A DNA stretch of 63,000 bases, filler included, from Gonapodya sp. JEL0774 (lineage: Eukaryota), in assembly GCA_027604505.1 (NCBI GenBank). It is 11 parts of 11 records of this genome, joined end to end, with 100 filler letters (N's around TTAATTAATTAA, not from the genome) between each part and the next. Parts side by side here need not be neighbours in the genome. Positions count along the whole stretch, not along the records: positions 28,782 to 34,418 come from JADIIX010000688.1; 10 more parts are not named here. One strand, 5' to 3'. Under the pieces are notes generated by a model, which was not told where the DNA came from, did no database searches, and saw nothing but the letters and a program-made list of their open reading frames with translations. Below, in pieces: positions 1 to 63,000 of this stretch; position 1 is the first letter of the stretch; the number at the start of each line of letters is the position of its first letter. Made by a program: the position numbers and the translations under genes.

Positions 1-147
1 CACGTGTAGAATATTTCACATAACATGCAGTTTGCACATCACATCAATAACATGCGTATTTGTATTTAACTTTTCCTTTTTCGTGTGTGGATGTCCGGCG
101 GTAGTGCGGAAATGAGGTGAGACACACAACGTTTGCGGAGGCTTTGA

Positions 148-932
148 TTACATGTCGAGCAGGTTCCCAGTGGCGACAGAAGCGTTGGCAATGTCCAGGT
201 CTACGGCGAGCATCCCTGTTTGGTGTGGTGGAGGGTGCGGGAGGCGAAGGTGCGTGGGAGTTGAGGAGAAACAGGCACAGGCGTTTCCCCAATGAATAAA
301 TTCGAAACACAAAGCTGCAGCACACCTTCAAAGTGCGGAACGATGTGGTTATCCCGCACTGCGACATCTGTTATTGAACAAGGCAATTTGGTGGAGCGGC
401 ATGTCTCGATGGTGACATGAATGAAGCGAGGACTCACGCTCTGGGTGCTTTTGATAGACCTCAAGCGCCTTTGGAAGGAAGGCGACGGAACGAGAACATT
501 TAAAGTGTTGTGAAGGAGCGCAAGAATGCGCTGCGCGATGACTCACTGCTCGATCCGTGAGCTCCACCACTAACACTATAGTCATCAGAACGGTCCGAGT
601 CAGATTCTTCCCAACCAGAGCGACTTGCCAACTCGGCTCTTCCAAATTCATTCGCTGTTGATCCTGACCGAGGACACTCCAAACTCACAATGAGTGAATC
701 CTTGTGCCCTCTCGGTGGTGAACGTCTCTCCTGCGGACGCCTTTGTCACGCCAGGAACAAGGCCGTTGAGTGCCGAGACCCCCTTGACGAATCCTTGTAC
801 TGCTGCCGCGGTTGCAGTCGGCTTCATCTTGAGGAGAACTGGATTCGCGTACAATCAGGTATGTCAAGATTTTGAAGTTGAGCTCAAGTTTGACTTTCGA
901 CTCAGACGCGTACCGATATGGGTGACAGTCAT
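148..932 (-). CDS. Dabb / stress-responsive A/B barrel domain protein, 6 exons
   Basis: Manual splicing at GT-AG sites (exons 932-914, 838-689, 575-547, 468-438, then two more down to TAA at 148) gives MTVTHIVLLKMKP...AGETFTTERAQGFTHLLVVELTDRAALEVYQKHPEHVAVRDNHIVPHFEGMLAVD, which matches the Dabb pattern (HIVLxK, GFTH, YxxHPxH). Confidence 0.8.
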
Positions 933-1360
933 GGTTCCGTGTTCAAAATGATCTGCGATGTGTTCGACAATCCGTGCAGTAGTGAGGAATCATGACCACA
1001 GCGGTTGTGTGATGCAAACTGTCTTGACTTTCCTCGGTCGTTAGAGGCTCGCGGACTTTGATAGAACTGAAAGGAATTCTCATAGATATTCCTTCAGAGC
1101 TGAGCCTTCGTTCTGAATCTGGTGTTATGGATATGAAATTCGAGCTGGAATGCGGGCGACATGCAGGAACTGGTCAATAAGCAACGACAATGGAAAAAAT
1201 TATGTCTATTAGGATAGTACGGGGAAGAATATACGAAAACAATGACGGGTGACAGGGGTTCCAACCCAGATGAAAACCAGGTACACTATAAGACGGAGCA
1301 CTTTGTCCATATCCGGAACAAGAAACCCCGTCCAAAACGAGAAAGCTGTTCATTCCGCGC

Positions 1361-1889
1361 CTATCCCACCATGCTGTTGCACATCTCCACCAACTTCGCA
1401 GCATCTGGCACCGGAACTCTGACGACCACGTGTCCCGCAGCATTTACGAGGAACTCCTCCGCCCAAAACTCAAACTCAATGTACTTGGGATCTTTTGGAG
1501 AAACCCTGACTGTAAGCTTCGATTGCTTTGGTGAATGATGCGGGACCTCGATGTTGAAGTTGCCCAGGAGCATCAGGAGGATCCGACCACGTGTGATGGC
1601 AAGCGCCGATTTGCATATGACACGACTGTTGAATTTGGCTGACGGTTGGCGGGACTTCCGACCTTGGCGACGTGCCAGTCCATTCTGTCCATATTCGCCT
1701 CGACATCCTCAGTCACAAAGAGGATTGTCTCCGCCTCGAGCACAGTGCGAGTCGCAGGACGAACTTTACAGCTACGATGTTCCGAATGGGAGAAAAGGAG
1801 TTTTCAGGTGCTGATGTCAGATCAAAGTCTCGACTGTGTCGGGCGATCAAACCAAGAAGAACGAAACCGCACCTCATAGCAGCACCCAT
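1361..1889 (-). CDS. Hypothetical spliced protein with possible N-myristoylation start (MGAAMSC); 3' end uncertain
   Basis: ATG at 1889, short first exon then a GT-AG intron, reading MGAAMSCKVRPATRTVLEAETILF; the downstream ORF 1361-1573 looks globular. I could not resolve how the two frames join. Confidence 0.35.
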
Positions 1890-4800
1890 CGTGATGGAAG
1901 TCCAAGTGAGAATGACTCTCGAGATAGCTTTGAAGAAATTCTGCGAGTTTTTCGGGGCAGCTGACGGGATTTTACATTTGCGATCACGGTTTTGCGCTCC
2001 AATATATCGGAAGTAAAACGTGTTCTAGGTTATCCCGAGAGTGGCTGGCACTCCCCATGCCACACTCGCCGCTTCGTATAGCGCGCAGAAAACGCCCGCT
2101 GTATGTTGCACTAAGCCACATTAATCTCCATCGGAAAATATGACATGTGTTCCACAAGGATACGTCTTCTCGAAGTGCTGTTAATGTTGAGCCCAATGAA
2201 TCATGCTGTCATCCCACAGTGGCAGAACAATCGATTTGAGTAATGAGAGCCTCCAACAACTCAATCACAGAGAGACAAAAGATGGATGAGATAGCGTCGC
2301 AGGTGTGCCGTCGAGTGTACGAACAACAATTGATAAACCAAAACTCGTATCTTGAAAGATCAATAAGTGATCCAGCACCGAGTAGAGCGCAGGAATTGTC
2401 TCCTTAAACCGTTCATGATGCTGAATGAGAGTTTAGTGCTCGTACACTATGACAAGCGGATCAAGTAGCTGTACACATTTTTGTGGTAGGCATTCGAAGA
2501 AGTCCCTTCATCGCCGAGAATTGTCTTACATGCAGTGACCAAGAATTGGAGCACTGTAACGTGATTGGCGTTGCCGCACTCCAAACTGCCAAAACAAGGA
2601 ACAAAGATGTATTTGGAGTAAGGTGCGTCTACGATGTCTCTGACCCACTGCTCAGGACGCTGCATCGAGTGGTTGGGGTTGAGTTTGCTGCGGTAACGAA
2701 CAAGACTGATACATATATGTGCCAAAGATTGCTGATGACACCCTCTGTATTCGCGAGACAGAAATCATTGCATGGTCAAATGCAGGGTTGTATGTACTGT
2801 ACAAAAACAATGATTGCGATGACTCAAGCGAACGAAATAGTCGAGAAATGGTGCAGAGCGCCTCCTCGGGTTATCGGGTATGCGCTGCATCAAATCATGT
2901 TAGCTTGCAACTTCGGTACTCCAGATAGATGATACTCGCTGTACATTAGACAAAAACCAGCCCAATGTCGCGTGTGTTGGGGAGAGGAGGAGGGTTGGAC
3001 TGGTGCTGCTCAGAGAAAACATTTGGACACCCTCAAATGCAATTCAAAGCTATGGTATGAACACGTATCACCAAAAATGGCAGCGACGTGAAATTTCCGC
3101 CAAAAAATCCTATAAATTATTGTGTGAGCGAGCTGCCTCTCGTTCCTCCGCGTTCAACGAGTCAGTTGGTTCGAGGATCTTGGGCTTCCACCAATGAACG
3201 ATCAAGTTCCGAACGTCGTTGTAACAATCAAGGTTCCGTAAAATTGATGCAGAGCGTCATGAAAGGTCATTCAGGTAGATCGAAATAGTGAGCGGCTTTC
3301 AGAGCCCCACATGGTTTATCAATATCAAAATTTGCGACACAGCATTGTCACAGCTCAACAGTCCATGTTAGTGAGGCGCAATCAGGAAATGAAACATATT
3401 GCAAAACATTGGCTGCACCAAAAGTACGTAGGCATGATCATGGATCTTATGGAAAGGTGACGTCAGAAACGTGCGGTTGTCCCAGACACGATATCCTTCG
3501 TCCAAACACGTTTGCACAACATCACATCTACTTTCAAATCCATCAGGTGTGAGCATAAACTGGTTCTTGCGATGGTTTCTGCACAATGTACTTGTACGCT
3601 TCAAAAAAGTAATCAAGGCATAAGACTGTGGTGATCCGGTAACATCACAACGGGATTATCCCCAGAGTGACGGGAAAAACTAAAAATCTTTGTACTTAAA
3701 TTTCCTTGCAACGAATTCACTTGATAAGATCGTTGGGCGGAGTCGTATCAATGGCCATTTCTGGAAGATGATGTCAGACTTCACGTCCTTAACTCAGACG
3801 TGTATCCTCCGTCCAAAATACATCTGCGCAGCCCCACTTCAGCCTTTGAAGCGTGGCTAGCATTCTGTGGTGGTTGCCCCACCATTCAGTTGTACGCTTT
3901 CAGAACCAATGACGTGTGCTTCTAGTAACAGAAACGTACTGGGCGGTCTCACAATGATCCAACCACAGCGAAACGATCAGCAAATATCACATGATGTGGA
4001 ATTTCGGGGGGGGGGGAGTATGAATGACATAGAGTGAACGACATGAGGAAGATGTGAGACTTCACCCCATCTCTGTATATGATCGAGCACACTATGTCTC
4101 TCCGAAATCATGTAATAATTCCCCCCACCAAAAACTATGCTTTGTGTGCACTGCCAAGAGTTCATTGGTAAAACACAGGACGATTGGGATTTTAGAGTCA
4201 GCTTGTCCATCCGTTTGAAGCTGGCGCCGCCGGGCTGGCATGCCTCGTTTCGCATTTTATTATGATGCTTGCATTCGTCACTACCAGGCAAAAGATAACA
4301 GAATATCCATTTGGATTTTGCACGTAAGCACTGTTTTATTCATAATGCCCGTGATAGATGGGTTGGCCGACTAGGTGCCTGGGTGCGGCCGCAAGTCCAT
4401 CAGTTATACGTCAAGCCAGTGCGTTTGCGAGCATTTATCTGGCAGATCAGTTCAGGAAGGTAACAACAAGGTTTGATTATGATTGACCGTTTTCATGATC
4501 GATGGTCAGTTTTTAGATTGGAGTAGCGCTGCAGCACTTTGTCCTTGTTCAGAAGTCCAAAAAGCCCGAAACAGAGCGTACATGGTTTCTACTCTAATGA
4601 TTTTCCTGGCAGGTCATCTTTCCCAGCGTGCAATTGTGAAAATCCTTCTATGCAGAGGAAGTCGATCGGGGGTTGATTTTGCAATATCCGGATGTGTCGT
4701 CTATATTAATATGCAGCCAGCGTATATTGAGACCAGACCGCAAACCGCAAGGAAGCTCTCTCATCTTAGAGATTCACTGTGAATTATAATAAGTCTCAGC

Positions 4801-5034
4801 AGAGTAGGTCGCTTTTTTTGACGTGTTTGGAAAAACGTGGCTGCGGACGAGAAGCCGCAGCCTGTGAACTTGCAGGCCGAGAGAGGGAAACGCCTCTTCA
4901 GATTGGACTCGATTATACTGCATTGTCTGGATCGAAAATGTCCAGCCATCGGGTGAGTTTGCAATGGCTTTAAGCGACGCTGTGGATGGCTCACGAATTC
5001 TTGTTCTTCTTTTTCCGTGCATTCTCTGGGTTGA

Positions 5035-5629
5035 ATGGCGGCTGCTACCTTGCCTGTTTCAAATCCACCAAAGGGGAAGGAACTGCCACCGGTACCACCA
5101 TCCGGATCCCGGCACGACAATGACTCAAAGGAGGTTGAAGCGCCTGCTTATCTGGATTATCCTTTGCCGATGTCGGTGTATCAGGAAGGGTCGCACTCAG
5201 AGTTGCTGGTGCCCCCTCGAAGACAACCTCCACGATCGCAAACAGAGTCTTCTCTATCTGCTGGGTCGGACGATGACAGTGATCATGGGAGTTATTTGAC
5301 CGAGAATTCGCAGACCCCGATTATGGGGAGCCCTTCCCGTGAAACACCAGCGCGATTCCAAAACATTTCATCATATGATACGGAAGACGTCGACCCTCGG
5401 TATCGACGAGAGCGGGGCGGTGAAACTGCTGTCTTCCTGCCACCGAATGAGGACGGGTATGACGACGTAAAGGACTTTCCCAGGGCTGTCGCTGCCGGTC
5501 GGTCGGCTCGCTTCACAAGACGGACAATGATTATTGCGGGTCTGGCGCTCATAGCAGTCATTGGAGTATCCGTTGGTGTTGCTCTGGGGGTGATGTCCAG
5601 TAAAAAGTCCACAACTGCCCAATCATCGG
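5035..5629 (+). CDS. First exon of a single-pass (type II) membrane protein; rest lost at contig end
   Basis: Disordered acidic/Pro N-terminus, then RRTMIIAGLALIAVIGVSVGVALGVM transmembrane segment, then a GTGAGC donor near 5629. Confidence 0.6.
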
Positions 5630-5675
5630 TGAGCCCACATTTGTGTCAAACGTGAGCCGATTCGATTCGATGCAG

Positions 5676-5775
5676 NNNNNNNNNNNNNNNNNNNNNNNNN
5701 NNNNNNNNNNNNNNNNNNNTTAATTAATTAANNNNNNNNNNNNNNNNNNNNNNNNNNNNNNNNNNNNNNNNNNNN
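5676..5775. other. Artificial contig linker N44-TTAATTAATTAA-N44; identical copies at 11434-11533, 17191-17290, 22941-23040, 28682-28781, 34419-34518, 40139-40238, 45858-45957, 51574-51673, 57289-57388
   Basis: Identical 100-bp spacer with stops in all six frames; intervening contigs fall steadily in length (5658, 5657, 5650, 5641, 5637, 5620, 5619, 5616, 5615 bp). Confidence 0.99.
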
Positions 5776-6040
5776 TACCGAGTTGGCACGGCAGAGTCGG
5801 TCTCCCGTTAGGCTCCTGGCAGCATCTTCCGCTGTGCTCAGCTACCGACAGGATACGTCCGCCCAACATCAAAAAAAAGTATCCCAGTTGCAGTCGTCAC
5901 AGCACTGCCGAACCAACCTAGGACCCTTCCTCGGTTCCCCGGTTTCGGTGTGCACGGTCCGGAGGGAGAACACGAACAGCGTGCTTCGCAGAAAGCCTCT
6001 TGACTAATTCACCAAACCCGATTCCTTTCACAGTCAAATC

Positions 6041-6892
6041 ATGGCGTCACAAAAAGCTGCGAAACGTCTGCTGTTACCTTTGCGCTCCTTCTCCTCTCTT
6101 TGTCCTCTCTCGATCCCATCAAAAGTGACTGGTCGTCGATTCCAGTCCACCGATATTATGGAATCGATCATCAAAGCGCCTCCATGGGAAAGCCCCGATT
6201 GGCAAGACATATCACCGAAAACTCAGGTCTCACTCTTGAGAGCCACATTTTCTGCAGTGATTGAGAGAGTTGCTCAAATGGATGAGAGAGTTGCTCGAAT
6301 GGACGACAGAGTTGCTCGAGTGGAAGCCGAAAAACGTCTAGTGGAGTTGGAACTCCGAGACCAGAGACAACGCAGTGGTTTTTACGAATTTCGAACAGTT
6401 TTTGGTGAGTACTGACGTCAACAAAAGTGATGGTGATGTTTATAACATGACCAGAAACACTCATCCACACCAGAACACGCTCGCAGAAAGTTAATGAAAG
6501 AGTGCGGGCTCAAGTTGGAAGACTTTCAGAATCGTCCCATCGACCTTTGGATTGCCATTGCCACGTCATCGCCATCATTCGCCACACTTCGTATCCAGCT
6601 CCTCATGTCGCACGAACGATGGAAACGTGACCAAGCTGGGAATCGAGCCTTGGCGTATGACATTGTGAACCTCCATAAACGCCTCTCGTCCGCACACCAC
6701 ACCTCAGTTTTCGCCACCGACCGAGCAACACTAATCTTCCCCTCTTCGGTGAGCTCACTACGCGACAGCTTAGACCTGTTACTGACGCTACCCTTTCCTA
6801 CTGCAGTTCCTTCCCACTATGGAAGAGCGCAACCTCGCCACACTCTTCTACAAACTTCGCGATCCAAGGGTGACTGTGGACGTTGGGATTGA
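6041..6892 (+). CDS. Hypothetical coiled-coil protein, possibly mitochondrial, 2 exons
   Basis: Arg/Ser/Leu-rich N-terminus ending RRFQS; heptad repeat ERVAQMD-ERVARMD-DRVARVE; intron ~6405-6473 joins the two ORFs. Confidence 0.5.
6263..6325 (+). repeat. Coding tandem repeat, 3 x 21 bp
   Basis: gagagagttgctcaaatggat / gagagagttgctcgaatggac / gacagagttgctcgagtggaa. Confidence 0.85.
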
Positions 6893-7536
6893 CCTTTGCG
6901 ATGACACTTGAGTGATGTTGGCGATTCTACTTCAGTCTTGTTTTGCCCAGCTAGATATGCACTGCTGCCTCATATACTTGGTTTGACGTTCAAATACACA
7001 TTCTGCATGCTTTATTTTACGTCAAATATTGGAACGACTCCTCCTCTTGTGACTCTCAGACCAAAAGAAGGTACATCTGAAAACCGTTGTACTTTCTGTT
7101 AGTTCCCCACTCCACATAACGGACATGCACCGGCCACCGCGCCCGTTCCCCTCCACCGCTGCCTCACCGCCGTCATTGCCGATTGGTCCGTCGAGGTAAT
7201 ACGTGAGAAAGTGGGAGTGGGAGTGGGGACACAGGACATTTCTGTTCAAGAGTGAATGATCCTTTGGCCTGCCTTCCCAAATCTGTACTCTTTTCCACCT
7301 TAATCCAGGTTCATGCCACCTCCCTCTGCCTGTGATGCTGCATGAACCTATATATGTACAATTTTATTTTTTTGGCTACAGGAAATGCATGGCTATATGG
7401 CGCAGTAAAGTACTGCGGTTGGCCTGATCGGGTATGTCATCATAGCACGTGCAGGTGTGCAGTACTGTGATGTATCCCGATATCATACGCTGATGCAACA
7501 GGTCCGCTTCCATCAAACCCCCCCTCCATCACTCAG

Positions 7537-8514
7537 ATGCTCCTTTCCACCCTTCTCTTTGCCCTCCTCTTTTCCATCCCCACCTACGCCGGCGTCGAAG
7601 ACATCAACCCTGCCAGGTTCAAACTTCTGGCACACAACTCGACTGCAAAGACTTTTCTCTTCCGCGGGAATGTTCCAACAAACGCGAGCATGTCGGCCAG
7701 TCCTGTTTTTCTTTATGACACGCTGAGTAGGTACTTGAACGAGTCGGCAAGCGCGAGCGTGACGGGACTTGTCATTCCCAAGGGGTACGGAATGCGTCTG
7801 ATAAGTCTCATGAACTTCCAAGATGCGAGTGAGGCGAGGAATTTGGATGTAAGCCTTCGATTGTTGATCACCATTCACTGCTCACTTATAGTAGAGGACA
7901 AAAGATAACTAACGCATTTCTATTGCCTTCACACAGACCGAGTATCGTTTCAAAGCCGACAATCCACACCTCTTCATCGATTTTCAAAACTGGCCCATGA
8001 TTGGGACAGACTTGCCCCCTCTCGTTGGCTCCCACACCGAGAGCAACACTTCCAAAGACACCTTTCACCCCATCACTCCGGAACTGGCAATCAGGGCACT
8101 CAACCTGCACTCCTGGGATTTTGACAACCTCAACCACCAGATTGAGCTCCTCCATGCATGGCTTGCAGTTCCCACGCCGGCACCATTCACTGCCACAGTA
8201 ATCTTATTTCACTGCGGGCACGGGCAAGATCGGACTGGCGCAGTAAGTGATAGTTCTGGGCGGGCGCAGGAACATTTGGCTGGTCGTTATTTTTTCTGTA
8301 ACGTTTTTCGCTCTCCTTGTAGGTTGCCGGCGCCTACAATATGCGCTACAACAACCAAACCTTTGACCAGGTCTGGGCTGTCAACAAAGCCATGGGGATG
8401 GACGTGCCTGCAAACGTCAACCAGATGCGGTGGTATTGGATCTGGCTGCAAGCTATCGGCCGTGGCACAGGGTACTGGAAGAACATCTTGGACATCGAGT
8501 TGGCTGCGCCATGA
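7537..8514 (+). CDS. Secreted PTP/dual-specificity-like phosphatase (CX5R), 3 exons
   Basis: Signal-peptide-like MLLSTLLFALLFSIPTYAG; LFRGNVP; P-loop ILFHCGHGQDRTGAVAGAY assembled across introns ~7849-7936 and ~8243-8322. Confidence 0.8.
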
Positions 8515-8691
8515 AGAAGTCGCAGACACCTCATATACCTTCATCCCGAACGAACTACTTCTTATATGATCCCAATCCATATGGACGTGTAGCAGACCAA
8601 TCGCAGCACACCCAACAGATCTACTTTTGCAATCGCGCCCCTCCTGAGTCATTCCCCGTATGGTGTCCTCAAACCTTCCCCGCTTCCCTTC

Positions 8692-8772
8692 TCACTGTGT
8701 GTTCAGAGAGCACTTTGGCGTGGTCGGACTCCCACCCACACAGTACACCACTACAGTGGTCCAAACGGCCTG
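8692..8772 (-). repeat. Duplicate copy of the MFS last exon with intact acceptor
   Basis: ttttccag|GCCGTTTGGACCACTGTAGTGGTGTACTGTGTGGGTGGG versus ctccag|GCCGTCTGGACCACCGTGGTGGTGTACTGTGTTGGTGGG at 9327. Confidence 0.8.
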
Positions 8773-9252
8773 GAAAAGGGCCGGGGGACATGCTGGAATG
8801 ACACGAATGACGTCAACATGCACCAGACAAAAACTCGAACCTACACACAGTGGCCACCTACTCCCCCGCTCTCCCACAACGAACCCCGCAATCTCTTGGC
8901 AAGTGCAGCGGAACTCCACCCATGTCTTGTTGGTTGTGGGCCAACCTACACCAATCGCGACTTGAGTGCCAATTGCCAGCAGACAGAATTTGAGCAGAGT
9001 CGCCACAGAGGTGGTGGTTGCTGCTGTTTGTGACGGGGCTTACGTACCATGAAGGGCCGGCGAACAAATACCTGAAACACAACCAATTTATTTGTGCAAA
9101 ACGACGTGTAAAAAACACGTTGTACTTTCTTCAATGTCCCCTCTACATGTACAGACAGACACGGCACTGGTTCTCCTCCACCCGCCGGCTCACCACACGC
9201 GCACCACCTTCCGCGTCCCTTTCCGCCTCTCCGAAGTGCCATGTTGGTTGTC

Positions 9253-11330
9253 TTACTTCATGTTCGGAATGTACCGTGTGGCAACCATCCCACCAACACA
9301 GTACACCACCACGGTGGTCCAGACGGCCTGGAGGGGGCGGCGGGAGTGAGACAAACGAAGCATGGGAGGTGTATGTGTGGCGGGGCGGGGGATGAAAGGG
9401 GGGGGCCAGGCCGAATGGTGAGAATTTGGTCAGCACGCACCGCACCATATGGATCACACACATTGCGGCAACCCCCCGCGGCCTTACACCCAAACCCACC
9501 TTGTACCCCAAACACTTCACGCCCTCGGCGTCCCCCACGTTCTGGAAGTAATCCCTCAACCCGCCCGCCACGGGCGTGGCGAAGATGGAGGGAAGAACGC
9601 TGGCGGAGTGCCAGAGGGACAGGTCACGGGCGTAGGAGGAAGGGGCGGCCGTCTGAGCGGCGGAGGCGGGACCGGGTGGCTGGCCGGTGCCAGTGGGAGG
9701 ATCCGACTCCGTGGCGTGGGAGGTATCCGTCGTGTCCGGTTTGACCAGCGACACCACTACTTCTTCGTCCACGTCATCCTCGACGTCCTCTCCCCCTAGA
9801 TCACTCCCCGCCCGGGTACGATATTCGCTGTCTGCACCCATCTGAGCGCCGCCCACCTTCACCCCCCGCCCGCCCAGTACATCCAAAACCATCGCAAACT
9901 CCACCGCCACATACATCCCGTACCCCGCTCCGAAAACACTCGCCATCCCCACCGCCCCCGGGTAGGTCTCGACCCACCCCATGGCCCCCGCCACGGCAAC
10001 CAAGATGGCACCGGAGACGTACACGACTTTCTTTCGCTCGTGGCGCAGGTGGGGGAGTGAGAGGAGGGACGAGGTGAGTGGGGAGATGAGGAGGAGGGGG
10101 AGCAGGGCGAGGGAGACGGCTGACGTGGGTGAGAGGTGGGCGGGGAGTAAGATGCAATCAAGAAGGGCGTACTGGAAGAACTGGGTGACTGGGAAAGAGG
10201 CATGGGATGTGAGGTGTTGGGTCAGTGAGGTGCGGTACTGGGCGAGACGAGATACGACCGATGTCATGCCGTTTCGCGACATTGCTCGGTTTCAGTTTTG
10301 TTTCTTGACGTGACGCACCCCCGATCCGATCCAAACTCACCGGTATTCACCCCCATCTGGAACAAAAACCTCGCCAAAAACACCATTCTGAACCCCACGT
10401 TGGATCTGAACGGTTCCATGGCGTCCACCACCACGATCCGCCAGAGAACTCGCGGGTCGATGCAGTCGAGGACGTGCAAGCCCGGTGCGGACCGTGGCGG
10501 GGCGGGCTCGGCCACGAACGCGAGCGTGGTGGCGGCGCTGAAGGCCAGGAGCACGATGACGGCGGTTTTGACGACGTGGTCGCTGTCACCCGCGACGCTC
10601 CCCACGAGTGCGCCGGCGAGGTTGCCGAGCAAGCCCGAGGCGGACGTAGCGGACGAGACGCGCATCTTGTGTTGCGTGGGTGTCACGTCGGCGACGAGGC
10701 CGTACCAGGCGACCGAGGGGAGGATGTTGGAGAGGGTGAGGAGGACGTACCCTGCAAATACGGGCCGAAAGGCCGAAAGTGTGTTGGATCATGCAGGATG
10801 TAAAAATTGTGGGTGAAACTCCTAGCATGCCGTTTCGAGATGGCGCAGAGTAGAAACGTATCACCGAACCATCAAGGAATATGATCCATCCTGCGCGCAT
10901 CGTATCCGTCTGAGTCAATCTGCACACTCATCCCTCCAAATCCGAGTTCTTTCACCAACTCACCACGACTCACCGGCCGGGCACTCTGGACCCAGCGGCC
11001 AGATTGACGCCTCGTGTAATTAAAAGGCCCTCCTGTCTGGTCGCAAGATGCACTAGTCACACCACCAACTCACCAGTCGCATACTCTTCGAGCGATCTAT
11101 CCCCGTTCAGCCACCATAAGGTCGCCGCCAGGACCACTGAGCCACCGGCGATCCAGGGTTTTCGCCGTCCTATCCCCATGCTGGGCCAGCCGACCATGCG
11201 ATCGTTGAGGGCGCCGAAATAGACCGCGGAAAAGAGGTTGACGAGACCTGATATGCCAGCAACTTGGGCAAGAGCGGTACCCTTGCGGGCGTCGCCTACG
11301 ATGTGGCGGATGTGGTCGGGACTCAAAGCG
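9253..11330 (-). CDS. MFS transporter (GPH/sugar-transporter-like), multi-exon, 5' truncated by contig end
   Basis: GALNDR...GRRKPWI loop motif, many hydrophobic helices, FRMVFLARFLFQMG and ARDLSLWHSASVLP segments; last exon 9327-9253 reads AVWTTVVVYCVGGMVATRYIPNMK*. Confidence 0.8.
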
Positions 11331-11533
11331 CAGGATGTGTGGGTAGGGGAGTGAATGGGGAGAGGCGCGGAAGGTGGAGTGGGGCGCGGCGAAGAGCGAT
11401 CTGAGCTATTCAGCGCAGCACTTAGCCAGCCTCNNNNNNNNNNNNNNNNNNNNNNNNNNNNNNNNNNNNNNNNNNNNTTAATTAATTAANNNNNNNNNNN
11501 NNNNNNNNNNNNNNNNNNNNNNNNNNNNNNNNN

Positions 11534-14500
11534 CGACCCAGCTCCTCCTCACGGACGGCGACAGTGCTGAGGCCATGGTGAACGAAACTCGTTTGCTCGA
11601 TCAGCAGTGGGATAAGTTCAGTGTGATCCATTCGAGCGCGTGGATTGTGAAACTTGTGGCGCTCGAGGTGCATGCGTTGTCCCTGAAAGGCTTGAGGAGA
11701 GATGTGGAGACGCTGCTCAAGGTGCGTGCTTGGGGATTTTGATGGGGTTGGTACGTACATTGACTTATTATTACGGGATTGTTACGTGTGATAGTTGCTC
11801 TTTGGAAAGTCTGCGTTCGACGAGATTGAAACGTTGAATGGTTCTTCGGTGACGTTTTTCGAAAACGGGATGGAGCGGACGGACCAGTCGTCGAAGAACT
11901 TGGTTGCCCACATTCTCGACTCCCTGGATCTCTCATTTGCGGGATCAGAAGCGGAGTCACGTGGTTCACTCTCAGGTTATGGTGTGACGGATCTCTCTTC
12001 GTTTTTGAAGCTCAATGATCGTGGATGCTACGTGTACGACGTCAAGGCTGTTTATGCGTTTTTGGTAGCCGAGAAACGCAACATTGAAAGTCAGGGTGTC
12101 ATTCTCGGGCGGCAACGGGAAGATTTCCAAATGGAGATGCGCAACACATTGTACGGGCTTCTTCGCCTCAACTACAACCGAGAGGACTACTTTTCCCGAA
12201 GGCAATTGTTCTCGGCCTGGAGAGAGGTTGCGGAAGTGAGTCTCTCGGCCGGAGTCCTCGACGGACTCCATCCTGGCAGCCGTGAACAGATTCTCTCGGA
12301 TATTGCGGAGTTGGTTCTTCGCAAGATGGCGGATCCAAACACCGAGGGTGATAATGTGGCGTCATTGTCAGCAACATTCGTAATCATCGTTTCTAGACTC
12401 AGGGAAACCGAGGGTATAATATCCGACACAGTTTCATCACGGGGAAACGTATTCGGTGCATCCCGGACCAAGATCCCTCTTGACGTCATCCAATCTCTCA
12501 TCGCGAAGTCGCTTTCCTGTTTGGAGAGTCGAGGTGGCCTCTCATTTGAGTTCCGAGGCAACCTCTACACCTCCACTGTCTATCTTTTGCAAACTGTTTT
12601 GCGGGACGACTTGGACGAGGCCGACGCTCGCTTTTCGGGAATGCTTCCCGAGAGTGATAAGTTCCTGAGAATCGTTGCCAACGATAGCGATTCAGCAGAA
12701 TCGTGGCAGCTGACTGCTATCACACTGTTGGAAACCTTGCTCACGGTGCCTTCGGACAGACAGCTCATTCTTCAAGTACTCTCAGGGTGGAACTACGTTC
12801 GTGCTTTTGTCCGAGTGCTCAAACCCATGGACGAGAGCTTGTGTGCATATATTGGCAACGACGAATACGGTGAGCACCGCTCAGTGATGTCATCGATGGA
12901 TAAATTCTTAGTGAACAACAATGACGCTGTTTCGTGTTTGGCCAGGGTCTGAATCTGCATCTTCATCGTTCATTTATCAACAGCTCATGTCACTCCTTCT
13001 CCGACTAGCTGTGACTCCCGAAGGATCACGAGCCTTGCTGGATAGCGATTTTGTGGAGATTGTGTCCATGATGCGGTTTGTGGAAACGCGCGGCGAAATC
13101 GGCGTGTCTGTGGACGGCCTTGTTCCCGAGGCTGTAGAACGCCATCATAGCCTTGTGATGCCACTGCTCCGTGTACTCAATGGAATATTAGCGAACAACA
13201 TTGAAGATCGCCAGGTGGTCCAGCAGGTTTGTTGAGGAATTTAAAATTGCGAGCGGGGACTTTTCTCATTAAAGCTTGTCGCCGCCCTCTACTGTTGTGG
13301 AACAGTGCGGGGCGTTTGTTCATCGGCACAGCGATTTTATCATTTCCATACTGCGAGATCGCCATCCGACCGTTACTTTAATGTCACTTCGCGAACTGGA
13401 AGAAGTTTCGACACTTTTGTCGAATCTTTCTTCAAACCGAGAACTTTTTGGCATCGAGGTTTGTGAGGAGCTTGCTCTACCACTCTCAAAAGTTCATTCT
13501 AATAGACTCTCTACTTTCTCAAGGTACCTGGTCAAGCCAAAGTGGTTCTGGGAGATCTACTACTTGGGCTGGTATCAAAATACGGGGACTCCAACACATG
13601 GGAGAGCCGTCTAAAGCCAATAGATAACGTCGAGATGGATCGCAATGGCTCTTTTGGTAAGCTTCCCATTCATTCTTGTACAGTGATCCGATTTCGCAGA
13701 CGCTCACATAATTTGTCGAACAGTAGGATCAGGGCGATCGACGAAATTCCAAACAGACGGTCGTGTTCTCGCTCAAAAAATTGTGAAAAATGTACTCACT
13801 TTTGCTCGGCGAGTTGTGGCAACGATGGCACAGGGTTTGTATCTTTAAACCCCTTTTCTTGTGAGAGAGACACATTGACCGTACTAACCGTTCTTGTTTG
13901 TAGAGGGGTTCTTCCTCCCACTCTTCGCTTTCACTCTTGAATTGCCTGATGCCAAATCAACAACTCAAGAATACCATAACGGTGATTTGTGACCTCCAGC
14001 TCGCCTTTGTGCCCGTTCTAAATTTGACCACGATACATATTTACACTTCACGACAATACACAGTGCTTTCACGAACACTGCTTCCCTCTGTTGGGTCATT
14101 GACTTTGGTGTTGCGCTCCTCGCTTTCTACTCTGCAATATCTTTCCGAAGAGTTCATCCAATTGAAGGTTAGAATGGAGGAGTTTGAAGGTGGTCGGTCC
14201 TTCGACCCCACCGAAATATCCGAGGTGATTTTTGACTCACGGATCTGCTGAGTGAAAGCCGGCAGATCGATCTGGGAGGGAATTTGACATGTATATTCTT
14301 TTTTCGGGGAAAGATTGGCTGCGAGATTCAAGAAGTGGATTCCGTTGTACGAAACCCCTTAGCCTCCACACAAGCTCGACAGGCTGTCGCCCTGAAAGGT
14401 TTGGAAAAGATGATCGCGAAACGATCCGGGGACATAGACGACGCATCGTGTGAGCTCTGCGCTCTGTAATATCCATTTCCAACAACTGTCTCATAACTAG

Positions 14501-14984
14501 GTGCATCTTCAGACACTATTGAGCACGCACTATACCTCATATTCCGACATTTAAGCTTCTATTTCCTGGAGTATGTCCCTTCTTCATCGGACAACATGGA
14601 CTCGAGAAACTCAGCCTCTTCACTCCTTTGGCCACCACCACTACCGTCCGCAACGTATACTGCCAACACTACAACAACAAAGCCAACAAGGTCAGAACTC
14701 CAGCGCATGGTCAGTAACCTAAATCGACCAACTGCCTACGCAGATTCCAGCCTGACAGTGATTCTCGAAGATACCAAGCTGAAAAATCCCGTAAGCTCCA
14801 TGGTGTTTCCGTTTTACGATGAGTGGCATTGTTCCTCATGAGTACTCCTTCTCAGCTTGATGGGATTAGCGGGCCAAACGTTCGGCTTCATCGAATTTTT
14901 ATCGAGCATGCCGTAAACGCTTTCGAGACACTGATGAAGAGAGCAGTAAAAAGATACCCAGGCGTTTTGGGTGGGGGAATGTAA
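11534..14984 (+). CDS. NUP192: Nucleoporin Nup192/Nup205, C-terminal part, multi-exon, 5' truncated
   Basis: Long helical exons with FRGNLYTSTVYLLQ, YQQLMSLLLRLAVTPEGSRALLDS, HHSLVMPLLRVLNGIL and TIEHALYLIFRHLSFYF, which I recognise from Nup192/205. Confidence 0.75.
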
Positions 14985-15133
14985 ATTTGGGAAATGATAT
15001 GCCACTCTCGCCTTCCACTGCTCAGGTCTTGAGCGTCAAAAGAAAGACAATATTCGATTGTGTCGGGGCACGCCGAGAACCTGAACCTCGAGCTTCCTCA
15101 GCATCCAAATAAATCTTATTCATTTCCGCCCTG

Positions 15134-17190
15134 ATGCGCTCTCGTGTTCCTGCTGCCCCACAGATCATTCTCGCTCCACCTATTTCCGATGGAGCGTCGG
15201 CTCAGGCACCCGCCAATTTGCGGTACCCACAGGGAGACATCGCTGATGGATTGTACTTCTATCGTGTGAGCATGAGCCGGTCAGACCGTCGCACTGGGAT
15301 TATACGTCCACGTCCAAATAATGTGTCATTCTGATGTTTACAGGAAGCTGACAGTGACACTCTCTCCAGTTTCCTCCTCAGCGTTGGTAGCGAGCTCTTG
15401 GACATTTCTAAAACGAACCATGCGCTCCGTGAGAGACTGGGAATCACTCCCGAATTGATTCACAACCGGGTTGTGGTTCGTTGTTCATGTCACCTTGCTC
15501 CCGATCGTCTGATGATCGTTGAATAAAGTTTCTGACAAGGCAACGGTCTCTCGGCTCCCAGAAGGATATCAGCTTTGGAAACACTATTTCACACCGAAGA
15601 CGCGAATCAACAAAAAACTAGCTATCGACGTCGCTGAGAGTCTTGGTGCGTCGCGGGATCTCGAAATGGAGGCCGCCGTAGACAATGCAATCCGATCAGG
15701 ATCCAAGTTTTCCACCGAGCTCTCATTCAGAGGGCATACGTGAGTATGATTACAGTTGCCACTTTTGCACTCAAACAACGACATTGAAAATTTCCAAATC
15801 GATGAAGATACAAACTTCGCCGCGACAACTACGTGTTTGGGCACCCGGGGAATATCCCTTTTCGATCTTCGCGCGAGTTGGCGATGCACTTGGTGTTTCT
15901 ATATACAACCACGAGCTGGAACTACAGGGATTGTCACTGCAGCTGGTGGGATCTTCATCATATCTTCAGATATCAACGCCTGGCTACAATTCTAACGAAT
16001 CCACTGGAAACTCAGTTGTCCCCGTTATCTTAAACGTCTCTCCAACATGTCCCCCCCTATGGGTGATGGTGAATCTGATCAAAATGCAGATTTTCTTCCT
16101 GGGGACCTTGGATGGATGAAAGTTCAAGCAGCTGATGATGCTACGGCTGGAACATCCTCAACTGGATCTCCCGTCAGTCCGTCAGTGATGTGGCCAATCG
16201 TCGTGATTCGAACTTGTCGTACCAATAGGAATAGCGGATCCCAGATCATGGATAAGCTCTGCTATGTCCGCCTAATGGGGGATATGGACGAGTTCCGAGT
16301 CCCCCAAACGTCCCTGATAAGGTACAGAATGTGTACGGACGCTGACGTGACTGCACCCACGGATCTCGACATACTGAAGCGATGGAAAAACGCCATCGAG
16401 CTCGCCAGACAGCGCTCTCGGATTTGCCTGCCGCTCGGGCAATACGAATTCCACGCAAATGTGGCCTCACGCGGCAAACTCACACCGCTTCAAATGCAGC
16501 GACTTGTCTGCAGTGATAGGGAGCCGCATTTCCGAGGGATCATACGGGGAGATGAGATGTTGACAAGAGGATCGTGGGTCGTAATTGATTGCAGCGAAGA
16601 CCAACCGCGAGCCGAAAGGGAATTACAGGTTGATGTACTTCGCCTTGGTAACATCGGTCGCGATATTCACCAGGACTCCCTGTTCGTTAACGGTGATCTC
16701 GTTGTGATTAAACGTATCACCCTAGACAATGGGGACATACACCATGTTGTTCATTTTTTGAACAAGCCCAGTGAGGTGAGGTGTTTGCGCGAGTTTCTTT
16801 TCCTATGATCTGTCACACTGTTACCTGGATTGACGCGAAACTTCTGTTGTTCAGGAATTCACCGTTGACTTTGAAGATGGAAGTGTGAGCAATGCATTGT
16901 GGGAATCACCAGGACACTTAAAATCACCACATTTACGAAGATTCGTGGACGTTTCTATGATCCTTTCGATGCTGCCATAAAAAGTTCAGCGCCAGACATC
17001 CCTCTCCAATACAAAGATCGGGGTTCTCAATCCGCGGTCATGATATTTGGAGAAAGTACTTTGAACATTATAGAAACCGAGATTTCGGGTCTGTTCAAGG
17101 GCGATGGAGTGGATTACGGAGACGAGATTTTGAATCTATCGAAGGACGGTGTAGTGGATTGCGCAGACCCCAATTCAGAAGGAAACACAA
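15134..17190 (+). CDS. Clr2-like (cryptic loci regulator 2) silencing protein, multi-exon, 3' truncated
   Basis: ISDG, LPEGYQLWKH, RRDNYVFGHPGNIPFRSSRELAMHLVFL...DCHC, FLPGDLGW...MWPIVV and FRGIIRGDEMLTRGSWV follow the fungal Clr2 domain motifs in order. Confidence 0.65.
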
Positions 17191-17760
17191 NNNNNNNNNN
17201 NNNNNNNNNNNNNNNNNNNNNNNNNNNNNNNNNNTTAATTAATTAANNNNNNNNNNNNNNNNNNNNNNNNNNNNNNNNNNNNNNNNNNNNGGAAGGTAAC
17301 GAGCAGGCTGAGAAGACCGCGCATGATTCGAACGTTTGGTGCAGAGGGGAGCTTGCGAGATTAGGACAAGAGTAGTGCGAAAAACTTGAATGGCTTATGT
17401 TCGCCACAGAATGTTCTTGCCACTTGAAAGTTGAGGTCATCACCTAGGGGTTCGCCACACACATTGTTTGCAACCCTCAAGCTTCATCACAAATTGTACA
17501 AATTCGACTAGAGATTGAAAGTTCCCCGTGTACTTCGGCGGTGGTTTGTCTGGAGGTTCTTGTGGGTTCTTGAATGCAAAATTGAACAGAGTTGTATTGA
17601 AACACGTCATCTTTTGCGGCGTCACGGAACCCTTGGAGACTTGTGGCGACTTTCAGGTGATACAAGGCGACACTTCAATAATTTCGTCGTACTTGTCGTC
17701 ACTCCAGCTATACTAATCGCTTGTTCTGCCCTCGTATCCCATCCCCCCCACACCGGCAAC

Positions 17761-19429
17761 ATGAAGCTCCTGTACCTCTTTGCCTTGATTAGCGCGGCTT
17801 TTGGAGTGCTCGGAGGTTTGTTTCAATCTCTACAGCAATCAGGTGTCAGTGGCCTTCATTCCAACCATGCATTGATCAGCTCCCGCGAGAGATAAGCGCC
17901 TTGACAAGCGACAGCAAAACATCGTCAAAACGGTGGTTCAGCCGTCCGTGGTAACAGTGACTGCAACATCCACGCTCGTGAAAACCCAAACCGCTACGAC
18001 GATCTCGGCTGCCACGTGAGTTTAGAATGTTAGACAGAAGTGCAGCACAGAACTTTTAATGCTTCTTTTTAGCGTCTACTCCACCGCTACGGCGGTCGTA
18101 ACGTCGGTTGGTGAGTTTGTTGGGAATCAAGCCACACACACTGCGTGCATTTTGCCTGATCGATGTGTTTTGAATCTTTCCGAAAGTCAATAAAGCTGTA
18201 ACGGTTGCTGCGTTTTCCACTCTTACGGTTCCATCTACGTGAGAAAACTGGCTTTCTTGATCTCTGATTGTGGACGAATGTAAATTTCAGCCTTGATCTT
18301 CTCTTCCGTCAGTGTGACTGTCACGGCGACCTCCACTGCAACTGCAACGGCCACACGCACAGTCTCTGCATTCTTCACGAATGTCGTAACGGTTACTCAG
18401 GCTGTGAAGCAACCCATTACTCTCCCGGTGGTGCGTACGCGGTTCCAGTCCTTGTTGTTTCGCTGTTTCGCATTTTGATCTTTCTTTCCTTCTTAGACTT
18501 CCACCGCGACGGTGCAAGCTTTCACATACATTACTAGCATCGCTACGCAAACTCTCACCGTTAGCGTTTCTACAACGGCAACGTGAGTGGTCACAACGTT
18601 TCGTGTGATTTTTAAAATTTTGATGCGACCTCCAACCTCATTCTGAACGCATCTAGCGCATTCGAAACGAAGACCATCCCAACGGTGTCCGTTGTCACCG
18701 CGGGGCAAACTGTGTCTCTCACTGCGCCAACTGTTGTGATCATCACTCAGGTGAGCTCGTTTGCCGAGAGTTGAAGCCGAGATTTGTATCGAACTTTCTC
18801 CCACTAACCGTCATGGTCGCAGACTATCCCTGTAAAAGCTCCCCCCACCAATGTCAAAGTGAAGAGGTTTGTTGACTTCAGCGCACCCATACTTACAATG
18901 CACTATTAACATATCTCACCACCCGCGAAGTTCTGCGACGGTACTCCCAACAAGCTCTGTAACACCACCTCCAGCAGTTGCACCTTCCAGTGGCATCACC
19001 AAGGCGTAAGCCAGTGTTGTCGCATGCACTGTCGATCGGTGAGGTTGATGAGCTTTCCAACTCGATCATTCACAGCACTGCGGCGCCGGCGTCTCCAACA
19101 CCTGCAAACATACCCACGGGCACTCCATCGGCGTCTGCGTCGGCTTCCGTGTCGATTCCGACCGGAACGCCATCTGCTTCGGCCACGTCGTCAGTATCTT
19201 CCCCGATGGCATCTCCAGGCGGCGGCGGTGGTGGTGCAGGTGGGGCTCCCACTCCAGGGGGTGGAGATGGTGGTCCCCCTGCGGCTCCTGGTGGAGCTCC
19301 CGGAGGAGTTCCGTCAGAGTAAGCAAGAGATTTGTTAAAATCTGGGCCATGATTTGACAAGCACGACTGATTTGTAGCGGCGCTGGCAACCCCGGCAATC
19401 CTCCCAGTGGCTCACCATCGAACCCGTAA
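17761..19429 (+). CDS. Secreted Thr/Val-rich mucin-like protein with Gly/Pro/Ser tail, many short exons
   Basis: Signal peptide MKLLYLFALISAAFGVLG, KR dibasic sites, repeated VTVTATST exons, small Cys cluster (FCDGTPNKLCNTTSSSCTF) and a Gly/Pro-rich end. Confidence 0.7.
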
Positions 19430-19871
19430 TGGTACGTGGTATCCGTGACAGTTTCTAGATACCATTTTTTTGCATTTCTGATACTTTGATATCGTCACAG
19501 GATCCTAGTCCAGGGGAAAGTATTGAGGGCCGACAGTTGTAACAAAAGTATCTTGTGTTTTGCCAAAGATTGTAGTGGTTCGAGCAATAACGATAATGGA
19601 CGAAGCTCTCTGGTGTCTTGCCGTACCATACCATTTGAAGCATCGCGATATGTGGTTTGTTGCCGCGCCAAGCTCTACCAACAATGGGAGCAGATGCTAC
19701 TTGTCGAACTGGAGTGCGTCACGTGGGCGCGTTTCACAAGTGGAAGCCGACTACCGGGCGGAAACGTTTTGTTGCCGGGTGCAGAGGGTGTCACCCATTG
19801 CAGGTCTGCTGGCGGCCTCCCAACAATTTGCTGCCGATCCAATCTCAAACAATAAGCATCTCTCGCTCGCA

Positions 19872-21702
19872 ATGCCGGCGCCAAACACCTTTCCGCTTCC
19901 GGGCTCGCTTATCCACGTTTCCCACTTACCATACCCGCCGCCCTCTCCTGATCCGGGTTCCACGTTGAGGGTTCTGCACTGGAACATCGAACGCTGCTAC
20001 CAACTTGAGCGCATCTTGGCCGAGCTCGAAAAGCTCGAGCCCGACATACTCTGTCTTCAAGAAGTGGATATTGGATGCAAGAGGAGTGGAGAAGTAGACG
20101 GGCTGGAGGAAATCGCCAAGAGATTGAAAATGGATGGTTGGGGTGTTGTGGAGTTTTGGGAGATCGAGAGCCCTCTGAGACCGGAGAACAACCAGGTGAG
20201 ACGTGTTTCGAATTGATATGCATGTTTTTGACATGAGTTTGGGGATCTTTCGGTCCTCAACGTTCTCGGGCCACTTGAGAGTAGATTTGCGGGAGGACGA
20301 AACGACGTCATTCCCCCCTCATCAATAGCTCATATATATCACTCATCAAACCTTGTTCTTAGGGCGGTGGCGTCCACCTCAACGCTATTTTATCGCGTTT
20401 CCCTCTCCTTAACCCTCGAGCCATCGAACATCGGCACTCAAACGTTGACTGGGATGTGGAAGGAGATCGGTTCAACGAACCAAGACTTGGCAGACGCTAC
20501 ACGGTTGCAGCGGAGGTCGACTGGTGTGGAAAAAGAGTCGGTTTGTGGAGTGCCCATCTGGAACCGGTGAGTTGAGCGAGAGAAACGAGCAAAGAGGAAC
20601 GTTCAGCAAGTTTGAGAGTCATTAACACACCACCATGTTAGGTAAACTGCAATATCTCCATACGCCTCCTTCAACTTTCAGACCTAATTTGTGATAGCTG
20701 GCAGAGGTTAAATGCTGGGGTCATCCATCAACTCATCTCAGGGGACTTCAACACCATGGCGCATGGTGTGGCGAGGCTGAGCCCTGCGCATTGTACAGGC
20801 ACGTTACGTTAGATGTAATCCGGTTATCTTCGAGGTGGCGGTTGGTAAACGTTCTGTATCCCTGTCTCGCACACCTGCTGGCGTCAGATTCAAACCGGTG
20901 GTATACACTTGGGTACTCGGAACCCCAAATCTGGCTAGATTATGTGTTCTCCCAATTGCCCAGTTCTTTCTCTCCCGAAAACGCTGCCAAACTTTCACTA
21001 CCTGCTGCCCGTCTCATATCTCCTGCCGCAATGCTCTCTCGACTTCCCGAACCTTCAAAGTACCCTTCGCTCCTTCCACCAAACGACCGCCTCAACCACG
21101 ATCCAATACCTTACCTCTCCAACCCCTCACATCTTGTTCCTTGCTTCCCTCCAACAACCACAACCATCTTTGTACCCCGCGCCTACAACTTCTTTGGCGC
21201 TCTGGACTCGATTCTGGTGCGCGGGCTCCGAATCGTACAACGACGAATAGGCAACGACGACTACTCAGCGTCGGATCACAAGTGGTTGATAGTTGAAGCC
21301 GTACCGAGAGACAAAGCCGTAGCGGAGTCGTGGGAGGAGGTACCAGGACACCCAGGGTTCCGAGTCGCGGTGGATGCCACGGGAATGCCCATCGTACACG
21401 GATACGAGTGTCCGCGGGACCCATTGTTGCGTCCAATTGTTCCAGCCTTCCCTCTGTCGGAGGGCGCAAGTTGGTTGAGCAGGGTTGCACGGGACGCTTT
21501 GGTGTGTGCGACGCCGTGGAACTCTGTTTGGTGGAGAGAACTTCAAAGAGAACGTTGGTGCTACTACGAACTATCTGGAGGAAAGGTGAGATTCGAGCTT
21601 CCCCAGTTCGGGTTGTTTGGTGGAATGGGAGCGGTCGCCCTACTCGTGGGCATGACAGTTGCAGTCGCTGGAACACATATTCGCGCACCGAGACTAGGAT
21701 AG
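19872..21702 (+). CDS. Endonuclease/exonuclease/phosphatase (EEP) family protein with C-terminal TM segment
   Basis: LRVLHWNIER, PDILCLQEVD, HLE, GDFNT, LDSILVRG and SDH motifs in order; hydrophobic C-terminus. Confidence 0.85.
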
Positions 21703-22134
21703 AACTGCATGCATTTTCTTTATTACTTGTATGAACCAGTGATATCGGAGATCGACGGAAGTTGACGGTCCGTCAGCACTATTAAAGTATTCCGACTCGA
21801 ACAAGGCCAAACATCATTCATCGCCATCAACAGATAATGTCTTCATTTCATTATTGTATTCTTCGAGTGATGACGTCACACGTAGCTGGGAGGGTAGGTC
21901 TCCGTTGATTGAACCACACTAGCACAAGGCCGCCTGGATCGCCGCTTACAATTCTACATGAATTCAGCCAACTCATCTCTCAAAAATTCGTATTTTATTT
22001 GGATGGAACAGAAAATTCTCATCACCTTTCCCCCAAAGCTGAGTGGGGTCCGCCGGAGAAAGGAGTATTGCCGTGCCCCAAAACTGCACCCTTGAAAACC
22101 GTCAGGGTCGTTTTCCGAGTCGACTGGACGAGCA

Positions 22135-22940
22135 ATGGGCGACGATGCTGATTCAAGCTACAGATTTTTCAAAGGCCATGGACGGATGCCTTCGTTTCAG
22201 GATATTCAATCGCTGCCTGGCAGAGCAGCCGTGCGCGCCGCCGGGATGCTTGAACCGCTTCAATCACGGCTTCGTTCCTACGGCTCTATGGACACTCAAC
22301 CTCAAAATATATGCTTCAGTGCAACGGTAGTGGCCTCGTCCATCACGTCGCCGGCTAGAGTTGCTGAGTGCCGAAAACGGAAAGCGGAAGCTGAATGGCA
22401 CTCAGACGAGGACGGGAAGGAGATAATGACACGACGAGTATCTCGTGCATCTCTGTGGAGTGTCGGGGACTTGGATGACTTGAAAATGACTCCCTCTGCG
22501 GAAAAGGACCCTCGAGACATGAGCGAAGAGCTGGACTTGTCAGATGCCCAAAAGCCCTCTGCCCACCGAGGGCCATACCGACTACCGCCCTATATTCACA
22601 CTCACCAAGAAGTGCACCTACCACCGCACTTGAAGGAGCCGGCAAAGCCGCTCGTGTATCAAGCGCCTCTGTGGGCCCCGGCGAACGTAGACAAACTCAC
22701 AACGCACTTTTGGGATGTGCCCATCTGGATGCAGGACAATTATTTTATTCTCTCTGGGTGAGCCCATGACCAGTCGGACCAGCACCGCTTGATGGTAACT
22801 GAAAGCCGCGCTGAATGCGTACTCATTCAATCGTCCAGCTACCGCCGTCCCACAAACAACCACCTTCAATCCTTCTTCACCATGTTCCACATCCACAACG
22901 AAACCGGCAATATTTGGACGCATTTTCTCGGCTGCCTCGC
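22135..22940 (+). CDS. PAQR / haemolysin III (IZH, adiponectin-receptor-like) protein, 3' truncated
   Basis: PIWMQDNYFILSG|YRRP...FHIHNETGNIWTHFLG is the PAQR N-terminal signature. Confidence 0.9.
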
Positions 22941-23040
22941 NNNNNNNNNNNNNNNNNNNNNNNNNNNNNNNNNNNNNNNNNNNNTTAATTAATTAANNNN
23001 NNNNNNNNNNNNNNNNNNNNNNNNNNNNNNNNNNNNNNNN

Positions 23041-24431
23041 AGGGGTCGGTCGGTAAGAATGTTGTACAGGAGGGTGGGAGATGCAGACGCTGCAGCAATG
23101 ATGGCAGACGAGGTGGTTGGAAGTTCATCCAAGACTACTTTGCAGAGCTCAAGGTCTCGTAGCTGAGATGGGTCCCACAGTTCGTCCTGATCCTCCTCTG
23201 CAGACATGCGTGATGGTTGTTGGAACGGCAGGGGAGCAAGTGATGCTGTTACTGCCCGCGACCGCTTCGCAAACTCCTCCACTATGCCGTCATAATCTTC
23301 TTCCAGACTGACGAGACTCAGTGGCCCTTCCTGTGTCCGTACCCCGCCCCGGCTGTTCACGATAATAAGCCTCGCCGGGTCCGCAAGTCGAGTATCCGCG
23401 ACCAATGCTTGGGCCAGAGCCTGCAAAGCGGATGATGAGGAAAGAGGTACATGCGGAGAGGAGGCGAGTGGGGTGATGACGGGGGTTTGGTGCATGCGAA
23501 GGGCAGCGTGAATAGTTGTGAGTGAAACACCGAGTTGACGATCGTTGGGACCCAGTTTAGAGCTTGCAGTGTTGCTACCGTCTGCAAAATAGAACACTCC
23601 GTCGTACACGGGCATTCCCCGACCTCCAGATCGATCCAATACGTTCGCCACGCGCACAGCCTCGTGGAGTGCTCGATCGCGAACTTCTTTGGTGTTCACT
23701 GAGCTCGCTATCGATTGACTTCTAAAGTGTAGAGCACTGGTGCCTGGCTCTCCGAGTACCACGATTGTGGTGAGTCCCAATTTCTGAAGGTACACAAGTG
23801 TTGTCGCGAATGACTCGAGGTCTGCGCGAGGGAGGCCGGTTTCCACAAGAACAATCGCGAGATTGTCGATGCGGTCGGGAGTGTCAATAAGGGGATGCGA
23901 TGGGAAAGGCTTAGATGATGTTTCGGTACGATGGCGTGGACCAGTCCTCATGTGGGTTTTGGGAGGAGGGAGGGATTTGGAAAACTTCTGGAGGAAGGAG
24001 CGTGCTTCACGAGGAGAAGGTGCAGAGGATAGCACTTTTACGTAGAAGTCCTTCGCGTGGCAGATTCGATGAGTAATTGTGTTGGAGTCGAATGACATTG
24101 ACAAAAATCATACCCGTTCCTTGAGAATCTCCTTGGTACTTCCTTCTGTTTCAGTCCCCACATTGCCATCGTCTTCCGTAACATCCTCCTCTTCCTCAGC
24201 TGGCTTCATTTGCCCATACGGGGAGGGAGACAATCGAAACTCCCTCCTTACGATTCCCGAAAAGGATTCCCGCACGCTTGGACGTACTGGAGACAGAGAC
24301 AAGCCAACAAGGCGCGAGTGCGTGTGGAGCTGAATGATTGAATTAAATTTCTGTGGGTTTAAAACGATCATGGTATTGTCGAATATGTACTGTTCTGATG
24401 CCCGCTCACCGATGCAGCTCCGAAGAGCCAT
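23041..24431 (-). CDS. ARG2: Mitochondrial amino-acid acetyltransferase (N-acetylglutamate synthase), 3' truncated
   Basis: DFYVKVLSSAPSPREARSFLQKF, LQKLGLTTIVVL, LIIVNSRGG and LYNILTDRP match fungal Arg2; Arg/Ser-rich N-terminus. Confidence 0.75.
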
Positions 24432-24698
24432 TGCGAGTACATGATTCACGAGCAAGACGGGCACACCCTATCGAAGTTTTAGCACGTGAGAGTTGTTCAT
24501 ATGCGGGATTGTTGTGAGAGCGGAATCGGCGGAATCGCCTGCGCCACTACTCCACCGGCAGAGTCCACCTCTCGATGCTTGAAAATTGGCAAAGACTGCT
24601 TTCACAAGCTCGTTTTACTTTAGAAATATCGTTTGCGAAACAGGGCGTCAGTGTTAAGCATAGGAACAGCGAGTGAGGCCTTGTGTCCTTCCGCAATA

Positions 24699-25652
24699 TC
24701 ATAGTCTATAACTATGGTTTGGAGCTCGACGAGCTAGACCGCTATAACAGTCCAACATCCTTGAGGTACAGAAATCGTGTCAACGTTGGACATGGTACCG
24801 ACAACCAAAGCTCAACAAACACATACCGATCCCTCCACAAGGCCACCAAGTCATCATTCTCCAGCAGCTTTTCATAAGATGGGGAAGTGCTCCTTAACCA
24901 CATAAAATGACCCATGAGAGCGAAATCCGGGTAGCCTGGTTTGTCCCCGCACAGGAACCGTGCTCCTGCAGCCAACGTGTTTCGGACAGGTGCAAGAGAC
25001 ACCCGAAAAGTTTCAATAAACAAATCTCGGCCAACTATGGACTCTTCCAAAGTTTTGCCGAGGAGCAACTCCCATCTCTTTCGGATGTACTCCTTGTCCT
25101 TTTCGTGGAGACGGTCATGAATGTCCTTTGCCGCGATGGATAAGCCCAGGAAGCTGAAGTGGGAGAGAACCCACTGGCGGAAGAAGAATGCAAGAGCCCG
25201 ACCATTGTTGTCACCGACAATAAGTGAGGGCAGCTCTGGGTAATTGTCCTCCAGATATAAAACAATCTAGATTATTGAAACGTGTCCATCAGTGAGTACT
25301 GCACGAAGCGTTACCAGTGGAACTACACAATCAAGCTTGATGATATGTAATGGGAACTACTGGAGATCTCACCTTCCAAGAATCATACAATACCATTGGT
25401 GCGCCATCTGCAGCTCGGTGGTTCGGGTCTATTATCACCGGCACAGCTTCTGACCCGACACCTCCTGCACAATTGGGTCTGTCAACCTAGCGACCTCCGC
25501 TGTTGTGATCACATCGCGTTCCAGCTCGTTGTTGAATCGACAGTTTAGTCACCTCCATGGGATTCCTTCCCATTTCAATCCCTTGTGTGCCAAACAGAAC
25601 ACGACTTGCCAGACGTACGGTGAGAACCGGCGATCGGGATCCGCTCCTGCAA
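24699..25652 (-). CDS. LigE/beta-etherase-like glutathione S-transferase; apparent 1-bp frameshift near 25444; first exon not resolved
   Basis: Spliced: LAGADPDRRFSPYVWQVVFCLAHKGLKWEGIPWR...VPVIID...DSWKIVLYLEDNYP...FLCGDKPGYPDF...WRDRMLDCYSGLARRAP. Confidence 0.8.
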
Positions 25653-26941
25653 GCTGTCAAAAATAGATCGCATGAGAGGAGCTACTGGCGTCTTTGCGAG
25701 TGAGATGCGATGCTGGGAAATCTGTGGTGAACCTGTACCTCACTGTTTCACGAATGAGGCGATCGAGTGGAGCCCTGTGACGAATTAAAGTGCTACTCAC
25801 TAGACTCTGATTGGCAAATATGATCCCCCCATTTTGAATCGCGCGGGGCTTTTGATTCGGGCTCTGATGGCAACAATTGAATGGCGGGTTGGGAAATGAA
25901 AGTGGGTGAACTGCAGCCGAACAAACTTCATGACCACTCGTGGTCATCTAGACTTCCGACGGATCCCTGCTCCGAGAAGTTACAAGAATTGATCTAGCAA
26001 GCGAATCGCATTCAAGAAATGTCCAGTCGCATGTAAGAAGTCAAAACGCAGTGATGGATGTCCCGCTAGAAGTCGGCAGATTTCTCGCGCACGATCATTT
26101 CTACAGTCAATGTGGCAAAACAGACATCAAGTGCTGTAGTGAAGGGAAGAATGCCTTCTGTGAGAGAACACTTTTCATAAGACTGAGATCGTGCGTAAGC
26201 TGAAAATTGGTGCTATTCAGAGTTTCGAATGCCCCCAATGTCTCTGTGACGCCAGAACCGACTTGACAAGCTGCATTTGATGTTGTTGAACAAAGGGCTT
26301 CTTCTATAGTGGGATACTCAGCCTTTGCCCCAATTTGCCGCCAAGTTGTGGTCTCGGCGACCCTTCTCCGCAAAAGTGAATGGGTGGCAGTCGTTGTAGC
26401 AGGTTACCATAGGTTATCATCTCACTATGGTATCGTGTACGATGGTTCTTCTATGCTGTAAAAGTCAAATTTCTCGAACAACATACGATGATTGTTCAAG
26501 AAGAAAGTGGGCAGTAGTTCCGGGGTTTACTGGATCAATCAAAGCCAGAATCAGTACGTGTGCTCTAAATCTGCTTCACGTGATTCACAGGTGATTCCAA
26601 CACCCCGCTGGTGTTCAGCAACAGCAAAGCGTTTAGACTTTTTGGTTGCCACACCGCAGTACAACTTGCATCTCCAGCTCACCATCACCAAATCAGAGCA
26701 ACTCCGAAATGCATGCAATGTTACGGATATATGATGCTATGCAATATATAAGCATTTTTGTCAGGTGTTCCCCACAGGGATGGCGCTCCATAGTCAGGGT
26801 TGATCTTGCGGAATAGCGCCCGTCTGCGGTATTCGTTCTGGCGGATGAGGGTCTGAAGAAACCCTTTGAACCTAAAGACCCCCTCAGTGATACAAAAGCC
26901 TGCATCATTCCGCTGCGACTAACAGCAACTTGTCCGGAGAA

Positions 26942-28681
26942 ATGTCGACATCTCGCGGGGTTCGAGCAATTCTGAGCGGGGCGTTCCTCCTGGGCATCGC
27001 GGGACAGTCTCTGGCAGCGCCAGTCTGTGGCCAGAACTTACTTCAGTGTGGACAGGCGTGTTACGACTGCTCAAAGTATGGCTGCGACAACGGAAACCTT
27101 GTTCAAGGCAACAGCTGTATTTCGGTGAGTCACAAGAAACGGTGCAAGCGTGTTGCCCTGTTCACGATTCGTGGATCGATGGGATTATCTTTCGTCACAT
27201 CAACTGCTTTTCTCCCACTTCTCATGATCAGACACTTGTTCACTGCCCCTCACCGCTGCTTCAATGTGGGGGGGCGTGCTATAACTGTGACTTGTGGGTG
27301 CGATCGCGTTTGTGGGATGTGGTTTTCAGCTGTCTGAACATCAAGTTTCCCGAGTACAGATACGGATGCTCCAATGGCAATCTTGTACAGGGAAAGAGCT
27401 GTGGATCATCTGGGTCTGCAGCTTCTTCTGCAGCTGCCGCACTGGTGCGTGAATTGACCACATCGGGTGACTGTGATTCGTTGTACTTGCTTACAATCGC
27501 AATGACATTTCTGTTTCTAGGCAAACACCGTGACAGCAGCTTCGAACTGCCCCAGCGCCTTGCTTTCTTGTGGTACAGACTGTTACAGCTGCGAATCGTG
27601 AGTCTCGACACGTTGGGTACCATAAGTCCTCTATTTTGACACAACTGCCCCACCTTTTCATGCGCAGTTACGGATGCTCTAATGGCAAACTGACTCAAGG
27701 GAACTCATGTGGAAATACCGGCTCACCCCCTGCTTCCCCTCCCGCCGTCCCCCCTCCTGCAACGAACTGTCCAAGTCCCTTGTTGTCGTGTGGCCCAGAC
27801 TGCTACAACTGCAACTCGTGCGTATCGTATTGAATACATGTGCCTATGCTTTTCTAGTTCTCACCGCCGCTCTACCAACAGCTACGGATGTTCCAACGGA
27901 AAGCTGACTCAGGGCAACTCCTGCGGAACTGGAGGATCTCCCCCGGCAACCCCACCCCCTTCTCCTCCGCCCCCGCCCCCACCATCTCCACCAGCAGTGC
28001 CCCCGCCGCCGCCTCCAGCAGCAGTGGCAAAGAAGGGTCTTTCGTTTAACGACCCAAACTGTGCAAAGGCGTAAGTTCCACATTCATTTTTCGGTGCTTC
28101 GTTCATTCCTCATGTTGTCCCCTTCTAGTGTCGCGCAAGGTTCGTCGTGGGCATACAACTGGGCGCAAGGCACTGCACCTCTCCCGAACGGACTTCAATA
28201 CGTTCCGATGTTGTGGAGCAACGCCCCGGATCTGACCAAGACCTGGCCACCAGCCACCAAGAGCGCTTACTACCTCGGCTTCAACGAGCCCGACTTGTGC
28301 GTTGCCGGAGCGGGTGCGTCTTGTGTCCCTGTGGCGGATGCTGTGGCAGCTTGGAAGCAGTATATGGAGCCTCTGGCTGGTCCGGGGGTGACACTTGTCG
28401 GCCCAGCTGTCACAAACGGGGCAGCTCCACTCGGCCAAGCGTGGCTGGACCAATTCCTTGATCAGTGCACGGGGTGTCACATTGGAGCGATCGCGTTACA
28501 CATTGTGAGTAAATGCATATGGAACCAAGTTGCTCTGAGTTGACATATTGTCTCCTCAATCTTCTCCAGTACGACCGCGCCGACAACACCGCCTACTTCC
28601 AAAGGTATATGACTGACGCAGTGAACAAATACTACAAGGGAAGGGGTCTCCCAGTCTGGTTTACCGAGATTGGCATCTCTT
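26942..28681 (+). CDS. Secreted GH128 (Asl1-like) beta-1,3-glucanase with four Cys-rich CBM52-like repeats, 3' truncated
   Basis: Signal peptide; 4x CGxxCYxCxxYGCxNGxLxQGxSC; Pro linker; KKGLSF, WAYNW, YVPMLW, LGFNEPD and PVWFTE catalytic-domain motifs. Confidence 0.85.
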
Positions 28682-29346
28682 NNNNNNNNNNNNNNNNNNN
28701 NNNNNNNNNNNNNNNNNNNNNNNNNTTAATTAATTAANNNNNNNNNNNNNNNNNNNNNNNNNNNNNNNNNNNNNNNNNNNNGTCCTTGGACGTCGGGTGC
28801 CGTGACGAGGCCGTTGGCTCGTTCTGATGGAGTGACAAAGTCGTTGATGGGTTTTGGTTGGGATACCGGCGGACTAAGCGTAGCTATATCTGAAATGCAT
28901 ATACGAAAATTTCTCGGAATGTTCGAGTCCGTCTGAGACTGAATAATGGGGTTTGAAGGGAAACGAGATTTTCTCTTTCCTCCCCGACACAGCTGGATGT
29001 GTGTCAACATCATTCGTATCCCAACACTCTGCTTGAGGGAGTCCACATCAGATTATGACCATGCGAACTCAAAAAGACGCGCTCTTTCATTTCCTTTAAG
29101 AAGAATCTGTTCCAGCTGGTTCCAATTGTGTTCCCTACTGAACGGCAACCCATCACTACTGTGTATCACTGTCAGACACAAACACTCCGCCAAATCGCAA
29201 ACTAGATAACAGATTCTAACAGATTATATTAATATGTTATGTGGATATGCGGCTCAAATGAAGCTCGACTTCGGTGGGTGAGTCATTGTGGCAGAGCAGC
29301 TCTCAACCACACTCCCGCTTTCCCCTTCCCCACACAACGAATACCA

Positions 29347-32300
29347 ATGAGTTTTCTTCCCCTAGCAAATCCAGCGCTTAAGCCGCCACTTATCTTGCCC
29401 TCGCTTGTCCCGCTCGCCACCGCCGCTCGCGCCTCTGCCGTATTTCATTCAACCGGCAGCGGACTTCACGTGCGACGTTCAGGGCGACGAATCACGACGG
29501 CGGCGGCGGCGAGACCGGCCGCTTGTCTTCTGCAAAAGCCGGTGACGGTGGATGCTGCTGTGACCAGCGGCTTCAAGACCTTTACTCGGCCGGGGCTGGC
29601 ATCCACTGTTGAATCGTCCTCGTCCACCCAATCAACTGCTCCGCCGAAAACGCCCGACCTGGTCGCCATTAAAATCAACGGCAAAGATTTCAAAGTACCC
29701 AAAGATTTGAATATCGCAGATGCGTGCCAAATGAGTGGGGTGTATGTGCCGTGAGTCATCCTGAGAATCCTGAGCAGGGCCGTTTATGCATGTGTGGGCG
29801 CATAGCAAGCTGTAGCGACTCTCCAACGCGATTGGCATCTTCACCAATCAAGGAAGATGCATTTTATGATGTTGATGTGGCCATCAAAATCCTCTGGCAT
29901 TGCAGGTTGCATGTGCTGCAAACCACGAGAGACCTTAACTTTCGCAGAAAGTACCAGTCTTCTGTCCCCGACAGTATGGAGGATTGTAATGCTGGTGCAC
30001 CAATTGAACTGGATTTAGTTCTCTTTATGAGCTCTGCCTTCCGTTTGTCTGTTCTCGAGCTCACCACTCCGCATCTTCCCTCCCACCACCCCAGAACCCT
30101 CTGCTACCACCCCCGCCTTCCTCCCCGTGGCTCCTGCCGCCTCTGCCTCGTCCAAGTCGTCGGCTCGTGGAAACTTCTTCCCGCATGCGTCACGACCGTG
30201 GCCGAGGGGATGGAAATCAACACCGACACCGTCGAGGCCAAGGAAAACGTCAAGGGCGTGCTCACCATGTTGAGAGCTGAGCATCCTAACGAGTGTTTGA
30301 ATTGTGAGAGCAATGGGAGGTGTGAGGTGAGTCGGGAGGGGAAAGGGTGCCTGTTTGAGGATCATCAGCGGGACGAATTGATCAAACGGGGAGCGAGAGT
30401 CCGCGGGGTTTTCCACTCTTTCCAGCATGAGAACAACAATCTGAGAAATGGTTTGATGGAGGCCTATAGGAGCAATGGTACCCAGAGTGCCTGGTCCTTG
30501 TAGACTTCATCGCGGAATCACCCGCTTCACCAAACATCCCGGCTCACGTTTACGCACTCTGACCACCCCACAGTTCCAAGACCTCATTTACCGCTACGAC
30601 ATACCCGACGCACACCCCCGTGGCACCAAAATGGCCGGACACGTACACGACAGGGGACACAATCCTTACGGACATACGGTGATCGGGGTGAGTTCCTCTG
30701 CTCCGCCTTTGCCGATTCAAATTGTCGAGTCGGTGGACGTGTTAGTCTCCTTGCGGACTTTATACTCACGTTTTTGCTGCTCTCGTTGGCAGCTCCACCC
30801 CCCGGAATACTACGAGCAGCATTTTTTCGACGAGGACCGACCCGACGTCGTCCACGAGTTGGCCAAACCTGTACAAGACCACCACGCGCGAACCGTGCCC
30901 AACGAGCCCACTAGACCGCAGGCGGATAAATACGATGGGAGGTACTTTGAATTGTGAGTACCAGGGTGGAGTCGCATTCGGGTAGGAGAGTTATTAATAG
31001 TTCTTGTCTCCGATCATACTGATTCGATCACCCCACCGCGACACACCAGTGGGTACGCCAATCCTCACAAGGAAGAGGTCGATGTGAGCAGCGATGCGGT
31101 CGCGCGGAGTATGGACAAGTGTGTCAAGTGTGGTCGGTGTGTGACGGCGTGTTCGCACCTGCAGGTGGGTAGGAAAGTGTTGGTATGCACGAATGAGGGA
31201 TCTCGTGGTATCAACCGAGCGTGCTCTGCTCCTACTCCAACCTGATTCACCCGTCGCACACGTATCACCGATCAGGACATGAACATCCTCGGCTTCACAT
31301 CCCGCGGCGACCACGCTCACGTCGACACCCCCTTCTCTGCCCCTCTCTCCATGACCCTCTGCATCGAATGCGGCCAGTGCAGCGCCTACTGCCCCGTCGG
31401 CGCCATCACCGCCCGCTCCGAAGTCGACGCGGTGCTGCGCGAGCTCGAATCGAAGCGGAAAGTCATGGTCGCGTGCACGGCGCCGGCCACTCGGGTGGCT
31501 ATCGGAGAAGAGGTTTACATGGGTGAAGGGGAGAACGAGGAAGGGCGGATGGTGGCGGGGTTGAGGCATATCGGGTTCGACTACGTATTCGACACGAACT
31601 TTTCGGCGGATTTGACCATCATGGAGGAAGGGAGTGAGCTGATATGTGGGTGGCTGGTTCAGTCTGACTGGTGTTTTTTCTTGTCCTTCCTCTGAGGACT
31701 CGGACCCATGAATAACCCTATTTTCGCTTCCCGTAGCCCGCCTCAACAACGGCGGCACGTTCCCCATGCTCACTTCGTGCTGTCCCGGCTGGGTCAATCT
31801 GGTGGAAAAGTCGCACCCGGAACTGATCCCCAACCTGTCTTCGGCGCGGTCCCCACAGGCCATGTTGAGCAGTATGGTGAAACACTACTTCGCGAAGAAG
31901 TTGGGAAAAGATCCAGCAGATGTGTGCGTCGTGAGCGTCATGCCGTGTACAGGTGAGTTTTGTAATGGTGTACAAGAGGGTGCGTGAAGTATAGTTGAAA
32001 GTGATCTGTCGTTGTCCGTAACGTGTAATTCCTGTGGACTTACTGTGGATGGATCAGCGAAGAAGCACGAGGCTGGGAGGGAAGAGTTTTCTTTCACGGA
32101 CGCACGAGGGCGGAAAGTGAGGGAAACAGATCACGTGATCACGTGAGTTCTTTCCTTTGCCAAATCTTCGTGGTTGATTCGTTCTCACTCGCGAAATGGC
32201 CGACACACATCAGAACCCGCGAACTCGGCCACATCTTTCGTCTCCTTCGCGTGCCACTTGCACAACTCAAACCCTCGGACTATGATCCTACCTTGGGTGT

Positions 32301-33033
32301 TGCGACCGGCGCGGGTGTCATCTTTGGTGTCACTGGCGGCGTTATGGAAGCCGCGGTCCGTACTGCGCAGATCTTGACCGGCGTAGAGAAACCCATTCCG
32401 CTCGGCGCGTTGCATGATGTGAGGGGTCTGCAAGGTGTCAAGTCTGCGACGGTAGCGGTGAAGAACGCCGCTGGACAAGAAGTTCCCGTCCGGGTTGCTG
32501 TCGCCCATGGGGGCAAGAACGTCAAGGAGCTGCTGAAGAAAATGCAAGCCAAGGAAGTGGAATTCGATTTTGTGGAGATTATGATGTGTCCTGGAGGGTG
32601 CATCGGTGGAGGTGGGCAGCCAAAGAGTAAGAGCAAAGATATCTTGCAGAAGAGGATGGCCGCGGTGTACGACGAGGATGAGAGGAAAGTGCTGAGGAGG
32701 AGTCATGAGAATCCAATGGTAAGTTCTCCAGAATTGACCAGGATATAGCACGACCTCGTGTGCGGTCGCTGAATGTGACTCCCCTCAAATCCTCGTGCTT
32801 CTTCAGATCAAGGAGCTCTACGAAAACTTCCTCGGTGCGCCACTTTCCGAAACCGCTCACCACTACCTGCACACCCACTACCATGACCGATCCCACCCAC
32901 ACGACGAAACACCCGAGACGAGGGGGGACGGTAAGCTGTGCCGTCGATTAAACAGCAATCAACTGTAGCGACATGACTCAAATGTTGTGCACGTCAGGTC
33001 ACATACACAAACACCACCCAGAGGAACGCGTGA
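29347..33033 (+). CDS. hydA: [FeFe]-hydrogenase, group A, with 2Fe-2S, His-ligated 4Fe-4S, 2x4Fe-4S, H-cluster and small-subunit domains; about 11 exons; N-terminal targeting presequence
   Basis: PTLCYHP...GSCRLCLV...PAC; HPNECLNCESNGRCEFQDL; CVKCGRCVTAC; CIECGQCSAYCP; ADLTIMEEGSE; L1 TSCCPGW; L2 MPCTAKKHE; L3 EIMMCPGGCIGGGGQP; RRSHENP...HHYLHTHY. Confidence 0.96.
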
Positions 33034-33241
33034 AGAGACTGGAGAAGGCCTTGTGATGGAAGGAGTGAGTGTTGATACAAAGCTGGACTTCTGTGAATCT
33101 TTTTTGGGTTATTAAATGTTTGCGCGATAATGAGTGTAATTCGTACGGTACAAGTGTTGCAACCATCTTATGTAACTGCCTATAAAACACTTATCTTTAC
33201 TGCATCCCGCTGCGCTCGATCTACCACGTCGACGCAAAATC

Positions 33242-34330
33242 TCATTTTTTCGCGAGACAATCCCTCACCACCTTGGTTACCTCCAACACCTTCTCCTCTT
33301 CCAATCTCCTCGCTACAATTTGTACGCTCAGTGGGGCGTTGGCAAAACGTTCAGGAGTGTAGATAGCGTGGATTTTGCGCTCAAATTCATTCGCAAAGGT
33401 GTAGTCTGCTGGCAAGGGTATGTCAGTAGATTGTACTAGAGAGACGGGAACAGTGGTCGCCGTGTAATCTGGGGAGGAATTCGACGTGAACGAAAATTCA
33501 TTGCGCATAGGTGGGATAACTTACCGAGTAAGCTGTACAACATCGTGTAGGTCAGCGTCGCCATGAGGTCTCGGCCAGTGTCGTGAGGTACCGCAGGAAC
33601 TGCCATGACGGGGCAAATGATGGCATCGATGCCGAGCGAGGTAAAGTATTCGAGGTAACGGGCTTTGAAGTTGTCCCGCTCGACTATTGTAGGCAGTAAA
33701 TTAGTACTCTAAAACGTGGGAGGTTGTGGTGGGTTCATGCAAAACTTACGAATCAACTCCCACATCTGCGACACAGTCAGGTGCCCCTTCTCCCACTTTG
33801 CAACCTCTGCGACAGCACTGTCCGGGTACGGTTCCTGGAACACAGGCTCGTGTGAACCGAAGCGGAGGAAAGGGTTGGAAATGTACTCGTCCGCAGGTTC
33901 CCCGCTTGTGGAGAGAATATCCCGCAAGGCGATTTGGCCGTCGGCGGTCCACAACGCGTAGACGAGACCAAGGAGTCTGTCGATGTCGAAGCACTTGAAC
34001 TCGACGACTGATTGTGCGATGTGGTGAGTTGGAAAGTCATGAAAATGGAGTCCCGTGTGACGTTACCTACCTTCATGGCCTGCGGCTTTAACAGCTGCCA
34101 CAGTTTCCAAGACAGCCCGCTCAACGGGTGGCACAGGCTGTTGGAAGACAAGGGATGATGTATGGTGAGTGAACGAGACTGGAAAAGGATCACGAGTGAC
34201 ATGCGGTGGACTAACCCGTGCCAATCCGTTCGATGTGTAGTAGCCGAACTTCAACTTCTTTGGCAATTGAATTTGGCGGAACGGGATCGGGATGACATCG
34301 GCTGTGTAATGAGAATATGATCACTGATTA
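33242..34330 (-). CDS. Amidase-signature family (acetamidase/FAAH-like), C-terminal exons, 5' truncated
   Basis: KKLKFGYY, PPVERAVLETVAAVKAAGHE, DAIICPV..PAVPH, YTMLYSLL and PLSVQIVARRLEEEKVL. Confidence 0.85.
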
Positions 34331-34689
34331 TTTGTATCCGCATTATGATGGAACCACTGATCCGACGCTCACGATCGAAAGCTGATTGATTCGAGTCAAC
34401 CATGATCTAGAACATAAANNNNNNNNNNNNNNNNNNNNNNNNNNNNNNNNNNNNNNNNNNNNTTAATTAATTAANNNNNNNNNNNNNNNNNNNNNNNNNN
34501 NNNNNNNNNNNNNNNNNNCTCTCTTCCCGGTCACGAGCATTTCGGACGGTTTGGATGGGCTTAGGAAAGAAAGGAGTACCTACAACTTCTACGTGATGAT
34601 GAATCATGTCACTAAAACGTTTTATTTGTTTGGCAAGGTGTGTTTTGTTGAGCGTCATTTTGCAATTTGCAATTGACTTTTTTATGGCT

Positions 34690-35242
34690 GTTATAGCACA
34701 TCATCGGCTTCTACGTGAATTACCTTCGTTTCACAAATGCCCTCAGCCCAACGGATATTCGATGGATATATCTGACCTCCCTCTCTGGATCCTTCTCCGT
34801 CACCATCGCGATTTTCCTACATACCTTGCGATTTAAAGGTTACTTGCCCGGATGGGTCGCGTACTCCATATACGCAACTTCGTTTTTCACGGGTGGGGTG
34901 CCTTTCTTGGTCAATGGGTACAGGTGGGCAACGGAGCATCCATGGGTGCTTCTCATTACCATCGGTGGTATCCTCTTGAACCGCATACCCCGATCAAACC
35001 GATACTTTGATGTCTACCAAATCTTTGTCTTGACACTTTTCCACTGGGGAGTTGTCAACAAGGGCGGATCATGGAGCGATGTGGGTGACACCCTTCACAA
35101 GGGTGTTGGTTGGGTCGTTCGGGATGGGTTTATTGAGGGAAAGTGGGTGGATATGGCGGCTGCTACCACGAACCTGATAAAAGGAGCTGCCGCGTATATC
35201 TTAGCGAATCCTGCTGGCGTCGCAGGGAAGATGTGGACCTGA
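34690..35242 (+). CDS. Last exon of a multi-pass membrane protein of unknown family, 5' truncated
   Basis: ORF of about 175 aa with several hydrophobic segments (IAIFLHTLRFKGYL, WVLLITIGGILL). Confidence 0.5.
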
Positions 35243-35571
35243 CGCGGTTTCATGGGGTTTGGCCATATTGGACAATTTCAAATTCTACCCTCTACTTAGA
35301 CCCGACTTAGTTGTTCTTGGTGGTAGATATTCTGTGAGTCTCCTGTTTTCCGGAAATATATAGAGCCACTTGCATACATACATCAGTAATATCATGTCAA
35401 ATTTCAACGCTTATGCTCCTCTCAATCGCTTCCGGCCGTTCACCAAATCAGACAGGTGCGGCATTGAAAGTGCGGCGGTATGTATAATATGCACGGCGGA
35501 CAACCTCAGGCTCAGGCGGCACAGAATTATCCGAACACAGAAATCAAAACTCCCCCGGAAAAATTTGCAGA

Positions 35572-37451
35572 ATGACTCTAATTGCACGTCCGCCCGTATC
35601 AGCGAGCGCCTCCACTGTCATTTCTGAGCTTCTCTCGGGGGTTCCGGTCGTCGATTGTCATCATCACCTCGTAGGTTCGATTGTCCAGCCCAACGTTGAT
35701 CAATCCTCTGCCACAACCCCGCTCTCACAAAGAGTTTCAACCATCTCTCGCTTTGTACAAACACAGTGGGATATCGGCAATACTCCCCGTGTCCAGCGCG
35801 GTCTCGCGTTCCTACCATGGAAGGAGCTTGCCGGTGAACCTATTCACGAGTTCCCACCAGGGCTGACTCCTCCCGAAGGAGCTGAACCACCATCAGAGGA
35901 ACTGGTCAAGTCGTATGCCAAGTGGGTGGTGAACTCGTTTGGCCAGCATAATAACAGTGAGTATTTGCTCATCGTAATCTTGTTGCGCATGAGTTGAGTT
36001 TGACAAACACCTCCCCAAGTGTGTCAGAACTACCTCCGTGAGTAACTTTAGTAGCCTTGCCATGACCCGTCGACCTCAGGTTTTTCACCATGGTAATCGC
36101 ACAGCTTCCGACCTCCTTGGTGACTTCGCGCACGCTGGTGTACAGGTCGAGTCCAGTGTTTTCATCGAGTGTGTATGGGTTAGTCCCGAGGACAAATTTG
36201 GTGATTTAGGAGAGACAAAATGGGTTCAAGAGAGTAAGATCTAGGTGTGCCGCCAAGTGTTCCACTTGTTTATCTGAATTACTCTGCTGCATTTTTTATA
36301 GCCTGTGCCAAGCCGACTTCTAACAAAGTCGCAGGTGCCATCATTGGTCATGTCAACTTGGCAACATTATCATTGGAGGATGCTCGAGAGCTGTTCAAGA
36401 AGCACATTGATGAAGTACCAAATTTCAGAGGAATACGTTTCACTGTGAGGAAGCTATTCATCACCTTCGTCACCGCACCACTCAGCTAACTTGCCGTGCT
36501 ACGTTGCCCCTTGATCCCTGACAGCTCGCCTACGAAACGAATGGACCTATTCGATTCTTCCCACTCTCCCAAAAGCCCAACCTTACTCAAGACCCGCACT
36601 GGCTGGCCAACTTTGCCCTCCTCGAAGAATTCGGTTTAAGTTTCGAGCTCTGGTGCTTTGGAAGTCAAATTGGTGAAGGAGCAGAGCTTGCGAGGAAGTT
36701 CCCAAAGACAATGTTCGGTGAGATTTCTTATGATAAGTGAACATGCTCCCTGGGGTTGAGCGTGCTCCGAAACAAATTTTCAATGCTTTTTCTAGTGCTT
36801 GACCATTATGGAACACCTGTCGACGTTTACACCGATGGTTCTGCTTACGCCCAGTGGCAAGATTCTATTACCGATCTCGCAAGTTGCTCGAATGTGTATG
36901 CCAAACTTTCGGGACTTATGCCACCGGTAAATTGTGTTTTGGAGCTTGGAAGCCCCATATTTGTTCAGTGCATTCATCTTCCCAACCACGTTTCACAACT
37001 ACAGCTAGGTTACGAGTACCACAAGCGAAAGTGGGGCGCCCCGGGTCCCACTGCCAAGGAACTCGCAGATTCCAGGTTTGGTGATCTGACAAAGAAGACA
37101 CTCCAGGTGTTTGGTGTGGATAGGTGCATGTTCGGGTGAGTGTTAGTTGCGGGAATATAAGGGTGTTCTGGGCCCCTGTGAGTCACTGATACTTGACTCC
37201 GATCTTTTATTGCACAACGATAACAACAGATCCAATTTTCCCGTGGGTAAGTTGATAAAGCACCGACACTAGTTTGCCCTCGAAACTCAATAATGACAAT
37301 CCGCTCTTCGTTATTAGACAAGGGCTCTGCAGACTTGGCTGAACTTATCGGGTGTTACTTAATCTGTATGAAGGATCTGGGACTGGCGTCTAGAGAGAAC
37401 ATTGTCAAGGTTTTCCGGGACAACGCAAAGAAGTTTTACAGAATGGGTTGA
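35572..37451 (+). CDS. Amidohydrolase_2 family, COG3618 / L-fuconolactonase-like, multi-exon
   Basis: VVDCHHH, VFIEC, ETKWV, FRGIR, GLSFELW, VLDHYGTP, NVYAKLSG, FGVDRCMFGSNFPVD and NAKKFY; includes a 17-nt micro-exon at ~37230-37246. Confidence 0.85.
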
Positions 37452-37587
37452 CGACTAAGACCAAATGCCTGTATTACAGAATGTATACATTTGAAGACAA
37501 CAAATGTTTTGGTCTGCTTTCGGACTTGTATTCACATTATTATTCCCATGATCGTTGCTTGTTATCCCCACCAATCTCAAAAGTTCA

Positions 37588-40138
37588 TCACAACTCCACC
37601 CACACCTCAACATCGCTCAAACGTGGCAGGCTTTTCAGTCCGGTCCTCCGAATAGGGCTTCTCTGCAAACCTGTGGTTGTCGGAGCAAATGTTCCCTTGA
37701 AAACCAGAGCCACGGCCCGATCGAATTTGTTGCGCTGATCGCCATGCTCCACTTCTTGATCTGCCAGCACACGCTCTGCCTCGCCTTCCGCCCTCTCTCG
37801 CAAGTGCTTCCAAGCGACGTTTCGTATTCCCTCAATGAGAGCGCTGAGCACCCCTTCCGTGTCTCCATTGTCACTCCTAGCATTTGGAGACTGAGCAAGC
37901 TGGATGACTTGGTCTTCTACATCAAGCTCATCAAGGTTGTCAAAACAAACAACCTGACAGCCATTGACAGGATTGGGGAGGTGAGACAGGACAACGCCTG
38001 GATATGCAGTTCGGAGAAGGCCATCGGCGCTGAAATGGAAGCGAAGTGAACAGAGGAGACTGGAACCATGCGGAGGAGATACTGACTCAACAACCCATAC
38101 GCGTCGTCCTGGCCGAAATCTTTCAACCTGATCCTGAAGCCACTTTTCTTTCGCAGCCTTCCGATCTTCCTCACGACGCTTGAAGAGGGCAGTTTCTCAT
38201 TGTGTCAGAAGTGGTTTTGTTCTTTAATTCAGACAGCGATTGTTGAAACTCACAGGATCGTGGGCCGGGCACCACACCTTACCCGTCAGAACTTTCTCCT
38301 TCCAGATCCGTCCGTTCGTTCTATCCTCAAACGTGCTCCACTCCGCGATCTCCTTCATAGCGAGGCCTGCCAGGAGCGCGCAAGTGGGATGATAGGTACG
38401 GGTGCACTTCCCCTTGACACACTGAACGGGGGCCCCATTTGGAGGGTAAACAAACTTTTTGGATGTCGACGTGATGACAGGTGGGGGGTTTTTCTTGCAG
38501 ATGTCACATTTCTGAGAAGTATCAGAGCATGAGAATCATTTTAGCCACGAAAGCTGAACGGCCTATGCTCACAAGTTTCCACCTGTCCTTTGACACTAGT
38601 TCTACTCCCGATACAGCCTCCACCAGTTCCGTCACCTGCCTCTCCATTTTCGTGGTTCGGGGCGGTACGTTTACCGACCGCATTTGAGATGATCTCTCAG
38701 CGGCCGGCCACTCCACGCCGATTGTCGCTGCCTCAAGATGTGATGCCGCTTCAGTGAGGAGGAAAATGGGGTTCCGTAAAATGTCGGACGACACTGTTTG
38801 AGGCGTATTAAGAGGTGGGTGCATCGGGTTACTTGAAGATTGTAGGGTCCCTAACTGAAGTTCATGATTGGCTTGTGAGGATTGCTCCGCACTGAGAAGA
38901 GCACGTCTGGAAAGTGCAGTCAGCTCCTGATCCTCATCGATCTTGGAGGAAGGTGGCTGTTGAAGATCTTCGGGAGAGAATGCATCAACGCCACAAAATC
39001 CAAATTGCCTCTTCGCACGGTGATCTGTCTCATCAAGTTGGATGGACGATGTAGACCCGAGATCGACCTCCCAATTCTGCGCACATGTGTCAGTGCTGTC
39101 AACTATAGGTTCCCCAAGATGCAATTCTCGTAGTTTTACTTCGATTTCCTCAGTAACGGTTTTGATCATTTTGACCTTTGCAACTGCTGTTTCGGGAACA
39201 TGGATTGTGCAGAGGCGGTGAGCGAAGCCCGAGCCATCGGCGAGAGGCAACAGGAGGAGAGATTCGGGTGGAGCAGATGGTGAACTTAAATCGGCCGGAT
39301 GAGGGCATAAAATACACTACAAAATGGCAAAAGAGGATTGAAGATAACGTTGCAAAAATTACACAAAACCGCCATCTTTGGGAATAAACTTTTCAACTCA
39401 CTCTTCGCTCGTCGCCCTTCCATTTTGTTGCGTGCTCCCGTTTCACCTTCCTGGCTGGCGCCATTCCTCTTGTCATTTGAGGTTCCACTGTCCAATTTGT
39501 CTCGTCCAGTGTCCCGTTAACCAATCCCCACACGTCGATCGTCACACTATCAGATAAACACTTGCAGGCTCGAGATTCGAGGCCAATGGAGGCCCAGAAA
39601 GGAGGAGCAAAATTGACGGACTCGGCGAGGTTGAGACCGAGATTGAATCCAGAGTGATAAGCGTGGGGAACTGGTAAAAAGACAATGCTTATGTTCATAA
39701 TGATACTGAAATATTCACAGACCAAAAAAACACACGCACAAGTGATAACGATTTCCCCAGCAGCTTGTGCCAGCGATAAGCACTTGACGCCTGCCCGCGC
39801 CAACACATCAGGATGGAAGACCTTGTCTTTGTGTCGAAGAGACTCTTTACAATGCCGAAAATCCTCGGGGAATACGGAATGTGCGAGTTGCTCGAACTTT
39901 GCGCGGTGAACCGGAGGAATGGTGTACCACTGACGTTCGATTTTGCAGATGCACAAAAAATTACTAGCGCGTATGTCCAAATTACCACGCGACGGCTCAC
40001 CTGCTTTCCCTCCCCAAGATGTACAAAATTAATGGAACATAGATCCACATCTTCCAAGTGCCACGCGAATGTCGCTCTCCACGAACCAGCATACAGGTAA
40101 GGGGCGTTCACGCCAGGCATTCTTCTTTTCACTCGCAG
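37588..40138 (-). CDS. JmjC histone demethylase, KDM4/Rph1-like, 5' truncated
   Basis: [53 protein letters not shown] and CKC; Fe ligands HxE...H intact; AHRLC PHD-like segment downstream. The join to the distal exons is inferred. Confidence 0.88.
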
Positions 40139-40238
40139 NNNNNNNNNNNNNNNNNNNNNNNNNNNNNNNNNNNNNNNNNNNNTTAATTAATTAANNNNNN
40201 NNNNNNNNNNNNNNNNNNNNNNNNNNNNNNNNNNNNNN

Positions 40239-43200
40239 ATTCCAATCAGTTCCAAAGGGGTGGGTGCTGAATTGTGGAGTTCCATTTTCCAGAGCATTAA
40301 ACGCTGGGAATAGAATTCGTTCCATTGGTAGCGAGCTTTCATTGGTAGAGGGGATGACGTGCCGTACTGCAGGCATTTGTTCGGCAGCAGGTTCTGCTAC
40401 TTGGGAAGGTCGATCAGATGAACGTCTTCCGCTTCTCCCACGCCCACGACTTGATGACTGACTTAGCGTCGTGGAGTGTGTGGTGGCGGATGATCGGGAC
40501 TCAGTTTCCTGATTGGCCTCACTGTTGCCCCCAATATTCGGAGTGACTGGTTTCAGTTGCCATGCAATCTGTACGCAAAAACATAAACGAAAAGTCATTT
40601 TAACTGAAAAATGAAGCGCTTCTCCAACTGCACCTCGCACCTGGTCTTTGCAACTGTATGGCTGTGCTTTTTTCACACGTGCGCCCCTTTCCCCTTTCTC
40701 GCCTGCACCCCTATGAACAAATGCCAGTGCAACTGCTTTGGTTGTGTGCCGCTGGGTGGTGTATGATATGGTCTCGATTGTCTCCTTGAACACGTGGGCA
40801 CCTCGATGTGCACTTGCTGCAGCTTCATGGGAACAAAATCCACCATTTCTTATCCACTCAGCACATGCCTTTCCTCCACACAGGCACTTGATCAATGGCT
40901 CCTTCCCACGTGGACCACGCTGACGGGTGCCGTTCGCAATGTCCTCTGGGATGCCATAAACAATGCAAAATGATTCGTTTATTGCCTTGTTGCCAGCAAG
41001 TCCCGTGGCACGGTTGAGTATCGCATTTGGAACCACATAAAGATAAAGTGACTTTGGTGTTGCTCTGAATGCCGCGACATGCCCTTGAAGATACCGGGCT
41101 TTTGTGAGGGCCTCACTGACGGCATCAGTCATGACCTCCCTCATATTTTCCTAGTACAGCGTAGCAAAGGGAATGAGTTGACTGCCAGTTTGGCGTTTCA
41201 GACAGTGTCACTCACCTTGTAGAGTTTTGCAGTCAGCTCTGCTACTGAGAACGGCAACACAGGTCCTTCCTCCATACTTCTTTCTGCGAAAGCAAATGCT
41301 GCGGTGATGTCCTCTCTTTCAACATGCTGATGCGAGTTTCCACCACGGAGAGTATCCAAAAATGGACCGTATGCATCACTGACAGCGTATTCCCCCGCTT
41401 CATTATCATATGCCTTCTTGATTTCAAATAAGGTAGTGCGGAAGAGTTCTTTCATGGCTGTACAAGCAGCGCTAATCTTTCGTTGGGATGGGTCCTTTGC
41501 AATGGCATTTAAGAGGACCTTGTTCATTGATTCCGCTCCATTTGTATAGACCGCTTCCCCTTTCGGAAACCCAGCTTCAGACCTTCGACAAGACGCAAAT
41601 CGATCCATCTTAGGACCGATTGTCTTCTTAAAGTATTTGAAGAACCTAGTTAGGGAGAACCATCATTGTCCATGCTGATCAGTACCATCCTTCGGTGATG
41701 TGCACCAGAAGATATGACACTCCCCTTTCTTCTTTCACGGTATCAGGTATAATTACCTTGAACCTCCATCGTATGGACTCCAAGAAATCAGGGGCTTGCA
41801 ATTCTGACTCATCCAAGTCCGCAATCCCCCCCTGATAGAGGGGTCCAGTTGCACACTGACCGTATACTTCACCGAAGATGGTCTTCTGTAATGCTGTTAC
41901 TTCTGCATTGGTGTATCCAGCTTTTCGACACCAAGATTCAAGATTCTCAATGGAATGACGCCAGCAAAGAAGCGGCTTCACCATTGGGAAAATAGACAGT
42001 GGGAGGGAATTGAACTCAGGGGCATCATCCGTTATGAGATATGCCATGTAGCGTAATCGCGGACACAATTCGACAAGATTTGATAAAAGTCGCTTGTATG
42101 TTGGAGTATCGCGAGTGTAGTGGAGGAAAATTGCGACGATCATCCACGGAGAACGACCAGTTTGCGATGGACGGGCCATGGAGTCATCACGAACTGACAA
42201 AACAGTTCCATTCCAATGTAAATACTGGTGAGTTGCATGTGCATCAACTCGCTCTTCAATCAGTTTGAACGTAGTATCAAGGGCGTGGGGAGCCAATGGA
42301 ATATCTGAGAGTTCCTCAGGCCGGTTGTGAGATCCTACGTCTGCCGCATGCTCAAACAGACCAGATCGACCAAGCAAGGCAGACAGAGAGGCAAGCTCCA
42401 AGTTATGGAGATACTGAGCGCCTGGGTTTTCCTTGCCTATGTTGGTTTGGAGCATCGCAAGTTGTACAAACTCCTGTATCTCGTCATGAGATGGGCCATT
42501 TCCTTGTAGCTACCAATTATTGGAATTGAAGATATCAGGTTTGGAACCAGAGCATTGGCATTATTTCTTTTGATTTCATTTTTAATTCATTCTGGAAGCA
42601 ATCTCACCAGCAAGTGTGAATTGTTCTTGATAGTCCATTTGAGATTTCGGGTTTGTTTCATGTCACGGAGGGTATCTGGCAAGGAGAAATGTGGACTGGA
42701 AGTGTGAACAGCAGCATTGACTTTTCTAGTAACCTGCTCCCAATTCCACAAAAAGAGTTTTCAGATTAAAACAAGATCACTCCGGTCACAAGAATCTCAC
42801 CTGAGAGGGAGTGTACCCTTGGTTTAGCAGCTCTGTTGCCTTTGCTATAGTGGCAGGATTGGTTTTTCGGTGCGGAACAGTGCTACCGGGACGACCAGGG
42901 ATCCGGTTCCCATGAGGTTTCTTTGGAATAATGTTGGAAAGCCACTCTCCGTGATAGCGGCCCTTTATCTGATATTCAATGAGCCAGGCTTTGTCCGCTG
43001 GGATCTCATCACCCTAATAAAGCTGAAGTCAACGTGGGAAATACACATTACGATCACACATAACCACACTTACCTGGGAGAGACGGCATAGACGCTTTCG
43101 CACAACCTGCTCACCATCCACCAATAGAGTTCTGTAGTCTGTTTGGATGGTTACACGGGTTGTAGTCAACCTCCTGTTGTTGGTAGTTGTAGTGAGTGAA

Positions 43201-44726
43201 ACTGATGCGGAGCTGGCATTGGCTGTATGAGTGGTCCATGATCCTTGGTCAAAATTGGCCAGATCCTTTCTTGTTAGTCGCTGGAGGTGCTTTCTGCTAG
43301 GGAAGTCCCGTGCTTCTTTTGACATCGCACGAACTACTTTGGTGAGAGTGATCCACGAGCTCTGGTGGTATAGAAAGCGGCAGTTTCATCAGTATCATTA
43401 GGAAAAGAGCAGTCAAAGGACAAAAATGCTCACTGGGTCAATATGACCCCCAACAGTACGGAAGTCCGTGAGCTGTTCTGCTATGGCGATATCCTTGGAC
43501 AAACCCAGACCATCAAAACTTGCCACACCAGACTTAATGTTGAAAAGAATGCGGGCGATTTGCTGATTTGAAAATCGATCTTTCATTTGGTGACTAACAT
43601 GCGACCGGAACAGGGGATTGCTGGACAAAGGTTTTGTTTCAACTGAAAAGTCCAATGGAGGATCTTCTCCTGGAACAGCAAACAAAGCGCTTGCAGTTTT
43701 GGTAATATTAGAACTTGTGTTTTGGTCCTTGTTGGAGTCATCGTCGCTAGAACCCAATGAACTGCTATCTGAGATAGGTCCAGGAATCCGGTAACTTCTT
43801 GAGCCTGCATTGGAGTACAAGTGAGCTGAGCTAGGTAGCTTTGCCGGCTTGTGAATAGACACAGCTTGAGCGAAGCTTCTTCTTGATGGATAGGGGGGGG
43901 CATGTGCCGGTGTTCCTGGTTGAATATGGGCACGGGGTGGGTTCAGCTGGCCTGCCGCGATTCTTTGTGCTTTCTTTGGGGGGCTGTAAGAGGTACTGGG
44001 TAAGAGTGATGCAGCTTTCATTGGCGATAAACCCTGTTAGATTAGAAAATGTTACTTTCAATGGTACAGACCAGCTAACAAGATTGACGTGAGTACGGCA
44101 AACACACCTGCTTCTTTTCTGGAGTAACAACTTGAGAGATGTCCCGCTTTTTTGCACCAGTTAAGAGTTGCTTTGATGTGCTCTTAGAACGGTCAAAGAA
44201 GTTGTCCTCGTCTTCACTGTCTTCGACCTCAAATGTCTTGCCTGCCAAGGGAGCAAAGGAACCCCTCTGCTTTAGAAATTCCAGTGGATCAATCACTTCT
44301 GGAGAAAGGCTCCGTGGTGGCTGGTTGTGAACAGTTATGAAATCATCATGATCTGAATCCATAACCCCAGTCCGTTCTCACCTTGAAGCCCCGACCTTGT
44401 TGAACAGTCGTCCAAACACCCTCAGTGACATCATCATTGTCGTCATCCTCTAACAGTCTCATTTTTGGAATGGGAAGCCTTGGACGCCGTGGAGGGCTTG
44501 GAGTTCTGTTGCGATCCTCCTCCATTTCGACTGAACTCCCATCCTTGACCTCGATCCAGTCGTCATCCAAGAACCCTCTTGTCGAACTTCCCTTCCGCAA
44601 TTCCATATATCTGTCGTGATACTCGTCCTTGATGTTGGCTCTGAGAAACTCAGAATCCGGAGCAGTGTCTGAGCGAGGGGAAGACGACCCAGAAGAGATT
44701 GAAATGGCGTAAAAGCTGTCTCCCAT
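40239..44726 (-). mobile_element. Mutator-like (MULE) transposase gene with SWIM zinc finger, multi-intron, 3' truncated
   Basis: HWNGT (first Asp position), LITDDAPE, FP...LLCWRH (CxxH), TNGAESMNKVL (Glu) and SWIM-like CLC...FCSHEAA. Confidence 0.75.
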
Positions 44727-47209
44727 TCCGATAGCGCTAGCGATTGGAAAATTGAAGACGAAGTGATGAGTCGGAACAAAATGAGGGATGCAAAGATGAT
44801 TTGGTGGTGTGTGTGGTGCTAGTAGGTGCAACTGAAACAGAAAGGCAAAATCTTCCGCCTTGCATGCACCATTCACTACCACATCAAATATGTAAAAGCT
44901 CCAAGACGTGTCCCGGCGATCTATTGGACATAGCTTGTCTAAAAAGTAAATGGACATAACCTCATGAGGTGACCACCCTGACCCTCTTTTGACGTTTTGG
45001 TGTTTTGGGGCGTTTTGATTTTTAGATGCTACGTCCCAAAATGCCACGTTTGCGGTAATTTGAACTAAATTCTGCCGGAAATGTCATTTTAGCACCATTT
45101 GTGTGGTAGAATTTGGTTTTCCATCGCCAGGAAGTATTTTTATTATTCGTGGTAAACATATATGTCGTACACAACAGCTCAACGACTATAGGAAGAAAAC
45201 CACTCTGGCGCTAGAATACTCTGTTATGTGAACAAATGATTGCAAAACGGCTATTCCTTGCCTGACTTACCTGTGTGCCACGTTCTGCCACCATGCCTTG
45301 ACCGCAGACCCTGAACAAACCCGACGCAATTGAGCGATGCTACATTGCTTAAGTAGAGAGACAATTAAAGAATTGATCAATCCGAAGCAAACTTGATTGA
45401 CATCATCTCTCACCATGTAAGCTGCTGGTGGTGTACTGGAACTTTCGCGATCACAATGTCGGAATTGACAGTTCCCTGAGGGAGGGACAAAAAATGAAGA
45501 TCTGGGTTATATCAACTCCGTCAAAGTTTCATAAGTTGCTGTGCTTACCGTCGGTTCACGTCACAGGTCGTCTAATCTGGTCTACAGAGCGGCATCACAG
45601 ATTGAACGCAATGTGGTGTGACATATGGCGGCAACGTGGTGTGAGAGGAGTTACAAAACATACTGAACGTCAGGTATATGAGAGTCAAATCACTATTGGT
45701 CACTCACCAATCTTTACCGACGCGATGCCAGACGCACTCAGTAGAAAGTCTTTGGGTAAAGGACGGTGATTAGAGCAGTACACACCCTTGAAAGAAGAGA
45801 GAAGCACCTCATCATGAGAGGCCGCTTACCTAACCCATGTGACATTCGTTCCTCATGNNNNNNNNNNNNNNNNNNNNNNNNNNNNNNNNNNNNNNNNNNN
45901 NTTAATTAATTAANNNNNNNNNNNNNNNNNNNNNNNNNNNNNNNNNNNNNNNNNNNNTAGGGAAAAATATGGGGAAATCATGGCGGAAAATTCTGTGTAG
46001 TATATGTATTTTGTATGTCATGTTTTTGGTGCATGCATTCTGTGTATGCTGGGGCCAGCTGGGCTGAGGCCTGCCGATTAGAAGACTGGTGTCATACGAC
46101 CATTCGCTCCCACTCCCGGCCCCCCACGCCGTTTTTGTGGTCAGAGTCTCGGGTTTGTGCTAAGCCGAGATAGTTCTCAGTGGTGTATGCGACGTCTTGC
46201 GGCAAGCAAATGAATTCTGTCGTCGTGAGCTTTGGTGACGGATGTCTTGCAAAACCAAACCATGAGCTCTGCCTCTTATCTACCTTTTATTTGTAATGAC
46301 ATGTAAGGCTCGCCCACCAGTCCCCCGTACGGTGATGGGTCCTGTTGCTGATCAGGACACTTCTGTCCTCGGGATGTGCCGGTGGTGGGGAGGTAAAGGA
46401 GGCCGGGGAAGTGGCGATTTGGAGCTCGTGGGAGAATGGCATGTGGGACGTGAGTGACACTGGTGGTGACAGGATGAGAGGGTGGTTGGACTGTGGGTCG
46501 GGCAACATTGGTATGGGTGGAGTTGGCCGCATACCGCAAACCCCCACCAATGTTAAAACGTGGCCCGCGAATTGTTGCGGGGACACTCAGCTTAACCGGC
46601 ACGACAGGGACAGGGACAGGGAACGGAGTCTCCACCAGCTCGGCGGAAGTGCACTGCCGGTGGTGCTTCGCGGTCGTCCTGTGTGAGGAGGTCCAAAGAG
46701 GCAGCGTGCGCGACAAAGTCCACCGGGGTTGCTTTTTCGCAGCAATACACGCACGCTGAACGTTTGTGGGCCTAGGTGGGGCATATCACCGGGTTACATT
46801 TAACGTTCCACTGTCACTTACTTTTGCTAACTCACTGGCCACTTCCTTTGCCAGCAGCGGACCAGGCTCATGTGTACCGCACGGCGGTGCTCAAGTCGCT
46901 GGCGGGAAACGTTGGTATGAACCTTTTCAATAGACGGAAGATCTGTCCGGCGTCCGCTGCGGGCACAGGAATGGTGTTGGAAAACGAAAGAGCTGCGAAA
47001 TTGGTGTGTAAGTTTAATGTTTCTCAGACGGAATGTATGATATTGATTGGGTATGTAATGTTTCGGTATTTGTCATAATTTTCTCCCGAATGGCCGCCAT
47101 ATGGTTGAGGGTGCGGATGGAACGTTCAGACTGCGAGGGAACAACTTTGGAACAACTTTGTCAAGATTGCTCATCAGATACCGTGATTATTGTACATGAA
47201 CATATATAT

Positions 47210-49846
47210 TCAGACTCTATGCTCCAATTGCCTATCCAGTGCTGCTACTAGCGCTCCAGTAAAGTCAACTTCATTTGGGGGCACCCACTCTATCAACACA
47301 CCTTCGGAAATCCAACGTAAAAACCGCCTCCCCGCTTGCGTTCCAAATACATTAATCATTCTGTTAATTGCGAGGGATACTATTTCAATGTTGCAAGGAT
47401 GGTGCAAGTGCACCGCTGTTGGCGCAGTCCAATGGCCACTGGTGTTACGCAGCCGATTAAGACTGGAAAGTTGTGTTACTATCAGATACCCGCACATGTG
47501 ATTGAGCGCCAAATAGACGTACCTTGCCGTGTGGAACTGATCCACCACGCTTTGGAACGATACCTTCACGCCGGACACAACACACCTCCCTCCCACGGTC
47601 TTGTACAAGGAGACCACCTCCTGCGCACTCACGGTGCGTTCTCCGATCACTTTCAGACCTCGAGCTTTGGCCTTGTTTCGGATGTCGCTGTCCTGGTTTA
47701 CCACACCTGCGTGGTGCTTGCGAATGGCTGCGACTTCCTTCTCTGGCACATCTTCCAGTGCCAAGACTCCGGACAGCGGTGCTTCTGCAGTCCACCCTTC
47801 TTTATACTGCCATCTCACCTCGTCCAGAAATTGAGTTACTTTATCCATGCCATCCGACGATTTTAGGCTGGAAGAAAATACACCGAATAAATGTTTGTTA
47901 CCATATTGCAGAGAAATAAGCGATTTCATCTTCACTTACAGATTGCACCCGATGTGCAAGAACCGCAGCGTTCCTCGAGAGTCTCCATATCCGTATCCAG
48001 AGTCTTTGTCAAGCGAGATCTGGTCAGGGCCTGCATCTCCTCCAATGATCATTGTTCGCATACAAATGGTGCAAAGCAACTTCTTGAGTTCGGTAAGAGC
48101 TGCCACTGAAACTGGGACAGAGAGCCCAGTGTCTTGCTCAAGCTTGACCCAGAAGTCAGCTTTGTTTTGCTCCAGAACAATTCCCTTTGCTTTTACTAAG
48201 GAAACAATTGGAGTAAGACTTGACGTTTTAACTATCAAACTGCTTTATGCAAGTAACTTACTCCGCATGTCCCTCTGAAACGCCTCCATCAAAACAATCC
48301 TCAAGAACTGCCCGGGATCAGAGCAGTAGGCAATCCGCTTCTAACAAGTTTTATTTGCAAGATTTCAGCAGAGATTTTTAAACATTCCAGCTGAAAGCTC
48401 AAAGCACACACCTGGATAGAGTTCCTTGTGGAGCAGGCAGAACATGCCCCATACAAAGTCCCATCTGAGTGGACATCAAAGTCATCAGACTTGACAGAAT
48501 GCCGCTGTGATTCACACCACTAAGAGTTTGGGTGCAGGTCAAAACATATTGAATGCATGTTGCAGCAACCATGAGACCCACAGAGTGCTCTACACCATCT
48601 TCAACTTCCTGCTGCTTGTGGTTGCTTGGTTCAAATATTCCAGGGTAGTCACCTTCACTGGCGTACCTTGAATAAATACTTAGGGGTTGAAAGGTGTACA
48701 TGCATGCCACCTATGGTGTCAAACATACCCCAACCTGCTGTAGCTCATTCCAACAATACCGATTCAGATTCTGATACACAGTTTGCTCAAAAATCTGCTT
48801 CCATGCATTCCCTGTGCGGGATTCTGTTCCCTTATGTGAGCTTCCATTTAATCATCTCGTACTAATTGAAATTTCAGGAATAAAGAACTCACCTTCGGCA
48901 ATGTGGCCATAAATTTTGTGTAATCAGATTTGACGGGGCATCTATCATGCGATTCAAGCCCCGCGAGGAAAAGAAGAAACGCTTTCTTCTCCGATGGAGA
49001 GAGTGTAGAGCTATTGAAAACCGTATGGTAAGCGCTGAACATAATGCATCCTCTGCAAGCAAATGACTATGTTGTCAGCACCTACTTGGATGATTTTGAC
49101 GCAACAATATGGGGAGTGTCCTCACTGCACTCCCCATCAGCCAATGACGCCCAGTCAATTGGGGGTAGGCCGCTTGCGGCACGGGCGCTGTCCTTCAGGT
49201 TGTTGTTGAAGAAGTTGGCGAGCTTAGCCTGGCACGTTTCTAAGGTGGCAAGTGACAGAAGATGTGGGATCTGTGACGTTTTGAATTAACACCAAGAGGG
49301 GAGAGGCGGTGAGTACGGGAGTTGCAGATTATTTCGAATTCACTGACAATGACAGTGCAAACTTCATGAGTTAAACTTACCTTGTCAGGGAACTGGTACA
49401 ATCCAATGTGCTCTTTCCAGGTGGAGTTGGTCCCTCTTGTGACCCCAATCCCAGAGAACTTGGGGTAGATGGAAGTGAGGATTAACTTCATTTCCTGTTC
49501 AACATCCTGGAATCGCAGAGGCTTCTCCCCACTGGCATTATGCCTGCAGGTGGGGATTGGTCAGCTTCGCAAAATGATTTCTCAGTTCGCCCATAACCCA
49601 CGCTCTCCTCCTTTTGAAAGCCGGCGCTGTCTTATCCTCTACCACACTGGAGTCATTGCTGCTTACTGTACTTGTGTGCCCATCCGAAAACGGTCTGTAC
49701 CAAAGAACCACCGCATGTTCAGGATTCAGGAATGGTCCGTTCCAGACCTGATGTGAGGAATCCACCCACCTCTTGATGCGCTCAATATTTATTGCGTCAG
49801 GAAGCACTTGCTTTTGGTTTCTCTCGGTATCCCTGGTGTCCGACAT
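47210..49846 (-). CDS. Multi-exon protein with a Zn-ribbon-like segment and two tandem His-Me/Endo VII-like domains
   Basis: CTIC...QISLDKDSGYGY...LHIGCNLLK (joined over an intron at 47938) and GGRCVVSG...SLNRLRNTSGH...NIEIVSLAINRM; upstream DFDVHSDGTLYGACSAC. The 5' exon joins are partly unresolved. Confidence 0.5.
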
Positions 49847-51673
49847 ATCAAGAGAACGCAATGTCGGAATCACTCATTCAAGAACATAATCAGCTCCACC
49901 CAAAATGAATAAAACGTCACATGCCAAAAACCGTCAATTCGAATATCTCTCGATAATTACTTCACATTATAAATCTATTACATTTCACCCTAAACTTGTC
50001 CCCCACGCTCCTTGCGGAAGGTTCATAAAACCTTCGGTCGATTTCTGACGTGGACACGTCAGTTCCCGTGCTCGGCGTTTCTATAAGGAGATTCTTCCAC
50101 TGTTATTATGAGGGGCACCCTTGTATCCACGCATCATTGTCATTCTCGAAGCTCTAGATCATGCTGGTAATGGGGTGATGACGGAGGAGGAGATGGTGAG
50201 GGGAACAAGGGCGCACATTGGTGTCTGTGGTGGAGGTAGAGGAGTTGAAGAAGTGAGGGTGGGTCAGACGGTCGTAACACGGTGTGGGACGGCGGCTGGG
50301 TTCATGGAAGGAGTGGTCTCTGCTCCCTCACCTCTGGCCTCTGCATCATTCGGCATTCCCTCTTATAGTCACTCTGGCAGGCATTTAAATCATGAACAAT
50401 TGCAGCTGAGAACAAAATCAATGCGAGCTCAAACGTGCCTCCCCGAACTTGGCTCAACCAAAACTATGCTCATGCAATACAGGTCCGTGAACGTGAGAAG
50501 TTCCTTTGCCTTGTGCTATTAGTTCTTTTAGAAAGGTTGATGGCAACAGATAAGTCTCGGTAAACTGGTGGGTAGTGTTGGGCGTTCGACACGTAGTCGA
50601 CACCCAAACGTTTCCTTTCTAGGTTCTCTTGCTCCCTTTTGGTAACATAAGTACACTGGCTATCTACGGTGAAAGTGACGTACCAGTTTCATTGGCTTGG
50701 TTGCCTTCATTGAAACGCCCGATTCACGACTGTGGGTTGATTTCATTTAAGGACTCCAGTGTGGAAACTCTCGAACCACAGACACGTAGATTTCATTGCT
50801 CTGACAAGCGTTTTGCACCTGGAAGGTCAACAGTCATTACGTTGGCGTCAAGCTTCGTTCGAGCGGGAATCCCAGCTTCGTCGCAATAACTCCGGAGTGA
50901 GGAATGCACGTAGTATGCGGATCGCGGCCTTGCCCAACCACTTGTTTAAAATTATTTTGAGACGGAGAGAGGCTCGACAATGGCAAAGTGGGTGGAATCA
51001 CTCACATTGGCGAGAATTTCAACAATGTCCACTGATCCAACTCGTGGTCCTCAATCAACGAACACGCTCTCATGCCGTACTTTCACCTCAAGCGTCTGAC
51101 ACTCCTTTCTGAGTTCAGGACCGAAAGACGCCTTCAGGAACTCGCTCATGAAAAGATAGAGCTCGTGTATGGACCCGCTCCAATGTCCATCGTGTTCGAA
51201 ATGTCGCGCTCAAATGCCAGCTCAGCACAATGTGGCAATGATCCGATCCATCTGTCTCCCTGATTGTCCCCCTGGGAGTGTACCGAAATGTTGAAAGTGG
51301 GTGAAACTATCCAAATAATGCACCAACACCAAACGCGCAAAAGCAATGAAAACAAGGTATCAATAATTAAGCACTTGAATGCTATTGTAGGCTTTTGCAT
51401 TAAAGATTTTTAAGTGGACGGAAAGTCACGCCGCAAGAACATAAGTTTATTTACGTCGTATTCAATTTTATGTTACATTGTAGCGGATTGATATTTCTTG
51501 GTATTTCGCTTATCTACAGTTAATGGGCAGTGTCAAAAACGGAGAAGAAAATGTGATGGGAACACGGGAATGTNNNNNNNNNNNNNNNNNNNNNNNNNNN
51601 NNNNNNNNNNNNNNNNNTTAATTAATTAANNNNNNNNNNNNNNNNNNNNNNNNNNNNNNNNNNNNNNNNNNNN

Positions 51674-52635
51674 CTTAATGTGCATGAAACTTACCGCTGT
51701 ACCCGAACACAGCCAGCACGAATGCCATCTCACCACTTTCAATATCCGAACATCTGGTGTCAGGGTTTGAGGTCATCCATTTGGCAATCGGAACACTCAC
51801 GCGATTGATTGAAAGTGCCCCAATCGGAAGGGATATTGGCCGGTGCCTTCGTAGTTCTCAAAAGTCTTGTCCACCCTCTTTTTACGGTACAAAGCGAGCT
51901 CCTCGAGTCCGATAACCTTCTCGCCCTTTTCGTTGACGCGAGCCGAAGCCAAAAGTTCCTCCACGAGCTTAGGATCTGGCTTCGTCTGGTCAGCTCCAGT
52001 AATTGCGTCTTCACGAGTCAGGCTGGCTGGGTGCTCTACAAACGATGAGGGCACAAAGTCGTGAAGGTTCCACGGGTACTGCGACGAAACAGGAGAACAG
52101 TGACATGATTGCACACGATCAAGAGTGGCGAGGGATGAATGGATCACACTGGCCCACTCACAGTCTTTATTTTCGTCCGAACTTGGAAGAGAAGAGGGCC
52201 AGAGATGCTGAGAAGCGTAAGTCAACCCATGCTCGACTTTACATATGCACGCATATATATCAACACCAGAAAGCCACATCCGAACTCACTCAATTCCAAC
52301 GCCGAAACAGTTCCAGAAACCCCACGCAATATCCCACCAGGTGATGTTCTTGCCGTCACGCGGAATATAGCCGTGGTTTGCCATTATGTTCTGGCGAACG
52401 GTTCGTGTCGGTGGTTTGCGACATTCATGAAGGAAGGGTGAAACCGTGGTCAAACATCACCATCACGACCGAACTGATCGCAGTAGACGTCAGTACATGA
52501 GCGATCATCACTCACCAGGGCAGGACATGGCGCGCGATGGTCGGTTGGCCCAGCAGCCTGGAATTCATGCGCCCCAGAATTGAAACGACCCTTCCCAGGG
52601 ACACGGGCAATCGTTGGGGCAGTCTCTGACGACAT
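51674..52635 (-). CDS. Heme-thiolate peroxidase (chloroperoxidase / unspecific peroxygenase), 3' truncated
   Basis: DHRAPCPAL|NIMANHGYIPRDGKNIT with the PCP heme ligand; VEHPASLTRED; SGE at the acid-base Glu position. Confidence 0.9.
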
Positions 52636-52902
52636 GGCTCGTTGAGAGCGAGAGTATGGAGATTTGGTGGGGAGCTACCTTTTTGGGGTTGTGGGCTGCT
52701 GTTTATATATCCCCTGCATTTATGCTCAGCTCAATATATAATAAGTAAATTGATGTATAGGTGATAGGTCATCAATTGTAAGATGGCAAATTTCAAGGGA
52801 AGAATCTGCATAACAATAAATTGCAATATACTCTCTAAATCGAGTGAGCCCCTGTCGCAACGCCGCCCGCGCCAAGCATCCACGTTCATGGCGGATTACA
52901 GT

Positions 52903-53388
52903 TCAAGCACACACACCGCGCCGATGTGCCATGGAAGAGTCAATCATGCGCAAACCTCCCCACTCTGTTTTTCCTCGGTATTGTTGCTCCTTTTTCCTCT
53001 CGTTCACCACCGCAACCAAGAACCGCATTCGTCCAATCTCAGATTCCTCCCGTGATGAAGTTTGCCAGTTGATCCCCCCATGACTTAAAAATTTAAAGCT
53101 CCAGAGTCGTGCAAAGTGAGGCAGAGTAAACGACCTCCATTGATGGCATGTGTTGGAAAGGGAGATGAGAGCAACTTCCCGCTGGGAATTCTCCAGTTGA
53201 GAGGGCCCACGCGAGCTGTACTCGGGAATAAGGTTGGGGAGTATGTGATGGATGAAGATTTCTGGTGGAATTCTTGGGAAAGGTGCGTGCTCTGTGGCGC
53301 GGTGCGACGGAGGATTAAGAGATGCGTTTGCGGTGTGGTGCCCCGATCGAGCGGGGGCATTGTGGAGAGAAACGTGATGGCAGCTCAT
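52903..53388 (-). CDS. F-box-like protein or fragment
   Basis: FPRIPPEIFIHHILPNL...LISLSNTCHQWRSF resembles an F-box; short, with no partner domain seen. Confidence 0.45.
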   Translation of the reverse strand: MSCHHVSLHNAPARSGHHTANASLNPPSHRATEHAPFPRIPPEIFIHHILPNLIPEYSSRGPSQLENSQREVALISLSNTCHQWRSFTLPHFARLWSFKFLSHGGINWQTSSREESEIGRMRFLVAVVNERKKEQQYRGKTEWGGLRMIDSSMAHRRGVCA

Positions 53389-53758
53389 CAGACATGCAGA
53401 AAGAGAGAGACTGCGAAGTGTGTTTTTGAATGGTGATTATATATCAAAAGTTCCACATCCATGATCATCGCCACGATGGAAGGGTTCCCTGAGATGGTAC
53501 ACATCGAAAGTGAGATCATGCAATATTACAATATATTCAATATATTCATGAATTGCAGATATATGTATGAGCACATCCAGCAAAAACATGCGCACATAGG
53601 CCTTGTGTGTGAATTGATGTCTCTGGTTCAGGTGCTGATGGACCTGCTTCTTCAATGGAAATGGGCGTTCGACAAAATTCAAGACAAGAATACTAGGAGA
53701 AGAATAGCTTGTCGCTAGCAACCTATGAGCAACGGTGGGACGGGAAATGTATGAATAT

Positions 53759-55214
53759 CTATTTATCCCACTTCGAACGAAATAGTTCAAACACGGCTGC
53801 AATAGCACATGGAGTGGTGTACTATAACAAAAACGTGGAAAAATAGGTTGAGTTTTCTATGAACACATCGAACCAAGCAAAGGGGTTGAATCATACCTCG
53901 TGCTGGTCGTGACCCGAGGAACGAATCGGAGTTCCACTTCTTACTCCTAGATCGCTGTTGAGCGCCTGTTTCGAGGTAACATAGTTGATGCAGTTCTTGT
54001 TTGTGGATGAATGTTGGGGCATCAACAGTTGCGTTAGTGCCGCATCGAACGAACTGTTGATTCGCGGAGCGAGGGCCTACTTCAGAATACCATGGAAGCC
54101 GCGGTCTGGGGATCTGGTGACCCAAGTGGACCGAGTCAGTGAAAGCGATCGCCGATATCCGAGTCGTTGTACTGGGAGCTAATTATAATGGATATTCCGA
54201 GATCAGAGAAAGTAAACAATGAGAAATAATCAATCAATCAGCTAGACTACGTGCAGCTCACCTCGCGATTCAACCATTTGGACGGTGTGTGCACCTCCAG
54301 CGGAGTGTGCCACTATGAACACAGACGATGCGGAGCTTGGACTGATTCGCATTCCACTATGAGTGCAAGCCAGCAAGTCGGTCATATATTGCATTCAATT
54401 AAATCTCACGCGATGAAATTATCCCAGATGTAAGCCAAATGTTGCCCAGGAGACGAATTTTGAGGAATCGGTACATCGATCCCAGAAGAGTTCTTCCAAG
54501 AGTTTTGGTTCGTGTTCAAGACTAGAAGAGAATAGTTCTCCGAGATTGCGCGGTCGACATACTCGAGAACGGATCCGCGCTGCGAATCGTGTGGTGTGCG
54601 TGGTACTTATGTCATGTTGGTGGCACGGGAGCAAAGCGCTCTGGACGTCCTAGTCTCACATAGACACTGTCGTTCATGACTATTTTTCTTGCCCATTGTC
54701 CTACGCGGATGGCTGAACCCGGTACTAGTACCATGACACGGCGCGTGTCCTCTAGGAAGTTCTTTCTGAACGGAAGATGCGGGAATCAACAGCAGACCGA
54801 GTGGCCACTCGATCAATGGATGCTCTGATACTTACGTGGTAAATATATAAGAATGAGGCTGATTTTGGGCGACTCCCGTGGGAATGAGGATTCGGTCCAG
54901 ACCTCGCTGCTCCAACATCCCCTCGATTTGCCTTGCAACAGCATCCCTGGTCCAAACCTCACGTTAAACTAGATTGGCGCGCGTGAGACTGATACAGAAA
55001 CGTACCCGAGCGCCTCGTAGTGTGCTTGATTGTACCCTCTATCTCCGGTCTTCACCTCGAAAACGAACCGCTCGCCATTCGCCTTTTGTCTGAGTTCACC
55101 ATCATCAGTCACGTGGTAGCCAAAGCCATCGAGATCATCTGGGAACTTGTGAGCGCTGGCTTGTCTGGACCCGGTATTAAAACCGAGGTTCGAGAGGTTC
55201 GACGTGAGCGACAT
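53759..55214 (-). CDS. Arb2-domain / FAM172A-like protein, multi-exon
   Basis: FPDDLDGFGY...FVFEV...NQAHYEALG, PGSAIRVGQWARKIVMND, HLAYIWDNFI, FIVAHSAGG, AIAFTDSVH, NYVTS and SSGHDQHEYT. Confidence 0.85.
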
Positions 55215-55441
55215 GATTGTCTGGTTGATTTGAGTCCCTCTGCTCTCTCAGGTATGTAGGCGGGAGGGCGGCCGTCAACGCCGAAATCCTGCTCGATGGA
55301 GATGCAACCGAGCGGACGATAGTTCGAGATGTCGGTTTGGTTTCGGTGGCCAGTGGAGGCCGGTGGCGGCCACAGTCACACCCGTTGTCTCAATGGATGA
55401 CCTCTCCAAGGTGACGTCAGTCTCCCAACTAAATCTCAAAA

Positions 55442-56049
55442 ATGCCCGGAGGTGCAGCAACTACGGGAGCTCGAACTTACCGTGGATTCTTTCGCTTTCT
55501 CGCTATCGATCCGGAAACTTACCCACTGGCAGGTGGGTGGAAAAAAAATGATCAGTCAGAATATCGCTCAAGTGCTCGGCAACCCGGCCTCGCAGGAGTT
55601 GCAAGTCTCATTTTTGCATCTGCGGGGTTTCTGCTGTGAGTTACGCTGTACGTGTGCGTCTATGCAGTGGTGTCAACACTCTTGCGATTGCTCCAATTAC
55701 CTTATGTCATCCCAAACCTTCAAGTGGACGCAAGTTCGCCACTGGGCAGCCTGAAACTCAGATAGAAGTTCATGCGAGGCCATGGCAGGTGAGGTTCCCC
55801 GTGGGAATGATTGGACATATGTGCATCCCAAGGAGTAGATGAAATCTAAACCACAGTCGACTTTTATGTAAAACCGGATCTCACTCGCAGGACAACTTCC
55901 CATCCAACAACAAAGAAACTTCACCGTACACGTACATTCCCCCTGGTGGCAAGGAGCCCGTTGCTGCTCCCCCTTCCATGCAATCTACGGAGATTCGCGT
56001 CCCAGCTGCAGCAGGGGAAGGAGGCAAGACCATTGATCTTAGGAAGTAA
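55442..56049 (+). CDS. Small single-TM protein, NDUFA4/MLRQ (B12D)-like, 4 exons
   Basis: Spliced: MPGG...IDPETYPLAGVASLIFASAGFLLGRKFATGQPE...PWQ...YTYIPPGGKEPVAAPPSMQS...RK*; divergent from the Arb2-like gene at about 230 bp. Confidence 0.5.
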
Positions 56050-56509
56050 TGATGATAGGGTACCAGCGTTCTAAATTTGATTCGACTGTGCAGTTTGCGT
56101 GTATGTTGTAAAGGCGCACATATTCAGTAATTCGAGAGTGATAGCGTTGTGTACTGACCGACCGCCGCCATGACCTTGGCGTTCCGGTCACACGCTCCCG
56201 CTTTCATCTTTCATACTACTAGACTTTTACAACTCAATTCTTTCTACGCTCACTTCTTTATCGTTGCGGTCCTTCTCTTCCGGAAGACTCGAGTCTCAAG
56301 TATGCGCTGGAACCGGTCAGCGAGTTCGACGGCTCTGACAAGAAGCCAGACCAGAAAACATTTTGAGAAGTTGAACGGCAGTGAATGAGTAAGGACGAAC
56401 CCTGGAGCGCAATTGATTTTGTGTCGATCACGGCGTACGCGGTACTCCCGATACGGTATGTACAAAAAAGTCTACCACAACAAAGTGGGAGGTCACCTAA
56501 AACAGGTTA

Positions 56510-57126
56510 TTAAGCAACGCCTGGCTCTAAAATCCGCTCCGGAGAGTGAACGCCAGAGGATGATGTGCCTTTCATATCACCCGTAGCTGTAGTTCGAACA
56601 CGGTCGACTGGAGGATCCCGATACAACCGTTCACTGTGTTCCTCTATTCGTCTAATCCTCTTCCTTTCAGCCATTATTCGACTCTCATGTGTCGCGAACA
56701 ACAAAGTCAGAACGAGGAGTTTGACGAGCGGAACATATCCTTTGTATCTTCGGTTCCTAACCCACCACGGTTGGCCGAACCCGTCGGAGCCATGAGAGTA
56801 ATACTGCCCTCGTTCAGCGCGTGAGGTGCGATAACCGAGACTCGATATGGGGCGAGGCTTTGTGAGGGTTTCGTGAGCTTCCGATATTCGGACAAAAGGC
56901 TCAGAACTGCCCCGCAGCGACGCAGAGGAGGATGTGACATCGGGGTGAGTCTTCTTCGCGAGCTCCAGATAGGCTGGTTTCCATGTCATAGTACGATATG
57001 TCTTACAGAGATCGGGGAGCACGATGATCATCATGAATGCCGTCTCCCAAGCTCACCCGATTTGATTTCCGCCATCGTTGCATTCTGTCCCACATTCAAG
57101 ATCCTCCTTGCTTCCTCGTCTCTCAT
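56510..57126 (-). CDS. Small J-domain (DnaJ) protein with a downstream TM segment
   Basis: MRDEEARRILNVGQNATMAEIKS, intron, then AYLELAKKTHPD...FVRISEAHETL with the HPD motif. Confidence 0.8.
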
Positions 57127-58724
57127 CACCGCAGGTCACCGTTTCGAATGTGGATTCTGCGGGTGGGTCCGCTCTGATCGATGAAACGGCCTCATGGCAA
57201 CCCACACAAATGTTGCAGTGCATGCACCGATTGTCACATCAAACTTGGAGTAAACCCATTCACTGGACTTCAAGTCACATGGCTTCTANNNNNNNNNNNN
57301 NNNNNNNNNNNNNNNNNNNNNNNNNNNNNNNNTTAATTAATTAANNNNNNNNNNNNNNNNNNNNNNNNNNNNNNNNNNNNNNNNNNNNAGTATTGCGTAC
57401 TTTGCGAATGGAGGATTGGAGAATGAGGTGGAGCCGATCGACAAGTGTGTGGAATTGACGGGTGGGAAGAAGCTGTTTGACAAGGTTACGGCGAAGAAGC
57501 ACATTTTCGGAAGGTTTAAGCAGAGTTATGTGGATGCGCAGAAGTCGACGTAGATGTGAAAACTGAAAAACTTTACTTGTGTGACAGAGATTGTATAAAA
57601 TGTTGCTCGACGTGGCAATTACTCCTCCGACTAGCAATTCAAGCCTGTTAAGTAGAGAGAGCGCGGAGGGAGGGGGGAGGGGTGTCAGGCTAGGGCGTTG
57701 TGGGACAATGCTGTCGTGGTGCTGATACAGCCGTGGGCCACAGTACCTGGCCCCTGCGTCGTGTGTATGTACAACCACTGCTATTACAATAAGACATCGC
57801 TCCCCCGCTTCTTTCAGTTCCCTATTCCACCCGTCCAGTGTCAGACCCACTACATTTTCGAGGGACGAACGTGAACTCGAACCGAAGGGGAGACCTGCTG
57901 TGCATTGGTTGCCGGCGATCCCTTTCTGGTTTCCTGAGTCGATCGATTGGAGCAATATGTAATTTTCGTGTCCATGATTTGAGAGTATACATCTGTTAGA
58001 ATAGCACGCAACAGTCTACTGGCTCGTAACTCAGTTTTGCCTTCGTGCGGTGATCCGTCTCTATGTTCAACATCGGTGCTGCATGTAGCTGTGGAAGTCC
58101 CCACCTTGCTGTGAATTGGCCCCACCTCGCCGGAATTTCACGAAAATCAACGGGAATGTCGCTTTTAGATCCAAAATCCACAGAAAAAAACGACGTTGAG
58201 CGTTCATCTACGATACATTTTACATGTCTTACGTGATTCCCAGTTCCCCGGCCTTCTGATCATTTGGTGACCACTGCCCCTCCGCTTACAGTGAACGTTC
58301 AGCAAAACATCAGATGTCTGACTCATGGTATATAAAGATATCTGGGGGTACGGGGACTTCAAAGTGACAAGAAGGAAGTGGTGCCAGAGCGTTCCCTCAG
58401 CCTTTGGTCGGTGGTGCACGGTCCCACCCTGTACCCCACCTGGCACACACCTTCTCTCCCCACATTCAACACACACCCATCTACACCGACTTTACGTGAG
58501 TTTGGGGTCCCCACTCAAACCCGCACACAGATGATGTCATCCTGACTGCATTTCCCTGTTCCATTCCCTGTGTTGTTCACCGGTTCCGATGGATGGATCC
58601 CACTTTCCCCATACTGCACCTCCCATCCGACCCCACTCCCCTCTTCTTCCTCCCCCACCTTCCCCACCTTCCCCCCTTAACCCCCCCCTAACCCCTTCAA
58701 CCTCAATCCCCCCTATCAAAAAGT

Positions 58725-60376
58725 ATGGCGGACGCTGCTCCTGCTGAAGGTCGTGGGCGTGGTGGCTTTGGAAGGGGGAGGGGAAGGGGCGACAGGGGCG
58801 GACGCGGTGGACGCGGTGGAAGGGGTGGAAGGGGTAGGGAGGAGAAGAAGGAGGAATGGTGAGTGTGCATGGGCAGATCTCGCCCAAGCGTCAGCGACGG
58901 GCATAGTCCGCCGGAGGCGATTGAATCCTGCAGTCCATGTGGGCCTTCCAAATTCCTAACCCATTCTATGCGGGCTTGCCCCGCTGTGGGAGAGTTCGGC
59001 GATCCCTATGTTCCGCGGTCACAGCACTCACTCATCCTTCCTGACCCACCCTCTCTCCCCCCTCCCACTCCCGTCCAGGCAACCCGTCACCAAACTCGGC
59101 CGTCTTGTCAAGGAAGGCAAGATCAAGTCCATCGAGGAACTCTACCTCTACTCCCTGCCCATCAAGGAGTACCAGATTGTGGATTTCTTCTTGCCAAAGT
59201 TGAAGGACGAGGTCATGAAGATTATGCCCGTGCAGAAGCAGACGAGGGCTGGGCAGAGGACCAGGTTCAAGGTGAGTACATCGAGCCAGTGGCGAGAAGG
59301 TCCCGAGACACGAGCGTCTGCGAGTGCCCAACCGAGCTGGAGGCGATCCTCCAATCGAGCCGGAGGCGAGATAGTCCCGACGGGCACTCGCTGACCCTCG
59401 TGGCCCAATGAGCCGGAGGCGCTATATGATGCCGTGGGCTCGATGTGTCATCGATCTCTATGCGAGATGATCCGACCTTTGACCTCTTCTCGTCCACCCG
59501 ATCTCACCCTCTCCCCCCACCTCCCCGTCCAGGCCTTTGTCGTCATCGGCGACGGCGCAGGCCACGTCGGTCTGGGCGTCAAGTGTGCCAAGGAAGTCGC
59601 CACCGCCATCAGGGGTTCCATCATCCTGGCCAAACTGAGCGTCGTGCCCGTCAGACGAGGGTACTGGGGGACAGTTTTGGGAGAGCCGCACACGGTGCCG
59701 GGAAAGGTGGGTATCTCGAGCGGTTTCCAAATGGTGCTCTTCAAGCTGGAGAAGAGATTGTACCTATCGAGTCGGAGGCCAGATAGGGTCTATCACTTTC
59801 GACAATGCATATCGAGTCTTTGGCAAGATGCTTCCGACCAACCATTGAATGAACTCCCTTTCCCGTCATACCCTCCCCCCCCCCCTCCAGATCACCGGCA
59901 AATGCGGTTCCGCCGTCACCCGTCTCATCCCGGCCCCCCGCGGAACCGGTCTCGTGGCCGCGCCCGTTCCCAAGAAGCTTTTGACCCTTGCCGGAATCCA
60001 AGACGTGTACACGCAGACGAAAGGGACCACCAGGACGTTGGGAAACTTCGTCAAGGCCACGTTTGCGGCGATTGGCGCCACGTATGGGTACTTGACGCCG
60101 GATTTGTGGAGTGAGGTGGGTTGAGAGGGGTGGCTGGGGGGTCGTTGATGGTGGTCCCACGTCGCGGGTCGTCGCACCGGCCCAATTTGGTCGTTTCTTG
60201 CGACCTGTGTCTTCCACTTTCCCTTTCCCTTGCGCACTGCACTGCTGCAGTCACACACAATTTGCTAATCCACGGACCCACCCTCCACGTACCCCTCCAC
60301 TCTGCAGACTAAATTCGACCGCTCCCCGTACCAAGTCCACACCGATTTCTTGGCGCGGAAGCCCATCACCTACTAG
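58725..60376 (+). CDS. RPS2: 40S ribosomal protein S2 (uS5), 5 exons
   Basis: RGG-rich N-terminus; [52 protein letters not shown] and [10 protein letters not shown]. Confidence 0.99.
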
Positions 60377-61052
60377 TCTACCCACCCGTCTGCCCAACCC
60401 GGGGACTTTCGGACCACGGGGCTCGGAATCGTAGGTCGTGGAGTAGGCAGACTTGCATGTGTACCGAGCTGATGCGCAAATATATGACTTGAAAAACCCA
60501 CCCTTGAGAGATCGTGAATCAAGTTGCGTTCGGTCTGGTTCTATCGGTGTGGATCAAAAGGTGCGAGGCCGTGGTGGCTTTTCCTGGACCGACAAAGTAC
60601 GTGCTCTTGTACTGCACACGTGACTGGCAATGTTGGACAGTATCTACCACGTGCTGCTCGGTTACGCATCCGGACAGCTGGGTTGTGCTCTCGGGGTAGT
60701 CTGATAGCGTCGACCGACTACAGTCTGCAATGTTCCTTTCGGGTTTTCTTCTGAGCTCCATCGCGTTTGCCGATGGTTTGCCATTTGTGTATTATCGTGA
60801 AACTGTGTGGCTCCTCTGTACTTTCATGGTACACGGTCCGAGTCTAAACCACATGGCCATGTCGCGAAAAACCGTGATGCATGTGTGTGGATCTTGATCT
60901 CGGGGGGAAGGTAGTGCGGTTAACCAGCCCCAGTACAAGACACCTGCTGGACACTTTATACTACTCATGTCCGCAGGATTGGGTGAGGATGATCCACTCG
61001 AACCATTCGTTCTAAAACCATCAAAAATCCAATTACACTATTCAGACAAACC

Positions 61053-61409
61053 ATGGAAACAGCTTACGCCCTCTACGTCTCAGTCGGAAACGCCGCGCTC
61101 TGGCTCAATTCTCCCGCCCTAGTGAGCGCCATCGGCTTCTCAAGCGTGGGACCTGTCGCAGGTCGGTGTGTTTTGCAGACCTTTTGCACCACCACACCGT
61201 TCATCCTCGCTGATCCCACCTGTTCCCGATCAGGATCTGTCGCTGCGACTGTCCAATCGACCATGGGGGGTACGGTGGCGGCTGGGAGTATGTTCGCCGG
61301 ACTGCAGAGTCTGGCCATGGGAGGGGCGGCGGCCGGAGCTGGGGCGATACTGGGAACGGTTGCTGTGGGTGCTGTGGGAGTAGCGGCGGTGTGCGCGCTT
61401 AGGGGTTAG
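61053..61409 (+). CDS. IFI6/IFI27 (ISG12)-like small Gly/Ala-rich membrane protein, 2 exons
   Basis: IGFSSVGPVA|GSVAATVQSTMGGTVAAGSMFAGLQSLAMGG; intron ~61162-61233. Confidence 0.75.
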   Translation: METAYALYVSVGNAALWLNSPALVSAIGFSSVGPVAGRCVLQTFCTTTPFILADPTCSRSGSVAATVQSTMGGTVAAGSMFAGLQSLAMGGAAAGAGAILGTVAVGAVGVAAVCALRG

Positions 61410-61508
61410 TTGTGTGCAAGGGTTAAGGGCGTGTACGGCACCTGTAATTTTAGAAAGTAGTTATTTGTGAAGTATTCGTTATTGGGGGTGCGTGCGGTTT
61501 GCAACAAC

Positions 61509-61631
61509 AACTGTGCGGTGCACCAACTTAACTGTGCGGTGCACACCACGCACAGCTCATCCCGCGCACCACACAGTTCATTCTCCTATATATATACTAC
61601 TATATATAGAGGACTTAACTGTGCGGTGCGC
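61509..61631. repeat. Cluster of AACTGTGCGGTGC direct and inverted repeats, probable transposon terminus
   Basis: Direct copies at 61509, 61530 and 61617; inverted copy gcaccacacagtt at 61566-61578; TA-rich spacer at 61587-61608. Confidence 0.7.
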
Positions 61632-61864
61632 CGGTCACGAGATATTATTTTTTTAGAAGACTGGCCAGTGTGACGCACAAGACTTTTGTTTTACAAAACA
61701 CAACAGAAAATCGGAGGCTGCAAAGATATTTTCTGTGACCAGTAAACCATTTATGGCTCTAAGGTGCAGCTGTGTCTCTGTACTGTCTCCTCACCACCTT
61801 CCGCTTGCGACTGATCTCCTCATCTGCAGAAACTCCAAGGTTGTCCCCACTCTCCTCTTCCGAG

Positions 61865-63000
61865 TCACTCGCAATGACACGTCCTCTCTTTTTTTTTCTT
61901 TTGAGTTGGTGGCACTAACTGCTGGAACTGGTGCAAATTCTCTTTCAAAGTTGCTGCAACTGCTCTGTCCTCAGGATTGGTGTCGTCAAGGTTGCTCTCC
62001 TCACTAGAATCAGGATCTTTGCTTGGCTTTTTTGGCTGAGTGCTAGTGCGAGAGCGTTTCTTGCTGTTGGTACTGGTTTTCTGTACGTTTTTTGAATGAC
62101 GTGCCTTCTTCGCTTCTGCTGCCTTTGCTTTCTTTTCGGCCTTCTTTTCGCGCCTGCGATGGCCTTCAAGGGCTCTGCCGGTTACGCTTCGGTCTTGGTT
62201 TGTAAGTGGTACTCCTGATTTTTCTGCGATTTGCAAGCGAGCTATTGTTGCCATGTCAAGACGTCTAGCAAGTCTCACAGAAGTCACCAGAGGTTGCCGT
62301 TTGCTGAGTCGTGTGTGCTAAAGGGAGATTTTGGACAGGGGCACAGCGAACTGAGCAGAAATCACAAACCTGAGCATTTGCAGACTCTTGCCCATTCGTG
62401 TTCCTCGGTGCTTGTTTGAGAACTTCCACCGGAACCGCCGAGTATGCTGGGTAGATAGTTGCCCGGACATCTTCCCTCATCCAGAACTCACGTTTGGTAT
62501 GTAGACGAGGATACTGCTCTACAAGAGAATCCCAGAGTTGCTCCACTTGCGCTTGTGCCGTCTCGCCAGCTGGAATCTGTGCCATACTACATAGTTTCGC
62601 CTCGACATCCTTCGTTTCATCTTCTCGTTCTTCCAAGCTCTGCACACCTCTGGTAGCGTCAAGAGCAGCTTCATGCATGTTCCTATGTATTTGGGGTAGA
62701 CTGCAGATGTCAAGAATTCTTCGTCAAATTACCCAGACTGAATAGAACGTACCGATAGTAATGCACTACACATCCAATCCATGAAATCCTCTGGAAGTCC
62801 GAGACATCCACACCAAATATACTTCCTAAGGCAGTGGAGATGCCAGCACGCAGGCTTTGATCATGATCAGATGTGCATGTCAGGAGAGACTTGAAGTTCA
62901 ACGAATTGGTGTCTACAGTCTCAAAGTCGATAGTTCTGTCCTCCTGAATGTAATCAGAGTATCCAAATGTAAGGGGATGACCATACCCGCTACCTGTATG
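61865..63000 (-). mobile_element. Second Mutator-like DDE transposase, 3' part, spliced
   Basis: TSDHDQSLRAGI...GCVVHYYR (Asp plus CxxH), PRNTNGQESANAQ (Glu) and a Lys-rich tail; adjacent to the terminal-repeat cluster. Confidence 0.65.

Follow-up and report, generated by a model that had tools for sequence, protein, structure and literature searches.

Does a free-living fungus carry an intact, catalytic-type [FeFe]-hydrogenase, and what might such an enzyme do in its host? The question is raised by a locus of Gonapodya sp. JEL0774, which an initial annotation described as an intact, spliced [FeFe]-hydrogenase gene in an apparently non-rumen fungus. The host is indeed outside the rumen: Gonapodya is a monoblepharid, and monoblepharids are described in the available part of PMC6899921 as a free-living freshwater group. 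The DNA analyzed here (the window, 63,000 nucleotides) consists of 11 unlinked contigs of ~5.6 kb each that were joined by spacers. The hydrogenase gene lies on the contig at positions 28782-34418 (5637 bp).

A complete gene model

The gene extends from 29347 to 33056 on the plus strand and comprises 11 exons and 10 introns. Its spliced translation runs from an ATG at 29347 to a TGA at 33054-33056 without an internal stop and predicts a product of 794 amino acids. All 10 introns, which range from 67 to 344 nt, have GT-AG borders; six donors read GTGAGT, two GTGGGT and two GTAAG. The coding GC content at third codon positions (GC3) is 0.69, compared with a GC content of 0.51 in the introns. With 794 open codons over 10 GT-AG introns, the description as an intact, spliced gene with about 10 introns is confirmed. 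The gene end proposed at 33033 has to be revised: the TGA at 33031-33033 is out of frame, and since intron 10 has a phase that brings the TGA at 33054-33056 into frame, the gene ends at 33056. An alternative intron (GTGAGT donor at 29278, acceptor at 29365), which would delete the ATG, was rejected because no upstream ATG then yields the hydrogenase frame.

Two truncated models of Gonapodya HydA are public, and they cover 701 and 476 of the ~794 residues. The first, HDU93_008631 (KAJ3333273.1), is the partial NCBI model of the present gene from Gonapodya sp. JEL0774 and matches it by 100% over exon 9; introns 2-9 agree with our model, exon 1 is absent and intron 10 is read through. The second, KXS15429.1 from G. 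prolifera, is a direct orthologue on a 392-kb scaffold with 95% identity over exon 9 and 89% overall (421 of 472 aligned residues). This 476-aa model is devoid of ~310 N-terminal residues and has an unspliced tail. In addition, ~9 of its residues are in another frame, owing to an assembly error, a model error or decay. The G. prolifera copy has more derived changes (23 vs 7, p 0.005). We do not take this as accelerated evolution, since 7 of the 23 are among the off-frame residues or in the tail that was left unspliced. Third among the 120 matches listed is a 396-aa relative, P0005, with 68% identity, followed in this list by gut-fungal, rhizarian, Thermotogota and algal enzymes with at most 59%. 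The C-terminus of P0005 also matches exon 11 (6 of 11 residues identical, E 3e-4).

Enzyme class and catalytic residues

The gene encodes a group A [FeFe]-hydrogenase of the CpI-type (M3) architecture. The Pfam domains follow each other in the order Fer2_4, NADH-G_4Fe-4S_3, Fer4, Fe_hyd_lg_C and Fe_hyd_SSU, each recognized on single exons, and none of the four accessory Fe-S sites lacks a ligand. Exon 1 (29347-29750) contains the ATG, an N-terminal extension and the start of the 2Fe-2S domain. The 2Fe-2S ligands (C138, C149, C152, C166) and those of the His-ligated 4Fe-4S cluster (H198, C202, C205, C211) are on exon 2 (30095-30326; motifs and Pfam), and the domain of the latter cluster ends in exon 3 (30574-30687). 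The two ferredoxin-type 4Fe-4S motifs were located by motif and Pfam analysis at C328-C338 on exon 5 (31050-31164) and at C371-C381 on exon 6 (31276-31645).

The H-domain begins in exon 6 (Pfam, CpI alignment) with E460 and E463 and continues in exon 7 (31737-31952; motifs, Pfam, CpI alignment), which carries R467, motif P1 (C480, C481), S500 and the first half of motif P2 (M534, C536). The remainder of P2, including K539, is on exon 8 (32058-32142; motifs, CpI alignment), and exon 9 (32214-32718; Pfam, homologue matches) holds further H-domain sequence and motif P3 (M689, C691, C695). Exon 10 (32807-32930; Pfam) encodes a small-subunit-like C-terminal segment, and exon 11 (32998-33056), in place of which the NCBI model continues through intron 10, a His-rich tail and the stop codon. 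The three H-cluster motifs, at residues 478, 534 and 689 of the spliced protein, are all complete. In the alignment C480, C481, C536, C691 and C695 are identical to C299, C300, C355, C499 and C503 of CpI, and E460, E463, R467, S500 and K539 to E279, E282, R286, S319 and K358. We take CpI E279, E282, R286 and S319 to be the proton path; the roles of these residues and of K358 are assumed here, while their numbering comes from the alignment. Over the 89-row HydA alignment the spliced protein retains 97 of the 98 near-invariant columns.

The profile and structure comparisons agree with this assignment. The partial model HDU93_008631 scores 486.9 against TIGR02512 (cut-off 405.95). Its top NCBIfam model is that of the NADH-dependent group A6 (NF040763), with 685 against a cut-off of 765 for a query that is devoid of the first strands; the enzymes of Neocallimastix (741) and Piromyces (753) also fall under this cut-off. 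The NCBIfam model for ferredoxin hydrogenases gives 483. An AlphaFold2 model of HDU93_008631 (pLDDT 79.6; 72 sequences in the alignment) matches HydA of the HydABC complex from T. kivui as well as CpI, with a target TM of ~0.9. The initial annotation was therefore right in claiming complete H-cluster motifs, four accessory Fe-S sites and a CpI-type enzyme. It was also right in separating the protein from Nar1. The proteins Nar1, NARF and IOP1 are not known to have the 2Fe-2S and His-ligated modules or the double-Cys P1 motif. The present protein has the 2Fe-2S module, the His-ligated cluster and the double-Cys P1, and it passes TIGR02512, so that a non-catalytic Nar1/NARF paralogue is largely refuted and, in our judgement, extremely improbable.

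Phylogeny and origin of the contig

For a phylogeny we used 89 rows: the present gene, 74 of 120 homologue matches and 14 of the 77 frames taken from retrieved loci. The gene's own NCBI model, synthetic constructs and many near-duplicates were left out. In this tree the present gene, G. prolifera and P0005 are sister to the Neocallimastigomycota (SH-aLRT 93). In a 33-row tree with bootstraps the same three sequences and the Neocallimastigomycota (Neocallimastix, Piromyces) form one clade with a support of 99/95. This fungal clade is part of a larger clade of eukaryotes (100/99) that also includes Leptophrys and green algae and adjoins Thermotogota. The rows of both trees were chosen by similarity to the query and include neither Nar1 nor Acanthamoeba sequences, and many eukaryotes are missing; for this reason the trees support the fungal grouping and do not identify a donor. 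The N-terminal Fe-S region, which is homologous to NuoG, shares 61% identity with the gut-fungal enzymes, compared with 39-55% for the nine other rows that contain the region. Because the gene shares one clade with the hydrogenosomal HydA of gut fungi, it is likely older than the gut fungi.

The contig is short, the assembly is fragmented and the next clade outside the fungal one in the 33-row tree is HydA of Leptophrys, a rhizarian; these points could suggest a contaminating protist. However, the 89% identical orthologue comes from the separately sequenced G. prolifera, and the GC content of the hydrogenase contig (0.531) and its tetranucleotide profile lie within the spread seen among the other 10 contigs. 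Contamination, a concern already voiced in the initial annotation, is therefore very unlikely, and we consider it as extremely improbable as the Nar1 assignment. A metagenome scan with P0005 returned no sequence above 58% identity among the best 80 of 545 matches, and a scan of prokaryotes returned six loci with 26-40% identity.

The suggestion that homologues may be known in monoblepharids proved correct. The legend of Fig. 5B in Murphy et al. (2019; 10.1101/487215) states that the G. prolifera Fe-only hydrogenases cluster with gut-fungal genes. The presence of a hydrogenase in the genus has thus been published in passing and is not new in itself. In the available part of the same paper we found no analysis of targeting, maturases or mechanism for the G. 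prolifera enzyme. A literature search that covered few subscription journals found no work on monoblepharids that deals with targeting, maturases or H2 production, and Gonapodya is absent from the main text of a paper on Caecomyces (PMC13556243). What the present analysis adds is the complete gene model, a His-rich insertion of 63 aa and a possible maturase gap.

N-terminal extension and linker insertion

The N-terminal extension ahead of the first Fe-S domain is ~105 residues long, compared with ~30 in the gut-fungal enzymes. This extension, encoded by exon 1 and absent from the NCBI model, had been described as acid-poor and ~85 aa long. The first part of this description holds, as the first 85 residues contain 7 Arg, 3 Lys, 1 Asp and no Glu (10 basic, 1 acidic); the length does not. 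The composition of the extension fits a putative mitochondrial presequence: it is net basic and rich in Ser, Thr and Ala, with an amphipathic Arg patch. The basic patch starts near residue 41, and residues 41-53 are the strongest amphipathic window of the N-terminus. However, the first 27 residues are rich in Pro and Leu and contain no Arg, which is not textbook for a presequence and counts against a mitochondrial location. If exon 1 does not encode a presequence, the enzyme may be cytosolic; it might also take up and oxidize H2 from neighbouring fermenters, since enzymes of this type are reversible according to the available text of PMC13632651. Against both versions stand the composition of the 105-aa extension and an orthologue which is hydrogenosomal and evolves H2 (PMC13556243, available part). 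We regard a cytosolic or H2-uptake enzyme as improbable.

A second peculiarity of the predicted protein, absent from the initial annotation, is the linker that connects the His-ligated cluster with the 4Fe-4S motif following it. This linker measures 116 aa compared with 37-56 aa in the 69 of 88 other alignment rows that have both motifs. Relative to Neocallimastix 63 residues are extra; they are rich in His, Asp, Glu and Pro and predicted to be disordered. The insertion starts in exon 3 (GC3 0.66 vs 0.51 for intron GC), and its main part is on exon 4 (30793-30953; GC3 0.70); both are also exons in HDU93_008631. It has no Pfam match, and a search of the ESM Atlas with the insertion returned only hits below 0.9, which are due to the Fe-S domains on either side. 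That this loop binds metal or acts as a shield would be a guess.

Electron donor and host physiology

How could the enzyme be supplied with electrons? Our best reading, which we hold tentatively and rate at slightly less than an even chance, is that this intact fungal hydrogenase is likely located in the mitochondrial matrix and would form H2 from NADH via the 51- and 24-kDa subunits of complex I when oxygen is gone. We prefer it because of the biochemistry of the Caecomyces enzyme and because the N-terminal Fe-S region is, among the rows compared, closest to that of the gut-fungal enzymes. According to the available text of PMC13556243 (2026), Hyd of Caecomyces forms a complex with NuoE and NuoF, both derived from mitochondrial complex I. 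Together they produce H2 from NADH in the absence of ferredoxin; no route via ferredoxin was detected there, and the reaction is feasible only at low H2.

By analogy, the Gonapodya product would be imported into the matrix, as its basic, acid-poor N-terminus of 105 aa and the hydrogenosomal orthologue suggest. Its partners would be NuoE and NuoF, as in the Caecomyces Hyd-NuoE-NuoF complex. Once oxygen is exhausted, electrons from NADH would enter the FMN of NuoF (51 kDa, with NuoE as the 24-kDa subunit) and pass via the 2Fe-2S and two 4Fe-4S clusters to the H-cluster, where H2 would form. Induction by anoxia would be in line with an H-cluster that is sensitive to oxygen and with the precedent of Acanthamoeba. 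The reaction should run only at very low H2, for example in anoxic sediment with H2 consumers. In a respiring mitochondrion NuoE and NuoF are normally held in complex I by the 75-kDa subunit; free NuoE/NuoF may therefore be scarce, which speaks against this reading. The off-frame residues of the G. prolifera model also count against it.

An active mitochondrial H2 producer could instead be fed by ferredoxin along the pyruvate:ferredoxin oxidoreductase route, as in Acanthamoeba and with clostridial CpI. The domain set and the fold are those of CpI, and in the available text of PMC13632651 Acanthamoeba HydA, which resides in a fully respiring mitochondrion, co-purifies with ferredoxin. However, the closest tested orthologue, that of Caecomyces, uses NADH via NuoEF with no ferredoxin route detected, and the NADH-dependent A6 model outscores the ferredoxin hydrogenase model by 685 to 483 bits. 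We therefore judge a ferredoxin-fed enzyme to be rather unlikely.

That the host respires is suggested by genes on other contigs and by published domain data. As the initial annotation had stated, the window contains a JmjC gene (39396-40138, minus strand) and, for the predicted peroxygenase, a gene of the Peroxidase_2 family (51800-52285, minus strand); both are on separate contigs and not physically linked to the hydrogenase. The NDUFA4-like subunit also named there was not recovered, neither in 289 of the 312 frames of at least 75 aa nor by a motif scan. Cytochrome-related domains that are missing in gut fungi occur in a chytrid set including G. prolifera (PMC6712302, available part). Furthermore, the available part of PMC8520639 reports that Ura9 of G. 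prolifera has at its active site the Cys that is also found in gut fungi and in facultatively anaerobic yeasts, a hint of low-oxygen adaptation from an independent source.

The search for maturases

The NADH-to-H2 reading requires a route for H-cluster maturation, and this would be its weak step. We searched for HydG by going from a bacterial HydG profile against 50% representatives to eukaryotic HydG and then to the gut-fungal HydG cluster. The search included both Gonapodya proteomes in the database and covered proteins of ~295-990 aa. No named Gonapodya protein was among the best 120 matches with either the Anaeramoeba/Aduncisulcus profile (floor 671 bits) or Neocallimastix HydG (floor 591 bits); the best 120 of the latter search include fragments of 418-434 aa with 61-63% identity. 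A HydG tree of 67 rows contained no unlabelled HydG that was sister to the gut-fungal clade, and look-ups in the cluster found gut-fungal HydG and no Gonapodya among the 10 proteins looked up. In the 63-kb window, a tiny part of the genome, 289 of the 312 long frames contained no maturase family. The supplements of PMC11216029, PMC4967309 and PMC6712302 have no Gonapodya or maturase entry and are thus uninformative; the first is also without gut-fungal controls.

The initial annotation had named the maturases as a check on its proposal, and the outcome for HydG is unfavourable without being decisive. It counts against the NADH-to-H2 reading. A Gonapodya HydG could be missed because the gene models are truncated, proteins below ~295 aa fall outside the search and one assembly is fragmented; we put the presence of HydG in Gonapodya at near even odds. 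The same results would be expected if hydG, and perhaps hydE and hydF, had been lost and the hydrogenase kept as an orphan, that is as an apo-enzyme with another electron-transfer role, as a relic, or with a non-canonical maturation as proposed for Giardia and Entamoeba. Active hydrogenases without maturases are reported in the available text of PMC11216029, and the off-frame patch of the G. prolifera model would also fit. However, the searches extended only to the best 120 and to proteins of ~295-990 aa, and with HydA models truncated a partial HydG could escape. Furthermore, all catalytic residues and 97 of 98 near-invariant columns are kept, unlike in a relic. An orphan enzyme is, on balance, unlikely but a serious contender. 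If HydG is truly absent, Gonapodya would offer a tractable case of hydrogenases without maturases.

A more far-reaching version of the NADH-to-H2 reading, which we consider speculative and unlikely to hold in full, is that Gonapodya is a living intermediate on the way from a respiring fungal mitochondrion to the hydrogenosome of rumen fungi. Anoxia would shift the 51/24-kDa module of complex I from the 75-kDa subunit onto the homologous hydrogenase, and H2 would be made, possibly without a canonical HydG. If true, Gonapodya would be the first fungus from outside animal guts that produces H2.

Comparison with known systems

The bacterial HydA proteins of HydABC (T. kivui 8a6t, A. woodii 7q4v) and clostridial CpI share the fold and all catalytic residues with the Gonapodya protein; introns, the putative presequence and the insertion are absent from them. 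The HydB of bacteria is outside the mitochondrial NuoF lineage (PMC13556243, available part). The mitochondrial HydA of Acanthamoeba castellanii is a functional likeness, namely an anoxia-induced hydrogenase in a respiring mitochondrion; as described in the available text of PMC13632651, this organism has HydE, HydF, HydG, PFO and a ferredoxin partner.

The direct orthologue in G. prolifera (KXS15429.1) takes the same position beside the gut fungi. The HydA of the Neocallimastigomycota (Neocallimastix frontalis K9LHV2, Piromyces sp. E2 19901) has the same domain order and ligands, with 54-55% identity over the full length. HydG is found for gut fungi and, among the best 120 matches with Neocallimastix HydG, none is listed for Gonapodya. 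The Gonapodya protein differs by its extension of ~105 aa instead of ~30, its linker of 116 aa instead of 51-53 and its His-rich tail, and its host is a free-living monoblepharid with a GC content of 53%. A hydrogenase common to free-living monoblepharids and gut fungi is likely older than life in the rumen. Gonapodya has reportedly, to judge from the title of a reference, been grown in pure culture. It would thus be a culturable free-living system for testing the transition from a respiring fungal mitochondrion to a hydrogenosome, and for asking whether the Caecomyces Hyd-NuoEF complex originated as a complex I switch for anoxia.

Gene model and surroundings of the hydrogenase gene

The public model of the hydrogenase gene (29347-33056, + strand), KAJ3333273.1, was compared with the window. 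The start of this partial model falls within intron 1 and intron 10 is left unspliced; because of these two features, neither the protein's N-terminal extension nor its actual C-terminal end can be seen in it. Upstream of the gene, a TATA-like AT-rich stretch (29224-29233) lies about 115 nt before the ATG. The same region contains a candidate 88-nt intron (29278-29365) with a GTGAGT donor and a pyrimidine-rich acceptor; if used, this intron would take out the start codon. An amidase-family gene with introns (33245-34418, - strand), recognized by weak Pfam Amidase matches, is convergent with the hydrogenase gene, and there was no sign of a functional link between the two.

On other contigs, Pfam bore out two genes named in the initial annotation: a JmjC domain gene (39396-40138, - strand), which lies beside a PHD-type domain (38227-38535), and a peroxygenase, found as a Peroxidase_2 family gene (51800-52285, - strand). 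The NDUFA4-like gene also named there was not found, either by Pfam on 289 of the 312 window frames of at least 75 aa or by a motif scan. A Pfam match to the interferon-induced 6-16 family (Ifi-6-16) occurs in this fungus at 60993-61406 (+ strand; 31 bits, cut-off 29.1).

Phylogenetic relationships

About 9 residues of the G. prolifera orthologue (KXS15429.1), aligned to window residues 437-445, correspond to the window DNA in a shifted frame. This patch reflects either a mistake in the assembly or gene model or genuine damage to the G. prolifera gene.

In the 33-row HydA tree, P0005, a 396-aa H-domain protein 68% identical to the window hydrogenase, is sister to the two Gonapodya sequences (SH-aLRT/bootstrap support 99/98). 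With it, the branch of fungal hydrogenases from outside the gut fungi has three members. The 637-aa hydrogenase P0006 branches just outside Neocallimastix and Piromyces in this tree, and probably represents a deep gut-fungal lineage.

Within the sequence set of the two trees of the maturase HydG, there was no close non-gut relative of the gut-fungal HydG. Both trees place eukaryotic HydG sequences in one clade, which adjoins chlamydial HydG; the same grouping is reported in PMC7449678.
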